From Candidatus Poribacteria bacterium (GTDB lineage Bacteria > Poribacteria > WGA-4E > WGA-3G): 64,000 nucleotides of DNA. Made by a program: the position numbers and the translations under genes. Under the pieces are notes generated by a model. That model saw nothing but the letters and a program-made list of their open reading frames with translations. It was not told the origin of the DNA and made no database searches. Below, one piece after another: positions 1 through 64,000 of this stretch; positions within the stretch are counted from its first letter, which is position 1; the number at the start of each line of letters is the position of its first letter. The stretch covers positions 3,168,001 through 3,232,000 of the forward strand of contig OZ244048.1 of assembly GCA_965215265.1 (NCBI GenBank), in the 5' to 3' direction.

Positions 1-5
1 TTGAC

Positions 6-788
6 ATGCTAACGCAAGAACAGGTCGATTTTTACCACGAGAACGGCTATCTCAAAGTGGAGCAGCTCTTCAGCCCGGAGGAGACGAAGGAACTGGCCTC
101 CGAAATGGTGCAGATTATCAACAATTGGGGGCAGGAAACGATCGGATGGCCCGGGCCGTGGCGGCAACGTTACCTCAAGGAAGAGGACCAGCAGACGACT
201 AAGGCGGTCTTCATGCACAACCCACATTTCTATTCAGCTACGTGGGGCCGTGTAATTTTTCACGAAAGACTGACGGGTGGTGTTCAAGCCCTTATCGGGG
301 ATACTATCCAGTGGCACCATACCGTACTACACGCGAAGCCGCCGGAAAAAGGCACCCCGTTCCCGATGCATCAGGATTATCCGTTCTATCCACACGATGG
401 GCTTGACTTCGTGGATTGCCTCGTACATCTTGATGACGCGCCCTTTGAGAGCGGGGCACTGCGCGTTGTACCCGGAAGCCATAAGGAGGGACCGCGGGAA
501 CATGTCACCGGAGAAGGGACGGCACCTCATCTACCGACGGATAAGTATCATCCGGATTTCATCGATTCCATTCCGATACCGGCGAAGGCGGGCGATGTGA
601 TTTTTTTCAGTTACTGTCTCATCCACTGGTCAGAAGTGAATCGGACAGATCAGTGGCGGAAGGCGGTCCGCTTCGGATTCCACAAACCGGAAATGCGCCC
701 GGTCGGACGCGACCCAAAAGAAGCTTACAACAGCATTGTCGCAGGCGGGTTTAAATCGAACCCTGAGGCTAGAGATACGCTCGCTTAG
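6..788 (+). CDS. Phytanoyl-CoA dioxygenase (PhyH) family Fe(II)/2OG oxygenase
   Basis: KPP..G.P.PMHQD (HxD), LDDA...G.L.VVPGSH and distal His (IHWS..N) motifs. Confidence 0.9.
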   Translation: MLTQEQVDFYHENGYLKVEQLFSPEETKELASEMVQIINNWGQETIGWPGPWRQRYLKEEDQQTTKAVFMHNPHFYSATWGRVIFHERLTGGVQALIGDTIQWHHTVLHAKPPEKGTPFPMHQDYPFYPHDGLDFVDCLVHLDDAPFESGALRVVPGSHKEGPREHVTGEGTAPHLPTDKYHPDFIDSIPIPAKAGDVIFFSYCLIHWSEVNRTDQWRKAVRFGFHKPEMRPVGRDPKEAYNSIVAGGFKSNPEARDTLA

Positions 789-848
789 CACCGAACCTGA
801 TGAGGCAGATGCTTCGCCTACAGTCATTTCCTAATGTCACCATCACAA

Positions 849-883
849 GAAAAAAAGGGGCGGAAACGTACGTTCCGCCCCTT
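849..883 (-). terminator. Rho-independent terminator for the minus-strand genes at 908-2138
   Basis: Inverted repeat AAGGGGCGGAA / TTCCGCCCCTT with an A-tract on the left (a U-tract on the minus strand). Confidence 0.7.
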
Positions 884-907
884 GTCATATTGTTCTTGCT
901 AAGTCTA

Positions 908-1107
908 TCAGCGACGTTTTATGTTGCCCCATGTCGTTGACAGTTTGCCCCCCATTGTTTCAGGCATGTAACGTTCTCCGGAGGCTCCTGTAGTGTGCCT
1001 AAAGCGGATGCCTGATGCCTCAGTGACATCCACAAATTTTACACTTGCACTTGCACGGAGACAAATACAGATGAGGATGCCTGCGAGAATAAATTTCTGA
1101 ACGTGCA
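908..1107 (-). pseudogene. Internally deleted CRTAC1/ASPIC-UnbV-like secreted protein remnant
   Basis: Signal-like hydrophobic stretch, then FVDVTEASGIRFRHTTGASGERYMPETMG (typical N-terminus of this family) joined directly to the C-terminal GKLSTTWGNIKRR; start position approximate. Confidence 0.55.
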
Positions 1108-1139
1108 CAGCCAAACTGTGTTTTTCGACGTATAAGTTA

Positions 1140-2138
1140 TCAGGTTTTGTAAAATTCAACCACTGTGCCTGCCATATCTGCAACTTTGTCTATAAGTTGA
1201 TTCCGTTCATCATCATCCATGCCGGAAAAAGTTTTGGCGAGGTCAATTTTTTCCTGCATCTGCTCGGCATTATCTGGCCCCGTAACCAAGGTGCTGACCG
1301 GCAGCGACCAGACAAACCGCATCGCTTCAGCAATGCTGACACGATCCGGCACTATTTTTGGGTTTGGTCCATGCTGTCCATGTCTGGTCCCGCCGAAGAA
1401 CCCTCCATTCGCCAATGCTTTCATACCAATTACCCCTATGTTTCGTTCAACGAGCGTGGGTACAACTCTTTCTATAAAGCTCTCGTAGCTGACATCAACA
1501 AGGTTGACTGATAATTGACAAGTATCGAAAATATCCGTTCGCTCCAGCACGCGTTCATGTGCAGCTGGGCTGGCGTGCCCAGTAAATCCAATATAGCGAG
1601 TTTTTCCGGATTCCTTTGCTTCGCGCATCACGTCAAAAACGCCATTGTCAATGCGTCCATCAACGTCAGCCGCATCCTGAACTGAGTGCACCTGCCACAG
1701 GTCCAGGTGAGTTGTATTGAGGCGGTTGAGAGATTCCTCTAGGTGTTGTCTCGCGAGTTCAGCACTTCGTGCGGTTGTTTTCGTCATGAGAAAAACATCA
1801 TCGCGATATTTCGGTACGAGCAGTTTTCCTAATCGACTTTCGCTCCGTTCATTATTTTCCCGGTAAGATTCGGCGCTATCAAAGAAGCGCACGCCGCCTT
1901 CAAGAGCGGTTTCAATGGTTTTCTGGGCTTCTGTTTCGCTCATTTTTACGATATGCCATCCACCCACACCGAGCATTGTCACTGCTTCCCCGGTCCGCCC
2001 AAGCCTCCGAGTTGGCAGGAGGGGCCCTAACCGGTCGCTGGTGCTGCCTTCTTCGCCGGCTTCTGCACAGGCGGACGATAGAAGCAACCCGGTCGTTAAA
2101 CCAGCCATCGATTTTAGAAATTCACGTCGATCTATCAT
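1140..2138 (-). CDS. Aldo/keto reductase with a Tat-like signal
   Basis: DRREFLK twin-arginine motif; RRLGRTG, FFDSAESY, SLNRLNTTHLDLWQVH and GKTRYIGFTGH motifs. Confidence 0.9.
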   Translation of the reverse strand: MIDRREFLKSMAGLTTGLLLSSACAEAGEEGSTSDRLGPLLPTRRLGRTGEAVTMLGVGGWHIVKMSETEAQKTIETALEGGVRFFDSAESYRENNERSESRLGKLLVPKYRDDVFLMTKTTARSAELARQHLEESLNRLNTTHLDLWQVHSVQDAADVDGRIDNGVFDVMREAKESGKTRYIGFTGHASPAAHERVLERTDIFDTCQLSVNLVDVSYESFIERVVPTLVERNIGVIGMKALANGGFFGGTRHGQHGPNPKIVPDRVSIAEAMRFVWSLPVSTLVTGPDNAEQMQEKIDLAKTFSGMDDDERNQLIDKVADMAGTVVEFYKT

Positions 2139-2301
2139 GGTTTATACCTCCTAATTTTCTTTTTATCTTATCGTATTTCTAAATTTTTGTCAAGAAAAAA
2201 TAGAGGGAGCGGATGTTCCACGCGCAACCGATAATCTGCTATCTCAACGCATCTTTTACAATCCTGCAAATCGGCCTCACAATCTTAACATAAATTTTTG
2301 C

Positions 2302-2330
2302 TTGACCTAAAAGGTTGTTTGATATAAAAT
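2302..2330 (+). promoter_or_regulatory. sigma70-type promoter
   Basis: TTGACC-17 nt-TAAAAT upstream of 2384. Confidence 0.55.
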
Positions 2331-2383
2331 AATTTTGCATATCGGGCAAACGTACCAAAATCTTATAAAAGCGACATGTTTAT

Positions 2384-3127
2384 ATGATGGAAAACAGAAC
2401 ACGCCAACCCATCCCTGAGAAACTCGTTGTTCTCACTTTTGATGATGGCTGCAAATCGCAAGCAACCTTCGTTGCACCGCTCTTAATGCACTACGGTTTC
2501 GGTGCAACCTTTTATATTACCGAAGGACTCGGTTTCCTCAACAATAAAGAGGCATACATGACCTGGGAAGAGGTGCGCGGGTTACACGAGGCGGGTTTTG
2601 AAATTGGGAATCACACGCGTCACCATCGCAACGTCACGCAGCAGACTGCCGAGGAACTTGAAGCTGATTTGCACCATATTGACGTGCGTTGTGAGGAATA
2701 TGGTATTTCGTGTCCGACAACCTTCTGTTATCCCGGCTATAGTCACGGTGAAGCGGCTGTCGAGGTGATTGCTTCACACGGTTTCCATTTTGCCCGGCGC
2801 GGTGTCTCTCCTGAATTTCCTTATAATGGGGAAGGGGGGCGCGGTCCTGCCTATAATCCGACACGGCACCATCCACTCCTCATCCCGACTACTGGTGCTT
2901 CAGGCCCCAATTGGAATTTTGACGATTTCACCTGGGCGCTTTCGCAGGCAACAGCTGGAAATATTCCAATTCTGACCTTCCATGGTGTCCCTGATCTGGA
3001 GCATCCCTGGGTTCACACAGAGCCTGAGACGTTTGAAACCTATATGGCATATCTGGCCGATAAAGGCTATACTGCAATTGCTCTCCGAGACCTCAGCCCC
3101 TATATTCTCCCCTATCATCCGTCTTAG
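2384..3127 (+). CDS. Polysaccharide deacetylase (NodB/CE4) family
   Basis: VVLTFDDG, EIGNHTRHH, FCYPG and ILTFHG motifs. Confidence 0.9.
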   Translation: MMENRTRQPIPEKLVVLTFDDGCKSQATFVAPLLMHYGFGATFYITEGLGFLNNKEAYMTWEEVRGLHEAGFEIGNHTRHHRNVTQQTAEELEADLHHIDVRCEEYGISCPTTFCYPGYSHGEAAVEVIASHGFHFARRGVSPEFPYNGEGGRGPAYNPTRHHPLLIPTTGASGPNWNFDDFTWALSQATAGNIPILTFHGVPDLEHPWVHTEPETFETYMAYLADKGYTAIALRDLSPYILPYHPS

Positions 3128-3748
3128 TAGTCCGCAACGCCTTGTGGTTATACGTGTTTTTTTTATAGTGCTGCCGACCTCATCGCGTGCAAGTAATAGA
3201 CTGCAGATGCGCCGATGTATCCGTGAGGGGCTTCGCACATAGTTTTTGATACAAATTTGTCTAATTTTTTTAATAGAAAAAATATAATTCTGCAAAATAT
3301 ACAGATTATAATTTCATAGAATAGGGAAAAGCGCCTGTTTTTCCCTATGCACCTCGGATTTACGCGAGAAGTTCCGCTATGAAAATCGTAATTATACAGT
3401 AGATTTTTAAGGACTTGGTCATTGTGCTCTACGAGGTTTCTGCCCTCGACTCCCGAGGTAGTTTTTTTTGGTCATCGATTTCTCGTGAAAATATGTTGAT
3501 GCAAATAGTTAAAAAGTGCTATAATATCTTTAATGGAAAAATTGTCCTTGAGAATTGCCTTCCAACGATCGAATGGGGCACCTCTCCTTTTAGGACATTT
3601 CCGCGGTTAAGCCAATATTTTTGGCGAATGGATGTATGTCTAAACACAAAGTGCAGAATCGAGAAATGAATCGGCTTTGTCGTTTTAGTGAAAACCTATC
3701 ATTCTTTGTAAATTTTTACTTTCAAATTTAGAAGAAGGAGCCTTAGAA

Positions 3749-4591
3749 ATGCTTAAATTTCAGATAGTCCTAGTTACTATTCTAGTCGGTTGTATCGCTT
3801 TCGTATCGTGTGAGCGGACACAGAAAATGTTAGCCCCGATGGGCGATGATATGATGATGGGCGATGATGGCACAATGAATGTTGTGGATACGGTGAGTCA
3901 CAAGACGTGGCAGAGTGTCGCCCTTCCGGCACCAGGGCCACAAGATCAAGCGATGAGTGCAGCAGGAACCGGTGCAGTTCACGGTCTGGGTACCCGCACT
4001 GTCTATTTCAACGAGATTAGTGTCTCGGCAAATGCAACGGGGACAGCGTATCCGGTTGGAAGTATAATCGTTAAGGAGATAATGGATGATACGAACATGT
4101 TTGTGGCAAAAATCGCGACGATGACGAAGAGCGCGGATCCGATGTACGCTGCCCACAACGGCTGGATGTATGCGAAATATGCGCGTGCGTCAGAGACAGC
4201 GGATTACGCGCCGGTCGGTGGCGATGTTGCCGAACGTGGTAGTGCAGGGTGCCACGGCTGCCATGCTAAAGCCACAAATGACAGTGTTTTCGTCTCTCTT
4301 GCCACAGCGGATGCTGACATGGATGCCGACATGACTGGCATGGATACTGGCATGGATACTGGCATGGATACTGATGTGGATACTGATGTGGATACTGGCA
4401 TGGATGCTGATGTGGATACTGGCATGGATGCTGATATGGATACTGACATGGATGCTGATATGGACGCTGATATGGATACTGACATGGATGCTGACATGGA
4501 TGCTGACATGGATGCTGATATGGATACCGCAGCGGACGAGAGCGAGGCAGAGCCTACCGTTACCGAGGCTGAAGAGGTTATCCAGAATTGA
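3749..4591 (+). CDS. Cytochrome P460-family c-type cytochrome lipoprotein with an Asp/Met-rich repeat tail
   Basis: Lipobox-like FVSC; YPVGSIIVKE and GWMYAKY segments; CHGCH heme-binding motif near the end of the domain; tetrapeptide repeats afterwards. Confidence 0.7.
   Translation: MLKFQIVLVTILVGCIAFVSCERTQKMLAPMGDDMMMGDDGTMNVVDTVSHKTWQSVALPAPGPQDQAMSAAGTGAVHGLGTRTVYFNEISVSANATGTAYPVGSIIVKEIMDDTNMFVAKIATMTKSADPMYAAHNGWMYAKYARASETADYAPVGGDVAERGSAGCHGCHAKATNDSVFVSLATADADMDADMTGMDTGMDTGMDTDVDTDVDTGMDADVDTGMDADMDTDMDADMDADMDTDMDADMDADMDADMDTAADESEAEPTVTEAEEVIQN
4310..4528 (+). repeat. 12-bp coding minisatellite (GAT GCT/ACT GAC/GAT/GGC ATG/GTG)
   Basis: About 18 imperfect units encoding DADM/DTGM/DTDV. 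Confidence 0.9.
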
Positions 4592-4640
4592 CACGGAGGA
4601 TGTCTCCGAAATTCTCGACTTCCATTTTGATGAGTTAATT

Positions 4641-4666
4641 GGGGAGTAGGTTCTTGACCTCTCCCC
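4641..4666. terminator. Hairpin after the cytochrome gene (terminator or REP-like)
   Basis: GGGGAG-TAGGT...ACCT-CTCCCC imperfect inverted repeat. Confidence 0.4.
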
Positions 4667-4853
4667 ATATCAAAACCGCGGGACGTTAGTTTGAAATAGA
4701 CAGTGGATCTCCGTGCAGCTGATGCGTACCTTGTGATTTAAGGTAGAGAGCGTTTTGAATTTGACATTAATTTGTAATCACTTGAGAAGGTGTAAGACGG
4801 ACTGACGGATGATACTCCGTTTAATATATTTGAATCGCATATAGGAGTCAACA

Positions 4854-5081
4854 ATGGGTCCTATATTCATTGTTGTTGCTATCAACATAAAGAGAGGATG
4901 GCTAAGAACCATCTGTTTCCTGATACCTATTATTGGATCTGTCGCCGGTGTAGTCGGAGCGGGTGAAATGGTTTTTGTAGCCCTGCTTTACCAAGCCATT
5001 GGATGGATAGTATGGATCGCTGTTGGATATGCTATCCGTTTCGGCATTCGATATGTTAAGCAACGGCTCGAAAAACAGTAA
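4854..5081 (+). CDS. Small hypothetical membrane protein
   Basis: AGGAG RBS; 2-3 hydrophobic segments. Confidence 0.55.
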   Translation: MGPIFIVVAINIKRGWLRTICFLIPIIGSVAGVVGAGEMVFVALLYQAIGWIVWIAVGYAIRFGIRYVKQRLEKQ

Positions 5082-5410
5082 TTCTCACTAACTGCGAGGG
5101 GAGACTTCCACTTTCCCTTCTAACCTCTATACTGATCTAAACGAATGCAAGCGAGTCACCATTGTCGAAAAAATTGACAGTTTTCGCCTTGCGTTAGATA
5201 TAAATGCGAATCACACAGCAGATAAGCATGTAGTTATCGAAAGATATAACACAGAAAAAGAAGCTATTGCTGCTTTTGAGAGTATCTCGAAATTATTAGG
5301 CTCGCTGTACCTGACAGAGATAAACCCACCTGTTAGATCGTCTTCCGGTTTACCATTTGGATTTGAGCGTCATAGTGAACCCTTTCGGTGAAAGACCTCC
5401 GGGCATTTGA

Positions 5411-6820
5411 CTAATAGGGTGTTCCGCGTGTTGTCAACGAGCACCAGCGCGATGAAAACAGGTGGTTGAAGAGCACGTCTTGTGCATCCGGTGTCTTAAT
5501 CTCCATTAACGCCAATGCCGCGTGAAAACGGACATATCGGTTTTCATCCTCCAGTGTCGCAATAAGCGTAGGTATCGCTGGTTCCGCGAGTGTGCCCAAT
5601 TTCGCTAAAGCGCGTGCAGCGTTATCGCGCACCCAATGGTAGTCATCATTCAAGCCATCTATCAGGACTTGTACCGCTTCTGCTAAATCAATCTCTTCAT
5701 CGACTTGTTGCCCGATAAGGCCTAATCCCTCTATTGCGTGTCGCCGGACCCATTCAGATTTATCTTGTGCTGCCCGCGTCAAAGTCGGTATTGCCGTCTG
5801 CGCAGTTTTTCCCATATCCGCCAAGGCATACGCCGCCGTAGCCCTAACCGAATCTGATGAGGTATCAAGTGCATCGATTAAAGTCGGTACAGCAGGTTCT
5901 CCTGCAATGCTTAAGGCGTAACCTGCGTAGTTTCGGATAGTATCAGAGCTGCCATGCAATGCCTGTTTCAGCATAGGAATGGTAGGTTTTCCACTCTTCC
6001 CGAGACAATAGGCAGCGTTCAACCGTGCCCTTTCATCATCGTCTTGCAAAGTTTCAAGCAGTGTGTTAACTTCAGTATCTGACACGCTGCCGGTGGCTCG
6101 ATGCTGTTTTCCGTGAAACCAATCCCATATTGATTCCCACATTATGGGGTGTCTTGCTGCATCTGCTCCGTTGCTAAGGGCTTCCCATTCAGCCATCTCG
6201 CTGTTCCATGACGGTGTTTTAGGTTCGTCTAAGCGAGAAAAGAGAAACTTCAACATATACCGTTTTTTGTCGCTCCGATTTGGCATCGCCCTGTGCCAGA
6301 GATCGTAGTGGACAATGGTTACCGTGCCGGCTTCCCCACAGAGTGCCAATTCTGGCTGTTTATGTGCGCTCTCGCCGGTGTCGTAATATTGGGAACCCGG
6401 TAACACAGCGGTGGGTCCCATATCTTCGGTAACATGTTGTGGATAATAAAACGCCATTGTCCAGCGGCATCGGTGCCTCCGAATCTGCTCATCGCCTTCG
6501 TAGGTATCCTTATGAAAATTCTGTCCTTCGCTGCCTTGCTGATTGTAATGGCAGTAACGGTGGGGGTGCATCACATAGTTTTCACCCAGTACTCCTTGCA
6601 TCGCGCCGTGGACCACCGGATGATCGAAGACATCCTGGATTTCCGGTATAAGTGGCAGTACATTATTGCCCAAGTTGCCTGTCTGCTCAAACATCTCATC
6701 CAGCTGCTGGTAAATTTTCTGGTGAAAACTTAGCGGAAAGTCTGTTTTCACCTTAACGTACCCATTGATGATGAAATCCCGCATCTCTCCATCTGTCAGT
6801 TTCAGTGTGTCAGTATTCAT
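5411..6820 (-). CDS. PhyH-like dioxygenase fused to HEAT/PBS-lyase repeats
   Basis: FHKD, GPTAVLPGS and HYDLWHRA motifs; C-terminal repeats of VR..AA.AL. Confidence 0.85.
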   Translation of the reverse strand: MNTDTLKLTDGEMRDFIINGYVKVKTDFPLSFHQKIYQQLDEMFEQTGNLGNNVLPLIPEIQDVFDHPVVHGAMQGVLGENYVMHPHRYCHYNQQGSEGQNFHKDTYEGDEQIRRHRCRWTMAFYYPQHVTEDMGPTAVLPGSQYYDTGESAHKQPELALCGEAGTVTIVHYDLWHRAMPNRSDKKRYMLKFLFSRLDEPKTPSWNSEMAEWEALSNGADAARHPIMWESIWDWFHGKQHRATGSVSDTEVNTLLETLQDDDERARLNAAYCLGKSGKPTIPMLKQALHGSSDTIRNYAGYALSIAGEPAVPTLIDALDTSSDSVRATAAYALADMGKTAQTAIPTLTRAAQDKSEWVRRHAIEGLGLIGQQVDEEIDLAEAVQVLIDGLNDDYHWVRDNAARALAKLGTLAEPAIPTLIATLEDENRYVRFHAALALMEIKTPDAQDVLFNHLFSSRWCSLTTRGTPY

Positions 6821-7011
6821 ATTGTGCGGCCTCCTTCTATTTCATGGTGAAAGTATAGCAGCAAAGAAATAGGAAGTCAAGTTGTAAAACAAGGCTTCAT
6901 ATCCCGGAGCAGAATGGCCCCATTAAAACTGCCACTTACCAACAACGTACTGTCCGGGGAAAGGGTGGCCTCTTGAAGAACGGTTGCAATATACCTGAAG
7001 CTGCCTAGCAA

Positions 7012-7039
7012 AACCACGGTTTTTCACAAACCGTGGTTT
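7012..7039. promoter_or_regulatory. Perfect inverted repeat in a divergent intergenic region
   Basis: AAACCACGGTTT...AAACCGTGGTTT. Confidence 0.4.
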
Positions 7040-7234
7040 CTCTTTGCTTTATATCTACAATTCTGATATACTATTTTTGTCAGCAGTAGTGATAAGGTAG
7101 GGGTATCAAGGTAGAATGTCCGTGTGGGATTCAGCGAGCATGAAAGTCTTTGTACCGAGCTCGGAAGCGACGGTATCCGTTCGCTCTTCACTCACGAACT
7201 GAGAGGCTTTTTAACTATTTTGGAGGAAAATTGC

Positions 7235-8206
7235 ATGAGTACATCCGAAAGAAAGTGGGATGGAACGTTGGTTCGCTATCCGGACCCGGCGATTGAAGTG
7301 ATTGATTCTCGCTTTGCGAAATACAAAATTGGCAATTCGGTTGTAGAAAGGTTGTGGACCGGTGCGCGCTGGTCGGAGGGCCCTGTTTGGTTCGGCGATG
7401 GCGGCTATCTACTCTGGAGCGATATTCCCAACAATCGCATCCTGAAATGGGAGGAGGCCACCGGTGCTGTGAGTGTCTATCGCCAGCCGTCAAATTATAG
7501 CAATGGACATACTCGCGACCGGCAAGGGAGACTCATCAGTTGTGAGCACGGTGCGCGGCGTGTCACACGCACAGAGTATGACGGCACTATTACCGTCCTG
7601 ATAGATAGTTTTGAGGAGAAACCGCTCAATGCTCCAAACGATGTAGCCGTTCACCCCGATGGACATATCTGGTTTACCGATCCGGGCTATGGGATTATGC
7701 TCAATTACGAAGGACACATAGCCGAATTTGAACTGCCGACTTGTGTTTATCGACTCAATCCGGAGACTGGCGAAGCAACTGTTGTCACGGATGAACTTGA
7801 GAAGCCTAATGGTATCTGCTTTTCCCCCGATTATAAAAAACTCTATCTCGTTGATACGGGTGTCACGCATAAAGAAGGAACCCCTCGGCACCTGTTTGTC
7901 TACGATGTGGTAGATAACGCCCAGTTGGACAACAAACAGGTGTTCTGTGATATGGCCCCCGGCATCGCGGATGGCATCCGCTGCGATATAGATGGTAATC
8001 TCTGGGCCAGTGCCGGATGGGTCGGAGAAGGGTACGATGGCGTGCATGTCTTCGCGCCAGATGGGGAGCTCATCGGGAAGATTCACTTACCTGAAATCTG
8101 TGCTAACCTCTGCTTCGGCGGAGTCAAACGGAATCGGTTATTCATGACTGGAAGCCAATCTCTCTACTCCGTTTATGTAGAGGCGCAAGGTGTGCGTTTG
8201 TTCTAA
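7235..8206 (+). CDS. SMP-30/gluconolactonase family protein
   Basis: GGAGG RBS before ATG 7235; WSEGPVW, SNG, PNDVAV, KPNGICFSPD and ADGIRCD motifs. Confidence 0.92.
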   Translation: MSTSERKWDGTLVRYPDPAIEVIDSRFAKYKIGNSVVERLWTGARWSEGPVWFGDGGYLLWSDIPNNRILKWEEATGAVSVYRQPSNYSNGHTRDRQGRLISCEHGARRVTRTEYDGTITVLIDSFEEKPLNAPNDVAVHPDGHIWFTDPGYGIMLNYEGHIAEFELPTCVYRLNPETGEATVVTDELEKPNGICFSPDYKKLYLVDTGVTHKEGTPRHLFVYDVVDNAQLDNKQVFCDMAPGIADGIRCDIDGNLWASAGWVGEGYDGVHVFAPDGELIGKIHLPEICANLCFGGVKRNRLFMTGSQSLYSVYVEAQGVRLF

Positions 8207-8595
8207 CCGGCTGAGAAACTTTCAAAAGCGAATTTATTAACAAATTAAAACCGATGCTAACAGACAACCTTGAGTATATAAACTGCCCGACCTGTGAACG
8301 CGATGATGAAAAAAAACTGTTTACTAAAGACGCACTTTCAGTGGTTGCGTGTAATCGGCGGAGTCAAACGGAATCGGTTATTCATGACTGGAAGCCAATC
8401 TCTCTACTCCGTTTATGTAGAGGCGCAAGGTGTGCGTTTGTTCTAACCGGCTGAGAAACTTTCAAAAGCGAATTTATTAACAAATTAAAACCGATGCTAA
8501 CAGACAACCTTGAGTATATAAACTGCCCGACCTGTGAACGCGATGATGAAAAAAAACTGTTTACTAAAGACGCACTTTCAGTGGTTGCGTGTAAT
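8115..8595. repeat. Exact 240-bp tandem duplication
   Basis: 8115-8355 is identical to 8355-8595; it spans the gluconolactonase 3' end and the methyltransferase 5' end. Confidence 0.97.
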
Positions 8596-9312
8596 AGGTG
8601 TGGGTTGCGGTATGTGAATCCTCGCATTCGTGAAAAAAAGCTAGAAGAGAGTTACGTTGAAGGCTACTATCCGCCTGAGAAAATTGAACGTATCCGGACT
8701 GACAGCATGGAGTGGCTGCAGATGGCGGAACGCCTGACCGAATTGGAGAAATATGTTCCTAAGAAGGGATACCTGCTGGATGTCGGGTGCGGCATTGGGA
8801 CGTTTCTGCATCTGGCAGAGGAGCGAGATTGGAAGACATCCGGCATTGAGCCCTCAAAGAGTGGTGTCGCTTTTGCGAAGCAAGCCTATGAATTGGATGT
8901 GCTGTGTGGGGATCTCTTCACTGCTGATTTCCCTGCAGCGCATTTTGACGCGGTGACTGCCTACCACGTGCTGGAGCATATCTCTGACTTAAATCCGTTC
9001 CTTGAGGAAATCCGGCGGCTTTTGAAACCGGAAACCGGAAAATTGGTGATTGAAGTACCGAACGGCGGGAGCCTGCAGAGCCGTCTTCAAAAGGCGGATT
9101 GGCCCTATGTCCATCCCCAAGATCATCTCTACTATTTTTCTGCCAGCACGTTGCCGAAGTTGCTTCGGAAACACGGTTTCCGGCATATCACTTTGGGCAG
9201 CCCGAGGCGTGTCGGTCCGAAAGCGGGGGTACGTTTCGGACTTCGCCGCGCGACAACCCGGGTGCTGGTCCGCTTGCACTTAGGGACTGTTATTCGTGTA
9301 TATGCGAGCTAG
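8494..9312 (+). CDS. Class I SAM-dependent methyltransferase with an N-terminal Zn-ribbon
   Basis: CPTC...CNRC; LLDVGCGIG; HVLEHI; HLYYFS. Confidence 0.9.
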   Translation: MLTDNLEYINCPTCERDDEKKLFTKDALSVVACNRCGLRYVNPRIREKKLEESYVEGYYPPEKIERIRTDSMEWLQMAERLTELEKYVPKKGYLLDVGCGIGTFLHLAEERDWKTSGIEPSKSGVAFAKQAYELDVLCGDLFTADFPAAHFDAVTAYHVLEHISDLNPFLEEIRRLLKPETGKLVIEVPNGGSLQSRLQKADWPYVHPQDHLYYFSASTLPKLLRKHGFRHITLGSPRRVGPKAGVRFGLRRATTRVLVRLHLGTVIRVYAS

Positions 9313-9772
9313 GCGGCTGATATGAAAAGGTCTGTATGACATCATTTACCAGGAGCCTGTGTGCGATAGTTTCAAGCACTTCAGAGGTTAACTGTCCGGT
9401 GAGCCAATATTTATGTCCGGTGCGGACGGCCTTAACCCCTATAATGCCTAAATCTTTTATACCCTTGACGGTGCTATCGCCTACCGCGTCCGTGACACCA
9501 GGCTTGAATTGCACCTCAATTGTCCATTCATCTGTTTGCGAGACTTCGGAGGTGTAAGAATAGGTTTGTGTAATCGGATCTGCGAGGAGGTTGGTACTTA
9601 TTCGGTTAAGAGTTTGGGCATCGACATGGCCTTCAATCCAGTAGAGCGCAGCTGTACGCACAGAATTGATGCCACTGATACCGAGATCTTCGATATCCCC
9701 AAGGATGCCTTGCCCGACAGTATCAGGGACTTCAGGCTTATAGAAAATTTGAATTTTCCAATGAGTGGACAT
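9290..9772 (-). CDS. purS: Tandem double-PurS-like protein (FGAM synthase PurS subunit-like)
   Basis: Two repeats of KP.V.D.VG...I.DLGI.G...VRT...LL.(D/N)..(I)QT. Confidence 0.7.
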   Translation of the reverse strand: MSTHWKIQIFYKPEVPDTVGQGILGDIEDLGISGINSVRTAALYWIEGHVDAQTLNRISTNLLADPITQTYSYTSEVSQTDEWTIEVQFKPGVTDAVGDSTVKGIKDLGIIGVKAVRTGHKYWLTGQLTSEVLETIAHRLLVNDVIQTFSYQPPSSHIHE

Positions 9773-9885
9773 AATGTTTCGACTGGTATGCAGCCAGCCG
9801 CCTTATCTTTACCTCAATTAGGAGCGATATGTGCCCCGGAACGGTTTGGACAACCCGGAAACCGGGGGCGCTTAGGAAATGAACA

Positions 9886-10710
9886 ATGGTTAAAAAACAG
9901 ATACGTGTTTTAGTATTCGGTGCACATCCGGACGATTGTGATATTAAAGCCGGGGGTGTAGCTGCTTTGTACGTCGAGCAAGGGCACCCTGTTAAATTTG
10001 TATCCGTCACCAACGGCGATGCCGGCCATCATGAAATGGGTGGCGGTCCGTTGGCACGGAGGCGGTACGCCGAGGCGAAAGCCGCTGCTGCAGTAATCGG
10101 AATTGAGTATGAATTGCTTGACAACCACGACGGCGAACTGATGCCGACCTTGGCGAACCGTTATCAGATTATCCGCACGATTCGCGAATTTCAGCCAGAT
10201 TTGATTATGACGCACCGGCCTAACGATTATCACCCAGACCACCGTTATACGTCAACGTTAGTCCAGGATGCAGCGTATATGGTGACTGTGCCTAACATCT
10301 GTGCGCTCACCCCGCATCTCCAAAAAAATCCCGTCATCGCCTATTTGAGCGATAATTTCATGAAACCTTATCCGTTTACGCCAGATGTTGCTATCGGTAT
10401 AGATGCCGTGGTTGACCAGAAAATTGAGATGCTTGATTGCCACACATCGCAATTCTATGAATGGCTCCCCTACAACAGTGGTACGTTAACTGAGGTTCCG
10501 TCTGACGATGCCTCGAGGCGCGCGTGGTTAACGGAACGTTTATTAGCTCGATTCCACGCGACGGCTGAAAAATACCGCACACTGTTGATTTCTCTCTACG
10601 GCGAAGAAATGGGGGCGAACATCCAATATGCTGAAGTCTTTGAGGGTTGTGAATACGGTGCACCTTTAACAGCAGAAAATATTCTGACCCTTTTCCCATT
10701 TTTCGGATAA
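9886..10710 (+). CDS. PIG-L/LmbE family deacetylase
   Basis: AHPDD, TNGDAG, HPDH and H.SQ motifs. Confidence 0.9.
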   Translation: MVKKQIRVLVFGAHPDDCDIKAGGVAALYVEQGHPVKFVSVTNGDAGHHEMGGGPLARRRYAEAKAAAAVIGIEYELLDNHDGELMPTLANRYQIIRTIREFQPDLIMTHRPNDYHPDHRYTSTLVQDAAYMVTVPNICALTPHLQKNPVIAYLSDNFMKPYPFTPDVAIGIDAVVDQKIEMLDCHTSQFYEWLPYNSGTLTEVPSDDASRRAWLTERLLARFHATAEKYRTLLISLYGEEMGANIQYAEVFEGCEYGAPLTAENILTLFPFFG

Positions 10711-10766
10711 CTGCTTGCATCCTGCATGAGGGTCCTGAAGCCAAAAAAGGAGTTTTATTTCAAAAT

Positions 10767-11024
10767 ATGCCAACCGAAGAAGCCAGTGCCCGAACCCTTA
10801 TGGTGATTGTGAGTGTGATTGGGCTTATTTTTGCTATTGTTATGGTTATTCTCTTTTTCAACGCTGCCCCGGCGCGCTCTAATATTGAGGTGCACCGCAC
10901 ATCAAACGAGGCTGCTGCGTGTCTAAAATGCCATTTAATAGGCGACGAAAACACACCAACAATGCCCCATCTTGATCTGGGCGGATGTAACCTCTGTCAC
11001 GGGCTATCAAAGGATTCGCGCTGA
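10767..11024 (+). CDS. Small membrane-anchored diheme c-type cytochrome
   Basis: N-terminal TM helix; CLKCH and CNLCH motifs, each preceded by an extra His. Confidence 0.75.
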   Translation: MPTEEASARTLMVIVSVIGLIFAIVMVILFFNAAPARSNIEVHRTSNEAAACLKCHLIGDENTPTMPHLDLGGCNLCHGLSKDSR

Positions 11025-11059
11025 ATTCGCCCTCTTAAAAACGCTGCTGCATTTTTACC

Positions 11060-11971
11060 TTAGACGGATAAGGCCGAGGCGTTGCGCAGCTGCGCTTTTA
11101 TTGCAACCCACATGATGCCATCTTCCGCTTCGCTCTTAACTTCAAAAGACTGAAAACCGTTTGTTGCCAGAACCGATTTAACTTGTGCTTGTTCCGCATG
11201 CAAAATTCCGGAGAATATGACGATTCCTTCAGGATGCAGGTGTTCGGCACAGCTTGGGATAATTGGGAGAATCGCTTTCGTCAAAATGTTGCCAACGATG
11301 ACATGGTACCTGCCGCGTACACTTTTCAGGCCGTCTCCTTGAAACAGACGTACCCGTGCATTGACACCGTTGTTACGGAAATTTGTTTCTGCTACCGGAA
11401 TTGCTGTCGGATCTAGTTCAATAGCATCAACCTGTCTTGCGCCTAACTTCACCGCAGCTACGGTTAAGATACCGGAACCGGTACCTATATCGGCGATACA
11501 GTGATTCAAGCTTACCGTTTCTTCTAACAACTTCAAAGAGAGGCGTGTAGTTGGGTGGTACCCTGTGCCGAATGCCATCCCAGGGTCGAGACGAATTAAG
11601 ATGTCCGTTTGATTTGGAACGATGTCGGCCCAGGTTGGCGCGATGAGCATCCGGCTGCCGATTCGTTGAGGTGGAAAAGCAGTCTTCCAAGACTCTCCCC
11701 AGGCTTCAGATTCTACCCGTTCCAACGTGCATTCTGTTTGAGACGTGGGCGGGGTGCTAAATCCCCACGTCGGGAGTTGGGCAAGAAACTCTTGCAATTT
11801 CTGAAGTTTTGAACCGACCCGGTCATCCATCGGGTAGTAAGCGATGAGGCACGTCGTAGAAGCGGGGCCTTCTTTAATTTCAACGCCGAACGCATTCAAT
11901 CCAAACAGGTAGTTTGCAACCGCATCCGAAGCATCTTGGGAGATAGTTACCGTAATTTGCGCCCACTGCAT
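11060..11971 (-). CDS. prmA: Ribosomal protein L11 methyltransferase
   Basis: LDPGMAFGTGYHPTT and DIGTGSGIL; downstream of dnaJ. Confidence 0.95.
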   Translation of the reverse strand: MQWAQITVTISQDASDAVANYLFGLNAFGVEIKEGPASTTCLIAYYPMDDRVGSKLQKLQEFLAQLPTWGFSTPPTSQTECTLERVESEAWGESWKTAFPPQRIGSRMLIAPTWADIVPNQTDILIRLDPGMAFGTGYHPTTRLSLKLLEETVSLNHCIADIGTGSGILTVAAVKLGARQVDAIELDPTAIPVAETNFRNNGVNARVRLFQGDGLKSVRGRYHVIVGNILTKAILPIIPSCAEHLHPEGIVIFSGILHAEQAQVKSVLATNGFQSFEVKSEAEDGIMWVAIKAQLRNASALSV

Positions 11972-11995
11972 CTTTTTTTTTACATGTTATCATCA

Positions 11996-13087
11996 TTACC
12001 ACAGTTTGTGTTTGTTCCAAAAACTGCTGTGTTCCGTTTCACCGGTTTCCCCGAGCAATTCGGCGAATTCTTCTAACTTTTGGCGCTGCTTATCATTTAG
12101 ATGCTTTGGGATTTCGATTTCGACACTGACAACCAGGTCGCCTACACTCGAGCGTTTGTAGTGCGGTATACCTTTACCCGGGATACGCAGTTTCGCGCCA
12201 TACTGTGTTCCGGATGGAATCCGTAACTCTGCAGGTCCGTCAATCCCTTCAACGGTAATTTTTCCGCCGAGTGCTGCTTGAACAAACGAAATTCTCGCAG
12301 ACGTGAGTAAATCGTTCCGTTCGCGTTTAAAACGTTCATGTGGCAGCACATTGACAATCACGAAAAGGTCTCCGGGTGGTGCACCATTCCTACCGGCTTC
12401 GCCTTCCCCACGCAGCTGATACTTAGAACCGGTTTCAACGCCTTTATCAATATTGAGTTTGATATCGCGTTTCACACGGACGCGCCCTTGTGCATGACAT
12501 GTCTGACACGGCTCCGTAATAATTTCACCTTCACCCTGGCAGCGAGGACAAGTTCGGGACATTGTGAAAAAACCTTGTGAATGCGTGACCTGGCCCCTGC
12601 CGTAGCATTCTGAGCATTTTTCAACTCGCGCGCCTTTCTTCGCGCCGCTGCCTTCACACGTAGGACAATCTTCGATTCGCGGCACCTCGATTTTCACCTC
12701 TTTACCGTGGATAACATCCTGAAGTGTGATGTCAAGTTTGTATTGCAAGCTGCGTCCACGTTTGGGCGAATGCTGCCCACCCCCCACGAGATCGCCGAAG
12801 ATATTACTAAAAATATCGTCTAAGTTCACCCCGAACCCACTGAAGTCGCTAACGCTGTCCTCCACGCCTGCATGCCCGAACCGGTCGTAACGCCCCCGTT
12901 TTTCCGGGTCGCGCAGCACCTCATAAGCCTCAGTCGCCTCTTTGAATTTATCCTCAGCGGTTTTGTCACCTGGGTTCTTATCCGGGTGATATTGAATTGC
13001 AAGCTTGCGATAAGCTTTTTTTATTTCTTCTTCATCGGCTGTGTGCGTAACATTCAGAATTTCATAATAGTCGCGTTTTTGCGTCAT
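11996..13087 (-). CDS. dnaJ: Chaperone DnaJ
   Basis: J domain with HPD; four CxxCxGxG-type zinc repeats. Confidence 0.97.
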
Positions 13088-13189
13088 TTATCCTACCTAC
13101 CTATTGCTCAATGTTAGGATTCATCTCATCGGAAGTAATATTGGAAAGCCAAAGCCCACGTTAAAAAAACAGGAGAAGTGTTCTCCGGG

Positions 13190-13927
13190 CTACTCACTAA
13201 CCTCAGCCGTATCAATTTCGCCTGCATCTTCATCCGGCTGCGCTTCTTTTTTCTCTGGGGCTCCCTGAGAGACGACAACTTGCGCAGCGCGTATAACCCG
13301 CTCATGCAACAGATAGCCGCCCCTATATTCTTCAACGACCTTGCCTGCAGGTATCTCATCTGATTCCACTGCCAATATTGCTTCATGCCGCGTCGGATCG
13401 AATATTTCATGAACTGCTGCAATGGGGGTAAGTCCATGTTTTTTCAGTACATCCAACAACTGTTTTTGAACAAGTTGCATGCCTTCACTCAGCTTCGCGA
13501 CTTCTTCTGTATCCATGTTCTCAGTGTTGCTCGGGTCGGCTTTTGCGACGGCTTTTAACCCTAAATCCAAGCTATCCAACACAGGAACTAACTCTTCAAT
13601 AAGATTTTCGTTGGCGTACTTGAGTTGACGTTGCGTATCCGTTTCTAATCGTTTCTTTGCATTTTCTGCTGCTGCTGCCGTACGCATCAAAAGGTCGCGT
13701 TCTGCTTGATATCGTTCCCGCTCCTCGCGTTCAACAGTCTCTAATTTTTCTTTAAATTCCGCTTTTAATGCTTCTAGTTCTGCCTCTACAGTTTCAAGCG
13801 TTCGCACTTCCCGTGGCTCCCCGGGTTGTTTAGATGCATCTGCATCCTCGGTTTCTGGAGAGGCAGCAGTTGCATCAGGTGTTGTTTGCTTTTCTATATT
13901 TATGGGTATCTTTTTACCTTCAGACAT
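13190..13927 (-). CDS. grpE: Nucleotide exchange factor GrpE
   Basis: FDP..HEA, GY.LHERVIRAAQVVV. Confidence 0.95.
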   Translation of the reverse strand: MSEGKKIPINIEKQTTPDATAASPETEDADASKQPGEPREVRTLETVEAELEALKAEFKEKLETVEREERERYQAERDLLMRTAAAAENAKKRLETDTQRQLKYANENLIEELVPVLDSLDLGLKAVAKADPSNTENMDTEEVAKLSEGMQLVQKQLLDVLKKHGLTPIAAVHEIFDPTRHEAILAVESDEIPAGKVVEEYRGGYLLHERVIRAAQVVVSQGAPEKKEAQPDEDAGEIDTAEVSE

Positions 13928-13988
13928 TGTTTCACCTCACTTGATTTTCGGCTTACCGATTAAGGGTTCTTTATTGCTGTAAGTGATT

Positions 13989-14735
13989 TTAGCCATGAAT
14001 AGCATCAGCGAACTGTTTCATCAATTCAAAGGATCTATTTCCTTCAAGCACATTGCCTGTGACGATGAAATCGGCCCCTGCGTTTACTTTTTCGGAAGCG
14101 ATTTCTGGTGTTTGAATGCCGCCTCCAACAATCACTGGAATGCTCACTTGCGTTTTTATAACAGAGATAATCTCATTGGGTACCGGATGTTTAGCCCCGC
14201 TCCCCGCTTCTAAGTAAACTAACTGCATGCCCAGGTACTGGGCGGCGAGTGCATGTGGCACCGCAATGTCAGGCTTATCGCGCGGAATCGGCATCGTCCC
14301 GCTCATAAATTCAACAGCCGTACGGTTACCGCCCTCAATGAGTATATAGCCAGTAGGGATAGGTTCCAAGGCGTAACGCTGGATCCACGGTGCTGCTTTG
14401 ACCTGTTCAGCGATAAGATAATTTGGGTTGCGCCCACTGATGAGACTCGTATACAGAATCGCGTCTGCGTGTGGCGTGAGGTGCATCGAATCCCCTGGGA
14501 AAAGAACAATAGGAACGGATGTTTCCGTTTTTAACGCTTGTGCAACCGCGTGCAAATCGCACGTTAAAAAGCTCCCACCGAGTAAAATTATATCTGCGCC
14601 TGCCTCTTCAATGTCGCGTGCAAGTTTCGCGCACTTTGCAACCTGACAACTTTCCGGATCGATGAGAACAACATAGCCGGCGCTATATTTATCAAGTGTC
14701 TTATGGAAGTGGCTAAGAACCCAATCTGATATCAA
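13989..14735 (-). CDS. Geranylgeranylglyceryl phosphate synthase (GGGPS/PcrB family, group II-like)
   Basis: LIDP, GGS, FPG, ADAIL..SLISGRNP.YLI, PTGYILIEG, YLEAGSGA, VGGGI and GAD.IVTGN motifs. Confidence 0.9.
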   Translation of the reverse strand: MISDWVLSHFHKTLDKYSAGYVVLIDPESCQVAKCAKLARDIEEAGADIILLGGSFLTCDLHAVAQALKTETSVPIVLFPGDSMHLTPHADAILYTSLISGRNPNYLIAEQVKAAPWIQRYALEPIPTGYILIEGGNRTAVEFMSGTMPIPRDKPDIAVPHALAAQYLGMQLVYLEAGSGAKHPVPNEIISVIKTQVSIPVIVGGGIQTPEIASEKVNAGADFIVTGNVLEGNRSFELMKQFADAIHG

Positions 14736-14871
14736 ATCTAAACTGTCCTTAGAGGTATACGCTTAAAGGTATTTCCGCTGAAATGCCGAGCGATTTTCAG
14801 GCGAAACGTGTCTAATCCGAGCACCGGCAGAGGATGTTGTTTTAACCCCGACTCAAAAACTCTACTTAATT

Positions 14872-14900
14872 ATTTTACTACATTTCTCGTAAATTGTCAA
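14872..14900 (-). promoter_or_regulatory. sigma70 promoter upstream of GGGPS-grpE-dnaJ-prmA
   Basis: Minus strand TTGACA-17 nt-TAAAAT. Confidence 0.65.
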
Positions 14901-15004
14901 ATTCCAGCAGTATTTAGGCGTGCTCTTTTACGAACGGATTGCTTGCATCCACTGGGCCGCATCGCTTTCTGCCGCTTATCACGCTGCCATCGCATGCCGC
15001 TATT

Positions 15005-16201
15005 TTAAAGCCAGCCTGCTAAAATCAAGTGGCGCAGCTCAAGAAGCAATTGCGGTTGATGTCTTAATATTATTGTAAAAACTCGTCTCAATGTCATTTC
15101 TTGGGTTGGGATTTGAGAGAGGGTTTCTGCCCATCCATCTATATCATCGTCGCTAAATTTGTACATCCTGTCTCGGATACGACAGATCGCTTTAAAATTT
15201 TTACCAATCTCGCTATCCCACCGTTTGGGGTATGCGCTGAGCACGTTTGTGGAGACATCCCTGCTGCGGATAGCTTCTACGGCGACTTCTGCAGCGAATT
15301 TTCCGGAGTGCATCGCGTTCGGAATACCGCCTCCAGATATCGGATCGCTGTGATGTGCAGCATCTCCCACAAGCATGATGCCGTTTCCGATAATTTTTGG
15401 AAGTCCTTCTCCTACTGGTACTGCACCGCAAACCAACCCTAAAATTTTACCCTCCGGGAATTTGCGTTTCACAAACTCATTTAAGTAGTCTATTGCGAGT
15501 TTACCACTTCTGCCGCCCGAAAGTGCACCGTTGATGCCAATCCCGACGTTGGCGATGTTATCGCCTTTAGGAAACATCCATACATAGCCCCGCGGCGCGA
15601 CTTGGCGTCCAAAATAGAGGTCAAAATATGTCGGATCTATATCAATGTCTCCAAGAAGGTACTGAGCACAGATACCGACATCGTGCAGCGAGTGGGTGGT
15701 ATCAATGCCAGCCCACCGGCCGACCTGGGATTCAACCCCGTCTGCTGCGATAACGACCTTTGATTTGCAGGTATATTCTCGCCCTGAATATCTAAACACA
15801 ACCCCGTCAACGGTGTCATCATCCGATTTGGTAACCTGTGTCACACGTGCTTTCACTATCACCTCTGCTCCAGCAGTTGATGCCATTTCTGCTATAACCC
15901 GGTCGAAAACTTTTCGCTCAAGGACGTAGCCCGGTTTTGGCAAATGAATCGGGACTGCGGTTTCGTTCGGTGAAAACAGGCGGGCCCCTGGAATTTTGCA
16001 CGACACCCAGGCCGGATGCGGTTGAAGAAATTTGCACAGATCCTCTGTGCCTATGCCCTCCGCTCAGCGGATAGGGGTACCGATTTCTTGACGTTTCTCC
16101 AGCAGTAGCACCCGCAAGTCGTTTTCAGCAGCGACTTTCGCGGCAATGGAACCGCCCGGGCCGGCACCGACAACAATCACATCGTACTCAGAATGTCTCA
16201 T
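15005..16201 (-). CDS. Digeranylgeranylglycerophospholipid/geranylgeranyl reductase with an in-frame TGA at codon 46 (candidate selenocysteine)
   Basis: AGGAGG RBS and ATG at 16201; [18 protein letters not shown]...[18 protein letters not shown] continues in frame into the 15005-16006 ORF; [13 protein letters not shown] and GDAA...PISGGGI motifs. Confidence 0.88.
16034..16050 (-). promoter_or_regulatory. Bacterial SECIS-like hairpin downstream of the in-frame UGA
   Basis: Minus strand GCACAGA-GGA-TCTGTGC; a 7-bp stem starts 14 nt after the UGA, with a G-starting loop about 21 nt after it. Confidence 0.6.
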
Positions 16202-16262
16202 TCTACCTCCTATGGAAACCGCTTTTCCAAATTATTCTAAAAACTGCGTCTTTTGTCTCTAA

Positions 16263-16481
16263 TTAGAAAAGACCTCGCCCTGGGTACTCCGGATAGTAGA
16301 TCTTACCATTTCGTTCCATAGCCAGTACACCAACCGGACAGCCCTTCACGCACTTCATACAATCAATACACTTCGGCTGATCTATTTTTAAGTGTGTATC
16401 TACTAACTCAATGATATTTTCTGGGCATACAGCAACGCAGGCACCACAATAGACGCAGAGTTCCTCGTTAATATGAATCAT
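16263..16481 (-). CDS. 2x[4Fe-4S] ferredoxin
   Basis: AAGGAG RBS; CVYCGACVAVCP and CIDCMKCVKGCP. Confidence 0.93.
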   Translation of the reverse strand: MIHINEELCVYCGACVAVCPENIIELVDTHLKIDQPKCIDCMKCVKGCPVGVLAMERNGKIYYPEYPGRGLF

Positions 16482-17850
16482 TTTTAAGTTCTCCTTCGAG
16501 AGATAAAGGTTTGGCAACTGATTGGGACTGTTTATGCCGTACTAATTCATAGAGCAAAACGCCTGCGGCAACGCCTACATTGAGTGAAGATTGCCCGGCT
16601 GCCATCGGAATTCGGACCAAGTTCGGACATTGCTCACGCGTTTCTGCCGACAACCCTACGTTTTCATTTCCGACAATGACTGCAGCAGGGAGGTTAAACG
16701 TTGTGGAGTACAGCTCCTGTTCGGCACTCGCAGTTGCACCGAGTAGGAACCCGCCTGCTTTGTGCAATGTCTCAAGAACGGTTTGCAAATCTTTTGTATA
16801 GAACAAAGGCAAGCGGCCGACAGCTCCGCGTGCAGCACGAATACAGTTTTTATGAAAAGGGCTTGCTCCTTCGCCACTTAGTAAAACCGCGGATACACCT
16901 GCTGCATCGGCTGTTCGCAGTGTCATCCCTAAATTATCAGGATTCCCAATATTTTCCGTGATAAGCAACGTGCAGCCTGGGCTAAAATGAAAATTGAGTC
17001 CTCCGAATTTAGACAACGCATTGCGATAGGTGAGCTGCACCGAAGCAACGACTGATGGGACAGGCCGCGTTGTCGTAACCGAGCCCATCACGCCATCGCT
17101 CACTTGATAGTAGGGTAGATGCTCGGTATGGGCTTGTTTTAGGAGTGCAGCCCCGGCTCCGTGCTTCACAAGTTTTGGTGTATACAGCACTGTGTCAATG
17201 GGGAGCCCGTCATCAATCGCACGTTTCACTAACATCCGTTCTTCTACAATAAATCCGGAGTGTTCAAGTTTACCCTTCAAAGAAGTTAATTTGCGAAACT
17301 GCGATGTAATCGCATCCTTCCGTTTGGAAACAACTCGCTTTTCTAAGCGGGGGCTGCCGGTCAACGCCCCGCGTTTGATACCTCTATAAACCTGTTTTCT
17401 CTTCGGCTGAGCCTTGTCCTGTTTTTCGACCAGTTCTGCTGTTCGTTCGAATGAGGTTGTATGAATGTTGACAATTGTGCCTTCTAAGACTTCTGTTAAG
17501 GCATTGTACATCCATTTTGCTTGAACGTGAAACAGCCCGGTATATTGTCTTGGGAAAGTGAGTAGGAGCTCCCGCAAAGCCCTTTCGGTTGTTGCAGTGA
17601 GAGATACATAATACTCAGAAGCGGAATCTTGAGCTGAGGACACGTCTACCGGCGACATCAACATGACACCATCTAAATTCTGCCATCCTGCAACGCTAAC
17701 ATTATACGGAATGTGCCATTCACCGGTTTTGAAAAATGAGTGGTACGCTTGTTTGAAACGGTACACTGCGGCAGCATCCGTGCACTCTTTTTCCAAGAAG
17801 GCGATAACCTTGTCGTAGTTTAAGGGTTTAGCATCTATTAACATTGGCAT
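16468..17850 (-). CDS. TrmH/SpoU RNA 2'-O-methyltransferase with an unknown N-terminal extension
   Basis: NPDNLG...RTA.AAG, VGNE..GLS and IPM....SLNV SPOUT motifs. Confidence 0.85.
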   Translation of the reverse strand: MPMLIDAKPLNYDKVIAFLEKECTDAAAVYRFKQAYHSFFKTGEWHIPYNVSVAGWQNLDGVMLMSPVDVSSAQDSASEYYVSLTATTERALRELLLTFPRQYTGLFHVQAKWMYNALTEVLEGTIVNIHTTSFERTAELVEKQDKAQPKRKQVYRGIKRGALTGSPRLEKRVVSKRKDAITSQFRKLTSLKGKLEHSGFIVEERMLVKRAIDDGLPIDTVLYTPKLVKHGAGAALLKQAHTEHLPYYQVSDGVMGSVTTTRPVPSVVASVQLTYRNALSKFGGLNFHFSPGCTLLITENIGNPDNLGMTLRTADAAGVSAVLLSGEGASPFHKNCIRAARGAVGRLPLFYTKDLQTVLETLHKAGGFLLGATASAEQELYSTTFNLPAAVIVGNENVGLSAETREQCPNLVRIPMAAGQSSLNVGVAAGVLLYELVRHKQSQSVAKPLSLEGELKNDSY

Positions 17851-17969
17851 CCCAATCTGGGCCGGTTCAATCGGTTAGGCTTGCAAATCAGAGTGGCAGG
17901 TGCTTATTGCATTCCGCCGGCATAACTATTCCTGCGCATTTGGCTTATACTGGGCTCTCAAGTCCGATA

Positions 17970-18827
17970 CTAAAGTGTTCCGATATAAATTGCACCCAGT
18001 CCAATGAAGATGTCCCACTTCATCCAGCGTTGGATGAAGGCACAGTTTTCTTTAGAAGCATCTCTCCATAACCGAATTCCTAAGCAAATGAGGACCACGT
18101 CCACGCCAAGTACAACAGCGGCTAAATAGAGAGTGGAGTACCACCCATATAGATAAGGGATAGGACTAAAGAGGATGACAGCTGCCATGAAACCTAATGC
18201 TATTTTCACGGCGAGCAGAGGATTGAGAATAGCAAGTGTTTTCACGCCGTTTTTGATGTCGCCTTCTGTATCCTCAATGTCTTTTATAATTTCGCGTGGC
18301 ATGGTAAAAAGAAAAGCAAATATTGCCGGAATGAGCGTTCCTTTCACTGAATCGATCGCTATTCCGCCAGCAATAAAGGTTAACCCAGTTAAGCCGCTGA
18401 CAACTAAATTCCCGATGAACGGTGTACGCTTCAGCCAGAATGCGTAGCAAACAAGGACGATAGAAACCAGCACCGCAATACCTAATGCGTAAATATTGAT
18501 ACACGCGCCAAGTGCTATGCCGATTCCGATCAGAATTATGGCGAAAATCAGCGCAGCACAACGACGGAGTCTACCCGACGGAAGCGGTCTCCGTTTCCGG
18601 TTGATTCGATCTATGTTATAGTCACAGTAGTCATTTATAGCGTTTCCTGCAGAAAGCAAGAAAAGTGCCGAGAATGAAACCAACAAGAGCCGCATGTCTC
18701 CAAGGGTTGTCAATTGGCCTTCGTTAGCAAAGATACCGCCGAGGCATGCAGAAATAAAAGCGATGAGCCCGTTAAGCGGACGTGCTAACTCAACATAAGC
18801 CACGAAGGTTTTGTGTATCGCGTTCAT
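17970..18827 (-). CDS. Digeranylgeranylglyceryl phosphate synthase (UbiA family, DGGGPS-like)
   Basis: ELARP.N, GNAINDYCD...DRIN...RPLPSG, LKR.P..GN and REIIKDIED.EGD motifs; multi-TM; start could be 18854. Confidence 0.85.
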   Translation of the reverse strand: MNAIHKTFVAYVELARPLNGLIAFISACLGGIFANEGQLTTLGDMRLLLVSFSALFLLSAGNAINDYCDYNIDRINRKRRPLPSGRLRRCAALIFAIILIGIGIALGACINIYALGIAVLVSIVLVCYAFWLKRTPFIGNLVVSGLTGLTFIAGGIAIDSVKGTLIPAIFAFLFTMPREIIKDIEDTEGDIKNGVKTLAILNPLLAVKIALGFMAAVILFSPIPYLYGWYSTLYLAAVVLGVDVVLICLGIRLWRDASKENCAFIQRWMKWDIFIGLGAIYIGTL

Positions 18828-18939
18828 CGGACAAAACAAGCGTAAGCCGGACACAGCGTTTATCGCAGCAGATGGGTCCGGAATTTACAGCGGCAAATAT
18901 GCTCAGACTGGCAGCTCCGGTATGCTGTCCTCCAGGGGC

Positions 18940-20010
18940 TTATTCTTCCTCCAATTCCTCAATTTTTGCTTCCAGTTGCTCAACACGTTTTTGGAGTTTA
19001 CTAAGCTCGGGTAAGAGTTCCGGTAGTTTTCGAGTTGCGGCATGAATTCGCAATTCTTGTCGATGTGGGCGTGCTGGGAATCCGGAGAGCCGGCTCCGTG
19101 GGGGCATATCCTTTGTGACAGCGGATTTTGCATAGACAATACTATCCTCACCGAGTGTGAGATGACCTGCCGCGCCTGCGTGCCCTGCTATATCGACCCG
19201 GTCGCCCAGGGTGCTACTCCCGGCTATACCGGCTTGCGCAGCTAGGCGGCAATCTTCCCCTATCACGACGTTATGGGCAATTTGAACGAGGTTATCCAAT
19301 TTGGACCCACGTTTAATCAGGGTTTCGGAACATGTTGCCCGATCAATCGTCGTATTCGCGCCAATTTCAACGTCGTCTTCAATAACAACTGTCCCAATCT
19401 GTGGAATTTTGTGGTGGAGTGGCGCATCTTCGCCGAAAAGACTGCCTGCCGGCGTGAAACCGAAACCGTCGCTCCCGATGACCGCCCCGCAGTGGATGAT
19501 CACCCGGTCCCCGATAGTTACTCGTTCCCGGATGCTAACGTGCGGGTAGATTAACCCGTCCGATCCGATTTTACTTCCTTCCCCAATGTAAACAAACGGA
19601 TGGATAACGGTCTTATCGCCTATTTCGACGTTGTCTCCAATGACAGTAAACGGTTGTATTGCGACATGCTCGCCGAGTTTTACGTTTTTTCCTAAAATCG
19701 CTGTCTCATCAACACCGGGCATCGTTTGATGCTGTTTATCGAGAGAGAACATTTCCAAAACTTGAACAAATGCCCAGTACGGATTCTCTACCCGGATCGT
19801 CGGCTTTCCATTGCCGGAGACACCACGTCCAATGATAATCGCAGCGGCTCGGGTCGTCGCAATTGCAGCAAGATACTTCGGATTTGCAACGAAGGTAATC
19901 TGGTTCGGAAGTGCATCTTTAATTCCTGAAACACCGGTAATCTCAATATCACCATCGCCGGATAGCTCGCCATCCAGTTTTTTACATATATGTTTGAGTT
20001 TCATATACAT
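18940..20010 (-). CDS. lpxD: UDP-3-O-acylglucosamine N-acyltransferase
   Basis: Hexapeptide repeats; GSDGFG, IPQIG.V, IDRA and KLDNLVQIAHN. Confidence 0.95.
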   Translation of the reverse strand: MYMKLKHICKKLDGELSGDGDIEITGVSGIKDALPNQITFVANPKYLAAIATTRAAAIIIGRGVSGNGKPTIRVENPYWAFVQVLEMFSLDKQHQTMPGVDETAILGKNVKLGEHVAIQPFTVIGDNVEIGDKTVIHPFVYIGEGSKIGSDGLIYPHVSIRERVTIGDRVIIHCGAVIGSDGFGFTPAGSLFGEDAPLHHKIPQIGTVVIEDDVEIGANTTIDRATCSETLIKRGSKLDNLVQIAHNVVIGEDCRLAAQAGIAGSSTLGDRVDIAGHAGAAGHLTLGEDSIVYAKSAVTKDMPPRSRLSGFPARPHRQELRIHAATRKLPELLPELSKLQKRVEQLEAKIEELEEE

Positions 20011-20085
20011 ATTTTCGTCTACTGGCGTACCGTCACGCTTTATGCTGTGTGAATGACAGTGTCCAGTTCGTCAGAGCCGCTTTAT

Positions 20086-20111
20086 GCTATGCCTAAGATA
20101 TCTCCGACGAG
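20086..20111 (+). repeat. Dispersed 26-bp repeat, copy 1
   Basis: GCTATGCCTAAGATATCTCCGACGAG; its reverse complement lies at 26860-26885. Confidence 0.8.
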
Positions 20112-20178
20112 ATTTGTAAAGGTTTTAACATTGCAGCAGCCTTTATGGTATTACAGTAGACAAAGGCCTTTCCTCGCC

Positions 20179-20724
20179 TTACTTGGAGTCTTCGTTCATT
20201 AATCCGATTAACCTTTGCGTTAAATCGTGTTTTTCGTCTACATAGAGGGTGATAAGTCGCTTTTCAAAGATGACATCAAAGCCTTCTGATTCACCAATTT
20301 GGCCGATCACAGCGCGAATTTCGTCAAAAATCGGCACCATTAGCTCCTGTTCTTTATCCAGGAGTGCTTGTTGACCTATGTCGACTTCACGTTGGTACTC
20401 TTGCTGCTTGAGGAGAATTTCCTGCTCCAAATCTGCTATCTGTGCATTCTCTACAAAGAGTGCTGTTTTTGTCTTTTTCTCTTGCAGCGTCCGAATCTCA
20501 TCCGCAAGGCTGCCCACCTTTGTCTTCAGACGTTCGCTCGCAGCTGTCAAAAGTGCCTCTGCATCCTTGGCTTTCTTGTAATTCTCAAGCACTTCTTGTG
20601 TATTGACAAAACCCATTTTAAAGGATTCTTGGCTGAGACTGCCTGAGCTTAAACATAAAGAGATAATAGAAATAATTAAGATAAATAGTCGTGCTTTGTA
20701 AGCACCCAACCGAAGTCGTTTCAT
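20179..20724 (-). CDS. skp: OmpH/Skp periplasmic chaperone
   Basis: Signal peptide, KMGFVN start of domain, coiled coil, DLT..I end; located between bamA and lpxD. Confidence 0.85.
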   Translation of the reverse strand: MKRLRLGAYKARLFILIISIISLCLSSGSLSQESFKMGFVNTQEVLENYKKAKDAEALLTAASERLKTKVGSLADEIRTLQEKKTKTALFVENAQIADLEQEILLKQQEYQREVDIGQQALLDKEQELMVPIFDEIRAVIGQIGESEGFDVIFEKRLITLYVDEKHDLTQRLIGLMNEDSK

Positions 20725-20772
20725 AATGTAATCCTCAAAGTCGCCGCATAAACCGACGGTACTCACGTTAAT

Positions 20773-23367
20773 TTAGAAGCCCGGACCGACTGTGAAATGA
20801 AATTTGCCTGCAGGCTCCCCTGTAATCCGATCGAAGCCGTATCCCCAACCGAGCCGAACTAACATGCCAAGCATCGTCAAGCGGGCTTCAGCTCCGACAG
20901 ACCGTTTCATGTTGATATTTGTAAAGACGTTTTTAACACTTTCATCCCAGACTTGGCCGATATCAAAAAACAGGGCTGCTGTCAGCTGCTCAGAGATAGG
21001 GATGCGATATTCAAGATTGGAGTAGAATACCTTATCCCCGCCATGCGGGTTGAAGGTATCCGGATATATCTCCCAGTCCTCGTAGCCACGGAGCGTATCG
21101 ACACCGCCTAGGAAAAACCGTTCGTAAAAAAGGAAGTACGAATCCTTGCTCTTACTCAGCATGTAGCCAGCCCGTGCATGCGCTGCGATAACGTGGTTCC
21201 ACCATGGACTGTAGAACCAGCTTGTATCAGCGGAATACTTCTGGAATTCGTTGTCTGCCCCCAAAATACCTCCGGAATACTCATAAGAAAGCGTGTGCAA
21301 AGAGCCATCTGTCGGATCAAACAGTGAGGTACGGTAGTCGCGTGTATCTCTGGCGACAGCAAACAGAATACTTCGGGTTGATCTGTCAATTAATTGTTCG
21401 TCTGGATTGGATGCTTCAATGTGTTCATTGCGGAAACGCACGGACAGGTCTATATCTTGTGTAATGGGGTGTCCCAACGTCACAGAAGCCCCTCTTCTTC
21501 CCCAGACATACCGGTCGTACAGATATGGGCTACGGATGCGACTCAGTGCAGCCCCAACTGTGCCGTAGTAACGGCGGAATCGCCTGTTATCGTAGAGTCG
21601 CGCGTTCAGCCGGGTCGGTGTCCCTAAAATCCAAGGCATCCCGAAGCTTACTTCCGCTGTGTGATGGTCACGTGTCCCTAATTCCCCTTTTAGGTGCAGG
21701 CGATACGCGCGGCCTCGGAAATTATTTTGTCCTACCTCGGCAACGCCGAAGATACCGCCTTCGCTGCCGTAGCCGCCGCCTAAGCTCAGCATCCCAGTTC
21801 GCGGCGTTTCGGCAATATTAACTCTTAAATCTTTACGGTTCTCATCGGGTGTATCACTCGGTACAAAATCGACAGCTCGAATAAAGGAACCCATTTGAAA
21901 TAAACGCTGCCGTGCTTTCCGCAGCGATTTTACATCTAGAAGCTCATCTGATTTGATGTTTAACCAATTTAACTCGCGTCTAACTACGTATTCCTTCGTC
22001 TTTTCTAACCCTGTAATCACGACGTTATTAATTATGATGACATCCCCTTGATTAATATTCAACGTGATGTTAACTAATCCATTGGCCTCATCAAACACCG
22101 GAATCGGGACAACCTCTGAAAGTAAGTAACCTTTATCAAGATAGGCTTGCTGTAGGTTTGAAATTGATTCATCAAACGTGCCGCGGTTGAAAATCTCGCC
22201 TTCTGCTGGATCCAGCATGTCGCGTATTTTATCTTCCGAAAAGGCGGCTTTTGTCCCTGATTGCACTTCCAGCGTATACGTGCCCATAATAAATTCTGGC
22301 CCCTCGTCAACTTTGATGTCCAAGATTAACCCTGTCCTATCGTCCGTGAATTCTTTTTCATATCCTAAGATTTTCACCTGGGCAAATCCCTTGTCCTGAT
22401 AATAGTTACGGAGGTTGAGACTCAAATCTTCTTCTTCAAACAGGATCTGATCAAAGTGTTTACCCATGCGCGTTTTGAGTTGCTTACGCAATTTTTGCGG
22501 GGGGAGTCGTTCATTTCCGATAAAATTGATTTCCTCAATTTTGACACGGGGGCCCTCATTTATCTCAAACGTGACTTGAATTGTATCATCTCGCGCGGAA
22601 TCTTCTATTGCTGTCTCAAGGTTAGAGTTCTCTCCACTTGTTGGTACAGCAGCCGAGGCACTGTCTTCGGACAAGTTAGGTACTGCAGTGTTTGAAACGT
22701 TGTTCTTTTCCTGCGAATCGGTATCTGTATCATAAAACGGGCGGATGTGTGTTTGGATGCTTACCAGATAGTAGCCTTTTTCGTGGTAAAGCTGCCGTAG
22801 GGCACGTTCGCTTTGCCATCGCTGCCGGTCGCTGTAGATTTCAAATGGACGGATTGTCAATTTATCCTTCAGGTTCCGATTCCCGAGTTCCTCATTGCCA
22901 ATAAAACTGATGCCGCCGATTTTTGGGCTTTCCACAACCTTATAGATAACCTCTAAGCCGCCCCCTTCAAAAGGCTCTACATCTACGGAGAGATCTGAAA
23001 AGAAACCTGTATCCTTATATAGGTTCTCTATATCTTGTGTCAGTAATTCTTCAGAGATTTCCTGCCCGACTTGCGTTTGAATGAGCGTGTGCAGCATGTC
23101 TTCAGACGTAGTTAAGACGCCTTTAAAAGAGATCTTCTTAACGAGGAACATCTCATCAACTTCAGGTTGTGCGGTTTTCGCCTTTGCGTCAGGTTGTTCT
23201 CCGGTATCGTTCTGAGTAGCAGCTTCGCTTTGTGGCTCTGTAGTGCGTTTCGGACCCAATACGGGTACGGCTTGTTCTTCCGCATCCGCTATACTAACAG
23301 GGAGGCAAAATGCGCTTGAAGCTGCAATTATCAAAGCGAAAAGGGTTTTTATTTTTTTCATGTTCAA
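20773..23367 (-). CDS. bamA: Outer membrane protein assembly factor BamA
   Basis: POTRA-like repeats, FFLGG..TLRGY motif, C-terminal Phe. Confidence 0.93.
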   Translation of the reverse strand: MNMKKIKTLFALIIAASSAFCLPVSIADAEEQAVPVLGPKRTTEPQSEAATQNDTGEQPDAKAKTAQPEVDEMFLVKKISFKGVLTTSEDMLHTLIQTQVGQEISEELLTQDIENLYKDTGFFSDLSVDVEPFEGGGLEVIYKVVESPKIGGISFIGNEELGNRNLKDKLTIRPFEIYSDRQRWQSERALRQLYHEKGYYLVSIQTHIRPFYDTDTDSQEKNNVSNTAVPNLSEDSASAAVPTSGENSNLETAIEDSARDDTIQVTFEINEGPRVKIEEINFIGNERLPPQKLRKQLKTRMGKHFDQILFEEEDLSLNLRNYYQDKGFAQVKILGYEKEFTDDRTGLILDIKVDEGPEFIMGTYTLEVQSGTKAAFSEDKIRDMLDPAEGEIFNRGTFDESISNLQQAYLDKGYLLSEVVPIPVFDEANGLVNITLNINQGDVIIINNVVITGLEKTKEYVVRRELNWLNIKSDELLDVKSLRKARQRLFQMGSFIRAVDFVPSDTPDENRKDLRVNIAETPRTGMLSLGGGYGSEGGIFGVAEVGQNNFRGRAYRLHLKGELGTRDHHTAEVSFGMPWILGTPTRLNARLYDNRRFRRYYGTVGAALSRIRSPYLYDRYVWGRRGASVTLGHPITQDIDLSVRFRNEHIEASNPDEQLIDRSTRSILFAVARDTRDYRTSLFDPTDGSLHTLSYEYSGGILGADNEFQKYSADTSWFYSPWWNHVIAAHARAGYMLSKSKDSYFLFYERFFLGGVDTLRGYEDWEIYPDTFNPHGGDKVFYSNLEYRIPISEQLTAALFFDIGQVWDESVKNVFTNINMKRSVGAEARLTMLGMLVRLGWGYGFDRITGEPAGKFHFTVGPGF

Positions 23368-23459
23368 TTTCCTCCTATGCCAAGGTATATAAACCAGAAA
23401 ATCTCCTCGGTTTTCGTACGTCAGTGGGCCGATGGGTTATATAGTGGTTGCTCGCGTAT

Positions 23460-24326
23460 CTAGATCGGGGTGCCAGTATTATTCGCTAGCTGCCGAAACG
23501 CGGCAATTAGTTTCTCTGTCACGCTGCCGGGCTGTCCTTTGCCGATAATCCGCTGGTCAATCTTCACAACCGGAATCACCTCTGCCGCTGTACCGGTCAG
23601 GAAACATTCGTCGGCAGTATAGAGGTCATGCCGAGTGAAGACCTGTTCTTTCACCGGCATGCCCGTGGCACGCGCTAATGCGATGACACTATTCCGGGTG
23701 ACACCTTCCAAAATGCCGAGGTGAACCGGGGGTGTCACAAGAACATCGTTCTTCAGGTAAAAAATATTGTCCCCACTACATTCAACAACATAGCCGTCCG
23801 CACTGAGCATCAACACTTCCTCTGCCCCGGCTTGCTTTCCCTCAATTTTGGCTAAGATATTGTTGAGATAGTTCAACGACTTAATACGCGGATTAATCGC
23901 TTCTGCATAATTCCGGCGCACAGATACGGTAACTATATCCAATCCATCTTCATAGAATTTCTGTGGGTAGAGCGTGATTTTATCTGCAATAATAATAATA
24001 GAGGGCTTGGGACATTTATCCGGGTCCAACCCCAAATCCCCTATTCCGCGTGTTACGATCAAGCGAATATAGCCTTCGCGGAGGTGATTTCGACGGAGCG
24101 TTTCCAGAACCGTTTCCTTCATTGTTTCAATCGGCATCGGGATGCGCAGCATAATTGATTTTGCAGAATCGTAGAGGCGTTCGAGGTGTTCATCAAGTTT
24201 AAACACGCGGCCGTTATATGAGCGAATGCCCTCAAAAACCCCATCACCGTAAAGTAGGCCGTGGTCAAACACCGAGACTTTGGCTTCTGCTTTCGGTAAA
24301 AATTCTCCGTCGAGATAAATTAACAT
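23460..24326 (-). CDS. ilvE: Branched-chain amino acid aminotransferase
   Basis: DHGLLYGDGVFEG, KSLNYLNN, ILEGVTR and FLTGTAAEV. Confidence 0.95.
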   Translation of the reverse strand: MLIYLDGEFLPKAEAKVSVFDHGLLYGDGVFEGIRSYNGRVFKLDEHLERLYDSAKSIMLRIPMPIETMKETVLETLRRNHLREGYIRLIVTRGIGDLGLDPDKCPKPSIIIIADKITLYPQKFYEDGLDIVTVSVRRNYAEAINPRIKSLNYLNNILAKIEGKQAGAEEVLMLSADGYVVECSGDNIFYLKNDVLVTPPVHLGILEGVTRNSVIALARATGMPVKEQVFTRHDLYTADECFLTGTAAEVIPVVKIDQRIIGKGQPGSVTEKLIAAFRQLANNTGTPI

Positions 24327-24352
24327 AAACGGTTCCTTCCAAATCAAAAGAT

Positions 24353-25087
24353 TCACGAGCTGTGCGGCGGCAGCTTGGCCGTGTGCTCCTCATGGCTGCT
24401 ACTGATTCTGCCATCAATGAGATGGACGATTCTATCTGCGCGTTCGGCAAGCGCCGGATTGTGTGTCACAATTATAAAGGTTTGTCCTGTTTGTGCATTC
24501 AAATTCCATAATAGTTCCAATACAGCTTCGCTATTACGCCGGTCGAGGTTGCCGGTCGGTTCATCTGCGAGTACGACTTTGGGTTTATTCATGAGAGCTC
24601 GTGCAATCGCAACGCGCTGTCGTTCTCCCCCGGATAACTGGCTTGGATAGTGTTCTAGCCTCTCAGCAAGCCCCACGTAGTCAAGTAGTGCCTGCGCTTC
24701 ATCATAAATACGTTTATTTTCACGCTGCTTCATGCGGATTAACGCACTCATTGCAACATTTTCAACCGCTGTAAACTCCGGAAGCAGATGATGAAACTGA
24801 AAAACAAAACCGAGCCCTTCATTACGAAATTGGGCAAGTTCTCTATCGGGCAAAGCGAAAAGGTTCTGTCCTTCATAAGAGACATGCCCTGCCGTTGGCC
24901 GGTCTAAAGCACCAATTATATGGAGCAGGGTACTTTTTCCGACACCTGAGGCACCTATAATCGCGATTACCTCGGATGCATAAACTGTCAGGTCTACTCC
25001 TCGCAACACGCAGAGTTCCGTTTCCCCATCATAATACGATTTGTGTAAATCTACAATACTGATTAGTGCTTTCAGCGGATCCTGCAC
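24353..25087 (-). CDS. lolD: Lipoprotein-releasing ABC transporter ATPase
   Basis: GASGVGKST, FVFQFHHLL, LSGGERQR and ADEPTGNLD. Confidence 0.92.
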   Translation of the reverse strand: MQDPLKALISIVDLHKSYYDGETELCVLRGVDLTVYASEVIAIIGASGVGKSTLLHIIGALDRPTAGHVSYEGQNLFALPDRELAQFRNEGLGFVFQFHHLLPEFTAVENVAMSALIRMKQRENKRIYDEAQALLDYVGLAERLEHYPSQLSGGERQRVAIARALMNKPKVVLADEPTGNLDRRNSEAVLELLWNLNAQTGQTFIIVTHNPALAERADRIVHLIDGRISSSHEEHTAKLPPHSS

Positions 25088-25120
25088 ATTATTGCTCCTG
25101 TGGTGAACTTCCGTAGCGTG

Positions 25121-26581
25121 TTATTCATGTTGCAGGGCTTCAACCGGCTTCAGATTTGCTGCCTGCCACGCCGGGTACAACGTTGCGCTCCAGCAAATTA
25201 GAAACGAAAGCGCGTTGATGAAAATGACAAAGAACCAATTCACCTTAATCGGTAGTAGATTCATCTGGTAGATTTGGCTGAGGCCAAGTTCTAAAAGTGA
25301 GATCGGCCGAACTAAGCAGTAAAGCGCGAAGCCGATGCCAACCGTCCATAAGATGCTTAATGCAAATTTCCAGCTTCCACGTTGCTGCACTGTCCGCTGT
25401 AGCGCAATAAATAACTGCAGCAAAATTGGCACGAAGACTACTAGCGCGAACCAATAAGAGGGGCGCGAGGTTGTTGAGCTCAGGAGCCAACAGAGAGCGA
25501 GGCCTAAACCGGTGCCGAACAGCGTCCCAAGCATTCCAATAACGCTGCCCTGAATCATGAAGATTCGTATAATGTTCCCTCGTGAAGAACCGAGAATTCG
25601 CAGTGTTCCGATGTCCTTTGTTTTTTCCATCACGGTCATAATCAGCGTACTTGCGATGTTGAACGAAGCAACTAAAATAATGAGTGCTTCAATAATGACG
25701 GTTGCAACTTTCTCTAGCCGCAGTGCCGCGAACAACGGTGCGTGCATCTGCATCCACGTTCGGGTTATCGGCATCCCTTCTAAAACGGTAAATTCAACTG
25801 TATTTTCAATACGTTTGGCAGCGTGAGGTGCCAATTCAGCGTCAGTTAGCCGTACAAAGATTGCGTTGATGCGCCCGCTTTTGTTGTAGAGTTTTTGTGC
25901 CGCGTCTATATGAACAAACGCGAGGTTACTATCATAAACAGCCAATTCGGATTCATACGTACCGATTACTACGAAGTTAGCAAAGTCTGCAACAAGTGTT
26001 CCCGGATTAAAAGGATGCGGATTAAGTTTGACCACAAGCCGCAAGATATCACCTTTAAAAATGCCTAATCGCTCCGCTAACCGAGTGCCAACCACAATTC
26101 CGCCCGTAATTGTGTTATCGCTCAGAAGTGCTGCCTCTTCTATGTAAGGCGAATTTTTGAAATCTACAGAGCCATTCACAAATGTCGAAAATTCGGTTAC
26201 TTTGTCTTCATGCTCAGGTGCAATGCCCTTTATGTAAATCACGTCTTGAATTGTATTGCTATGTTCCGAGAAAACGCCAATCTGTGAATAAACTACCGGT
26301 GATGCGGCGATAACTTCATCTAGTGCCTCAATTTGTTCTATCCGTTTTTCGTACTCCCCAAAAAATGTATTGCCGTGCAGGAGTAGCACAACGTGTGCTT
26401 CATTAGCCAGGAATCGATGCTTTAACCCATGTTCAACGCCGTTTAAGACAGCAATCACCAAAATGACTGTGGCTACCCCCAAGGCGACACCACCAATAGA
26501 GATGACGCTGATAACAGAAATAAAGGATTGTTTTCGCCGAGACCGGAGATACCGTGAGGCGACAAACCATTCAAATTTCAT
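25121..26581 (-). CDS. lolE: Lipoprotein-releasing ABC transporter permease (LolC/E)
   Basis: FEWFVA.RYLR, V.EK.KDIG.L, YPA..AA...P.EAL. Confidence 0.88.
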   Translation of the reverse strand: MKFEWFVASRYLRSRRKQSFISVISVISIGGVALGVATVILVIAVLNGVEHGLKHRFLANEAHVVLLLHGNTFFGEYEKRIEQIEALDEVIAASPVVYSQIGVFSEHSNTIQDVIYIKGIAPEHEDKVTEFSTFVNGSVDFKNSPYIEEAALLSDNTITGGIVVGTRLAERLGIFKGDILRLVVKLNPHPFNPGTLVADFANFVVIGTYESELAVYDSNLAFVHIDAAQKLYNKSGRINAIFVRLTDAELAPHAAKRIENTVEFTVLEGMPITRTWMQMHAPLFAALRLEKVATVIIEALIILVASFNIASTLIMTVMEKTKDIGTLRILGSSRGNIIRIFMIQGSVIGMLGTLFGTGLGLALCWLLSSTTSRPSYWFALVVFVPILLQLFIALQRTVQQRGSWKFALSILWTVGIGFALYCLVRPISLLELGLSQIYQMNLLPIKVNWFFVIFINALSFLICWSATLYPAWQAANLKPVEALQHE

Positions 26582-26859
26582 ATTTTTCGCATTTGTCCTA
26601 TACGGTTCCCGTCTGACGTTTTTGTATCATCTTTTCAAGTTTGTCTCGGTTGCGATTCCTCGTACTCACTAATGTACTCACTTTTTAGTAGATTGTAACA
26701 GACTAAATCTTCAAAACGTCCACATTTTTCTATATCTTCTGGATAGTTGTGTTGATAGCAGATGCCAATTTTTCCCGTGCCCAGTCTGGAAGCCCGATTC
26801 AGTTTTTCGTATATCTCCGTACCGTCGATGTCTATGCTTTTGAGGGCTCGTGTGTCCAG

Positions 26860-26885
26860 CTCGTCGGAGATATCTTAGGCATAGC
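26860..26885 (-). repeat. Dispersed 26-bp repeat, copy 2 (inverted)
   Basis: Reverse complement of 20086-20111. Confidence 0.8.
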
Positions 26886-26978
26886 GTAGCATAAAGCGAA
26901 GTAGTAGGTGTCACTCGTATTTAAGAATAACTCTCGCTGCCTCATTGCAGTATCCACAGTTCGAATAAGGGTTTCCAA

Positions 26979-28451
26979 TTAGTTTTCCGGTCGCATCTGT
27001 GGAAACAAGATAACATCCCGGATGGAGTATTGATTCGTCAACAACATAGTAAGTCTATCAATTCCGATACCGAGTCCGCCAGTGGGTGGCATTCCATATT
27101 CCATAGCGCGCAGATAATCTTCGTCCACCATGAATGCCTCTTCGTCGTTATCTTCTAGCTTTTCTGCCTGTTCCATAAAACGTTGCCGCTGGTCGATCGG
27201 GTCGTTGAGCTCGCTAAATGCGTTTCCAACTTCCATCCCGCTGATGAAAAATTCGAAACGTTCGACAAACGTCGGATCTTCGGTTTTCTTTTTCGCAAAT
27301 GGCGATACCTCAATAGGGTAGTCCGTGATAAACGTCGGCTGTATTAATTTGGGTTCGACAAACGCATCAAAGAGTTCTGCTATAATTTCACCTTTTGATT
27401 CATCGCCTGCGAGAGTTATCCCGGCGTTGATTGCCTCTTTATAAAGTTCGTCGCCGGAGCGGGAAGCTGCATTGATGCCACTGTGTTCTCGAATTGCGTC
27501 TACCATAGTCAAGCGCTGCCATGGGGGTTTAAAATCAATTTCAGTGTCCTGATAGGTAATCTTTGTTGTTCCGTGAAGGTTTTTCGCTGTTTGTGCAATA
27601 AGTATTTCTGTCAATTCCATGATCTCGACGTAGTCGGCGTAGGCCTGATAGAGTTCAAGCATCGTAAATTCAGGATTGTGATCGCGGTCCATTCCTTCGT
27701 TGCGAAAATCGCGCGAAAATTCATAGACGCGTTCAAAGCCGCCAACTATCAATCGCTTTAGGTATAACTCATTGGCGATGCGGAGGTAGAGGGGCTGCGA
27801 CAAGGTATTGTGATAGGTTGTGAAGGGGCGGGCGTTGGCTCCGCCGTATATCGGTTGAAGGACAGGTGTTTCCACTTCAATGAATTTCCGTTCGTTAAGC
27901 ATGTCGCGAATTGCTTGGACAATCTGTGTCCGTTTGATAAAAACATTCTTCACTTCTGGATTCATGATGAGGTCAGCGTATCGTTGGCGGTAGCGTGTCT
28001 GTTTATCTTGTAAACCGTGCCATTTTTCAGGTAGGGGCCGGATGGATTTAGAGAGCAGCTGCATCACGTTAACAAGGATGGTCAATTCGCCTGTACGCGT
28101 CCTGAATACCACGCCTTCTACGCCGATAATGTCTCCGATATCAAAGCGGCGATAAATCCTATAAGGTTCCGCCCCAACCTTGTCTCGGCGTACATAAACC
28201 TGAATTCTGCCTTCACCATCTTGTAAATGTGCGAAGCTGCTTTTACCGTGGTCGCGCTTCGTCATGATGCGTCCTGCGATGCAGACTCGCTGGGTTTCGT
28301 CTGGTGTTTCTTCAATCTCTCTGAATTCTGTGTGAATTGCAGATGTGGTGTGTGTTGGTGCGTACTTATGTGGGTAAGGCTCTACTCCGAATTCTCGAAT
28401 TTCATTTAATTTCTCGCGACGTTGCCGCATGAAATCCTTTGTCTCTTCCAT
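26979..28451 (-). CDS. lysS: Lysyl-tRNA synthetase (class II)
   Basis: GGANARPF, FRNEG, HNPEF and YGMPPTGGLGIGIDRL. Confidence 0.97.
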   Translation of the reverse strand: MEETKDFMRQRREKLNEIREFGVEPYPHKYAPTHTTSAIHTEFREIEETPDETQRVCIAGRIMTKRDHGKSSFAHLQDGEGRIQVYVRRDKVGAEPYRIYRRFDIGDIIGVEGVVFRTRTGELTILVNVMQLLSKSIRPLPEKWHGLQDKQTRYRQRYADLIMNPEVKNVFIKRTQIVQAIRDMLNERKFIEVETPVLQPIYGGANARPFTTYHNTLSQPLYLRIANELYLKRLIVGGFERVYEFSRDFRNEGMDRDHNPEFTMLELYQAYADYVEIMELTEILIAQTAKNLHGTTKITYQDTEIDFKPPWQRLTMVDAIREHSGINAASRSGDELYKEAINAGITLAGDESKGEIIAELFDAFVEPKLIQPTFITDYPIEVSPFAKKKTEDPTFVERFEFFISGMEVGNAFSELNDPIDQRQRFMEQAEKLEDNDEEAFMVDEDYLRAMEYGMPPTGGLGIGIDRLTMLLTNQYSIRDVILFPQMRPEN

Positions 28452-28709
28452 CAGTCTACCTTCCTTCGGTTTTTATCGCTTTTCTGTTGCTACATTGTTG
28501 CTTTTCGGCTGCAATAAAGTTTTTGTGAAGTACGTGTGAGTGGTTCCTACTATAATTCCAATTATACCTTAATTTTGCTCATGATGCAACAAAAAAAATC
28601 CTGATTAGGTTATACGGTACCAGAGGATGCTGTTTTTTTTAGACTGTTTCTACTCGTGGGGAATAATTCTAGAAGTGTCATCTGATACCGTGTTCGCCGT
28701 GTTCGAGGA

Positions 28710-29814
28710 CTATTGCTGCTGCACCTTCATTTTTAGGTAGCTCTCAATAAAGGTATCCAAGGCCCCATTCAGGACGGCATCAACGTTGCCAGTCTCAACA
28801 TTGGTGCGCAAATCCTTGACACGTTGGTATGGGTGCAGGACATAAGACCTGATTTGGCTTCCGAAGTTAATCTCTGGGCGTTCACTTCGCTGTTTTGCGA
28901 ATTCAGCTTCTTGCTCTGCGCGATATAGTTCATAGAGGCGTGAACGTAAAAGTTTCATGGCAATCTCACGATTCCTGTGCTGTGAACGTTCATTCTGGCA
29001 CTGCACAATGAGCCCAGTGGGTTTGTGCGTAATCCGTACAGCGGAATCTGTCACGTTGACGTGTTGGCCTCCTGCGCCACTCGCGCGGTAGCAATCGATC
29101 CGAAGGTCTTCTGCTTGGATGTCAACCTCCACGGTATCATCAATTTCGGGTGTAACATTAATCGCAGCGAAAGAGGTATGCCGCCGGTTGTTAAAATCGT
29201 ATGGGGATAGGCGAACGAGCCTGTGAACGCCTATCTCAGCTTGCAAGTATCCGTAAGCCAAGCGCCCTTTAACCAGAATCGTCGCGCCTTTAATTCCTGC
29301 TTCATCGGCACCAGTCAAATCCACAATTTCAGTTTCGTATGCGCGCTGAGCGCACCATCGTAGGTACATCCGCATCAACATTTCAGCCCAATCTTGTGCA
29401 TCAATTCCGCCTGCCCCGGAGTGAATGCTGAGAATAGCGTTGTTTTCATCAAATTCGCCTGTCAGCATCAGTTGCAGTTCAATCTGTTCTAGACGTTGCT
29501 CCACAGCATCTACGCCACCTGCAATTTCAGTGTGTAGGCTGGTGTCTTCTTCCTCAATTGCCAACTCAACCAAGATCTCGAGTTCTTCAATGTCGTCGCT
29601 CAATTTTTTATACTGAGTAATTTCATTGCGAATGGTAGCAATGCGCTGATTCACTTGTTGTACCCGTTGTGAGTTGCCCCAAAACTCTGGTGCCAGCGTC
29701 TCTTTCTCTAATCGGGTTAGTTCGTTCTGTTTTTCAGACAAGTCAAAGATACCCGCCGAGCTCAAGCAGGCGGGTGTGTATCGCTTCGACTTGCGTTTTT
29801 AATTCTACAAGCAT
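28710..29814 (-). CDS. prfB: Peptide chain release factor 2 with programmed +1 frameshift
   Basis: ATG 29814 gives MLVELK...GGYL then CTT TGA C at 29748-29742; the +1 frame continues DLSEKQ; SPY and GGQ motifs. Confidence 0.96.
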
Positions 29815-29871
29815 ATATCTCCTTATCTTTTTATGACGATGCAAATTTCATCGATAGTTTTGAGTGTAACT

Positions 29872-31512
29872 TCAGGCTTTACGAGAATCTCTATATTTCA
29901 ACACAAAAAGCGCCGCGGATCCTCCGAGGCAGATAAGCACGCAGAGAATCGGGAACCAATCGCCGTAACGTGTATACAACGTTTGTTCCGATTCTGATAA
30001 GACCGGGGCACGGGAGACAAGGAACTCTTGCTCGGTGCTCGGTGTAACCAAAGGCGTGATAATCCGTCCGAATTTATCGACTATGCACGAAATCCCGCCA
30101 TTCGCACAACGGAACACAGTGATTCTGTTCTCAACTGCGCGAAAAGGTGCCATCGCGAGATGGAGCTCCGGAAAAGCGGTGCCATCAAACCACGCATCGT
30201 TCGTGAGAATTCCCATGACGTGCGCGCCTTTTTTGACGAACTGCCGGAAATGAGCTGGAAAGGATGATTCAAAGCAGATGGAGACACCTATCTCTAGCGG
30301 CTCATCTCTTGAGGCGATCTTGCTATCCCTTTTAACGTTTGAGAGCCGTAAAAGGTTTACCGTTTTTCCATGTTCAAACGGTTTGAAAAGAATGAAATTC
30401 GGAAGTTGAATAAAATCGGGGAGAAAATCGACTAGCGGTATATATTCGCCAAACGGCACGAGGTGCATTTTCGCATATCTATTAATGACGTTGCCCTCTG
30501 ACGACAGCAAAAAGACGCTGTTGTAAAGCGGCACCGACTGCTTCTCGTCCGGATTATCCACATCTTCATAAGTTGCTCCGATGAGGAGAGGGAGGCCGGC
30601 ATCGCGCAGCATCTGCTTAAGTCTATTGCTGTAAGTTGGCCATTTCCCTGATAGCACCTCGCCTCTTACTGCGGTCTCAGGCCACACAACCACATCTGGA
30701 GCGTCTCTCGTCGCCTGCTGCGTCAACGTAATATATCGCCTGAGGATGGATGGGAATTCATTAATGTTCCATTTTCTGAGTTGCGAAATGTTGCCGGGGA
30801 CGAGTGCAATTTTCAAATCTTTTTCTGCTACATTGTTTACATTGTCAACCGATCGGAGGTGGAAAAATCCGTAAGCGAAGCAAATCAGCGTTAGAATTAA
30901 GGGAAGAACCATTGCTCGGAGCTGCTTCCTCCATTGATGGCGTTCCCGAATCAACATGGCGATACCGGCGTTAAAAAGCACCACAACGAAACTGATACCG
31001 TAAACCCCTATTATTGATGCTACCTGTATCCCCGGTAGATTGTTCCACTGTGAATAGCCGACACTCCCCCATGCAAACCCGGTTAACAGCCAACTCCGAA
31101 CCCACTCTAAAGCTGCCCAGATACAGGCCACTGACAACGGGAACCAGACTCCAGAACGCCACGGTAGCAGAGATACTAATGCCGAAAAAGCTGCAAAATA
31201 GAGGGCGGTATATCCAACCAGAAGCAGATAGCCCAGCAATGTTGCGTAGATGCTCGCGTAGGGGTAAAGAAGAAGGATGGCGAAAAGGAGCCCACCAAAA
31301 AACAGGAAACCTGTTAAATAGCCGATGCCAAAAGCGGATTTCCAATTCTTAGCGTGCTTAAGGGCGACGAGTAACGGAACTATCGAAATCCAAGCCAGCG
31401 GAAAAAGGTTTAAATTCGGGAAGCTGCAAAACAGCAGTATCGCTGAGAACGTTGCAAGCAGCCAAGGGTAATAGCGATTCACAAAATTTCTCGTAGTAGC
31501 ACCCTCCGACAC
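29872..31512 (-). CDS. lnt: Apolipoprotein N-acyltransferase
   Basis: TM N-terminus; WPETA, K.HLVPFGEY, ICFES and TNDAWF. Confidence 0.95.
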   Translation of the reverse strand: MSEGATTRNFVNRYYPWLLATFSAILLFCSFPNLNLFPLAWISIVPLLVALKHAKNWKSAFGIGYLTGFLFFGGLLFAILLLYPYASIYATLLGYLLLVGYTALYFAAFSALVSLLPWRSGVWFPLSVACIWAALEWVRSWLLTGFAWGSVGYSQWNNLPGIQVASIIGVYGISFVVVLFNAGIAMLIRERHQWRKQLRAMVLPLILTLICFAYGFFHLRSVDNVNNVAEKDLKIALVPGNISQLRKWNINEFPSILRRYITLTQQATRDAPDVVVWPETAVRGEVLSGKWPTYSNRLKQMLRDAGLPLLIGATYEDVDNPDEKQSVPLYNSVFLLSSEGNVINRYAKMHLVPFGEYIPLVDFLPDFIQLPNFILFKPFEHGKTVNLLRLSNVKRDSKIASRDEPLEIGVSICFESSFPAHFRQFVKKGAHVMGILTNDAWFDGTAFPELHLAMAPFRAVENRITVFRCANGGISCIVDKFGRIITPLVTPSTEQEFLVSRAPVLSESEQTLYTRYGDWFPILCVLICLGGSAALFVLKYRDSRKA

Positions 31513-31955
31513 GTCATGAAATTGGAGATATTTTACAATAAATTTGGCGAAATGTCAAATTATTTTCTTAGAGATGCGGATAGATGTTTTGACTATGATT
31601 GGGAGTATCTCAACAAGTTGATTTGATAGTTCTTACAAGCGAATCTTGGGTGCATGTAGGCGTTTTTGATAAATTCAGCAATCCCCTTGTGTCTGCACAG
31701 GAAGTCGGAAGGTGGTAGAGCATCCGTTCTCAAGAGCCCGAATACATCATCCTGAGATATAGTTCATCGAGAACTCCTTTCAGATATCGGTTCAGTTCAC
31801 AATTCACAATTGTTATGCGTACTGTCTCTAGAATAGTAAGCTTGGTTCTCTGTGCAGACTTTATATGGAAACGTCTGCTCTTACCACTTCGACACGGTGG
31901 GTTAACTGGCGATTGCTGCCCGGCGCTGGGCAGCAATCGCTGTTTGCATTAAAGG

Positions 31956-34403
31956 TTATTCGCCTTTGCGGATGGTAAGCCGGTAGTGCTGACCGACTTT
32001 CTTGGTATCAACAATCTCATGCCCATCATTTGTGAGGCTTTTGGGCACGTTTTCAATAGGTTCGCCATCGTCAATCGTAACTTCCAGAAGCTGGCCGAGT
32101 TCCATCGTTTCCAGCCGGATCTTGGCTTGGACGTAGTTAAACGGACATGCGACACCCTTCAGATCGAGGCTATCCAAGATTTCTTCAACCGGTGGCTTAG
32201 TCTCCTTAACTATCTTAGGTTTACGTGCTGGACGGGCCCTACGTGTTTTCCGGCGGCTCTGTTCCTCTTCCTCTTGCTTGATGCGCATGCGCCCATAGAC
32301 GTTATGCGATTCTTCCACAAAGAGCGTCGCTTCCTCGACCCGGCGGTGTGCCAATTCGTGGTCGAAGGTAGAGGCATCCTCTTCCATCGCTTTAAATAGG
32401 TGTGCGCCGTAGCCGGGGAAGAAGTTCCCGGGCTCAAAGAAATGGGTTCGGAATTCGGTAACTGTAGTTGCATCGTTAATGTACTGCAATCCTGCCGTAG
32501 TTAAGAGCCCATCTGCTGCCCTGATCATGGCATCAAACGCCATCTCTGCGGAATCTTGGTAGGTTCCTTTTTCCAAGTTTAAGCCCGATTCATAGAGGAG
32601 CCGGTCAGCCTCTTCCAATTTGAAGGAGACCAATGCTACCAGTTGCCCAGCACATTCACCGACACCGGTTTTGAGTTGGAATTCCTTGGTGTCCCCGGTG
32701 TCAACATAAAATTCCGGTGCCTCTTCATAAGAAGGAATTTTATCGTACTTGGAGAGAATCTGCTTGATTTTGGCTTTACCGAGCCTGCCTATGTAATCGG
32801 TAAAGGATTCATCGTCCTCGCGTTCAGTAGTGTATTTCCCGGTTAATTCTTCAATGAACGCGGGGATATGCTTCCCGTGAATTTTGCCTGTAGGGAGTCC
32901 GTAAGAGCTGGCATTTTCAATCATGTGTCCGCCGAGAAGGACCTGATAATACGGTGCAATATGTCCGCCCATCCGGCGGGAAGAACCGAAGAAACCGATG
33001 TTCGCGATGTGATGCTGTCCGCACGAGTTGGGGCATCCACTAATCTTAATCCGCAACCCCTTGATTTCATCCTGTACCCCTGCTTCCATGAAGTAGCCCC
33101 GGAGGTGTGCTGCCAATCCACGTGAAGAGGAGACCCCGAGTTTGCAAGAGTCGGTGCCGGGGCAGGCCGTAATATCCACGGTGGATTCTGCACCCGCGTC
33201 TCCCAATCCGATTGCTTTCAGTTCACGATAGAGTGCGGGCAGATCAGTCATGGTTACCCATCGGAGTACGATATTCTGTTCCACCGTAGCGCGGATGGTA
33301 TCTTTGACGTATTTGCGCGAGATGTCTGCCAAAGCGCGTGTCTGGTCTGCGGTAATATCACCCAGTGGAAGCGTAATCGTGACGACTGCGTACCCCGGTT
33401 GTTTCTGCGAGCGCACGTTGGATTCATACCACTCTGCGAACCCTTCTGGTTGTGCTGCGCCGTTGAGCTGGGTTGGCGGTTTAAGCGGGCTTTCAGCGTA
33501 AGCATCCAGATTCTCGAGATATGCTGTCCAGGCCGGGTCGTGCCTCAGTTTGGCGCGTTCCTCAAGCACCAGTTTTCGGAATTCGTCAATTCCGTGTTTT
33601 GCAATCACGAATTTCAGGCGTGCTTTATTTCGGTTCCGCCGTTCGCCCAAGCGGGTGAAAACCTTGGAGATTGCTTGTGAAATCGGTAAGAGTTCCTCAG
33701 CTGGCACGAAATCGTCAAAGACTTTTGCCTGATGCGGTACTGCACCGAGCCCACCCCCGACGTAGAGTTTAAAGCCGCGCTTCACTTCACCGTCGATCTC
33801 TTTCACCGCGGCAACTGCGCCGATGTCGTGCATGTTTGCTAGACCGCAGGCGTGCTCTTCACAGCCTGAAAACGCGATTTTGAATTTACGTCCGAAATCC
33901 TGCGCGTCCGGATGCCCGAGCAGAAAAGCAGATAACGCCTTGGAATACGCTGTCACGTCAAACGTCTCATCTTGGCAGACACCCGTGATGGGACAAGCAG
34001 TGACATTACGGACAACGTTACCGCATGCTTCCTTTGTCGTAATGCCAACGCTGGCTAGGCGACGCATTAGCTCTGGCGTATTATTGATGTCAACGTAGTG
34101 GTATTGCACATCTTGTCGCGTGGTGATGTGAATGATATTGTCAGAGAACTCCTCTGCGACATCCGCGAGCATCTCAAGCTGGACCGCGGTGAGTCCGCCA
34201 AACGGTATTTTCACACGAATCATCTGGGAGCCGTCATCGCGTTGCCCGTAAACCCCGTGACGTAACCTAAATTCGGTAAAGAGGGTCTCCTCCACTTGGC
34301 CGGCTTGCACGCGGCCGAGTTGGATTTCATAAATTTCTATAGCGCGGGCCTCATCGGGCGGAATCGCCGCCGCGTCATACGGACCCGCATGTCCGATAGC
34401 CAT
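31956..34403 (-). CDS. Siroheme nitrite/sulfite reductase fused to a helical domain and a C-terminal TusA/SirA domain
   Basis: TTRQ, RKFKIA, ACPG..SC and SGCPNSC motifs; C-terminal LDLKGVACPFNY. Confidence 0.88.
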   Translation of the reverse strand: MAIGHAGPYDAAAIPPDEARAIEIYEIQLGRVQAGQVEETLFTEFRLRHGVYGQRDDGSQMIRVKIPFGGLTAVQLEMLADVAEEFSDNIIHITTRQDVQYHYVDINNTPELMRRLASVGITTKEACGNVVRNVTACPITGVCQDETFDVTAYSKALSAFLLGHPDAQDFGRKFKIAFSGCEEHACGLANMHDIGAVAAVKEIDGEVKRGFKLYVGGGLGAVPHQAKVFDDFVPAEELLPISQAISKVFTRLGERRNRNKARLKFVIAKHGIDEFRKLVLEERAKLRHDPAWTAYLENLDAYAESPLKPPTQLNGAAQPEGFAEWYESNVRSQKQPGYAVVTITLPLGDITADQTRALADISRKYVKDTIRATVEQNIVLRWVTMTDLPALYRELKAIGLGDAGAESTVDITACPGTDSCKLGVSSSRGLAAHLRGYFMEAGVQDEIKGLRIKISGCPNSCGQHHIANIGFFGSSRRMGGHIAPYYQVLLGGHMIENASSYGLPTGKIHGKHIPAFIEELTGKYTTEREDDESFTDYIGRLGKAKIKQILSKYDKIPSYEEAPEFYVDTGDTKEFQLKTGVGECAGQLVALVSFKLEEADRLLYESGLNLEKGTYQDSAEMAFDAMIRAADGLLTTAGLQYINDATTVTEFRTHFFEPGNFFPGYGAHLFKAMEEDASTFDHELAHRRVEEATLFVEESHNVYGRMRIKQEEEEQSRRKTRRARPARKPKIVKETKPPVEEILDSLDLKGVACPFNYVQAKIRLETMELGQLLEVTIDDGEPIENVPKSLTNDGHEIVDTKKVGQHYRLTIRKGE

Positions 34404-34848
34404 AAATACTCCTTTTTTTCTCTATAGGAACGATCTGGTACTTGCAACAACAAATGATCTTGTTCGGGATGCGTATCTCCAACCTATTTAAAGTATATAG
34501 TATACCTTTAATTCATTTTAAAGTCAAGTTTTTTTCTTCGTGCTCACTTAACCCATTTTTTGTAGCAGACTTGTGATAAAGGGTTTCATCTGGAAAAAGC
34601 CTGGGAAGGTGTGTCGGTGTCTGGCAAAATCTCTCCTGACAGACACACCAATTCTAGTTAAGAGGGATGCGGCGGCAGTTCTTTTTCAAAAAAGTTGACA
34701 TTTTTGCGAATTGGGTATAATATATTATATTATATACCTTGCCGCCGTGCTAGAACGGATACGAGCACCTCTTATAGGGGGACTTTCGGATTCTATCTCT
34801 GTTGAGGCAGATTTAAATTTACCTACCTGACACGTCAATCAATTCTCT

Positions 34849-36786
34849 CTACGGCCAGAAATTGTACATCGGCTGCTGCGTCACAACACTGACAAGGCTC
34901 CATATACCGCCGACGGTGAAATCACCGAGCATTAATCCGAGCGCGAACCTGACCAGGTGATCGGATGCCCGCGGCCCTGCAATTTTCAACACAGACCATT
35001 TGACGAGCGAACTGACCAACATACAACTCCACAGATAACGCATGCCCCAATCGCTTGAGACGACGAATCCGATCGGATGGAATGGCCACCAGAAGAAGCG
35101 CGCCCGCATGAACATCAGGAGTGTCGAAAAGAGCAGCCCGAAGACAATCCCACCGGTGGCGTAGAAATTCGGCTCCGTCGGATAGTAGAGCCAACGTTGG
35201 AGGCCGTTGAACACGCGTCCCCCAAAACCGGTTGCCCAGCTGCTCGTACCGCTCATATTCAACGCCCCATACGTATAGAAAATATAGAGGATAACCGCGA
35301 ACACCATCACGGCGGCGAACCCCGAAATCCCGAGCAGTGCGAAGAACAGCCGCCTCGGATGAATGTCGGAACGTTCTGAAAGTTTGAAGCCTTCTAATTG
35401 ATGCGGCATCGGATGGCTTGTATAACTCCGATTAAACCACCGGTAGAGCGTTAAAACAACCAGGTTATTCGTTCCTAACGCACGCGTTCCAAAACTGTCC
35501 ACGAGGATGTGATGATTTGGCATGTTTTCCATTGCATGCACCGGAAACCCTTGTTCCGCACGCATGCGTGTCAGCACAAAAACGATGATGAAATAGATTG
35601 CGAAAAATATAGGAATCAGCCAGATTGACATGCCGATTCGATTAGAGAATAGGAAGAGCAGCAGGAACCCGGCAACGATACCCCATAGCGCGAATCTATA
35701 AGGAATCGGTTCATTTGTGTCTTCACCGGTTCGGTGGCGTGCGATACGAAAGACCCCGCGGAAGTGACGTAAATTTAGCACCAACACGGAAATGAAAATC
35801 CCGATAGCAGCGCCAAAGCACTGTCTGTCAATATAAGGGAATCCGGGCAGGCTCGATAGCCCGGCGGCACTGGCGACAACTAATTGTGCCTTGTAAAACA
35901 GAAAGAAGAACCAACTGGAGAACGAAAGATCTAGCGGCATCAATAAGCCGAGTCCGATGACAAAAGGATAGTAAGACATGCTGATGCCGCCGATGGCATT
36001 CCACGGTTTTTCGGTGAAGAGGTGCCCGAATCCCTGCCAACCGCCAATGCGTTTAATCGGGAGGGTTGGAAGTGCCGGATATAGGAAGCTGAAGCCGTTC
36101 AGCACTGCAATGGATGCAGCAATGCCGAATCCGAGCCATGTAGCACGGTGCGAAAATAGCGACTTCGTGTTATGCGTGACGTGAAAGGCGATTTGCGTAA
36201 TTGGGTACGCAAGCCGCTCGCGTTCTATCCACTGTTTCCGCAATATGACGTTGATGCAAAGCATCACCAGAACGAGCACCGTCATGAACGCCGCCCACGA
36301 GAGTGTCGGCACTATCCATGCACTGATTGATTCTAATATAGAAAGCCGCGATTCGCCTATGTAATACCCCGAGAGCACTTTCGCATCCTCTACAAGCAGC
36401 CATTTCGGGAGATAATCCCAAAAGAGCTGCTTCCATTCGTTTTCCGGTGTGGCGAACCAGAACGCGTGTCCGACCGTTGTCACCAGAATTGTCATCAGGG
36501 TAATAGAGGGAAAAGCGCACGCCGTGCTCAGCAGAATGTATATGGTGAGGAGTTCAGCATCCGTGACTAGGTTGACTCGCGTCGTTCGCCGGATGACAAG
36601 GTTGAGTAGGGAGAACGCGAAAATCACGAAAACGACATTGTAAAACGGAACTGCATAGGTATTCAGCGCGTACCCAACGAGCCCTACTTCGCCCGCAATT
36701 ATCCAGTAAAAATTGAACGGAATCAGCACGAGTGTAATGATGACAGATTTCCACGTTACACCGTGCTGTTTGAGCGGATTTTTCAT
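34849..36786 (-). CDS. Large polytopic membrane protein (DUF6785/DUF6784-like, OPT-related)
   Basis: Many TM helices; RKQW...ERL.YP and WWPFHPIG motifs. Confidence 0.7.
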   Translation of the reverse strand: MKNPLKQHGVTWKSVIITLVLIPFNFYWIIAGEVGLVGYALNTYAVPFYNVVFVIFAFSLLNLVIRRTTRVNLVTDAELLTIYILLSTACAFPSITLMTILVTTVGHAFWFATPENEWKQLFWDYLPKWLLVEDAKVLSGYYIGESRLSILESISAWIVPTLSWAAFMTVLVLVMLCINVILRKQWIERERLAYPITQIAFHVTHNTKSLFSHRATWLGFGIAASIAVLNGFSFLYPALPTLPIKRIGGWQGFGHLFTEKPWNAIGGISMSYYPFVIGLGLLMPLDLSFSSWFFFLFYKAQLVVASAAGLSSLPGFPYIDRQCFGAAIGIFISVLVLNLRHFRGVFRIARHRTGEDTNEPIPYRFALWGIVAGFLLLFLFSNRIGMSIWLIPIFFAIYFIIVFVLTRMRAEQGFPVHAMENMPNHHILVDSFGTRALGTNNLVVLTLYRWFNRSYTSHPMPHQLEGFKLSERSDIHPRRLFFALLGISGFAAVMVFAVILYIFYTYGALNMSGTSSWATGFGGRVFNGLQRWLYYPTEPNFYATGGIVFGLLFSTLLMFMRARFFWWPFHPIGFVVSSDWGMRYLWSCMLVSSLVKWSVLKIAGPRASDHLVRFALGLMLGDFTVGGIWSLVSVVTQQPMYNFWP

Positions 36787-36929
36787 CGAACCGTTACGTT
36801 TTTTCGTCTATTAGAGTCGTCAGTTGAACCATGCCTGAAATTTATTATGCGTATGTCGTCTGAGACGTTCCGGGGCCGGGTGTCTCTATTGCAGATGGCA
36901 TATCAAGTCGCGCCAGAAAACCATGCCTG

Positions 36930-37898
36930 TCAAGATTCAGCCTCATGCCGCGCCAGAAAATCCATGAAGGTATCGAGTTCTTCGGAGACGCTTGCAAACA
37001 ACTTCTCAATCTGCTTCGCGTGTTGCTCGGTTTTCTCGTAAATCAATTCTTCGCCATAGAGATGATTGACGCGATGGCGGAAGTCTAAAAGTTCTTTGAG
37101 CCGCACCCGGTTTTTTTCCGAAATCACGGGTGGCCGTTCTGGTCGTTGTTCTGCCATTTGGGCAAGCAAATCGTTATGCCACCGACTCCCACTCGGCATG
37201 TGCATGTCCACCTCACGGGCTATCCGCTCGAAAATCTTCTCAATCCCTCTGTAGACATTGGCGAGTTTTGAGGAGATTGACTCTTCGATATATTTTTTCG
37301 CAGCCGCAGGCATGACTTCAATGTCTTCTAGTGCTTGCACGATATTGGCAATCGTGTGTTGAATTTTAGTTCGTTCATCTGCGAGGCGTTGGGTGAGTTT
37401 ACGCCGGTTCATTTCGTAGATGCGTCCGAACGTGCCAGAAACTGTTTCTGCTTGCTGATATTCATAAGGAACGTGGTTTGCTGTGCACTTGTCGCCATTT
37501 TTAATCGGAATTGCTTGCCTCTGCAGCTGCTCACAGAAAAGGGTTGTAGAGGTTTCAACGTTGATAAGGTCAATTTTGAAACCTTCAGCCAGAGTTCCGA
37601 TTTCCCATCGTGCATCAACAGAGGCAGAATCCGAAAGTCCCCAGACAGCGACATCAATATCGGATGCCTGCGTGAACCATTCGCGCTCCGCTAGTGAACC
37701 GAAAACGGCTACGTGTGTTGCCCCAAAATCTGTATAGAGCATCGCTGCGACGCGATGGGCCGTATCCCAGGCTCGCCGGATTAATGCCTCATCCACTTTC
37801 CGATTTTCCCAGCGGCGTTTGAGTTGCGCCCGACATGCTGCAAGTTCTTTTGTCGACATCTCTTTAGCAGGGGGATGTCGTTCTTTTCTAGAAGACAT
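36930..37898 (-). CDS. Fused MNT nucleotidyltransferase and HEPN (HepT-like) RNase
   Basis: GGAGGTG RBS; VFGSL...SDIDVAV (MNT); FRHRVNHLYG (RX4H-Y, HEPN). Confidence 0.85.
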   Translation of the reverse strand: MSSRKERHPPAKEMSTKELAACRAQLKRRWENRKVDEALIRRAWDTAHRVAAMLYTDFGATHVAVFGSLAEREWFTQASDIDVAVWGLSDSASVDARWEIGTLAEGFKIDLINVETSTTLFCEQLQRQAIPIKNGDKCTANHVPYEYQQAETVSGTFGRIYEMNRRKLTQRLADERTKIQHTIANIVQALEDIEVMPAAAKKYIEESISSKLANVYRGIEKIFERIAREVDMHMPSGSRWHNDLLAQMAEQRPERPPVISEKNRVRLKELLDFRHRVNHLYGEELIYEKTEQHAKQIEKLFASVSEELDTFMDFLARHEAES

Positions 37899-37973
37899 GT
37901 CAATCACCTCCGCCTTCTGTTGATGAATAAACGGATAGATTGTGCTAACTTTATGGGTGCCTCAGCGTATACT

Positions 37974-38957
37974 TTATAGCTGGATGGTCCCTGCATAAAG
38001 ATCTTCCAAGGCATCTTCCGGGCGTGGTTCAGGACTACTTTTGGCAAACTCAAGATCAGCTTCCAGTTCATCTGCAAGGGCAGTCTCAATTGCGTCGAGT
38101 TCTTCTTGGCTAACGTCTGCTTCCTCGGTAAGTACTTGGGTGAGCCTCCGGATTGGGTCGCGTTGTCGTTCTTGTTCTTGCACCTCTTCTCTGTTTCGGT
38201 AAGAGGTTCCTGGGTCGCCGATGTGATGCCCTCGGAATCTATAGGTGTCACAATTGAGAAGGGTAGGTCCCCCGCCGTCACGTGCCCGCGTGACGGCATC
38301 ATGTGCTGCTGCGTAAACTTTAAGTACATCATTGCCATCAACGGTGATGCCCGGCATGTCGTAAGCGGGTGCGCGCACGGCTATATCCTCTACGCGTTGA
38401 TGTTCCTTTTGGGGTGTCCCCATCCCGAATCGGTTGTTTTCACAGACAAAAATGACAGGCAATTCCCAGACTGCGGCGAGATTAAGGCTTTCATGGAACA
38501 CGCCTTGGTTGGTTGCGCCATCGCCAAAGAAGGACACTGCAATCTGATTCGTGCTGCGCATTTTGGCAGAGAGCCCTGCGCCTGCAGCGAGCGGAATGCC
38601 GGCACCCACAACGCCGTTTGCCCCAAGGATCCCGGTCGCTTTATCGGCGATGTGCATGGAACCGCCTTTACCTTTACAGTAACCTGTTGTACGGGCGAAC
38701 AGCTCCGCCATCATCCGGGAACGTTTTCCGCCTTTCGCAATCAGATGGCCGTGGCCCCGGTGCGTACTGGTAATATAATCGTCATCTTTCAAATGGGCGC
38801 AAACTCCTACGGCCGTCGCCTCTTCACCGATGTAGAGATGAAGGAAACCGGGGAGTTGGCCGCTCTGATAAAGCGTGCCGGCGGCTTCTTCAAACTGCCG
38901 AATTTCTACCATCTTACGATACATCCAAAGCATCTGCTCTTTGCTCGGTTTTGACAT
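37974..38957 (-). CDS. TPP-dependent dehydrogenase E1 alpha subunit (PdhA/AcoA-like)
   Basis: GKGGSMH, FFGDGA...ENN and YRFRGH. Confidence 0.93.
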   Translation of the reverse strand: MSKPSKEQMLWMYRKMVEIRQFEEAAGTLYQSGQLPGFLHLYIGEEATAVGVCAHLKDDDYITSTHRGHGHLIAKGGKRSRMMAELFARTTGYCKGKGGSMHIADKATGILGANGVVGAGIPLAAGAGLSAKMRSTNQIAVSFFGDGATNQGVFHESLNLAAVWELPVIFVCENNRFGMGTPQKEHQRVEDIAVRAPAYDMPGITVDGNDVLKVYAAAHDAVTRARDGGGPTLLNCDTYRFRGHHIGDPGTSYRNREEVQEQERQRDPIRRLTQVLTEEADVSQEELDAIETALADELEADLEFAKSSPEPRPEDALEDLYAGTIQL

Positions 38958-39123
38958 AGTTTCTCCTATTGGTATACTTGATTTAGTTCACACGAAGCGT
39001 GTGAAATTGTAATATGGGTTTGCATTGCTTCACAAAGAAACAGTATAAAATAGTACAAATATCCTCTTATTTTAAATTAACATTTGTTAGAGATGTTCTA
39101 TATTTTCTTGAACAAGAAATATT

Positions 39124-39619
39124 TTAAAGGATTCCATACTCTTCACATTTTTGTATGATTAATTCTGTATTCTTGCAGTTATCCAGAATCCAATAATTTT
39201 CCTTCAAATCACTTATCTTATTAATAGAAATGCTTTTTTGATTCAAGCATTCAATGAGAATTGTTGGAACGAAATAGAGTTCAAATGCGTGATCGCTTAT
39301 CGGGTGGATCCCGATGATAACGTCTGAGGTTTCTGTTGATTGTGTATACGTTTTCACATTTGATTTATATTCTCTATCAACACCGCCTCTTGCCCCACCG
39401 GTGAATGCAACTGATTTAGTGGCAGTTTTGACTTGTGCGCGAATAATATCTTCATGTCCATCTGTTTTTTTTTCGAACAACGATGATATCGTAAGGCGAT
39501 AGTGGTAAATCTACTAAAGAAACGTTCTGGTATTTTTTCATCAGAATTCCAGCAACGATATGCTCATGGGCAAATCCATCTACTGAAGTTTGTCTGCCTC
39601 TTTCTTCTGTTTTTGCCAT
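39124..39619 (-). pseudogene. PD-(D/E)xK-type (probable type II restriction) endonuclease, frameshifted at an A9 tract
   Basis: GAGG RBS and ATG 39619 give MAKTEERG...EHIVAG...PYDIIVVR; deleting one A of the A9 run (39465-39473) joins it to KKTDGHEDIIRAQVKT... Confidence 0.7.
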
Positions 39620-40929
39620 CTTTTACCTCGGACTGCTTGTTTTTTTAGTACTAAGATCCAGTCGGTGTTGATGCGTTCACCTCTCGGTACTGTAATAAAA
39701 TGTTTGATAATCTCTGAGCCAAAGTAGGTTTCAACTTGGAACCCGATTTTTTCGGCGAGTCCCATAAGATACTTCCAATTTTCGAACAACCGCCCTCGGA
39801 TACGATTATTCCCGACAACGATGATATATCTTCCCCCTGTTCGCAAAACTTTATAAACTTCAACAAGGTTTTGCTGCATATCTTCTAGGTATTTGAAGGC
39901 GATGAACGCCCGCCTCGGGTCTTCTTCAAAAATACTTGAGATGACGTTATCCGCTTCTGGTAACCCTATTTGATGGCAAATTTTGTAATCTAGAACCGAA
40001 ACGCTTTCTGTTCCAACGTTTCTCTTTTTCAAATCGGTTAAAGAATTCTGCATGAAATCGAGCCAGTACATCTCCAATTGGTGGGTGCGTGGATAGTCAA
40101 CTGCATTGACGTAAGGTGGGGAAGTCAGTGCAAGGTCAAAAGAGGCTTCTCCGTATTTGATATGTCTCGCATCCATGTCTTCGGGAAAACAGGCAGTTAT
40201 GCTGTCTGGATAATTATGAGAAAAGACTACCATTTTAGGTACTTTATCAAGTACTGCTTTTGCAAATCGGTTCAGTGCGTCGGCCGGACGTACCAATTTG
40301 TTCAATTTCTTCCGGATTACGGTACGTGTGCAATTATCGTCTGCGTTTGAGACGGCACGGATGATAGAAGAAAAACAGACTCGGAAGAAGTCTTTAACCG
40401 CGCTGCTTGCATCAAGGGAGCCGATCTCTTTTTTTAAATAGGACAGTTCGAAAAGAATTTCTTTGTTGAACCAGTTGTCCCTATAAGGGAAATCCGGTAA
40501 GTCGGTTTCGTCTACGAGTGCCGGTCGGTAATTTAAGACAGCCTCCAACAGCAATTTTCGCGATGTCCTCAATTCGTTTTCTGGTAAAGGTGTGACTTTC
40601 ACTCTGGAAAGGAAGCGAGAAAATGGGTCTACATCAATTCCTACAGAGTGTCTTCTGGCGAGGAGGGCTTCAAGGTTTGTGGTTCCGCTGCCGGCAAACG
40701 GATCGAGGATGCGTTCATTTTCCTCAGAGTACCGTTTGATGAGCCAGCGCGGTAATTCAGGAAAAAATTTGGCTGGGTACTTGTGCAAACCGTGCGTTAG
40801 AGAACGTTGGGCGTTGCTGATAAACAAGAATCTGTCGCCAGCATTTGCCGGCAAATCGACCGGAATGTCCCCCGTGACGCGGATAATACTCTCGCCAAAT
40901 TCATTTACAATTTCGGTAATGTTTTCCAT
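39580..40929 (-). CDS. N4-cytosine DNA methyltransferase
   Basis: H.YPAKF, LDPFAGSGTT (motif I) then TSPPY (motif IV). Confidence 0.9.
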   Translation of the reverse strand: MENITEIVNEFGESIIRVTGDIPVDLPANAGDRFLFISNAQRSLTHGLHKYPAKFFPELPRWLIKRYSEENERILDPFAGSGTTNLEALLARRHSVGIDVDPFSRFLSRVKVTPLPENELRTSRKLLLEAVLNYRPALVDETDLPDFPYRDNWFNKEILFELSYLKKEIGSLDASSAVKDFFRVCFSSIIRAVSNADDNCTRTVIRKKLNKLVRPADALNRFAKAVLDKVPKMVVFSHNYPDSITACFPEDMDARHIKYGEASFDLALTSPPYVNAVDYPRTHQLEMYWLDFMQNSLTDLKKRNVGTESVSVLDYKICHQIGLPEADNVISSIFEEDPRRAFIAFKYLEDMQQNLVEVYKVLRTGGRYIIVVGNNRIRGRLFENWKYLMGLAEKIGFQVETYFGSEIIKHFITVPRGERINTDWILVLKKQAVRGKRWQKQKKEADKLQ

Positions 40930-41067
40930 TATTAGAATCTCCCTGACCTTCTATCAGTGAGGTAACACCTACCTGGAAAATTAACGTGAATTATTTAATG
41001 TGTAATAAGTTTTTTAGCATTGAAATTATAACACAATTAAAGGGGGGCTGCTATAAAATCGAGATAT

Positions 41068-41745
41068 TCAATGCTCTGTAAAGGGCTCGATACACGTAGC
41101 GGAATCATTCTGCGGACGATTGACAAACCGGGACACCGGATAAGCGTCCATCTCTTCACCGGGGTAGGAAGTGAGGAGCGGCTGCAGTACGTCTGCAGAC
41201 TGTTCATCTGCTGAAAGCCACTGTGCATAAGCATCTTGTGGAAGAATTACGGGCATCCGGTGATGAATGTTTTCCAGAAAAGCATTCGGTGCACACGTGA
41301 CAATAGTACAGGAACGGATCGGTTCATCCATTCCATCAGCGTTCCATACCTCCCATAAGCCTGCGAACGCGAACGGCTTTTGCGATTTGAGTCTGATGTA
41401 GACGGGCTGTTTTAGCCTTTCCCCTGGGACCTTTTGCCATTCGTAGTAGCCGTCTGCCAAGATAAGGCATCGTCGTCGTTTGTAAGCATTGCGGAAGGAC
41501 GGTTTTTCTGCAAGCGTCTCGGCGCGCGCGTTAATCATGCGATTTCCGATGCCCGGTTCTTTTGCCCAAAACGGGATTAGTCCCCAATGAAAAAAATCAA
41601 TTTGTTTCTCCGTGTTCGCTATTACGGCTACGTTTTGTGTAGGTGAAATATTATAGCGCGGTGCCATATTCGCAGGAATATCAAAAACGATGAAAGTTTG
41701 CGTCAATGTTTCTGTATCGCTTGCTAAGGTAAATCGTCCACACAT
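41068..41745 (-). CDS. SOS response-associated peptidase (SRAP/YedK/HMCES)
   Basis: AAGGAG RBS; MCGRF, YNISP, INARAET, GYYEW and IHHRMP. Confidence 0.93.
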   Translation of the reverse strand: MCGRFTLASDTETLTQTFIVFDIPANMAPRYNISPTQNVAVIANTEKQIDFFHWGLIPFWAKEPGIGNRMINARAETLAEKPSFRNAYKRRRCLILADGYYEWQKVPGERLKQPVYIRLKSQKPFAFAGLWEVWNADGMDEPIRSCTIVTCAPNAFLENIHHRMPVILPQDAYAQWLSADEQSADVLQPLLTSYPGEEMDAYPVSRFVNRPQNDSATCIEPFTEH

Positions 41746-41876
41746 GGTTATCTCCTTGCCAAGAGTGCAACTCGACGGTTTGCGTGTTTTGGTCTTCCAC
41801 TCTGGCGTTTTCAGCATGACAAGGCGTTGCTGATAGCCCTGTAATTTTAAAATTTCTGAGTGGGAGGTACAATTAA

Positions 41877-42707
41877 TTATTTTGGTTTCGGTATCAGAAT
41901 ATCGTCTCGCCAGCGTAGGCGGAAGGAAGGCCGCACGAGTGCCTCTGGGGATTGAAGTGTCAAGCCTCCATCTGCAGTCAAAACGATGCCTGTGATGAAA
42001 TCGGCTTCATCGGATGCCAAAAAGAGTGCGGCATTTGCAATATCTTCAGGTTTGCCGTAACGTCCGATCGGATAGCAATCGCGTGATGCTTGTTCTTCAA
42101 GTGCGTCCTTGGCGAGTGCGGTTTCGCCTCTTTCGCCAACAATCTGCCCGGGTGCAATAGCGTTCGCCCGAATGCCCTCCCTACCGTAATCGAGGGCGAT
42201 GCTCCGTGTCAACGCATTCAGTCCCCCTTTTCCGGCTCCGTAAAGCCCGAAACCAGGGTTCGTAATGGTGGCGTTGACGGTAGAAATAAAAACGAGACTG
42301 CCGCCCCCATTTTGAATCATCTCTGGTATACAGTACTTTGCCCCGAGCCACGGGCCGCCTAGCGTTACCCCGAGGCTTTCATTCCACTCTTCTTGGGTAA
42401 ATTCAATTGCCTTTTTGGTGTATGAGTGCGCGGCGTTATGGACAAGCGTTGTGATTTTACCGTAGTTTGCTAATGCGGTTGTAACGAGTCTTTGCCATGT
42501 GGTTGCGTCGGCGACATCGCCCATAACTGCGACAGCTTCGCCGCCTGCGTCCTGAATTCGGTTTACCGTCTCAGTGAGTTTTTCTTCTCTGCGGCGTGTA
42601 TTGACAACGATTTTCGCACCTTGACAAGCAAATTTGTAGGCTGTGGCAGCACCAATCCCACCCCACGCTGCGCCTGCAACAATGGCGACTTTTCCTGAGA
42701 GTCTCAT
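41877..42707 (-). CDS. Short-chain dehydrogenase/reductase
   Basis: G....GIG, NAA, YGAGK and IRANAIAPG. Confidence 0.92.
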   Translation of the reverse strand: MRLSGKVAIVAGAAWGGIGAATAYKFACQGAKIVVNTRRREEKLTETVNRIQDAGGEAVAVMGDVADATTWQRLVTTALANYGKITTLVHNAAHSYTKKAIEFTQEEWNESLGVTLGGPWLGAKYCIPEMIQNGGGSLVFISTVNATITNPGFGLYGAGKGGLNALTRSIALDYGREGIRANAIAPGQIVGERGETALAKDALEEQASRDCYPIGRYGKPEDIANAALFLASDEADFITGIVLTADGGLTLQSPEALVRPSFRLRWRDDILIPKPK

Positions 42708-42879
42708 AATCATCCTTTCTTTCAATTCTTTTAATTCGCTATGGAAACTGTAAATATGCCTGATATACGTATCATTTTAACGGAGATGCTTAGAAATATC
42801 AAGCAGATTCTTGCATAATTTTCGTTTGGTTGGTAACATGCACAATATAATGAATGAATCAATAAAGGGAGCGCCTTGT

Positions 42880-43239
42880 GTGAAAGCAGCACTCAAAGAA
42901 TGGGTTGATATTTGTATTGAAAAACTGAGGACCGGTGAGTTGACGGAGGCTCATCTGCGCAGCGTAACTGACGTGCTGGAGGTAGAAAAACAGTTGCTTC
43001 TGTATCTTTATTCCAAATCGACAAACCTGCGTTCGCCGCTCGGTGGGTGGGCACTCTATAATCCGACAGAGCCGGAAGTACCTATTTTACCTTCACAAGA
43101 GGCACCTTACGCTTCGGTGCTTGACGCAGTTCGTGACGGTTGGCGGATTGTGCAATTCCCACGCCCGGAACTTCACAATTTTTCAGATGTTGACAACGCC
43201 TATCTCGGCTTTGAATTTATTTTAGAGAAATTTGTTTGA
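42880..43239 (+). CDS. Hypothetical protein upstream of a PhyH-like gene
   Basis: GGGAG RBS before GTG; PY.SVLDAV.DGWRIVQFP; 9-nt gap to the next gene. Confidence 0.7.
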   Translation: MKAALKEWVDICIEKLRTGELTEAHLRSVTDVLEVEKQLLLYLYSKSTNLRSPLGGWALYNPTEPEVPILPSQEAPYASVLDAVRDGWRIVQFPRPELHNFSDVDNAYLGFEFILEKFV

Positions 43240-43248
43240 GGTGTACAC

Positions 43249-44043
43249 ATGATTAATGTTGAACCAACGCTGAATGATAGCCAGATTATGCAGTTTATAC
43301 ACAACGGGTATATCACGCTAGAGCGTATTGTAGATGCGGAGTTTAATCGGACGTGTGACTCGGTGCCAGGTGGGCATCTGAGCGATTTTGTTTGCACGGA
43401 TGAATTTCGGCGTAACGTCTTGCTGCATTCAGAGGTCTCCGGTGTTGTGCGTTCGCTCTTAGGCGAGAATTTCCTCGTGCCGATAAGCGCGCACCATCAC
43501 CTGTTTGAAGGCGCACATCTCGGGCAAACCTGGCACTCCGATGGGCTGACAGAGCGCGGCTACGGCATCACGCATCTCCAATGCTATTACTACCCCAACG
43601 CGGTAAAGATTGAAGACGGCCCCACGATGATTCTGCCCGGTTCACATCATCGTCTCGTGGATAGGGAGGCCATCGCGCATTACGGTGATATTTTGGGGCA
43701 GCTCTCCCTCACGGTGCCTGCTGGTACTGTTGCTATAACACGCTACGGCATCTGGCATAAAGCAGGACCCAAGCTCAATTCGGCGAGACGGGGGATGATT
43801 AAGTTCTCCTACTTTCGCACCACCATGCCCAAGCGCGATTGGATGCGCGATTCGGATGAGCCGCCGCCCTATCAGCATGCCGGCCGACATCCGTATGTGA
43901 CAGAGGTAGAATCCTACCGTGAGCGGCGCAGAGGCGAACTGACATGGCGCTGGCTGTGCGGCTTAGAGGCCGTGGAAGAACCTATTCCGCCGATACAAAT
44001 GTTTAACAGAGGCATTCCGTTGTCGGAAATCCGATTTGATTAG
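43249..44043 (+). CDS. PhyH-like dioxygenase
   Basis: WHSD, GPTMILPGSH and IWH motifs. Confidence 0.8.
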   Translation: MINVEPTLNDSQIMQFIHNGYITLERIVDAEFNRTCDSVPGGHLSDFVCTDEFRRNVLLHSEVSGVVRSLLGENFLVPISAHHHLFEGAHLGQTWHSDGLTERGYGITHLQCYYYPNAVKIEDGPTMILPGSHHRLVDREAIAHYGDILGQLSLTVPAGTVAITRYGIWHKAGPKLNSARRGMIKFSYFRTTMPKRDWMRDSDEPPPYQHAGRHPYVTEVESYRERRRGELTWRWLCGLEAVEEPIPPIQMFNRGIPLSEIRFD

Positions 44044-44226
44044 CGCTGCGTATCTTGTAGCACAATTTCCTTCGCACCGCCGCCAATTGCAATTGTTGCT
44101 AACACCGCAGCGACATGAATAATGCAGAGAGTACATTTTGTTGGCACAGATTGCGGAAAACCGAATGGATGCCCCTTCAATGAAACGCAGATAGTGTATC
44201 CAAAGCGTTAAAGCAGAATTTTCACT

Positions 44227-45024
44227 TTAACGCGCACCACACGCCTGCAAACATGCCTGCATGTGCCCGCGTGACTCCGCTGCAATTGTGCAACACTGCG
44301 CTAACGAGTATTCTTTCGCCCCGATAACCTCGAGATTTAGCGGCCCGGTATAGCCGTTCTCATGCAGCACGCGAATGTATCCAACCAGGTCGATGTCGCC
44401 GCGGCCATTGGCTTGCAGTTCAGGGTTACCGGGCCCGTGCTGTGTGCCTTTACAATCGCGGATATGCACGTGTTTCACATGCGAAACCACTGCGGCAATC
44501 GCCTCGACAGGGTTTTCGCCGGCACGATGAATGTGCGACGCATCCATATCAATACCGAATGCGGGAGACGAAATCTCTTCGATAGCACGCAGGGTTGTGG
44601 GTGTATTATAGATGCTCGCACCGACATGCGCCTTGACACAGAGTGTCACGCCATAGTGTTCTGCCTGCTCTGAGAGGCTCTGCAACGAATCTATTACCTC
44701 GGGCCACGCGGATTCATCATCCGATTTACCGCCGGGCCCGCAATTAATAATGGGGATGCCTATTTCAACTGCTGCTTGGAACGCGAGCGCCATTTTCTCT
44801 GCATCTCGGGACGGTTGCTCCATCGCCAGCAGTTCGAGTTCGTATTCCTTCGCAAGACGTTTAATCTCGTCAGCGAGTTCCTTCCAATTTGCAAGTACGA
44901 GGTGCTGACTCATTCCGTCAATTGCGGAGAGTTCAATTCCGTCGTAGCCCGCCATAGCGATGTGCTTGAAGGCGGTTTCCATATCGTAGCCGCCAAACAG
45001 CACTGAGTTTGCTCCTAATTTCAA
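44227..45024 (-). CDS. Sugar phosphate isomerase/epimerase (xylose isomerase-like TIM barrel)
   Basis: GYDGIEL, D.SH, HVHIRD and GYTGPLNLE; AGGAGG RBS before TTG. Confidence 0.88.
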   Translation of the reverse strand: MKLGANSVLFGGYDMETAFKHIAMAGYDGIELSAIDGMSQHLVLANWKELADEIKRLAKEYELELLAMEQPSRDAEKMALAFQAAVEIGIPIINCGPGGKSDDESAWPEVIDSLQSLSEQAEHYGVTLCVKAHVGASIYNTPTTLRAIEEISSPAFGIDMDASHIHRAGENPVEAIAAVVSHVKHVHIRDCKGTQHGPGNPELQANGRGDIDLVGYIRVLHENGYTGPLNLEVIGAKEYSLAQCCTIAAESRGHMQACLQACGAR

Positions 45025-45134
45025 TCAACTTCCTCCTATAAATATTATCCTCTTCTAGAACGTTAGTTCTGAACCGATGAAAACAACATAAATCAAATTT
45101 GATCTTTTAGACGCGGCTTGAATGATGAATGCAA

Positions 45135-46211
45135 TTATCCGTGCAGCGTCGGAAGAGGCTGTGGGCGGACCAGGATACCACCTTGTTCATAAGATTCCAT
45201 TGCTGCCCAAGTGTACTCAAGCGCAGCGAGAGCATCTCTGCCAGAGGCGCGGAGTTTTTCCTTCGGCACGCCGTTCGTGATGTCTTCTAAAAAGGCGTGG
45301 ATTCTTAACGGGAAGGTTTGCCCGAAGTCTGTGATACCGGATTCAGTGACAACTGCATCACCGCTATTCGGTGCGCCCGGGGCGGCCCAATATGTAACCT
45401 TCTCTATACAGTTTTCAATACAGAACGTGCCGCGGGTCCCTGCAAGTTCAACGCTCCACCAGCCGCCGAGTCCGAACGTTGCATCCCCGCGTTGGCTAAG
45501 CAGATAGCCGATGCATCCGTTCTGAAAACGGAGATGGATTCCGTTAATAGAGAGCATCAGATCGTTCTCGCGTCGCCGAAAGTGCGGGCGTTCCATAAAG
45601 GCTTGGACGTGTGTCACGTCGCCGCAGAAATGACGCATCACGCTAAACGGATGCGATAGAAACGCTTTGACATGAAAGTACGGGAAGCCGTGTGAACGTG
45701 GCGCTTTGGACAGCTGGTAGTTGAATTCCCCGCCGGCAAACCCCATTTTGTGTAAGCAGTAAACCATCTCGCCGATTTCGCCATCATCGATGTATTGCTT
45801 CGCGCGTTCTGCAGGCGGCGTGAAGTAGTGGTTCAGGTTGCAGCCGAGGTAAAGATCTGCCTCGGTGGCTTTCGCTACCATGTCGCGTGCTTGCCCAATA
45901 TCGTTAGAGATCGGTTTTTCGACGAGGACGTGCTTTCCAGCTGCTAATGCTTCCATCGTCGGTTCGTAGTGCCAGCTGCCGTTCTCATTGCCGCCAGTAG
46001 TGACATCGACGATATCTAAGTCTGGTTCACCGTCAATCATATCGGCGAGGCTGTAGTATGCTTTTACGCCGAGGCGTTCGGCTGCGTCATCCGCACGCTG
46101 TTTCATAAGATCGCAGACAGCGACAAGCTCGGCTAAGTCATCTTGGGCGTGGCAGTTTGCGTGGTTGTTACCGATTCCACTCATGCCGACAACGCCAACT
46201 TTTAGTGCCAT
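45135..46211 (-). CDS. Gfo/Idh/MocA oxidoreductase
   Basis: VGVVG.SGIG and GKHVLVEKP. Confidence 0.9.
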   Translation of the reverse strand: MALKVGVVGMSGIGNNHANCHAQDDLAELVAVCDLMKQRADDAAERLGVKAYYSLADMIDGEPDLDIVDVTTGGNENGSWHYEPTMEALAAGKHVLVEKPISNDIGQARDMVAKATEADLYLGCNLNHYFTPPAERAKQYIDDGEIGEMVYCLHKMGFAGGEFNYQLSKAPRSHGFPYFHVKAFLSHPFSVMRHFCGDVTHVQAFMERPHFRRRENDLMLSINGIHLRFQNGCIGYLLSQRGDATFGLGGWWSVELAGTRGTFCIENCIEKVTYWAAPGAPNSGDAVVTESGITDFGQTFPLRIHAFLEDITNGVPKEKLRASGRDALAALEYTWAAMESYEQGGILVRPQPLPTLHG

Positions 46212-46556
46212 TTCTGATTCCTTCCATGCAGCGGGGTTTGGACATCCCGCTTACCATAACTTAAAAATAGATTCCTATAGTTTAATTATACGGCTTCGCG
46301 TGAATTTGTCAACAAATATGTTTAACCTGGACCCAGATTTTTGCGTTTTCAACTGCTGCTTTACTAAAAAAAAACGAATTTTTTGCCGCTGTGTGCCCCC
46401 ATTCGCATTTTTTTTTCGCAGAAAGTGTAGCAAAATTCTAACCTTGACGGGTAAAGGTTTATGTGGATGCCTGCGACCTTCACATGCTTCATAAGAAAGA
46501 AATTTTTTGCGTAAAAATGAAAATGTGGCAAAAAAACTTTTTATTTCGGAAAAAAC

Positions 46557-47242
46557 TTGAGAAAAAAACACAAAATGTGCTATACTTCAAAACAACGTTA
46601 GAAAACTTTTTTGTGATGATTTGCTGAGAAAAAAGAAATCTTGACAAAAATTGCTGTTTGCGTGATAATTCAAGTTGTTTTATTTAGCATGCACATTGAA
46701 ATTTCAAAAAGATCGTTTTTTGGGAAAAAATGGGTGACATTCCTGAAAGATAGGTATTTTCCCGAAAAATTATGCGTTTTTTCATTTTTTTAATTTGACA
46801 AACACTTCTTCATAGGGTATAATTAAAATAACCTTTTGCGAGAAAGGCAGGAGTGTTCTTTAAAAGTGAAAGAATGAACTGACGTGCCCGTTGACAGTTT
46901 GTGAATGCACTTCATTTCATTTTTTGAAAAGGCGCTCACAAACACGATTTCATTTTTTGAACAACTGTCTGCACATCTTACGAACTTATAGTTCAGTTGG
47001 AATTTTTAGTTGACAAATTTTGAAATGGGATGTATAATTTATTCTTTGATTGTTGAATGCCGCTTCATGGAAACATATCCAGATATCGGCAAGCAATGTA
47101 AGAGTAGGCATTACGCTAGTTAAATCTGATGCACAGATTCACATGAACGCATAATAGGTTGCTGTTCGGTCACTATTGGTGTGATAATTAATTTTGATAA
47201 GAAATAGTAGCCTTGACAAGCGTGTGTAAATTCTGTTAGCAT
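46557..47242 (+). promoter_or_regulatory. Stack of about five near-consensus sigma70 promoters
   Basis: TTGAGA-18-TATACT (46557), TTGACA-17-GATAAT (46641), TTGACA-17-TATAAT (46795 and 47010), TTGACA-18-TAGCAT (47213). Confidence 0.7.
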
Positions 47243-48113
47243 ATTAAAAAATTGGAATCAACTTGACAAAAAGGGTTGAATCGGTATTCGTAAAATCGTT
47301 AGACGACAAGCATTCTTCGTGTCTCGTTGACGCAATAACAGGCGAGATGCGGAGTTACGAAACAAGGAACGAGCATGATGCACCGAAGGTTAATCCCAAC
47401 ATTATCAATGGAAGAAAGATGTTCGGGCAGAAGTGCCCAACCCCTCAATAGTTTGCATTCGGTGTCAGTTCTGTGCTATTTTCGTTATTCACCTGCCACT
47501 TGTCAAGTTAACTATAGGTTAAATACCCCCCCCCTCATATATTAACTATCCGTTAATTTGCAAAGACAACTTTACTGTCGACCTCTGCGTGGGATTGATG
47601 TTGACTCTATCCCCGGGCGGCAAGGGTTGTTCCATTCGCCTTGGATTGCAACGTTCTCGTTGCGACAACTTCTCATGGTCCCTTCTTCCGATTCCCATTC
47701 TGTTTAAGAACTATCGACAGGTGTCCTCCCTTATTTTTGGAAACCAAAAGGAACCGATGCAGTCTGATTCTGACTTTTTTGTCGGTGCGAGTTTTGCTAA
47801 TGTTTTTCCGATGAGGCACCCACCTGCTGATAGCTTCAAGCTGGGAGGATCTGCTAATGGAACGAAAGGGAGATGCTCCTGCCTGCTATGGTATGTGGGC
47901 ACTGCCGTGCTAAGGGGCCTTATACTTATTGTCTCAAAAACACAAGGCATAGCCGGCGCAAAACCCGTGCGGCCCCTAAATGCCGCTCGCGACTTCGCGT
48001 CACTATTGGTTGCGTACTGGTGAAGTTTCACCTAGTTTATATAGTTCATAAAAATTTTCTTAACTAAGTTTACAGTATAACTTAATTAATTTAGAGTATA
48101 AAAGGAGAATAGA

Positions 48114-49712
48114 ATGAAGACGCTGTTAGGTTTATTAGTAGTGCTTTGCGTGATACTTGTTGGGAACACCCACGCTCAAAATTTGTTTACATTTAAAGCT
48201 GAGACGCAACAGGAGTTAGTTCCAAAACCAATCGAGATAGGCGATGCAGTTCCGTTGAAAATTACACTGACGCGTAATAATCGGGCGGTGGCGGGCGTGA
48301 CAGTTTCATTTAGGCCGGAGGATCCGGCCGAAGCAACGGTTAATCCGTCGAAGGGGACAACCAATGCGCGTGGAATGGTAACAACTAATGTCACCTTTCA
48401 TAAAGGCGGAGAAATCGATATTTTTGTAGATGCTCCGGCGCACGACTCTAGCTACACCCATACTTTCAAAGTCAGTAGGCAACCAGTCCAGATCCAGCTC
48501 ACCCGTATTGTCGCTACCCCTGTTAAGAAGATTGTGGGAGGTCAGCCTACTGCTCTTGGCGAGATAGCCGTTGGCGATACTGTCAGATACCAGATTGAAA
48601 TCAAAGGCGTGTCAAATTTAGCCGCTTGGCAAATGGACATTGTGTTCAATCCGGAGGTTCTTGAATTCGTTGAGATTAGGGAAGGGGATTTTCTTGAAAG
48701 AAACGACGTGAATGCTTTCTTCCAGGGAGGTACCCGGAGTTCAGGAAAAATCGCCGGCATAAGGCAAGCGCGCATTGGGCGGGTAACGAATGCTGCCGGT
48801 CAACATACATTAACCGCACCTGTAGCAGGTGTCAATGGGACGGGCACACTGCTAGAAATTGACTTTAAGGTATTGGAATTTGCAGAGGAGGCATTAGGGT
48901 TGCATAATGTACACCTCAGCGATTCCGCTAATTTCACAAATACCAACTTCAATGATCTTAATAGGTTGGATGTCCCGAACATGCATTTTAATCTTTCAAA
49001 GCGACATGATCGGATATCCTACTATATTGTGAGTAACCCTATGGTTGTGACTCAACGGTATCCGCTGGAAGATGTCAATCGCGATCGGCATGTCAATATC
49101 CAAGATCTGGTGGTAGTCGCAGGTAGCCTCGGGAAAGCCAGTAACAATCCACGTGCTGACGTGAATAACGATGGATTTGTCAATATGCAGGATCTCATCT
49201 TGGTTGCTCGACATCCAAATTGGGGCAAGCGTGTGGGGGTGACTACAGTTAGAGCTCAGAATAGTCAGATAGGAACTGCTCCCTCCCTTGCAAGTGGAAA
49301 TCTTACGCCTGAAACAATTCAGGGCTGGATAGACCTTGCGCGTGTTGAGGACGACGGTTCTGTGATTTTCGACCGCGGTGTCACAAATCTTGAAAATCTT
49401 CTAGGTTCCATGATTCCGTCCGAAACACGGCTCCTCTTGAACTACCCCAATCCATTCAACCCTGAAACGTGGATACCATATCAATTGGCGAAATCTGCGG
49501 ATGTCACGCTGAGCATCTACTCGGTGCAGGGTACCTTGGTTCGTACCTTAGCGTTAGGGCATCAACCTGCAGGGGTTTATCAAAGCAAGAGCCAAGCAGC
49601 CTATTGGGATGGCCAGAATGAGCTCGGTGAGCAGGTAGCAAGTGGTGTCTATTTCTATACGCTGGTTGCAGGTAATTTCAGTGCGACTGGAAAAATGCTT
49701 GTCAGGAAGTAA
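48114..49712 (+). CDS. Secreted protein: Ig-like (Big_1), cohesin, dockerin/EF-hand and FlgD/T9SS-like C-terminal domains
   Basis: Signal peptide; G.TNARG...T; WQMDIVFNP.VL...EGDFL; two DVN.D..VN..DL repeats; NYPNPFNPETWIPYQL...WDG.NE.GE.VASGVYFY. Confidence 0.85.
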   Translation: MKTLLGLLVVLCVILVGNTHAQNLFTFKAETQQELVPKPIEIGDAVPLKITLTRNNRAVAGVTVSFRPEDPAEATVNPSKGTTNARGMVTTNVTFHKGGEIDIFVDAPAHDSSYTHTFKVSRQPVQIQLTRIVATPVKKIVGGQPTALGEIAVGDTVRYQIEIKGVSNLAAWQMDIVFNPEVLEFVEIREGDFLERNDVNAFFQGGTRSSGKIAGIRQARIGRVTNAAGQHTLTAPVAGVNGTGTLLEIDFKVLEFAEEALGLHNVHLSDSANFTNTNFNDLNRLDVPNMHFNLSKRHDRISYYIVSNPMVVTQRYPLEDVNRDRHVNIQDLVVVAGSLGKASNNPRADVNNDGFVNMQDLILVARHPNWGKRVGVTTVRAQNSQIGTAPSLASGNLTPETIQGWIDLARVEDDGSVIFDRGVTNLENLLGSMIPSETRLLLNYPNPFNPETWIPYQLAKSADVTLSIYSVQGTLVRTLALGHQPAGVYQSKSQAAYWDGQNELGEQVASGVYFYTLVAGNFSATGKMLVRK

Positions 49713-49720
49713 CCAGCTTT

Positions 49721-49749
49721 GTAGGGGTAGGTTTGAAACCTGCCCCTAT
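49721..49749. repeat. GTAG-type REP-like palindrome or terminator
   Basis: GTAGGGGTAGGTTTGAAACCTGCCCCTAT. Confidence 0.6.
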
Positions 49750-50097
49750 ACTTATTTCCGGGTGTTTAAACTCCCTGTTAATATGATGACCCCACGTACG
49801 TTTAGTTAAAGAGATCGTTAGAAAATGGGTTAATTTTTAACTATCTGTTAATTTCTAGTTCATTTTTTGCCCGGTGCATGCTGAACCCGGTAGCGACAGA
49901 TAAAACCAGAGGTGTGATGGTGAGTAGGCCGTGTGCCGAATGCTATCACACCTCTTTCTCTTTGAGGCGATACCGATTTCTCCGCCTGATTTCTCTCTCT
50001 TTGCTTGAAAATGATTCCCTGATATGTTATCATAAATGAAAAGTAGTCGTTTTGAGAAGGGAAGCACTTGCCACCTGCCACGTTTTAGGAGTCTAAT

Positions 50098-51258
50098 ATG
50101 CAGAAGAAGGACATCCACGACTTTTTGTCCGAGATGTCTGTTTCGAACTTTTCCGATCGGAGCATACGCCGCTTATTAGAAAACAAGGAAAACGTCCGGG
50201 GCTTGTTAGAACTCGTTGCGGCAGAACTCGCAGCGTTGATTGATTTTGAGCATCTGGTTCTAATCAATAGGAGCCTGCTGCCCGCCACTCTCCGAGAACA
50301 AGAGGCAGACATTGTGTATCGGGTGCCCTTCAAAAGTGATGGTGATGAGGCTGGGGAGGAGCTGCTCATCTATCTACTGATTGAACATCAATCGACGGTG
50401 GATGCGACGATGGGATTTCGTGTGCTTTTCTACATGATGCTGATTTGGGACGCAGAGCGGCGGCGGTGGGCGGCCGAGAAGGTGCGGAGAAGAGAGCGTG
50501 TGTTGCCGCCGATTCTGCCCGTGGTGTTTTACACGGGGGAGCGGCGGTGGGAGAAGCCACTGACACTTGAGGCGCTGATGAATCTGCCGGTGGCGCTCTC
50601 TCGATTCGTTCCGAGATTTGACATCCTGTTTCTGAATCTGAAAGGCACAGACAAGGCGACGCTGACAGAGGCGGCGCATCCGTTCGGGTGGCTGATGAGA
50701 GTGCTTCAACAAGGAGATTCAGACAAAGCGTCTATAAGCCGTGCGTTACGAGAGACTTTGACGCAGCTGGAGACGCTTGATGCGGTGGATTCAGGGCAGC
50801 GTAGGGAAGCGATAATGTATCTGGTATCGCTGATTGTGCATCGGCGTTCAAAGGAAGAACAAGAAGAGTTGATAGAGTTGATAGACCGGCATACGAGTGA
50901 TATGGAGGTAGCACCTATGGCAGAGACAATGGCAGAATTCCTCTTCGAACGAGGCATAGCACAAGGGATGGAACGAGGCATAGCACAAGGGATGGAACGA
51001 GGCATTGAACAAGGCATAGAAAAAGGCATTGAACGAGGCATTGAACGAGGCATTGAACAAGGCATAGAAAAAGGGGCGTGCCAGACGGCTATCAAAAATA
51101 TAACCGCCGTCCTCAACGCGCGATTCCCAGGCTGTGACATAGAGACGGCGACACAGCAACTCGAAACGCTTTCTAACCTAGAACACCTCGAGCAATTGCT
51201 GCTGACAGCCGTCAAAGCCGACAGTTTTCAAGCCTTCCTACAGGCATTAGAACTATAG
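50098..51258 (+). CDS. Rpn/YhgA-like PD-(D/E)xK nuclease, copy 1
   Basis: EADIVY, LIEHQS and P.LPVVFYTG motifs; variable ERGI/EQGI repeats. Confidence 0.9.
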   Translation: MQKKDIHDFLSEMSVSNFSDRSIRRLLENKENVRGLLELVAAELAALIDFEHLVLINRSLLPATLREQEADIVYRVPFKSDGDEAGEELLIYLLIEHQSTVDATMGFRVLFYMMLIWDAERRRWAAEKVRRRERVLPPILPVVFYTGERRWEKPLTLEALMNLPVALSRFVPRFDILFLNLKGTDKATLTEAAHPFGWLMRVLQQGDSDKASISRALRETLTQLETLDAVDSGQRREAIMYLVSLIVHRRSKEEQEELIELIDRHTSDMEVAPMAETMAEFLFERGIAQGMERGIAQGMERGIEQGIEKGIERGIERGIEQGIEKGACQTAIKNITAVLNARFPGCDIETATQQLETLSNLEHLEQLLLTAVKADSFQAFLQALEL

Positions 51259-51378
51259 AAACGCACGCGCCGAACGCCATGGCCGGCACCGGGCTGCTCT
51301 TGTCAGGGTGTCAGGTAGGAACCCTAGTCGTTTTGAGAAGGGAAGCACTTGACAACTGATACGTTTTAGGAGCATAAT

Positions 51379-52491
51379 ATGCAGAAGAAGGACATCCACG
51401 ACTTTTTGTCCGAGATGTCTATTTCGAACTTTTCCGACCGGAGCATACGCCGCCTATTAGAAAACAAGGAAAACGTCCGGGGCTTGTTAGAAATCGTGTC
51501 GGCAGAACTCGCGGCGTTGATTGATTTTGCGCATCTGGTTCCAATGAATAGGAGTCTGCTGCCCGCCACTCTCCGAGAACAAGAGGCAGACATTGTATAT
51601 CGGGTGCCCTTCAAAAGTGATAGGGATGAGGGTGCGGCAGAGCTGCTCATCTATCTGCTGATTGAACATCAATCGACGGTAGATGCGACGATGGGATTTC
51701 GTGTGCTTTTCTACATGATGCTGATTTGGGACGCGGAGCGGCGGCGGTGGGCGGCCGAGAAGGTGCGGAGAAGAGAGCGTGTATTGCCGCCGATTCTGCC
51801 TGTGGTGTTTTACACGGGGAGCGGAGGGTGGAAAAAGCCTCTGACACTTGAGGCGATGATGAATCTGCCTGCGGCGCTCTCTAGATTCGTTCCGAGATTT
51901 GACATCCTGTTTCTGAATCTGACAGGCACAGACAAGGCGACGCTGACAGAGGCGGCGCATCCGTTCGGGTGGCTGATGAGAGTGCTGCAACAAGGAGATT
52001 CGGACAAAGCGTCTATAAGCCGTGCGTTACGAGAGACTTTGACGCAGTTGGCGACGCTTGATGCGGTGGATTCTGGGCAGCGTAGGGAAGCGATAATGTA
52101 TCTGGTATCGCTGATTGTGCATCGGCGTTCAAAGGAAGAACAGGAAGAGTTGATAGAGTTGATAGCCCGGCATACGAGTGATATGGAGGTAGCACCGATG
52201 GCAGAGACAATGGCCGAATTCCTCTTAGAACGAGGCATAGCACAAGGGATGGAACGAGGCATTGAACAAGGCATAGAAAAAGGGATGGAACGAGGCATAG
52301 AAAAAGGGGCGTGCCAGACGGCTATCAAAAATATAACCGCCGTCCTCAACGCGCGATTCCCTCATTGTGACATACACACTGCTACGCAGCAACTCGAAAC
52401 GCTTTCTGACCTAGAACACCTCGAGCAATTGCTGCTGACAGCCGTCAAAGCCGACAGTTTTCAAGCATTCCTACAGGCTTTAGAACTATAG
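51379..52491 (+). CDS. Rpn/YhgA-like PD-(D/E)xK nuclease, copy 2
   Basis: Near-identical to copy 1, with fewer repeats. Confidence 0.9.
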   Translation: MQKKDIHDFLSEMSISNFSDRSIRRLLENKENVRGLLEIVSAELAALIDFAHLVPMNRSLLPATLREQEADIVYRVPFKSDRDEGAAELLIYLLIEHQSTVDATMGFRVLFYMMLIWDAERRRWAAEKVRRRERVLPPILPVVFYTGSGGWKKPLTLEAMMNLPAALSRFVPRFDILFLNLTGTDKATLTEAAHPFGWLMRVLQQGDSDKASISRALRETLTQLATLDAVDSGQRREAIMYLVSLIVHRRSKEEQEELIELIARHTSDMEVAPMAETMAEFLLERGIAQGMERGIEQGIEKGMERGIEKGACQTAIKNITAVLNARFPHCDIHTATQQLETLSDLEHLEQLLLTAVKADSFQAFLQALEL

Positions 52492-52611
52492 AAACGCACG
52501 CGCCGAACGCCCTGGCCGGCGCCGGGCTGCTCTTGTCGGGGTGTCAGGTAGGAACCCTAGTCGTTTTGAGAAGGGAAGCACTTGCCACCTGCCACGTTTT
52601 AGGAGTCTAAT

Positions 52612-53736
52612 ATGCAGAAGAAGGACATCCACGACTTTTTGTCCGAGATGTCTGTTTCGAACTTTTCGGATCGGAGCATACGCCGTTTATTAGAAAACAA
52701 GGAAAACGTCCGGGGCTTGTTAGAAATCGTGTCGGCAGAACTCGCGGCGTTGATTGATTTTGAGCATTTGGTTCCAATGAATAGGAGTCTGCTGCCCGCC
52801 ACTCTCCGAGAACAAGAGGCAGACATTGTATATCGTGTGCCCTTCAAAAGTGATAGGGATGAGGGTGGTGAGGAGCTACTCATCTATCTGCTGATTGAAC
52901 ATCAATCGACGGTAGATGCGACGATGGGATTTCGTGTGCTTTTCTACATGATGCTGATTTGGGACGCAGAGCGGCGGCGGTGGGCGGCCGAGAAGGTGCC
53001 GAGAAGAGAGCGTGTGTTGCCGCCGATTCTGCCTGTGGTGTTTTACACGGGGGAGCGGCGGTGGGAAAAACCACTGACACTTGAGGCGCTGATGAATCTG
53101 CCCGCGGCGCTCTCTCGATTCGTTCCGAGATTTGACATCCTGTTTCTGAATCTGAACCGCACAGACAAGGCGACGCTGACAGAGGCGGCTCATCCGTTCG
53201 GGTGGCTGATGAGAGTGCTGCAACAAGGAGATTCGGACAAAGCGTCTATAAGCCGTGCGTTACGAGAGACTTTGACGCAGTTGGCGACACTTGATGCGGC
53301 GGATTCAGGGCAGCGTAGGGAAGCGATAATGTATCTGGTATCGCTGATTGTGCATCGGCGTTCAAAGGAAGAACAGGAAGAGTTGATAGAGCTGGTAGCC
53401 CGGCATACGAGTGATATGGAGGTAGCACCGATGGCAGAGACAATGGCCGAATTCCTCTTCGAACGAGGCATGGCACAAGGCATAGAACGAGGCATAGAAC
53501 AAGGCATAGAACGAGGCATAGAACAAGGGAGAGAAGAAGGGAGAGAACAGGGGGCGTGCCAGACGGCTATCAAAAATATAACCGCCGTCCTCAACGCGCG
53601 ATTCCCTCATTGTGACATACACACTGCCACGCAGAAACTCGAAACGCTTTCTAACCTCGAACACCTCGAGCAATTGCTGCTGACAGCCGTCAAAGCCGAC
53701 AGTTTTCAAGCATTCCTACAGGCTTTAGAACTATAG
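52612..53736 (+). CDS. Rpn/YhgA-like PD-(D/E)xK nuclease, copy 3
   Basis: Near-identical to copies 1 and 2. Confidence 0.9.
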   Translation: MQKKDIHDFLSEMSVSNFSDRSIRRLLENKENVRGLLEIVSAELAALIDFEHLVPMNRSLLPATLREQEADIVYRVPFKSDRDEGGEELLIYLLIEHQSTVDATMGFRVLFYMMLIWDAERRRWAAEKVPRRERVLPPILPVVFYTGERRWEKPLTLEALMNLPAALSRFVPRFDILFLNLNRTDKATLTEAAHPFGWLMRVLQQGDSDKASISRALRETLTQLATLDAADSGQRREAIMYLVSLIVHRRSKEEQEELIELVARHTSDMEVAPMAETMAEFLFERGMAQGIERGIEQGIERGIEQGREEGREQGACQTAIKNITAVLNARFPHCDIHTATQKLETLSNLEHLEQLLLTAVKADSFQAFLQALEL

Positions 53737-53764
53737 AAACGCACGCGCCGGACGGTGGACGGTG

Positions 53765-53797
53765 GACGAGGGTGCCAGTGGCACCCTCGTCTGCTTT
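53765..53797 (+). terminator. Strong hairpin after the Rpn array
   Basis: GACGAGGGTGCCA-G-TGGCACCCTCGTC followed by TGCTTT. Confidence 0.65.
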
Positions 53798-54078
53798 CAC
53801 TGATAGAAAGAGAAGAATCTATGACTATTCTGGACAAAACCTCCATCACACCTAAGTTCCTTTTCACAAAGGCACCTGCTAAGCCGCAGAGACAATTGAT
53901 GTCCTTGTTCGTAACAATGCACCTGACATTTCTAAAATCTTTTTATTACTTGTCTGTTTTTGGGTTTCTTAACCGGATGTGATCGGTGTGTGCTAACCTC
54001 TGCTTGAGAAAACGCTTGATAGAATTCCCGAAGGATGATATTTTTTGATACAAATTCCATTCAAGAGGCAAAGAACCG

Positions 54079-55173
54079 ATGAGTATCAGTATCGGGATGG
54101 TCGGCTTGGGGATGTTCGGGCCGTCGTTCATAAAATCGTTTAAGGAGCATCCGGATGTGCATCGCCTCGCCTTGTGTGATTTACATGCGGATAGATTGTC
54201 AAAGTGGGCGAAACAGTTTCACATCGCGGAGACATATCCGGGTCTTGATGCTATCTGTCAATCAGATTTAGATGCAGTGGTCATCATCACTCAACATTGG
54301 ATGCATGCACCACAAGCAATTCAGGCGATGGAAGCCGGCAAACATGTGTATACCGCTGTTCCGGCTGCTGTTTCCCTGGATGAGTGCGAGGGACTGGTAC
54401 GCACTGTTGAAAGGACCGGGATGATTTACATGAATGGCGAGACGAGTTATTTCCGTCCGGAGGCGGCTTTCTGTCGTGAGAAAGCCGCAGAGGGTGCGTT
54501 CGGCGAATTTGTCCACTGCCGTGCTGAGTATTTTCACGACATCAGCCACGGGCTCTACGATGTCGCAAAAAATCGATGGGGTGAGCAGTGGAGCCGTGAC
54601 AAGAGCGGTGGAATTCCGATGTACTATCCGACGCATTCTACGTGTTTTCCGATCTCAGTGATGAACGCTCACGCTACCTCTGTCTCTGCGCAAGGGTACG
54701 TCTACCCGAACGATGACTGGTTTCGAGAGGATACGATTCACAAAAATCCGTTCTCCAATGAAGTTGGACTGTTTACGATGAGCAACGGTGCCACGATGCA
54801 GATCTGTGAGTTCCGCCGGGTCGGGCACCCTGGATGTGAGCGCCTGAGCGGTATTTACGGCACAGCCGGAAGTTTCGAGCAAAACCTCGCTGGAGCCGTT
54901 TGGGCAGATAAACACGGAAAACAGACCGTCCATCCTTCAAGGGAGCATGAATATCTGCCGGAGGCATTGGCTGCTGATTTGGGGGGCCACGGTGGTTCAC
55001 ACGCCTATCTGGTGCATGAATTTGTGGATGCGGTGAATCGGCAGCGATTGCCACGCATCAATGTGTGGGAAGCAGTTAGGTACTGTGCGCCGGGGCTTGT
55101 CGCGCATGAATCTGCCGTCCGGGATGGAGAATTGCTGCCTGTTCCGGATTGGGGCGATGCGCCTTCGGATTAG
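54079..55173 (+). CDS. Gfo/Idh/MocA oxidoreductase
   Basis: GMVGLGMFG, GKHVY..VP, YPTHS and GHGGSH. Confidence 0.88.
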   Translation: MSISIGMVGLGMFGPSFIKSFKEHPDVHRLALCDLHADRLSKWAKQFHIAETYPGLDAICQSDLDAVVIITQHWMHAPQAIQAMEAGKHVYTAVPAAVSLDECEGLVRTVERTGMIYMNGETSYFRPEAAFCREKAAEGAFGEFVHCRAEYFHDISHGLYDVAKNRWGEQWSRDKSGGIPMYYPTHSTCFPISVMNAHATSVSAQGYVYPNDDWFREDTIHKNPFSNEVGLFTMSNGATMQICEFRRVGHPGCERLSGIYGTAGSFEQNLAGAVWADKHGKQTVHPSREHEYLPEALAADLGGHGGSHAYLVHEFVDAVNRQRLPRINVWEAVRYCAPGLVAHESAVRDGELLPVPDWGDAPSD

Positions 55174-56348
55174 AAGGCTGCTTCAAGCAAGCGTGCCATA
55201 TCTTCTTCTGTACAGGAACGCGGGTTGAACTTGTAACAGTGATCGAGCATGGCATCGGCTGCGAGTTTGGGAATGCGTTCGTGCGCCAGACCGGCTGTCT
55301 GGAGCCCGCTCGGTATTTCTAATTCCGCGTTCAGTTCTCGGATCTCATCAATCGCAGCACATGCCGCTTCACCGGGAGACATGCTTGTCGTGTTGACACC
55401 TAATGCTTTGGCGATTTCTGCGTATCCATCAATTGCATGAGGCAGGTTAAATTCCATGACGTGTGGCAACAGTATCGCGTTCGCCATGCCGTGCGGGATG
55501 GGTGCTTCTGTGGATAGCTGATGTGCGAGCGAATGAACGGCCCCGAGCCCTTTTTGAAATGAAAACGCGGCCATACAGGCTCCGAGCAACATCTCGTTTC
55601 GCGCTGTAATATCATCGCCCTGATGATACGCTTTTCGGATATTCGCGGCTAACATTTTCAGTGCCTGTAGTGCGACACCTTCTGCTATCGGGTGATATTT
55701 GGTTGCCACGTACGCCTCAATACCGTGCGTTATCGCGTCCATTCCAGTTGCAGCGGTGAGCGCGGGGGGCATTCCAACCGTCAATTCGGCATCTAGTACA
55801 GCGATGTCTGCCATATTGAAGGGTGTAACGATTGCGCGTTTGCGCCACCGATTCGTGGTCTGTCCGGAGGTGTCAGTGATAACGGTGCCTTGCGAAACTT
55901 CGCTGCCGGTTCCAGCGGTGGTAGGCACACAAATGAGGGGTGGCATGTCGGCGCGGATCCGTTCGAACCCGCCGGAATCAACGTAGTAAGGCTCTAAAGG
56001 CGGCGGGTGAGTTGTGAGGAGGCGGATAGCTTTTGCGGCATCCATAACGCTCCCGCCGCCGATAGCGATGACGACATCACATTTTTCTGCGGTGCAAATT
56101 TCCACCCCTCGTACAATACTGGTATCTGTGGGATTGGGTTCGATTTCGGTATAGCAGGCGTGGGCAAGTTTAGCGGCTTCCAAGGCTGCGAGTCCGCGAG
56201 CGAGTAGTCCTGCGTTGACGATACCGGCATCACTGACAACGAGCGGTTTTTTGCCCCCGAGATGCGTAACATGGGCACCCAGGTTTTTGATGGTACCGCT
56301 CCCACATTCAATACGTGGCGGTAAAAAATAGTTCAACTGTGCTTGCAT
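55170..56348 (-). CDS. Iron-containing alcohol dehydrogenase
   Basis: GGGSVMD.AK, PTTAGTGSE, DAITHGIE, HSLAH and HG.ANA. Confidence 0.93.
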   Translation of the reverse strand: MQAQLNYFLPPRIECGSGTIKNLGAHVTHLGGKKPLVVSDAGIVNAGLLARGLAALEAAKLAHACYTEIEPNPTDTSIVRGVEICTAEKCDVVIAIGGGSVMDAAKAIRLLTTHPPPLEPYYVDSGGFERIRADMPPLICVPTTAGTGSEVSQGTVITDTSGQTTNRWRKRAIVTPFNMADIAVLDAELTVGMPPALTAATGMDAITHGIEAYVATKYHPIAEGVALQALKMLAANIRKAYHQGDDITARNEMLLGACMAAFSFQKGLGAVHSLAHQLSTEAPIPHGMANAILLPHVMEFNLPHAIDGYAEIAKALGVNTTSMSPGEAACAAIDEIRELNAELEIPSGLQTAGLAHERIPKLAADAMLDHCYKFNPRSCTEEDMARLLEAAF

Positions 56349-56430
56349 AGAAATCCCCTGATGTATGTGTGCTATAAACGCCTTAAGCGGAACTGATAGG
56401 TCTATGTTTTAACGGATGTAAGTGCTCTGT

Positions 56431-58389
56431 TTAATCCCAGCCTTGCTGTATCTCTGCAACTAATGCATTTAAATGCACGTGTCGAAAAAATTCAGATAAA
56501 CGTCTCCGTTTGAGGACTTTCGGCAGTAGAGTGAAGTACTGGTAAGGTTTCTCAGCGAGTTCGAGCACGTTTCGATAGGCTTTACTGGTTGCGTAGCCGA
56601 CTGTTAATTCGTATTTTTGTCCATGTTTTTTGAGGTAGTCAACGAGGCGCGTTGCACAGAGTTCTATTTGTGTTGTGTTTTGTGCGGCGAGTTGAAAATC
56701 GTATCGAAGAATAGCCTCTTCTTCCTCAAATTCTTCAGGGATGGGTCCATAGAGTCCGGACAACGTGACTTTGTGAATTCGGTGATGCTTGTCTGGAAAT
56801 GCTTCTTTCAGTTTTTTCGCTATGATAGTGTGGGTTCGTGAGAGTGAGTATGGTTTTTTTCCTGCACACGGAATGACGAGAAGAATCTCTTTCTGTGTTG
56901 GCGGCTGATATTCCGCAGGGACCTGAAAATCATCTGGCGTATAAGAGAGAGAGATGGTGCGCGTTTCGGCTTCCTGGAGGAGCGTGTTGGAATTTTCTGA
57001 GTTCTCGTAATTGAGCGGGAAAAGTTCCAATTGATTTGGGTTTTTGGCGTTTTTTTCTGCGACAGCCGGCATCTGCATTAATGTGCGGTTTAAACGGATG
57101 CCCAATTCAATATCTTGTGCAGAGAGCCAGTCTATGACATTCCGGATTCTGTTGTTGCGTTGGTATTTTTTGAAATGCCGTGTTAAGGCTTCTTGTGCGT
57201 CATCAGCCAGGATTGCCTCGCGCATTTCTGCGAGCATTTCGGTTTCCATCTCAAAATTGTGAAGTGCTATAACTGCATAGTACTCGCTTTTAAATTTGCC
57301 GGTTGAGGTGGGTTGATAACTTTTCTCATCCATGAAAGCTTGTTGTATCTCTTCAAGTGGCGTTGCTTGGCAAATGCGGCAATCACAGACATAGGTGTCC
57401 ATCTCTAGGATTTTCAATTTCTGGTGGTCCTGTGGGTGTAAATAGGAAAGTCCGCGTGATGCTTGGACGTAGGAAGAGCTGTCAAAACTATCAACGCCCA
57501 TATATGCTAAGATAGGTGTCAAGATGCCGGAGACGCCGAAGGCGTGAATCGGTGTATTATCTCGTCGTGTAGTTGGAATTGTGTTAAGGACGGCCTTGAA
57601 GAGTTGCATGATTGCGGTATCATTTTTCCCGCGCAACGGGACGAGGGAGCCGACGGCGAGTCCGAAGGAAGGTAAGATGTCGCCGAGTTGTTCAAAAACT
57701 TTATTCACATAAGCTTGTATATCGTTTCCGGATTGCCCATGACAGCAGGCGTAGAGGTATGGCATGTCCTCTTTTTGGCTGATTCGTTCGGCGGCTTGAC
57801 GGGCGTTAGCGAGACTTTTTGCCATTCTGAGTTCGGCCTCATCGCGTGCTAAGTTGGGTGGGATAGGATAGTCAAGGGATGCGACAATATCGCCATCAAA
57901 ATCTAATTGCATAGAGAGAATATCATCTGCTTCTGTCTCGGGTTGAATACCGTAGGCGGATAAATCTAAGCTAGTGTTGTAAAGCAGTTTGAAACCGCCG
58001 GAATCTAAGAAGAGCGTGCCGTTGTAGTCGCCATTGATTTCGCGGTAATGCTCGCGCATCGGTTTTTGTCGCCAACGTTCGAGATATTTGGCGGTGAAGT
58101 TAAAATCGAGAAAGTGTAAAACCTGTGACAACGCCGGCGTATCGTGTTTCATCAGATCGCGTAGAATGTATTTCCATACACCTCCGCCACGTGCACTGGT
58201 TCCAGTGAGGAAGTTGATAACAGGATAGAGCAGCGGTGTAGTTATTTTTCGATTTGCCGCCCTAAATTGCAATTCGCCAATTCGTCCATGCTGTGTAGAA
58301 ACGACGGTTTGGTAGATAGTGGGCTTTTTATGAGCACGGAGCTCCGGTTGTGTTTGCATAGTCAATGTTGTAATCTCATTTCTTTTCAA
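56431..58389 (-). CDS. tRNA-guanine transglycosylase-family protein with a C-terminal DUF5591/ArcS-like domain
   Basis: FLDSGGF, SLD.P, IHAFG, GVDSFDS and CDCRIC...HN (Zn); C-terminal IPCAGKKPYS.S.TH and LYGPIPEE.E...YD. Confidence 0.8.
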   Translation of the reverse strand: MKRNEITTLTMQTQPELRAHKKPTIYQTVVSTQHGRIGELQFRAANRKITTPLLYPVINFLTGTSARGGGVWKYILRDLMKHDTPALSQVLHFLDFNFTAKYLERWRQKPMREHYREINGDYNGTLFLDSGGFKLLYNTSLDLSAYGIQPETEADDILSMQLDFDGDIVASLDYPIPPNLARDEAELRMAKSLANARQAAERISQKEDMPYLYACCHGQSGNDIQAYVNKVFEQLGDILPSFGLAVGSLVPLRGKNDTAIMQLFKAVLNTIPTTRRDNTPIHAFGVSGILTPILAYMGVDSFDSSSYVQASRGLSYLHPQDHQKLKILEMDTYVCDCRICQATPLEEIQQAFMDEKSYQPTSTGKFKSEYYAVIALHNFEMETEMLAEMREAILADDAQEALTRHFKKYQRNNRIRNVIDWLSAQDIELGIRLNRTLMQMPAVAEKNAKNPNQLELFPLNYENSENSNTLLQEAETRTISLSYTPDDFQVPAEYQPPTQKEILLVIPCAGKKPYSLSRTHTIIAKKLKEAFPDKHHRIHKVTLSGLYGPIPEEFEEEEAILRYDFQLAAQNTTQIELCATRLVDYLKKHGQKYELTVGYATSKAYRNVLELAEKPYQYFTLLPKVLKRRRLSEFFRHVHLNALVAEIQQGWD

Positions 58390-58483
58390 GGATATAAACT
58401 TCTATCATATCACAAATCGAATTTTCTGACAACCCGGGCGGTGATTTTTGTGTTTTGCAGCAGCACGTCGGATCAATTTTCAG

Positions 58484-59053
58484 TCATAATGCGCTAAAAA
58501 TGAGATAGGCAACTAACGAAATACTGTTTACTACAACTAAGCTCCATTTTCCGATACGAGATTGTAGTCTCTGAAAGAGATAGATTGATACTGCAAGTGT
58601 AACGCATATTTCAATGGGTCTGACAATATGTCCATAATGTGCCGCATCCCAATAGGAGACAGGACTTTCAAAAGCGAAGTCGGAGAGGGGAAAGAAGTGG
58701 TGGTGGGCATCGTCGTTGTGAAGGAAAAAGTCGAAAAGGCTGTGCAGCAGTAAGCTCCAGCCTAAAATCGTTGCAGATTCGGATTTCACGAGATAACGGC
58801 AGAGCGCTAAGAAAACAAGAGTAATTGGAATGGAGTTGAAAAGGTCAAAGAAATTCTGCCATGTCTTTATGAAATATCGTTCGGACCAGAGTTCTTGTTG
58901 GGGTGTTTGGAGGATAAAAGTTTCCACGGCGAAGAAGATGAACATAGGTAAGTCGGGAAGCACTGCGCCAATCAAGGCATAGCGGTGAAGCTCAGGTTTC
59001 CCTGGACGCGAGAGCATCGCGATGTTAATGATGGCATGGGATTGGGTTGTCAT
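58484..59053 (-). CDS. Membrane-bound metal-dependent hydrolase-like protein
   Basis: T.SH, GAVLPD, H...D...H.DD.H.HFFP. Confidence 0.7.
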   Translation of the reverse strand: MTTQSHAIINIAMLSRPGKPELHRYALIGAVLPDLPMFIFFAVETFILQTPQQELWSERYFIKTWQNFFDLFNSIPITLVFLALCRYLVKSESATILGWSLLLHSLFDFFLHNDDAHHHFFPLSDFAFESPVSYWDAAHYGHIVRPIEICVTLAVSIYLFQRLQSRIGKWSLVVVNSISLVAYLIFSAL

Positions 59054-59093
59054 AGCGAGTAATTTTGGGGTAATGCAGGATAGCTATAGACAC

Positions 59094-60431
59094 TTATCCG
59101 AATACCCATACCTCTCCGGTAAAGGGAGGAAAGAGACAATCCAGTAGCACTGCTGCGGTGTCGTGTGCCCAACAATCAACGAACTGTGATGTTAGTTCTT
59201 CTGTGCGTCGTCGTCCGCAGAGTAGCTGCAAAAAGGTAAGTTCTGGGAACGCGGCATCCCCCGCTTCAACGGAATCCGACTCCCAGTTGGAGAGCTCGCT
59301 TATTTTTCCTCGGTTAAACTTAATGTGTAATCCGCTCCGGTAGAAGTTAAGTTTGAGCTGGCCGCTGTAGCCCTCCGCTACTGTGCCAACGAGGTGTTTT
59401 TCAAGTGCCGGCTGGATGTGCCGCAAAAACGCGATGAGAGTAGGGATGCGAATAAACAGGGCATACGGCTCTTCCTGTCGGACAATGCCTTTGGGTAAGC
59501 AGGAATAGACTGGATGCTCACGTCCCAACATGAGCTGGAGCCCTTTCGCTTTTCCATCTTTACCCTTCTCATCTGCTTGTAATAACCACAAGGCTCTTAA
59601 TAGAGAGGGCGTGAGGTGTAGATAACCGACACCGGATTTGAGTTCAAGTTGTGTGATAATTAAATTATCGTCCTCGAGGCGCGGCATATACTGGACATAA
59701 CCTAGCGGTGTTCCTGCCGCATCCTCTATAATCCCCCATGCGAACCGCGACTGACTTCCTTCTGAACGCCCAGTGAATTCATAGTTCCACATTGCAGATG
59801 TGCGGGGACACGCAAAAACGTGGCGACGCATCATACCTTCGTATAAGTTTTGAATGAAGTTGGTATCATCAGTTGCTTGAGCGCGAAGGCGACAACTTTC
59901 GACATCACTTTTTCGCAGTGTCTGAATGTTCGGAATGTGCCGTGCGTCAATAACCCTTTCGCCTTCTATATCCATTGCCATTTCGTAACCAAACTGGCGG
60001 TAATACCACGGAATGCCCGTGATACCCTGCATCAATTCACCCCGGCTCTCACTGAGGGCATGGATGACTTCGAACTGCTTTCGCACCAGCCCGCGTCTAC
60101 GGTAAGCTGCATCTGTGGCTACAAATTCCGGTCTCCCGAATTTGAAAGGGATGCCACTGTAGCTCCACGTCTGCGAAATCAAGCATGCGGATGAAACAAT
60201 CTTTCCGCTTTGTGTCTCTTCAACAACGGTGAAATCGTTCGCCTTGCATGTAGGGTGCTGTCCTGACATCAAATCACGGACTGCGGGGCCGGTATCCATA
60301 GTTTCGTGTAAGCGGAGATTGAAGTCGACGAGTTCGGCCGTATCTTCAACCGTAGCAAATCGGAGCGTGAGGTTGTCACCCAAATCGAGCGGCATTTGTG
60401 TGAGATTGAGAGTTGTAGTATTTTGGGACAT
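59094..60431 (-). CDS. GNAT (Eis-like) acetyltransferase
   Basis: VATD.AYRRRGLVR and GIPWYYRQFGYE. Confidence 0.85.
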   Translation of the reverse strand: MSQNTTTLNLTQMPLDLGDNLTLRFATVEDTAELVDFNLRLHETMDTGPAVRDLMSGQHPTCKANDFTVVEETQSGKIVSSACLISQTWSYSGIPFKFGRPEFVATDAAYRRRGLVRKQFEVIHALSESRGELMQGITGIPWYYRQFGYEMAMDIEGERVIDARHIPNIQTLRKSDVESCRLRAQATDDTNFIQNLYEGMMRRHVFACPRTSAMWNYEFTGRSEGSQSRFAWGIIEDAAGTPLGYVQYMPRLEDDNLIITQLELKSGVGYLHLTPSLLRALWLLQADEKGKDGKAKGLQLMLGREHPVYSCLPKGIVRQEEPYALFIRIPTLIAFLRHIQPALEKHLVGTVAEGYSGQLKLNFYRSGLHIKFNRGKISELSNWESDSVEAGDAAFPELTFLQLLCGRRRTEELTSQFVDCWAHDTAAVLLDCLFPPFTGEVWVFG

Positions 60432-60529
60432 TTACGTTCCTTGGCGTTCGGATATCGAATTCCTGTTCACGTTTATCTTATCTTATGCGACGCATAATTG
60501 TCAAGAGGAATACGAAAAATTGGTTTTCC

Positions 60530-60558
60530 TTGACAGGATTCCGATGCCTCCGTATAAT
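60530..60558 (+). promoter_or_regulatory. Perfect sigma70 promoter of comEC
   Basis: TTGACA-17-TATAAT. Confidence 0.75.
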
Positions 60559-60638
60559 ACTTTATCTTAAGTATTGTAACGCAATTTCGGATTTGCTTTA
60601 TATGAAAAAGTAGAAAGTTTGGGGAACGAAAAGAGGAA

Positions 60639-63196
60639 ATGCATCGACCGGCCCTCTATTTCCTTATTCCATACCTGCTCGGCATTGCTATAGGACGGTA
60701 CACGCCGGTGCCTTCTTTCTGGCTGTGGCTCTTCACGTTGATTTGTCTGATCGGCGCGCTGCTCTGCCAACGGTTTACCAAATTGAAAAGTAAGATGCCA
60801 GTATACGTCTTGCTGCATCTCGCTGTATTTGCCAGTGGTAGCCTACGCTTGAACATCGCCGAGGTGTCGCCAATTCCGACCTATTTTTATGATAAACCGA
60901 TTCACTTTTCCGGAAGAACTGTGTATCAACCGGAGCGAGGTGAACAGTGGGATGCTTGTTATGCTATAGGACGGATTGAACTGTTGTCAACCACAACAAC
61001 GCCGAACGGTACTGAAGTCGATATTCACCCCCCCCTTCATATCCATTAAGTTATTATACAATAACGCCGAACGGTGTCAAAGTTCTCGTCCGGTTCCAGG
61101 AACCGGTGGAACTCCGATACGGAAAACAGTTGACATTGACAGGTGTCTTGCGGCAACCGCAAGCCCAACGTAATCCAGGGGGTTTTGACTATCGCGGATA
61201 CCTCGCCCGGCAGAAGGTTCACGGCATCATCGACAGCCGGGGACTGGTTCGGATTGGGAAGCAGGTAGGATTTCCACCGTTGGGTTGGATAGAAAGATTT
61301 CGTCTCCGTGTTGAAACGGCTATCGAGGCGACGTACAGAAAAAAACCGTTACACGCACAACTCATCAAAGGTATCCTACTCGGAAAGCGGAGCGATATCC
61401 GCTCAGAGACGTTGAACATTTTCCGCAATAGTGGTACTTTCCACGTGCTGGCGGTCTCCGGTTTGCACGTTGGGTTGATTGCTGCGTTCTGTTACTTGGG
61501 GTTTTCAAGGTTGCGGCTTCCAAAAAAGGTTTTATGCGTTTTGACGATTGTCGCAGTGCTGGTTTATGCGTGCATCGTTGGGTTTCGCCCGTCTGTTTTT
61601 CGTGCCTCCCTCATGGCAATTCTGTTTCTATTCGCGAGAATTATCGACCGGGATGCAGATATTTTTAACCTGCTAGCAGTTGCTGCGTTGCTTTTACTGC
61701 TTCTGAATCCAACCCAAGTGTGGGATGTCGGTTTCCAATTGTCATTCGTTGCTGTGGCGGTGATTGTCTATTTGGTGCCGAAAATGGAAAAGCATCTCCG
61801 AGATTGGTGGCAACCGCCGGAATCTTATAGAGATGACACCTCCGGAATTCAACGTCTCTTTATCAGACTTGGACGGCGTGCTTTAAAATGGCTGGTGCTT
61901 TCCTACGTTATAACATTGGCTGCCCAACTCGGCACTGGCCCTATTATCGCCTTCCATTTTTTTCGGGCGTATCCGTGGGGTATCCTTGTGGGTCCTTTTG
62001 CTGTTGGGCTCGTCTCTCTTATTGTGGCGGTAGGCCTGCTCTCGATAGGTGCGGGACTTATCTGGCTCCCGTTGGCGAAACTTCTCGCCTTGTTGAACGA
62101 TGCAATTATATTTCTGTTTTTGGAGCTCATTGCAATTTTTGGAGAGGTGGGCGGGGTGTTGAAGGTAAAACCGCCCACATTAGGGTTCTTCTGCCTTTAC
62201 GGCGGTTTGTGTTTAGGTATAGTGCATTGGCGATTCGTCTACAACCAGTGGCGATTGGCGACACTCGTTGGGCTGTGTCTCATAGCAGTCTGGGTGTGGG
62301 ACAGGGCCTTTCACGAGAAAGGGCAATTGCTGGAGGTAGTCACGTTAGATGTCGGCCAAGGGGATGCGGCTGTCATTATCTTCCCGGATAAACGGACGAT
62401 GCTCATCGACGGTGGTATCCGGCGCGCTTATTACGATGAAAAAAGGCAGAGACATATCGAGTACGATGCGGGCGAACGGATTGTCGCGCCTTATCTTGAC
62501 TCGCGAGGAATCCGTCAGTTGGATATCGTGCTGCTAACCCATCCGGATATTGACCACGGCGGCGGACTTGTACATATTTTGGAAAACTTTGATGTCAGAC
62601 AGGTAATCGGAATTTCGGATGACATCTCCGGGTCTTCAACACTTGCGCGATTACGCAACACCGCTAAAGAGAGAAGCATTCCCTACTCGTTCAAATACGC
62701 TGGCGACATCCAGTTGACACCGACAGCAACGCTCACACTCTTGCATCCGATCGACGCTTCCACTACCGAGCTGATGGACAAAGATACCAATAACGATTCG
62801 CTTGTCATCAAGCTAAGTTATGGTACGGTAGATATGCTTTTTACAGGAGATATTGGTGCGCCAGCGGAGTCCGCCTTGATCGCATCAGGTCAAGATTTAC
62901 GGGCGGAGATTCTGAAAGTACCGCATCACGGTAGTCGAACGTCAAGCACAGCACGGTTTTTAGATGCTGTTCAAGCACAGTACGCTATCTTTTCACTCGG
63001 AAAACGGAATCGGTATCGATTTCCACATCCGGATGTCGTGGCACGCTATCAGGAACGAGGATGTGTGCAGTTGCGAACAGATGAACTCGGTGCAATTACT
63101 TTGAAGACAGATGGCACCCGGTGTTGGTTTCGTTATCATGTTTTTGACGAGGGTGCTCCTTCTGATTCTTCTGATTTGACAATAAAGGGGAAATGA
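60639..63196 (+). pseudogene. comEC: DNA uptake competence protein ComEC/Rec2, frameshifted near 61011-61075
   Basis: N-terminal TM/OB part (60639-61049) plus NPGGFDY, HVLAVSGLH, DVGQGD, THPD.DH.GG and HHGS..SS in a different frame. Confidence 0.85.
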
Positions 63197-63287
63197 CGTA
63201 AAATAGAGCAGCAACCGAAAAAAAAACTAACGCAGAGATGATGTTATACGGAGAGAGAAACGCCAATTAAAGAGAGGGAAATTTTTT

Positions 63288-64000
63288 ATGAGTCAAACGA
63301 GAAAAGTTGTGATGATGAATGAAGCGGGACGAATCTGGACAGAGGAACAGGAGACTCCTGCACCAAAACCCGGACAGTTGCTAATTGAAGTGCGCGCCTC
63401 TATGGTAAGTCCCGGTACCGAGTTAGGGGGCGTGAAGCGGCGGCGGGAGAATCCGGGCGCGACAGAGAGACAACGGCCCTTTGGGTATACTAACGCCGGT
63501 GTCGTCGTAGGAAAAGCAGGTGCCTGCGGCCCGTTTAAGCTCGGCGACCGGGTATCCGGCATGGGTGGCGGGTACGCCCTCCACGCTACGTACGCTTGTG
63601 TCCCCCATAATTTGTGTGCAAAGATTCCTGATAACCTGAGCGATGAAGCAGCCGCGTCCAACCATCTCGCTGCGACGGCATTGCACGCTGTGCAACGCGG
63701 GCGTATCCGCATCGGTGAAAACGTTGTGGTTGCAGGTTTGGGCATCGTCGGGCAATTCGCGTGCCAGATTGCGAAGGCCGCTGGTGCTTACGTAATGGGG
63801 TTGGATCGGTTGCCTTTACGCGTAGCTATTGCAGAACGTGCAGGCGTTTATCGGGCAGTCAATGTATCTGAAACCGATGCGGTAGCGCTCGCAGCGGATT
63901 TTACGAACGGTTACGGCATGGATTGTGGCATCATCGCTTTCGGCGGTGACGCAACCAGTGCCTTTCAACAGATTCGGGCAATGCTCAAAAGCGCACCGGA
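63288..64000 (+). CDS. Zinc-binding (MDR) dehydrogenase, truncated at the window end
   Basis: ATG 63288 gives MSQTRKVV...SPGTE...GY.NAG...GDRV...GLGIVG. Confidence 0.85.
   Translation, partial: MSQTRKVVMMNEAGRIWTEEQETPAPKPGQLLIEVRASMVSPGTELGGVKRRRENPGATERQRPFGYTNAGVVVGKAGACGPFKLGDRVSGMGGGYALHATYACVPHNLCAKIPDNLSDEAAASNHLAATALHAVQRGRIRIGENVVVAGLGIVGQFACQIAKAAGAYVMGLDRLPLRVAIAERAGVYRAVNVSETDAVALAADFTNGYGMDCGIIAFGGDATSAFQQIRAMLKSAP

Follow-up and report, generated by a model that had tools for sequence, protein, structure and literature searches.

The cluster downstream of lpxD

The window analysed here, a stretch of 64,000 nucleotides from a Candidatus Poribacteria genome, holds on its minus strand a run of genes for a UbiA-family prenyltransferase, a SpoU/RlmB-like methyltransferase, a ferredoxin, a GGR and a GGGPS (Table 1). 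The sequence-only reading had described this run as co-oriented and as directly downstream of lolE, lolD, ilvE, bamA, skp and lpxD; all of its genes are indeed present on the one strand, from the ATG of the UbiA gene at 18827 to the stop codon of GGGPS at 13989, and the upstream gene order was confirmed by Pfam and NCBIfam profiles.

Table 1. Features of the cluster and its surroundings, in order of transcription
Feature	Positions	Strand	Evidence or remark
FtsX/MacB-type permease (lolE-like)	25121-26581	-	Pfam/NCBIfam profiles; first in transcription order
ABC ATPase (lolD-like)	24353-25087	-	Pfam/NCBIfam profiles
Class IV aminotransferase (ilvE-like)	23460-24356	-	Pfam/NCBIfam profiles
BamA (POTRA + Omp85)	20773-23367	-	Pfam/NCBIfam profiles
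Skp/OmpH	20179-20766	-	Pfam/NCBIfam profiles
LpxD, conserved neighbour upstream of the cluster	18940-20010	-	TIGR01853 361 bits (cut-off 242.5); Pfam
UbiA-family prenyltransferase, DGGGPS-like	17970-18827/18854	-	PF01040 147 bits
SpoU/RlmB-like 2'-O-methyltransferase, 460 aa	16468-17850	-	PF00588 117 bits, residues 296-434
2x[4Fe-4S] ferredoxin, 72 aa	16263-16481	-	Fer4 families match
GGR, archaeal DGGGPL-reductase type, 398 codons	15005-16201	-	Read-through translation; 3oz2; TIGR02032
In-frame TGA (UGA) inside GGR, motif R-U-AEGI	16064-16066	-	Alignment to the Cys of 3oz2 RCGEG
SECIS-like hairpin inside GGR	16030-16054	-	Covariation over 19 orthologues
Promoter-like site, TTGACA-17 nt-TAAAAT	14872-14900	-	11/12 consensus matches; GGR-GGGPS gap
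Group II GGGPS, 248 aa	13989-14735	-	PF01884 153 bits; NF003198; TIGR01769
grpE, dnaJ, prmA	after GGGPS in transcription order		Pfam/NCBIfam profiles

This arrangement is not a chance neighbourhood: in 13 of the 19 neighbourhoods of GGR orthologues, drawn from all four families of the order, lpxD is followed by UbiA-[SpoU]-ferredoxin-GGR-GGGPS. The count takes in one locus (L045) whose contig ends before lpxD, lpxD being seen upstream of UbiA in 12 of the 19; another locus (L035) keeps the cluster on a contig that begins at UbiA, where lpxD is thus not visible, and is not among the 13. In three families the ferredoxin and GGR genes lie directly between UbiA and GGGPS, and in family f4 the four genes are contiguous. 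GGR is unlinked from UbiA and GGGPS in five neighbourhoods, all of them from genera g3 and g6. Within the window GGR and GGGPS are separated by 269 nt, and GGGPS may have a promoter of its own in this gap; promoter-like sites in the region number 12, against 10.4 expected from shuffles, and are consensus matches only.

The prenyltransferases, the ferredoxin and the methyltransferase

The GGGPS is of group II, in agreement with what had been proposed for it: its best solved relatives, those of Flavobacterium (4jej, E 2.5e-54) and Methanothermobacter (4mm1, 2e-50), are far ahead of the heptaprenyl PcrB 4nae (6e-6), and its scores with NF003198 (286; cut-off 247) and TIGR01769 (222; cut-off 161.55) lie above the cut-offs. 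The assignment of the UbiA protein as a DGGGPS holds only in part. The NCBIfam models that fit it best are without exception DGGGPS models (PRK12884 at 218 bits, PRK12882 at 200 and PRK12883 at 173), the nearest solved structure is that of M. jannaschii DGGGPS (6m31, E 1.9e-37 over residues 17-293, with both Asp-rich motifs aligned), the next being chlorophyll synthase at 6e-7, and quinone-type and heme O prenyltransferases are encoded elsewhere in the genome; its scores are, however, below every curated DGGGPS cut-off (218 vs 269; 200 vs 296). Orthologues occur in 38 of the 41 relatives. The frame would give 294 residues from a GTG at 18854 or 285 from the ATG at 18827, the latter, which is also that of the public gene calls, being the likelier start.

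The pairing of GGR with a ferredoxin, already pointed out, proved real and conserved. The most likely start of the ferredoxin is the ATG at 16481, giving 72 residues and a 14-nt overlap with the 3' part of the SpoU gene; seven of the 16 orthologue matches in the 19 neighbourhoods begin at the equivalent position and nine begin 1-12 residues further upstream. The protein is 75-96% identical in 12 orthologues, and it shares 47% identity (MAFFT; 43% by tblastn) with a ferredoxin encoded directly upstream of a Cys-containing GGR of Ca. Methanoliparum; the latter ferredoxin lacks the roughly 17 conserved residues that extend the C-terminus here. Other Poribacteria records hold proteins of 460-485 aa in which the ferredoxin is fused to the N-terminus of GGR. 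A small 2[4Fe-4S] ferredoxin gene also adjoins GGR in Methanosarcina acetivorans, where in vivo reduction depends on it (Isobe 2014, as cited in PMC9385802 and PMC10821996), whereas here the host is bacterial and Sec would replace the catalytic Cys. The ferredoxin of the cluster is the proposed electron donor of GGR.

As for the gene between UbiA and the ferredoxin, earlier called TrmH, a SpoU-family methylase is there, but its best score is RlmB-like (TIGR00186, 122.6 bits), which is itself below the cut-off of 160. The 188-aa N-terminal part of the protein gave no Pfam match at E up to 0.1. The gene is missing between UbiA and the ferredoxin in all five loci of family f4, and the methyltransferase is probably a passenger in the cluster; having an rRNA-methylase-like gene among the others speaks against the lipid reading discussed below.

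The in-frame UGA of GGR

The GGR gene is present and in place, as had been noted, but it is not one ordinary open frame. Under translation table 11 its TGA divides it into an N-terminal piece of 46 codons, with the GxGxxG FAD motif, and one of 352 codons that continues in that frame, the UGA being codon 46 of 398 counted from the Met; the ATG at 16201 is closely preceded by a GGAGG. Read through, the gene encodes a full-length GGR, homologous over its whole length to the DGGR of T. acidophilum (3oz2, E 1.1e-73) and to the GGR of S. acidocaldarius (3atq/4opc, 2e-30), with GxGxxG, PxxYxWxFP and the flavin-side residue all aligned, and 48-51% identical to Methanosarcinales-type GGRs; with TIGR02032 the C-terminal piece alone reaches 166 bits (cut-off 158.8). 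Where the two solved enzymes have a Cys, that of the RCGEG motif in 3oz2, the Poribacteria gene has its UGA. A review describes this residue (Cys47) as one that every archaeal GGR shares and that the S. acidocaldarius enzyme cannot do without (PMC10821996). A UGA at the catalytic Cys codon is the most unusual feature of the cluster, and one that was missing from the sequence-only reading.

All 21 loci that were checked have the TGA at this codon. Orthologues of 64-100% identity with one TGA were found in 19 of the 41 relatives and, in a search of 176 genomes of the phylum, in 39, including one that also carries a TAG (G141) and one cut at a contig end (G130); all 39 belong to the window's own order. 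By contrast, the 13 GGR matches that span the site in other orders or classes are all free of stops, and every one of 63 homologues from outside the Sec clade has Cys at this position. In the tree the 20 Sec sequences group together (SH-aLRT 99) within the Cys forms, so that one change of state is needed. The codon is unchanged in contigs of four runs from four studies.

The hairpin begins 10 nt after the UGA and consists of an upper stem of 7 bp (16050-16034), a loop of 3 nt (16043-16041) in which the first G never varies, and two lower pairs. Over the 19 orthologues 97.7% of its cells are paired, against at most 59% in slid controls, and three of its nine pairs show compensatory changes on both sides (13 cells); its covariation score of 0.334, compared with 0.199 for shuffles, was reached by none of 500 shuffles. 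The machinery for Sec is complete in the genome: selA (589 bits), selB (336 bits; cut-off 242), a tRNA-Sec with anticodon tca 49 nt after selB, and selD, which has one TGA within itself. Among the relatives selA is found in 40 of 41, including all 19 with a TGA-containing GGR. The SelB-SECIS mechanism is established in E. coli fdhF. A UGA at the catalytic Cys codon, a hairpin just downstream in the coding sequence and the presence of selA, selB, selC and selD are shared with bacterial selenoproteins that have Cys homologues (e.g., SelD); the family here, GGR, is a lipid-saturating flavoenzyme. The combined pattern of codon, hairpin and machinery makes it very probable that this GGR is a selenocysteine enzyme, Sec taking the place of the catalytic Cys.

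If the TGA were instead a true stop, GGR would be a pseudogene, or a gene split between a peptide of 46 residues and a C-terminal protein with a start of its own, and no Sec would be involved. In keeping with this, public gene callers give only C-terminal ORFs of 283-346 aa, decayed copies exist in G028 (frameshift and extra stops) and G025 (a remnant only), and the hairpin matches no Rfam family, perhaps only because Rfam has no suitable model of a bacterial SECIS. Against it stand a stop kept at one codon in 39 genomes down to 64% protein identity, the 46 codons upstream of it, which are intact and in frame, its coincidence with an essential Cys, a covarying hairpin at the usual distance, and the complete Sec machinery of the genome; judging from the 3oz2 alignment, moreover, a C-terminal protein lacking the FAD-binding start would be unable to work as a flavoenzyme. 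We consider this the least probable of the readings. Hardly more credible is the insertion of another residue, for instance Cys or Trp, through near-cognate decoding or some local recoding signal that is not a SECIS. Hairpins that follow a stop codon are also able to favor read-through, but the code is standard and TGA an ordinary stop, since it ends 472 of the 2157 long open frames of the genome, and both the invariable Cys outside the clade, a classic Cys/Sec pattern, and the co-occurrence with Sec genes speak for Sec. The selenocysteine GGR would be a form of the enzyme that gene callers shorten. Our literature search found no report of a selenocysteine GGR or of the GGR family as a selenoprotein; the matches listed for selenoprotein and geranylgeranyl concerned mammals and Plasmodium.

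The possible lipid product

The interpretation we prefer, with a probability of roughly 0.6, is that of a conserved archaeal-type gene set for isoprenoid glycerol ether lipids in Poribacteria, with a selenoprotein GGR saturating the chains. The group II GGGPS would form the first ether bond and the DGGGPS-like UbiA enzyme the second, from GGPP and a glycerol phosphate, and the dedicated 2[4Fe-4S] ferredoxin would pass electrons to the FAD-dependent GGR for saturation of DGGGP-type lipids. In the latter, SelB and tRNA-Sec, guided by the hairpin, would decode codon 46 as selenocysteine and so place it beside the flavin, where other known GGRs hold the catalytic Cys. Bacterial CdsA and head-group enzymes would finish the lipid. 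Saturated diether isoprenoid lipids are a plausible product of the cluster, the balance tilting slightly in favor of this.

A genome search for EgsA/AraM, CarS/CdsA and a polyprenyl synthase, suggested earlier, was successful in part: an IdsA/GGPPS-like synthase, dxs and cdsA are present, but CarS was not found and the sole G1PDH-like candidate is weak (125 bits; cut-off 413). Among the 41 relatives the G1PDH-like gene is present in only 19, and its distribution does not follow that of GGGPS. The result for CarS fits the report that E. coli given only the GGGPS and DGGGPS of Cloacimonetes made PG-archaeol without CarS (Villanueva et al. 2020, PMC7852524).

A distinctly less probable reading is that GGR is a selenoprotein and the enzymes are real, but that bulk membrane diethers are not what they make. 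The lipid formed by GGGPS and UbiA could be a minor or specialised prenyl-glyceryl compound, comparable to the PcrB products of Bacillales, which do not rank among the main lipids of the membrane, or the two enzymes could salvage or catabolise archaeal lipids in the sponge, whilst GGR could saturate another polyprenyl compound, e.g., the side chain of menaquinone or a polyprenol. GGR is found in 55 of the 176 genomes of the phylum as opposed to 144 for GGGPS, so that whatever GGGPS and UbiA do does not always require saturation; the unlinked GGR genes of g3 and g6 point the same way, as do the results for CarS and G1PDH and a genome with a lipid A/BamA envelope and four PlsC-type acyltransferases. 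Catabolism of archaeal lipids has been raised for bacteria without G1PDH (Coleman et al. 2019, PMC6431249). On the other hand, the placing of ferredoxin and GGR between UbiA and GGGPS, down to strict contiguity in one family, and the archaeol-type phospholipid made in E. coli by the Cloacimonetes homologues favor diether synthesis, and GGR fits archaeal lipid reductase models (E 7.8e-60 and 3.7e-40) far better than MenJ (2.3e-17) or ChlP (1.1e-18).

The gene set itself resembles those reported for Ca. Cloacimonetes and other FCB bacteria (PMC7852524, PMC6431249), which likewise combine a bacterial group II GGGPS, a DGGGPS-like UbiA and an archaeal-type GGR in MAGs without CarS and without a clear G1PDH. 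Neither paper mentions Poribacteria, which are not members of FCB, in its main text. The Poribacteria genes differ from those sets in that they form a single conserved cluster next to lpxD and include a dedicated ferredoxin, and in that GGR has a UGA/Sec codon rather than one for Cys.

The in-frame TGA codon of the reductase gene

Under translation table 11, the open reading frame of the geranylgeranyl reductase (GGR) lacks about its first 65 residues. When the frame is read from stop to stop, the missing part (a Met, then the GxGxxG FAD motif) appears directly upstream in the same frame, beyond a TGA codon at 16064-16066. The read-through product of 398 codons aligns end to end with the digeranylgeranylglycerophospholipid reductase of Thermoplasma acidophilum (3oz2, E 1.1e-73), and in this alignment the TGA stands at the Cys of the RCGEG motif; i.e., the catalytic Cys (Cys47 of archaeal GGRs, codon 46 here) is not encoded as such, its codon being TGA. 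The read-through protein contains both the FAD motif and PxxYxWxFP, neither of which varies across the alignment. The C-terminal piece alone passes at family level (TIGR02032, 166 against a cut-off of 158.8), and the truncated 333-aa piece, when scored, falls below the equivalog cut-offs of DGGGPL reductases (NF041160, 202.9 against 780; NF041080, 138 against 580).

The codon very probably specifies selenocysteine (Sec), a chemical analogue of Cys, as judged from the reading frame and its homologues: coding is kept on both sides of the TGA, and the UGA stands opposite a Cys in homologues, which is the pairing expected of a selenoprotein gene. The same stop could have come from faulty assembly or from a genetic code in which TGA is an ordinary sense codon. 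Contigs from four sequencing runs, each of a different study, all carry it unchanged, and one of them represents a variant strain that differs at further positions close by, so that it is not an assembly error; and an alternative code is rejected, since TGA terminates 472 of 2157 open frames of at least 300 codons.

Selenocysteine insertion is further suggested by a SECIS-like hairpin (16054-16030) that begins 10 nt past the UGA. Its upper stem has 7 bp; in its 3-nt loop, the first G is invariant and lies 20 nt after the UGA. In an alignment of 19 of the 21 sequences (one identical row and a broken copy from genome G028 being left out), 97.7% of cells are paired, with changes on both sides at three of nine pairs (13 cells). 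At 0.334, the covariation score exceeds the 0.199 of shuffles, and 0/500 shuffles attain it, a count that is not a probability because the sequences are related; slid controls with partners moved by 1-3 columns, which do retain this relatedness, leave at most 59% of cells paired. Rfam, searched at E up to 10 over 15800-16300, gave no family for the hairpin and only a chance lncRNA match. Elsewhere the genome encodes selA (589 bits) and selB (336 bits, cut-off 242), the latter followed after 49 nt by a tRNA-Sec gene (anticodon tca). Its selD gene (G000:C1:4044300-4045226) is itself written with one in-frame TGA, in the usual motif, so the genome has at least two selenoprotein genes.

Sec may be more nucleophilic, have a lower pKa and resist irreversible oxidation, as in selenoenzymes generally. 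If the codon is read in this way, membrane lipid biosynthesis would gain its first selenoenzyme, and GGR would be one member of a natural Sec/Cys pair in which the role of Cys47 in catalysis could be probed; the close sisters with Cys, about 60% identical, would give a handle on proton versus electron transfer by this residue. In the available portions of the GGR review PMC10821996, the role of Cys47 is still only ‘speculated’ and selenocysteine is unmentioned.

Distribution and descent of the two reductase forms

Conservation was followed in a near set of 41 genomes (the window's own and 40 relatives) and a wide set of 176 genomes of the phylum. In the near set, 19/41 genomes have a GGR orthologue (65-100% identity) that carries a single TGA; selA is found in 40/41, including all 19 of these, and its sole miss is an 86%-complete genome without GGR. 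A GGR (E up to 1e-60) is present in only 55 of the 176 genomes, which suggests that the gene was often lost or never gained. The one-TGA form accounts for 39 of those 55, all 39 belonging to the window's order (families f1-f4); one of them, G141, has an additional TAG, and another, G130, ends at a contig edge. No stop interrupts the 13 matches that cover the site in other orders or classes (families f5-f11), and three partial matches (G094, G028, G068) leave the site uncovered. In all 21 excised loci the TGA lies at the same codon, in the context R-stop-AEGI.

On a tree of 84 rows, made up of 20 Sec rows, 63 proteins from databases (each 385 aa or longer) and a single archaeal locus, from which shorter calls and the G028 copy with its frameshift were excluded, the Sec rows form a single clade (SH-aLRT 99) inside the Cys forms, and all 63 site-covering rows outside that clade have Cys at the site. 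One change of state is enough, with the database protein P0076, which begins past the site, left unscored; parsimony and rooting by archaeal sequences point to a change from Cys to Sec. The Sec-GGR, which we hold with high confidence, adds a candidate new selenoprotein family and is the strongest new point of the analysis. Among named records, those closest to the window's GGR come from chromosomes titled ‘MAG: Candidatus Poribacteria bacterium’ (83% and 71% identity). In public protein databases, the Sec-type orthologues are truncated calls of 283-346 aa (283 aa for the window's own), so that surveys of GGR, or of ‘complete’ archaeal lipid pathways, in Poribacteria will misjudge them. Full-length relatives (395-401 aa, 58-63% identity), some of them named Candidatus Poribacteria, have Cys at the site.

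Two genomes hold degraded copies. That of G028 (locus L048) is a decayed Sec-GGR with a frameshift and extra stops, in which the TGA and the hairpin are retained, and in G025 a remnant of about 80 C-terminal codons lies between GGGPS and UbiA.

The gene cluster and its enzymes

The window occupies positions 3168001-3232000 of one 4.83-Mb contig. Open reading frame listing and family scans show a single co-oriented run on the minus strand, with the genes and coordinates that had been read from the sequence alone.

Genes of the co-oriented run, in order of transcription (window positions)
Feature	Position	Strand	Basis
FtsX/MacB-type permease	25121-26581	-	family scan
ABC ATPase	24353-25087	-	family scan
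Class IV aminotransferase	23460-24356	-	family scan
BamA	20773-23367	-	family scan
Skp/OmpH	20179-20766	-	family scan
LpxD	18940-20010	-	family scan
UbiA-family prenyltransferase	17970-18854 (likelier start ATG at 18827)	-	family scan
SpoU-family methyltransferase	16468-17850	-	family scan
2x[4Fe-4S] ferredoxin	16263-16481	-	family scan
GGR	15005-16201	-	family scan
PcrB/GGGPS-family protein	13989-14735	-	family scan
grpE, dnaJ, prmA	after GGGPS in the run	-	family scan

The order lpxD-(insert)-UbiA-[SpoU]-ferredoxin-GGR-GGGPS recurs in 13 of 19 neighbourhoods, from the same-genus G001 (f1) and from f2, f3 and f4, a count that takes in one contig ending before lpxD. At locus L035 (f2), the cluster is kept and the contig starts at UbiA, and in five neighbourhoods of genera g3 and g6 (also f1) GGR lies away from the cluster. 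Dispersed repeats were considered as the origin of the intergenic gaps within the cluster and rejected, 5/5 gaps being unique in the genome. The gap between skp and lpxD (20011-20178) contains a dispersed repeat copy, with 118 blastn-short matches genome-wide, one of them of 147 nt at 96.6% identity.

By family, the last protein of the cluster is a group II GGGPS, a predicted enzyme. It scores above the cut-offs of PF01884 (152.9, cut-off 23.9), TIGR01769 (222.3, 161.55) and NF003198 (286.4, 247), and its best solved relatives are 4jej (FjGGGPS, group IIb, 2.5e-54) and 4mm1 (MtGGGPS, group IIa, 2e-50), the group labels following the accessible part of PMC9385802. The heptaprenyl PcrB 4nae reaches only 6e-6, and no group Ia chain matched at E up to 0.001 among the solved structures; the group II assignment of the sequence-only reading thus stands, and a PcrB-like identity finds no place. 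The same part of PMC9385802 names as hallmarks a conserved Tyr/Tyr/Glu for G1P binding and catalysis, and a Thr in loop beta-alpha-8. In one pairwise alignment, made without Mt numbering, the window's protein equals FjGGGPS at the Tyr of GYILIE and at Y-L-E of YLEAGSG; the same alignment gives Asn in the loop (14009-14056, minus strand), as in group I, versus the group II Thr of FjGGGPS.

The UbiA protein was placed by family models and solved structures. Its top five NCBIfam models are all of DGGGPS type, with the next model, EboC, far lower at 72 bits, and its best solved relative is MjDGGGPS (6m31, 1.9e-37 over the full length; chlorophyll synthase, 6e-7), with which both Asp-rich motifs agree in the printed alignment (the N..D...D and D.ED..GD stretches). 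The genome's quinone-type (MqnP/UbiA-like) enzyme and its heme O synthase are encoded elsewhere. The UbiA protein of the cluster nevertheless falls under all DGGGPS cut-offs: PRK12884, 218.3 (269); PRK12882, 200.4 (296); PRK12883, 173 (353). With these cut-offs missed, and a DGGGPS-like paralogue elsewhere as well, we call it DGGGPS-like and not a proven member, so that of the proposed DGGGPS identity the distance from quinone, heme and chlorophyll types is upheld and the equivalog assignment is not. This paralogue (G000:C1:768708-769634; PRK12884, 127 bits) is more distant, at about 30% identity to the cluster enzyme, and is present in most relatives.

The ferredoxin is the likely reductant of GGR, judging by gene context and precedent. 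It is kept beside GGR, and in f2-f4 the gap from its last sense codon to the start of the GGR match is 2 to 10 nt (2 nt in 8/13 loci); it resembles a ferredoxin directly upstream of the Cys-GGR of Ca. Methanoliparum (47% identity in alignment, 43% by tblastn); in other Poribacteria a ferredoxin is fused to the N-terminus of GGR; and the GGR of M. acetivorans requires its neighbouring ferredoxin, as cited in the portions available of PMC9385802 and PMC10821996. The 23 fused proteins are one clade (support 100); those among the database proteins P0082-P0120 measure 460-485 aa, have Cys at the catalytic site and are in some cases named Candidatus Poribacteria by NCBI. At their C-terminus, Poribacteria ferredoxins share a conserved tail (about 17 residues, the last four RGLF; 16263-16320, minus strand in the window), which is missing from that of Ca. 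Methanoliparum and may serve for docking. A 496-aa B12-binding/radical-SAM-type gene (locus L028, 3863-5353), possibly a tetraether-synthase-like neighbour, lies immediately before the archaeal ferredoxin-GGR pair; a tblastn search of the window's genome gave no close homologue (best, 25% over 166 aa, E 1.5e-5). No lipid role is evident for the SpoU/RlmB-like methyltransferase (460 aa), the first 188 residues of which give nothing in Pfam at E up to 0.1. In f3 relatives the match to it begins only near residue 170, and the f4 clusters lack the gene.

A predicted route to saturated ether lipids

In the route that we propose, GGPP would come from the MEP pathway and a GGPP-type synthase, GGGPS would etherify glycerol phosphate, the UbiA enzyme would attach the second chain, and CdsA with bacterial head-group enzymes would complete the phospholipid; reduced ferredoxin would then serve the FAD of GGR, and the double bonds of the chains would be hydrogenated, with Sec46 beside the flavin in the role of Cys47. 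The sequence-only reading had noted G1P dehydrogenase, CarS and GGPP synthase as absent from the window. In the genome, cdsA and two polyprenyl synthases, one IdsA/GGPPS-like, are encoded elsewhere, as are dxs and four PlsC-type acyltransferases, but CarS was not found and the G1PDH-like candidate is weak and patchy. PlsY (PF02660) was not found in this search either, which leaves the first acylation step of bacterial phospholipids unaccounted for in it. Of five Fe-ADH_2 matches, four belong to ordinary alcohol dehydrogenases or to AroB. The fifth (G000:C1:495403-496410), a 335-aa G1PDH/GldA-like protein next to a PD40-repeat protein and an M19 dipeptidase, has archaeal G1P dehydrogenase as its best model (125 bits, cut-off 413); it was rejected as a demonstrated G1PDH partner, being far under the cut-off and found in 19/41 relatives, among them G009, which has no GGGPS. 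According to the available text of PMC7852524, the gaps at CarS and G1PDH are likewise reported for Cloacimonetes, and their GGGPS and DGGGPS still yielded PG-archaeol in E. coli.

Saturated diether isoprenoid lipids are, by a narrow preference, what these gene assignments lead us to expect as the product of the cluster. The ether-lipid module first proposed keeps its group II GGGPS, a UbiA protein nearest to DGGGPS and a conserved ferredoxin-GGR pair, and is weakened by the missed UbiA cut-offs and the lack of CarS in the genome search. The fuller interpretation, to which we give a probability of roughly 0.45, is a selenium-dependent saturation of archaeal-type ether membrane lipids across a whole order of Poribacteria, by a ferredoxin-driven GGR with Sec instead of the universal catalytic Cys, derived once from Cys forms and placed in a conserved four-gene cluster of a diderm, lipid A-bearing, non-FCB bacterium. 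Many genomes of one order have the genes in a tidy cluster, which makes them easy to test in a heterologous host.

Bacterial sets of GGGPS, DGGGPS and GGR are already known in Cloacimonetes and FCB from what is available of PMC7852524 and PMC6431249, the main texts of which do not mention Poribacteria; NCBI taxonomy has the latter as a separate candidate phylum, outside FCB. Among the records returned, a literature search joining Poribacteria with geranylgeranylglyceryl or ether-lipid gave nothing about lipid genes and one mention for cell compartments. In the entries retrieved on geranylgeranyl reductase and selenocysteine, co-mentions were incidental and no published selenocysteine GGR was found; selenoprotein and geranylgeranyl together brought mammalian or Plasmodium papers among the matches listed, and the Poribacteria-selenocysteine literature, as far as returned, includes Sec hydrogenases. 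Automatic public names already read DGGGP synthase or DGGGPL reductase for some Poribacteria proteins.

If the assignments hold, exceptions to the ‘lipid divide’ would be widened to another bacterial phylum, in which GGGPS is a phylum-wide trait (144/176 genomes, 28/31 genera). Of the 41 relatives, 38 have GGGPS and 38 the UbiA orthologue; G009, G032 and G038 have neither. GGR is patchy where GGGPS and UbiA are nearly universal, a pattern suggesting that sponge-symbiont lineages are set apart by saturated versus unsaturated ether lipids or by differing uses of them. In genus g11, GGGPS itself occurs in only one of 20 genomes.

Follow-up and report, generated by a model that had tools for sequence, protein, structure and literature searches.

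A minus-strand gene in a Candidatus Poribacteria contig (OZ244048.1) raises the question of whether an in-frame TGA at the position of a catalytic cysteine has ended the life of a geranylgeranyl reductase (GGR) or has made it a selenoenzyme and, if the latter, on which substrate such an enzyme would act. We examined the locus in a stretch of 64,000 nucleotides, referred to here as the window, and compared it with related loci across the phylum. The table-11 list of open reading frames opens the gene at GTG 16006, in frame and downstream of the TGA, as a preliminary description of this DNA had observed. The same description had placed the actual start at an ATG at 16201 behind an AGGAGG sequence, and had pointed out a GAGPGG motif, a TGA at 16066-16064 and a product of 398 amino acids with no other lesion, all of which can be seen in the sequence. 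The elements of the gene are the following:

15005 to 16201, minus strand: coding sequence of the GGR-family flavoprotein with stop TAA at 15007-15005, assigned from its sequence, its translation and its Pfam, NCBIfam and structure matches.
16064 to 16066, minus strand: in-frame TGA, codon 46, putatively read as Sec, aligned with the flavin-side catalytic Cys.
16206 to 16211, minus strand: AGGAGG ribosome-binding site, separated by 4 nt from the ATG at 16201-16199, read directly from the sequence.

Along the frame from 16201 to 15005, TGA codon 46 is the sole stop before the terminal TAA, and 398 residues are encoded when this codon is taken as Sec. The start codon lies at the same position relative to the GxGxxG motif in all 40 Sec-form loci examined. 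The protein belongs to the GGR family, with 229.5 bits for the NCBIfam family model TIGR02032 (cut-off 158.8) and 86.4 bits for Pfam PF22578 GGR_cat (cut-off 27). Among solved structures it is closest to 3oz2_A (E = 1.1e-73, residues 5-393), the digeranylgeranylglycerophospholipid reductase of Thermoplasma acidophilum (PDB 3OZ2), and the GGR chains of Sulfolobus acidocaldarius (PDB 3ATQ/3ATR/4OPx) match at about 1e-30. With both enzymes it shares the family, the full-length architecture, the active-site column and the motifs GxGxxG, PxxYxWxFP, GGG and LxGD. Following the definitions of the GGR motifs (PxxYxWxFP, GGG, LxGD and RxxFD) given in the accessible portions of PMC10821996 and PMC6309074, we found the FAD-binding GxGxxG as GAGPGG at residues 12-17, PxxYxWxFP as PRGYVWMFP at residues 203-211 (P203-P211) and RxxFD as RKVFD, with LxGD and GGG also readable in the translation.

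In the alignment with archaeal GGRs, to which the preliminary description had looked for support, the TGA codon falls on the conserved Cys of the solved structures, namely the Cys of PVRCGEG in 3oz2 and the corresponding Cys of the Sulfolobus GGR chains. This flavin-side residue is named Cys47 of SaGGR in the accessible portions of the same two papers (PMC10821996, PMC6309074), and it is reported to be essential to catalysis by the Sulfolobus enzyme. The active-site Cys by which the family is recognised is thus represented here by TGA/Sec and not by a literal Cys, which, together with the bacterial host and scores below the equivalog cut-offs, distinguishes this gene from 3OZ2 and from Sulfolobus GGR. 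The three models for digeranylgeranylglycerophospholipid reductase gave 274.7 bits against a cut-off of 780 (NF041160), 174 against 580 (NF041080) and 98.4 against 700 (NF041385), and we therefore file the protein at the level of the GGR family only. The activity predicted for a member of this family would be the FAD-dependent hydrogenation of polyprenyl double bonds.

The genes around the reductase bear on which polyprenyl chains these might be:

13989 to 14735, minus strand: PcrB-family (hepta/geranylgeranyl)glyceryl phosphate synthase, downstream neighbour of the GGR gene (Pfam PcrB, 152.9 bits).
16468 to 17850, minus strand: SpoU/RlmB-like methyltransferase, between the UbiA and GGR genes (Pfam SpoU_methylase, 117.3 bits, residues 296-434).
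17970 to 18854, minus strand: UbiA-family prenyltransferase, closest to DGGGP-synthase-type models, further upstream (Pfam UbiA, 147.3 bits).

The first of them scores 222.3 bits with TIGR01769 'GGGP' (cut-off 161.55) and 286.4 with NF003198 (cut-off 247). For the UbiA-family gene the two best NCBIfam models stay below their cut-offs, these being NF009523 (218.3 against 269) and NF009521 (200.4 against 296), the latter a model of geranylgeranylglycerol-phosphate geranylgeranyltransferase. The methyltransferase reaches 122.6 bits with TIGR00186, below the cut-off of 160.15, and a SpoU-like gene adjoins GGR in many loci of families f2 and f3. Loci with the order UbiA-GGR-PcrB, some including the SpoU-like gene and some lacking it, are seen again in families f1 (genus g1), f2, f3 and f4, and the UbiA gene directly flanks GGR in f4 and in some f3 loci. 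The neighbouring GGGP-synthase and UbiA genes suggest, from gene context, that the enzyme saturates the isoprenoid chains of ether lipids; its substrates would be the polyprenyl chains of glyceryl-ether lipids generated by the adjacent GGGP synthase and UbiA-type prenyltransferase. The earlier proposal of an enzyme saturating isoprenoid lipid chains has in this way gained two flanking genes in its favour and keeps its conditional form.

A true Sec enzyme could also act on another substrate, such as a quinone side chain, a polyprenol or free prenyl diphosphates, and we regard this as possible, if on balance unlikely. Menaquinone, heptaprenyl and chlorophyll-side-chain reductases also belong to the GGR family (MenJ and BchP/ChlP models; PMC10821996, in its accessible portion), and the low scores with the lipid-reductase equivalogs leave room for such a role. 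PcrB adjoins GGR in 26 of the 38 loci examined and is not adjacent in the other 12, and it is present in 144 of the 176 genomes of the phylum, against 56 of 176 with a GGR ortholog (E <= 1e-50), figures on which strict co-inheritance of the two genes was rejected. Among five Fe-ADH_2 hits in the genome, one ORF leans weakly to glycerol-1-phosphate dehydrogenase (124.8 bits against 413), so that the candidate for this enzyme is also weak. Against another substrate, the archaeal lipid reductases match best by far (274.7 bits for NF041160, compared with 82.3 for MenJ and 141.5 for BchP/ChlP), the closest structure is the lipid reductase 3oz2, the UbiA-GGR-PcrB arrangement recurs across the four families, and this is the sole GGR_cat gene of the genome.

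Whether the TGA is read as Sec at all depends on signals in the RNA and on the decoding machinery. Formate dehydrogenase H of E. coli is the familiar SECIS-dependent case, in which an in-frame UGA is followed by a hairpin with a G in its apical loop. The gene studied here resembles it in having the UGA, a hairpin within about 11-13 nt, the loop G and selABCD, and differs from it in having a smaller hairpin, of 7 bp with a 3-nt loop and no evident bulged U. This putative SelB site is the following:

16034 to 16050, minus strand: SECIS-like hairpin GCACAGA-GGA-TCTGTGC with a 7-bp stem and a 3-nt loop, assigned from its fold, covariation and fixed offset.

This hairpin begins 13 nt past the TGA and its loop 20 nt past it, which confirms the sequence and position given in the preliminary description, and its covarying conservation is confined to the TGA forms. 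A 50-nt segment beginning at the TGA has a folding energy of -17.7 kcal/mol (z = -3.10), a value equalled by 1 of 200 shuffles. At this fixed offset the hairpin occurs in 40 of 40 Sec forms examined (7/7 pairs in 32 and 6/7 in 8), whereas the 13 Cys forms show 1-4 of 7 pairs at the same offset and lack it there in every case. In 19 orthologs, 97% of the stem cells are paired, a share that drops to 61% or less on sliding the partner, the first G of the loop is invariant, and 3 of the 7 stem pairs carry compensatory changes, with 12 doubly changed cells. None of 500 shuffles attained the covariation score, and 60 of the 500 had at least as many doubly changed pairs as the observed 3; both figures apply to sequences that are related to one another. 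Some of the compensatory changes also alter residues (GTEDLC, GAEALR, GAPALH), and therefore it is the RNA pairing that has been kept and not the peptide. A more permissive scan for a 7-bp stem at any offset did find stems in the 13 Cys forms (best 7/7 in 1, 6/7 in 10 and 5/7 in 2), so the argument rests on fixed position and conservation and not on the existence of a stem. An Rfam scan of positions 14800-16400 gave no SECIS match, its sole hit being sR38 at chance level (15 bits against 50, E = 1.4). The SECIS region of the genome's own selD showed no significant fold (z = +0.76), on a segment that starts 2 nt inside the codon.

The genome search envisaged in the preliminary description returned all four Sec genes, each over its curated cut-off: selA (588.6 bits), selB (336.5 bits), the tRNA-Sec gene selC (80 bits), which lies directly after selB, and selD (359.6 bits), which has an in-frame TGA of its own. 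Across the relatives, selA is present in 39 of 41 TGA-form genomes, and the search did not find it in G066 (90% complete, 730 contigs) or G094 (95% complete, 300 contigs). Genome-wide recoding of TGA was rejected, as TGA terminates 7 of the 42 long ORFs in the window, and the genetic code is therefore ordinary.

With these components, UGA codon 46 would be decoded during translation by Sec-tRNA(Sec), delivered by SelB after binding to the 7-bp hairpin 13 nt downstream, as in the standard bacterial SECIS mechanism. Selenium would in this manner be inserted into the protein, with Sec46 replacing the Cys beside the isoalloxazine ring, where it may speed the flavin-side redox step or make it more robust. 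UGA is the leakiest stop, and the codon might instead be passed without selenium, either by a near-cognate tRNA inserting Cys or Trp or by production of a 45-residue peptide and a C-terminal protein restarted, for instance, at the in-frame GTG 16006. We consider this very improbable in the presence of a complete Sec machinery and of a conserved, covarying hairpin found at SECIS distance in TGA forms only. In the two-product version, moreover, the FAD-binding fold would be split and the essential active-site residue lost, and since public gene calls shorten the TGA-form genes to anything between 283 and 346 residues, the restart points vary and there is no single conserved restart.

We also followed the TGA among relatives. 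TGA occupies the site in 41 of 41 orthologs of the window's order (families f1-f4) that cover it, at 64-100% identity (39 rows with one TGA plus G028 and G094, which were read separately), and TGT or TGC occupies it in 13 of 13 covering orthologs from outside the order, so that the TGA/TGY split, the comparison proposed at the outset, tracks phylogeny. The Cys-form GGRs of other Poribacteria (families f5-f11) are orthologous, with 47-62% identity, have TGT/TGC at the site without the fixed-offset hairpin, and are often located beside PcrB, the two genes lying at neighbouring coordinates of the same contig in G057, G048, G041 and G056. Some Cys forms, to judge by the Pfam matches of P0082-P0099, carry a 4Fe-4S ferredoxin domain and measure about 460-480 residues, a domain that the Sec forms do not have. 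The intact Sec forms, 37 copies of 397-398 residues each, make up one clade (SH-aLRT 99) nested among Cys forms in a quick maximum-likelihood tree, which is provisional as the product of a quick search that excluded rows under 380 residues (G028, G141, G094, G055 and G043) and in which G130 is absent. On this topology a Cys form would have given rise to the Sec form a single time, at the root of one Candidatus Poribacteria order.

The sequence preceding the TGA behaves as coding sequence. In a set of 40 distinct sequences, variation affects every one of the 44 third codon positions, compared with 22 of the first and 12 of the second. Synonymous changes make up 79% of the codon differences, and the frame upstream of the TGA contains 0 stops, against 60 and 67 for the two alternative frames. 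Judged from these substitutions, purifying selection acts on the 44 codons that precede the TGA. Among sequencing runs, no RNA data set was listed as containing this sequence, which has no bearing on expression. A nonsense pseudogene, dead since the mutation of its Cys codon to TGA, would need a single base change from TGT/TGC, and it could appeal to the further downstream breaks in 3 of 40 Sec-form copies (G028, G141 and G094) and to the truncated public gene calls. We nevertheless hold it to be extremely improbable: the TGA is kept in every site-covering ortholog of the order, purifying selection acts on both halves of the gene, 37 copies are otherwise intact and the covarying hairpin goes with the TGA. 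Finally, the TGA might be a miscalled or misassembled TGC/TGT, as one has to ask of any single assembly. Nothing specific speaks for this, and its probability is negligible, given that TGA was seen at the site in 40 different genomes and that contigs from four studies carry it at 16064-16066 with no listed difference. One of the four (X1) may be the source sample, and one represents a strain for which 9 substitutions are listed in this stretch.

The Sec-for-Cys reading put forward in the preliminary description is supported by the Cys column, the TGA/TGY phylogeny, the covarying hairpin and selABCD. On this genomic evidence, the gene very probably encodes a Sec-containing FAD enzyme of the GGR family, with UGA 46 decoded through a SECIS and a single origin, and Sec almost certainly stands in place of the essential active-site Cys of a lipid-saturating flavoenzyme.

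Is such an enzyme new? Our literature search yielded no Sec-containing GGR, which agrees, for the searchable texts, with the initial statement that no characterised selenoprotein GGR was known; supplements of selenoproteome surveys and subscription papers (Cys/Sec-pair screens) could list one. The GGR family was absent by term look-up in the accessible portions of PMC13188914 (including its table), PMC9312934, PMC12013277 and PMC2398784. Among the best 150 of 15003 representatives (50% identity clusters) no protein was truncated just after residue 46; four lack an N-terminal part and begin at query residues 20, 31, 85 and 91. At this depth and clustering the test is a weak one. A contig scan for further GGR loci gave 4, comprising two from Poribacteria, one from Methanoliparum (43% identity) and one 34-residue match. 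The Sec-GGR seems to be common to the whole Poribacteria order and previously undescribed. A precedent lies in the known FAD selenoenzymes treated in the accessible portion of PMC13188914, in which a flavin-adjacent redox Cys is replaced by Sec, as we propose here. Those enzymes act on sulfur or disulfide substrates, whereas GGR is a different flavoprotein family that hydrogenates isoprenoid C=C bonds.

Natural Cys/Sec pairs are taken in the selenoprotein field to mark redox-active catalytic residues, and the GGR pair would for this reason argue for a redox or nucleophilic catalytic role of the Cys when the C=C bond is reduced. If so, the GGR Cys would be more than a passive flavin neighbour or a simple proton donor; the accessible portion of PMC10821996 describes the role of this essential residue as 'speculated' to be electron transfer or flavin modulation. 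GGRs hydrogenate unactivated double bonds, and a natural Sec form with close Cys sisters offers a ready-made pair for probing the role of the Cys. They have been explored for the production of reduced isoprenoids (PMC6309074, in its accessible portion), and the Sec form may differ in kinetics or oxygen tolerance.

We see an even chance that this is the first selenoenzyme of isoprenoid or membrane-lipid saturation, with Sec for Cys across an order and inside an archaeal-type ether-lipid set (UbiA/DGGGPS-like, GGR and GGGPS) in a bacterium. If true, selenium biology, with its sulfur, formate and hydrogen chemistry, would gain the saturation of lipids and isoprenoids. Since public annotation truncates these genes, reconstructions of Poribacteria lipid pathways would score the reductase as a fragment. 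For the lipid divide, the locus would add a bacterial cluster of ether-lipid genes of archaeal type that is well conserved.

The minus-strand gene at 16201-15005 very probably encodes a selenocysteine (Sec) form of geranylgeranyl reductase (GGR). Its features are as follows:

16211-16206, minus strand: AGGAGG ribosome-binding site, 5' of ATG 16201
16201-15005, minus strand: GGR coding sequence, from ATG 16201 to a TAA stop at 15007-15005, with one internal stop only
16066-16064, minus strand: in-frame TGA at codon 46, the sole internal stop of the GGR frame
16050-16034, minus strand: candidate SECIS (the hairpin that directs Sec insertion at UGA), GCACAGA-GGA-TCTGTGC, 13 nt 3' of the TGA

Sequence and translation confirmed the preliminary description of this frame, from the AGGAGG, ATG 16201, single TGA at codon 46 and hairpin to the ORF call from 16006, a GTG that serves as GGR start in the table-11 ORF list. 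The read-through product (P0001) has 398 residues, passes the cut-offs of TIGR02032 (229.5 bits against 158.8) and Pfam GGR_cat (86.4 bits against 27), and contains the GxGxxG, RxxFD, PxxYxWxFP, LxGD and GGG motifs. Because equivalog cut-offs were not reached (274.7 vs 780 for digeranylgeranylglycerophospholipid reductase), we filed it at the GGR family level only. Among solved structures it is closest to 3OZ2, a lipid reductase of Thermoplasma acidophilum (E = 1.1e-73 over residues 5-393), and codon 46 aligns exactly with the Cys of 'PVRCGEG' in 3OZ2 and with the corresponding Cys of Sulfolobus GGR chains, placing the TGA in the archaeal Cys column as had been proposed. According to PMC10821996, every archaeal GGR conserves this flavin-side Cys, and catalysis by the Sulfolobus enzyme requires it; PMC6309074 describes it as a critical redox modulator behind the isoalloxazine ring. 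The genome, a single contig of 4.83 Mb, has no other GGR_cat gene.

Next, we surveyed 176 genomes of the phylum at E <= 1e-50 and found a GGR ortholog in 56. Of these, 42 belong to the window's order (families f1-f4), and the ortholog spans the site in 41, each time with TGA; this count comprises 39 survey rows with one TGA plus genomes G028 and G094, whose N-terminal parts were read separately, and leaves out G068, a contig-end fragment. Outside the order, 13 of 14 orthologs span the site and all 13 carry TGT or TGC, so the TGA/TGC pattern expected among relatives is present. In a quick-search maximum-likelihood tree of 52 rows, rooted at the midpoint, all 37 intact Sec forms group together in a single clade (SH-aLRT 99) within a succession of Cys-form lineages from the phylum and of archaeal sequences, a topology that fits a single Cys-to-Sec change.

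The 44 codons before the TGA, compared in 40 distinct sequences, vary at every one of the 44 third positions, but at 22 of the first and 12 of the second; synonymous changes make up 79% of the differences between codons. The GGR frame is free of stops there, while the two other frames contain 60 and 67. The position of the start codon is also conserved among orthologs. Genome-wide TGA recoding was rejected, since TGA ends 7 of the 42 long ORFs in the window. A base-call error, a concern raised earlier, is opposed by contigs of four studies that span 16064-16066 with no listed difference (X1, one of the covering sets, is possibly the source of the window itself); one such contig comes from a strain for which 9 substitutions are listed across the stretch, one of them synonymous and 4 nt away from the TGA. 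Separately, three TGA-form copies are further disrupted 3' of the Sec codon, by a frame change in G028 (locus L041), an extra TAG in G141 (L054) and a frame break in G094 (L079); gene decay or misassembly may explain them.

The hairpin was the second element of the proposal. Starting at the TGA, a 50-nt segment folds at -17.7 kcal/mol (z = -3.10), a value equalled by 1 of 200 shuffles. Across an alignment of 19 orthologs, 97% of cells in the 7-bp stem are paired (10-61% in slid controls), the first loop base is an invariant G, and compensatory double changes occur at 3 stem pairs (12 cells); no shuffle of 500 matched the covariation score, although the number of doubly changed pairs alone is unremarkable (reached by 60 of 500). 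Some of these changes alter the peptide (GTEDLC, GAEALR, GAPALH), indicating that RNA pairing is kept and not the amino acids. At a fixed offset, the 40 Sec forms retain 7/7 pairs (32) or 6/7 (8, one via an N), whereas just 1-4 of the 7 can pair in the 13 Cys forms, and the hairpin therefore proved conserved with the TGA. Points against a SECIS are its shortness, the unremarkable number of doubly changed pairs, the lack of any Rfam match for the candidate, and a permissive any-offset scan of the 13 Cys forms, which gave 6/7 in 10, 7/7 in 1 and 5/7 in 2.

The machinery on which the Sec reading depends is complete in the genome, with selA (588.6 bits), selB (336.5 bits), tRNA-Sec (selC; 80 bits, directly 3' of selB) and selD all over their cut-offs:

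G000:C1:4044300-4045226, plus strand: selD (359.6 bits), itself containing an in-frame TGA

Across the phylum, selA occurs in 163 of 176 genomes. It is present in 39 of 41 with the TGA form, and the other two, which gave no match, are fragmented assemblies. For group 4 [NiFe] hydrogenases, Sec variants are already reported from phyla that include Poribacteria (PMC13582414). The selD TGA lies in the N-terminal '...KCAG-TGA-ASKL...' region (locus L001, about 1500-1560), making selD itself a candidate selenoprotein; a single folding attempt on the region 3' of this TGA gave no convincing fold. In G057, of the nearest Cys-form lineage, the selA match has one internal TAA (G057:C45:3723-5078) and may be broken.

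Regarding substrate, the gene directly downstream of GGR is of the PcrB family and passes the geranylgeranylglyceryl phosphate (GGGP) synthase cut-off (TIGR01769, 222.3 bits vs 161.55). Upstream lies a UbiA prenyltransferase, best matched, below cut-off, by digeranylgeranylglyceryl phosphate (DGGGP) synthase-type models, with a SpoU-like methyltransferase gene in between. PcrB adjoins GGR in 26 of 38 loci (24 of 36 genomes, two loci being duplicates), and UbiA immediately flanks it in f4 and parts of f3. The main alternative, another polyprenyl substrate, gains from the limits of this synteny: PcrB is far commoner than GGR (144 against 56 of 176 genomes), the 12 loci without PcrB nearby all come from three genera of f1, and the genome has only a weak candidate for glycerol-1-phosphate dehydrogenase. 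Weighing the PcrB and UbiA synteny against these limits, we consider it most likely, with somewhat better than even confidence, that the enzyme saturates the prenyl chains in glyceryl-ether lipids.

In two large genera of the window's family, GGR occurs in 8/40 and 5/65 genomes and PcrB in 33/40 and 62/65; in genus g11 both occur together in only 1/20. In the SpoU-like protein (16468-17850, minus strand; 460 residues), the SpoU methylase domain is confined to 296-434 and the long N-terminal part has no assigned domain; its gene also adjoins GGR in many f2 and f3 loci. On one side of the lipid genes lies a set for outer-membrane biogenesis (18940-23367, minus strand: LpxD, OmpH/Skp-like, BamA-type Omp85 with POTRA repeats), and on the other are GrpE, DnaJ and PrmA (11060-13927, minus strand). 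Distant Poribacteria Cys-form GGRs (including proteins P0082-P0099; genomes G041, G042, G056) have about 460-480 residues with 4Fe-4S ferredoxin Pfam domains, which suggests a fused electron donor, whereas Sec forms lack this domain.

From the TGA form seen in the genes and their comparison, we infer that SelB carrying Sec-tRNA(Sec) would bind the hairpin when the ribosome arrives at UGA46 and deliver Sec to position 46. There Sec would stand in for the essential flavin-side Cys, perhaps with some catalytic advantage, in an enzyme that hydrogenates the double bonds of isoprenoids by means of reduced FAD.

Full-text searches turned up no description of a Sec-containing GGR, and a prior listing in supplements or closed-access surveys is possible. 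Within the accessible parts of these sources, the family tables of two prokaryotic selenoproteome reviews (2022 and 2026), deep-Sep and the GOS survey gave no geranylgeranyl entry on term look-up, the only FAD entries being CoA-disulfide reductase and type III sulfide:quinone reductase, and accession look-up in the 2026 review gave none for TIGR02032, PF01494, PF12831, PF22578 or PF01266. The best 25 NCBIfam matches of P0001 include no selenoprotein-specific model, and the closest database proteins have 283-346 residues, i.e., public gene calls shorten the gene. Sec-GGR is genuine and well supported as a new selenoprotein form within an enzyme family already known, and is not a new kind of system; its decoding seems to follow the ordinary bacterial mechanism, and what appears new is the combination, which is of clear interest for the selenium and lipid-biosynthesis fields.
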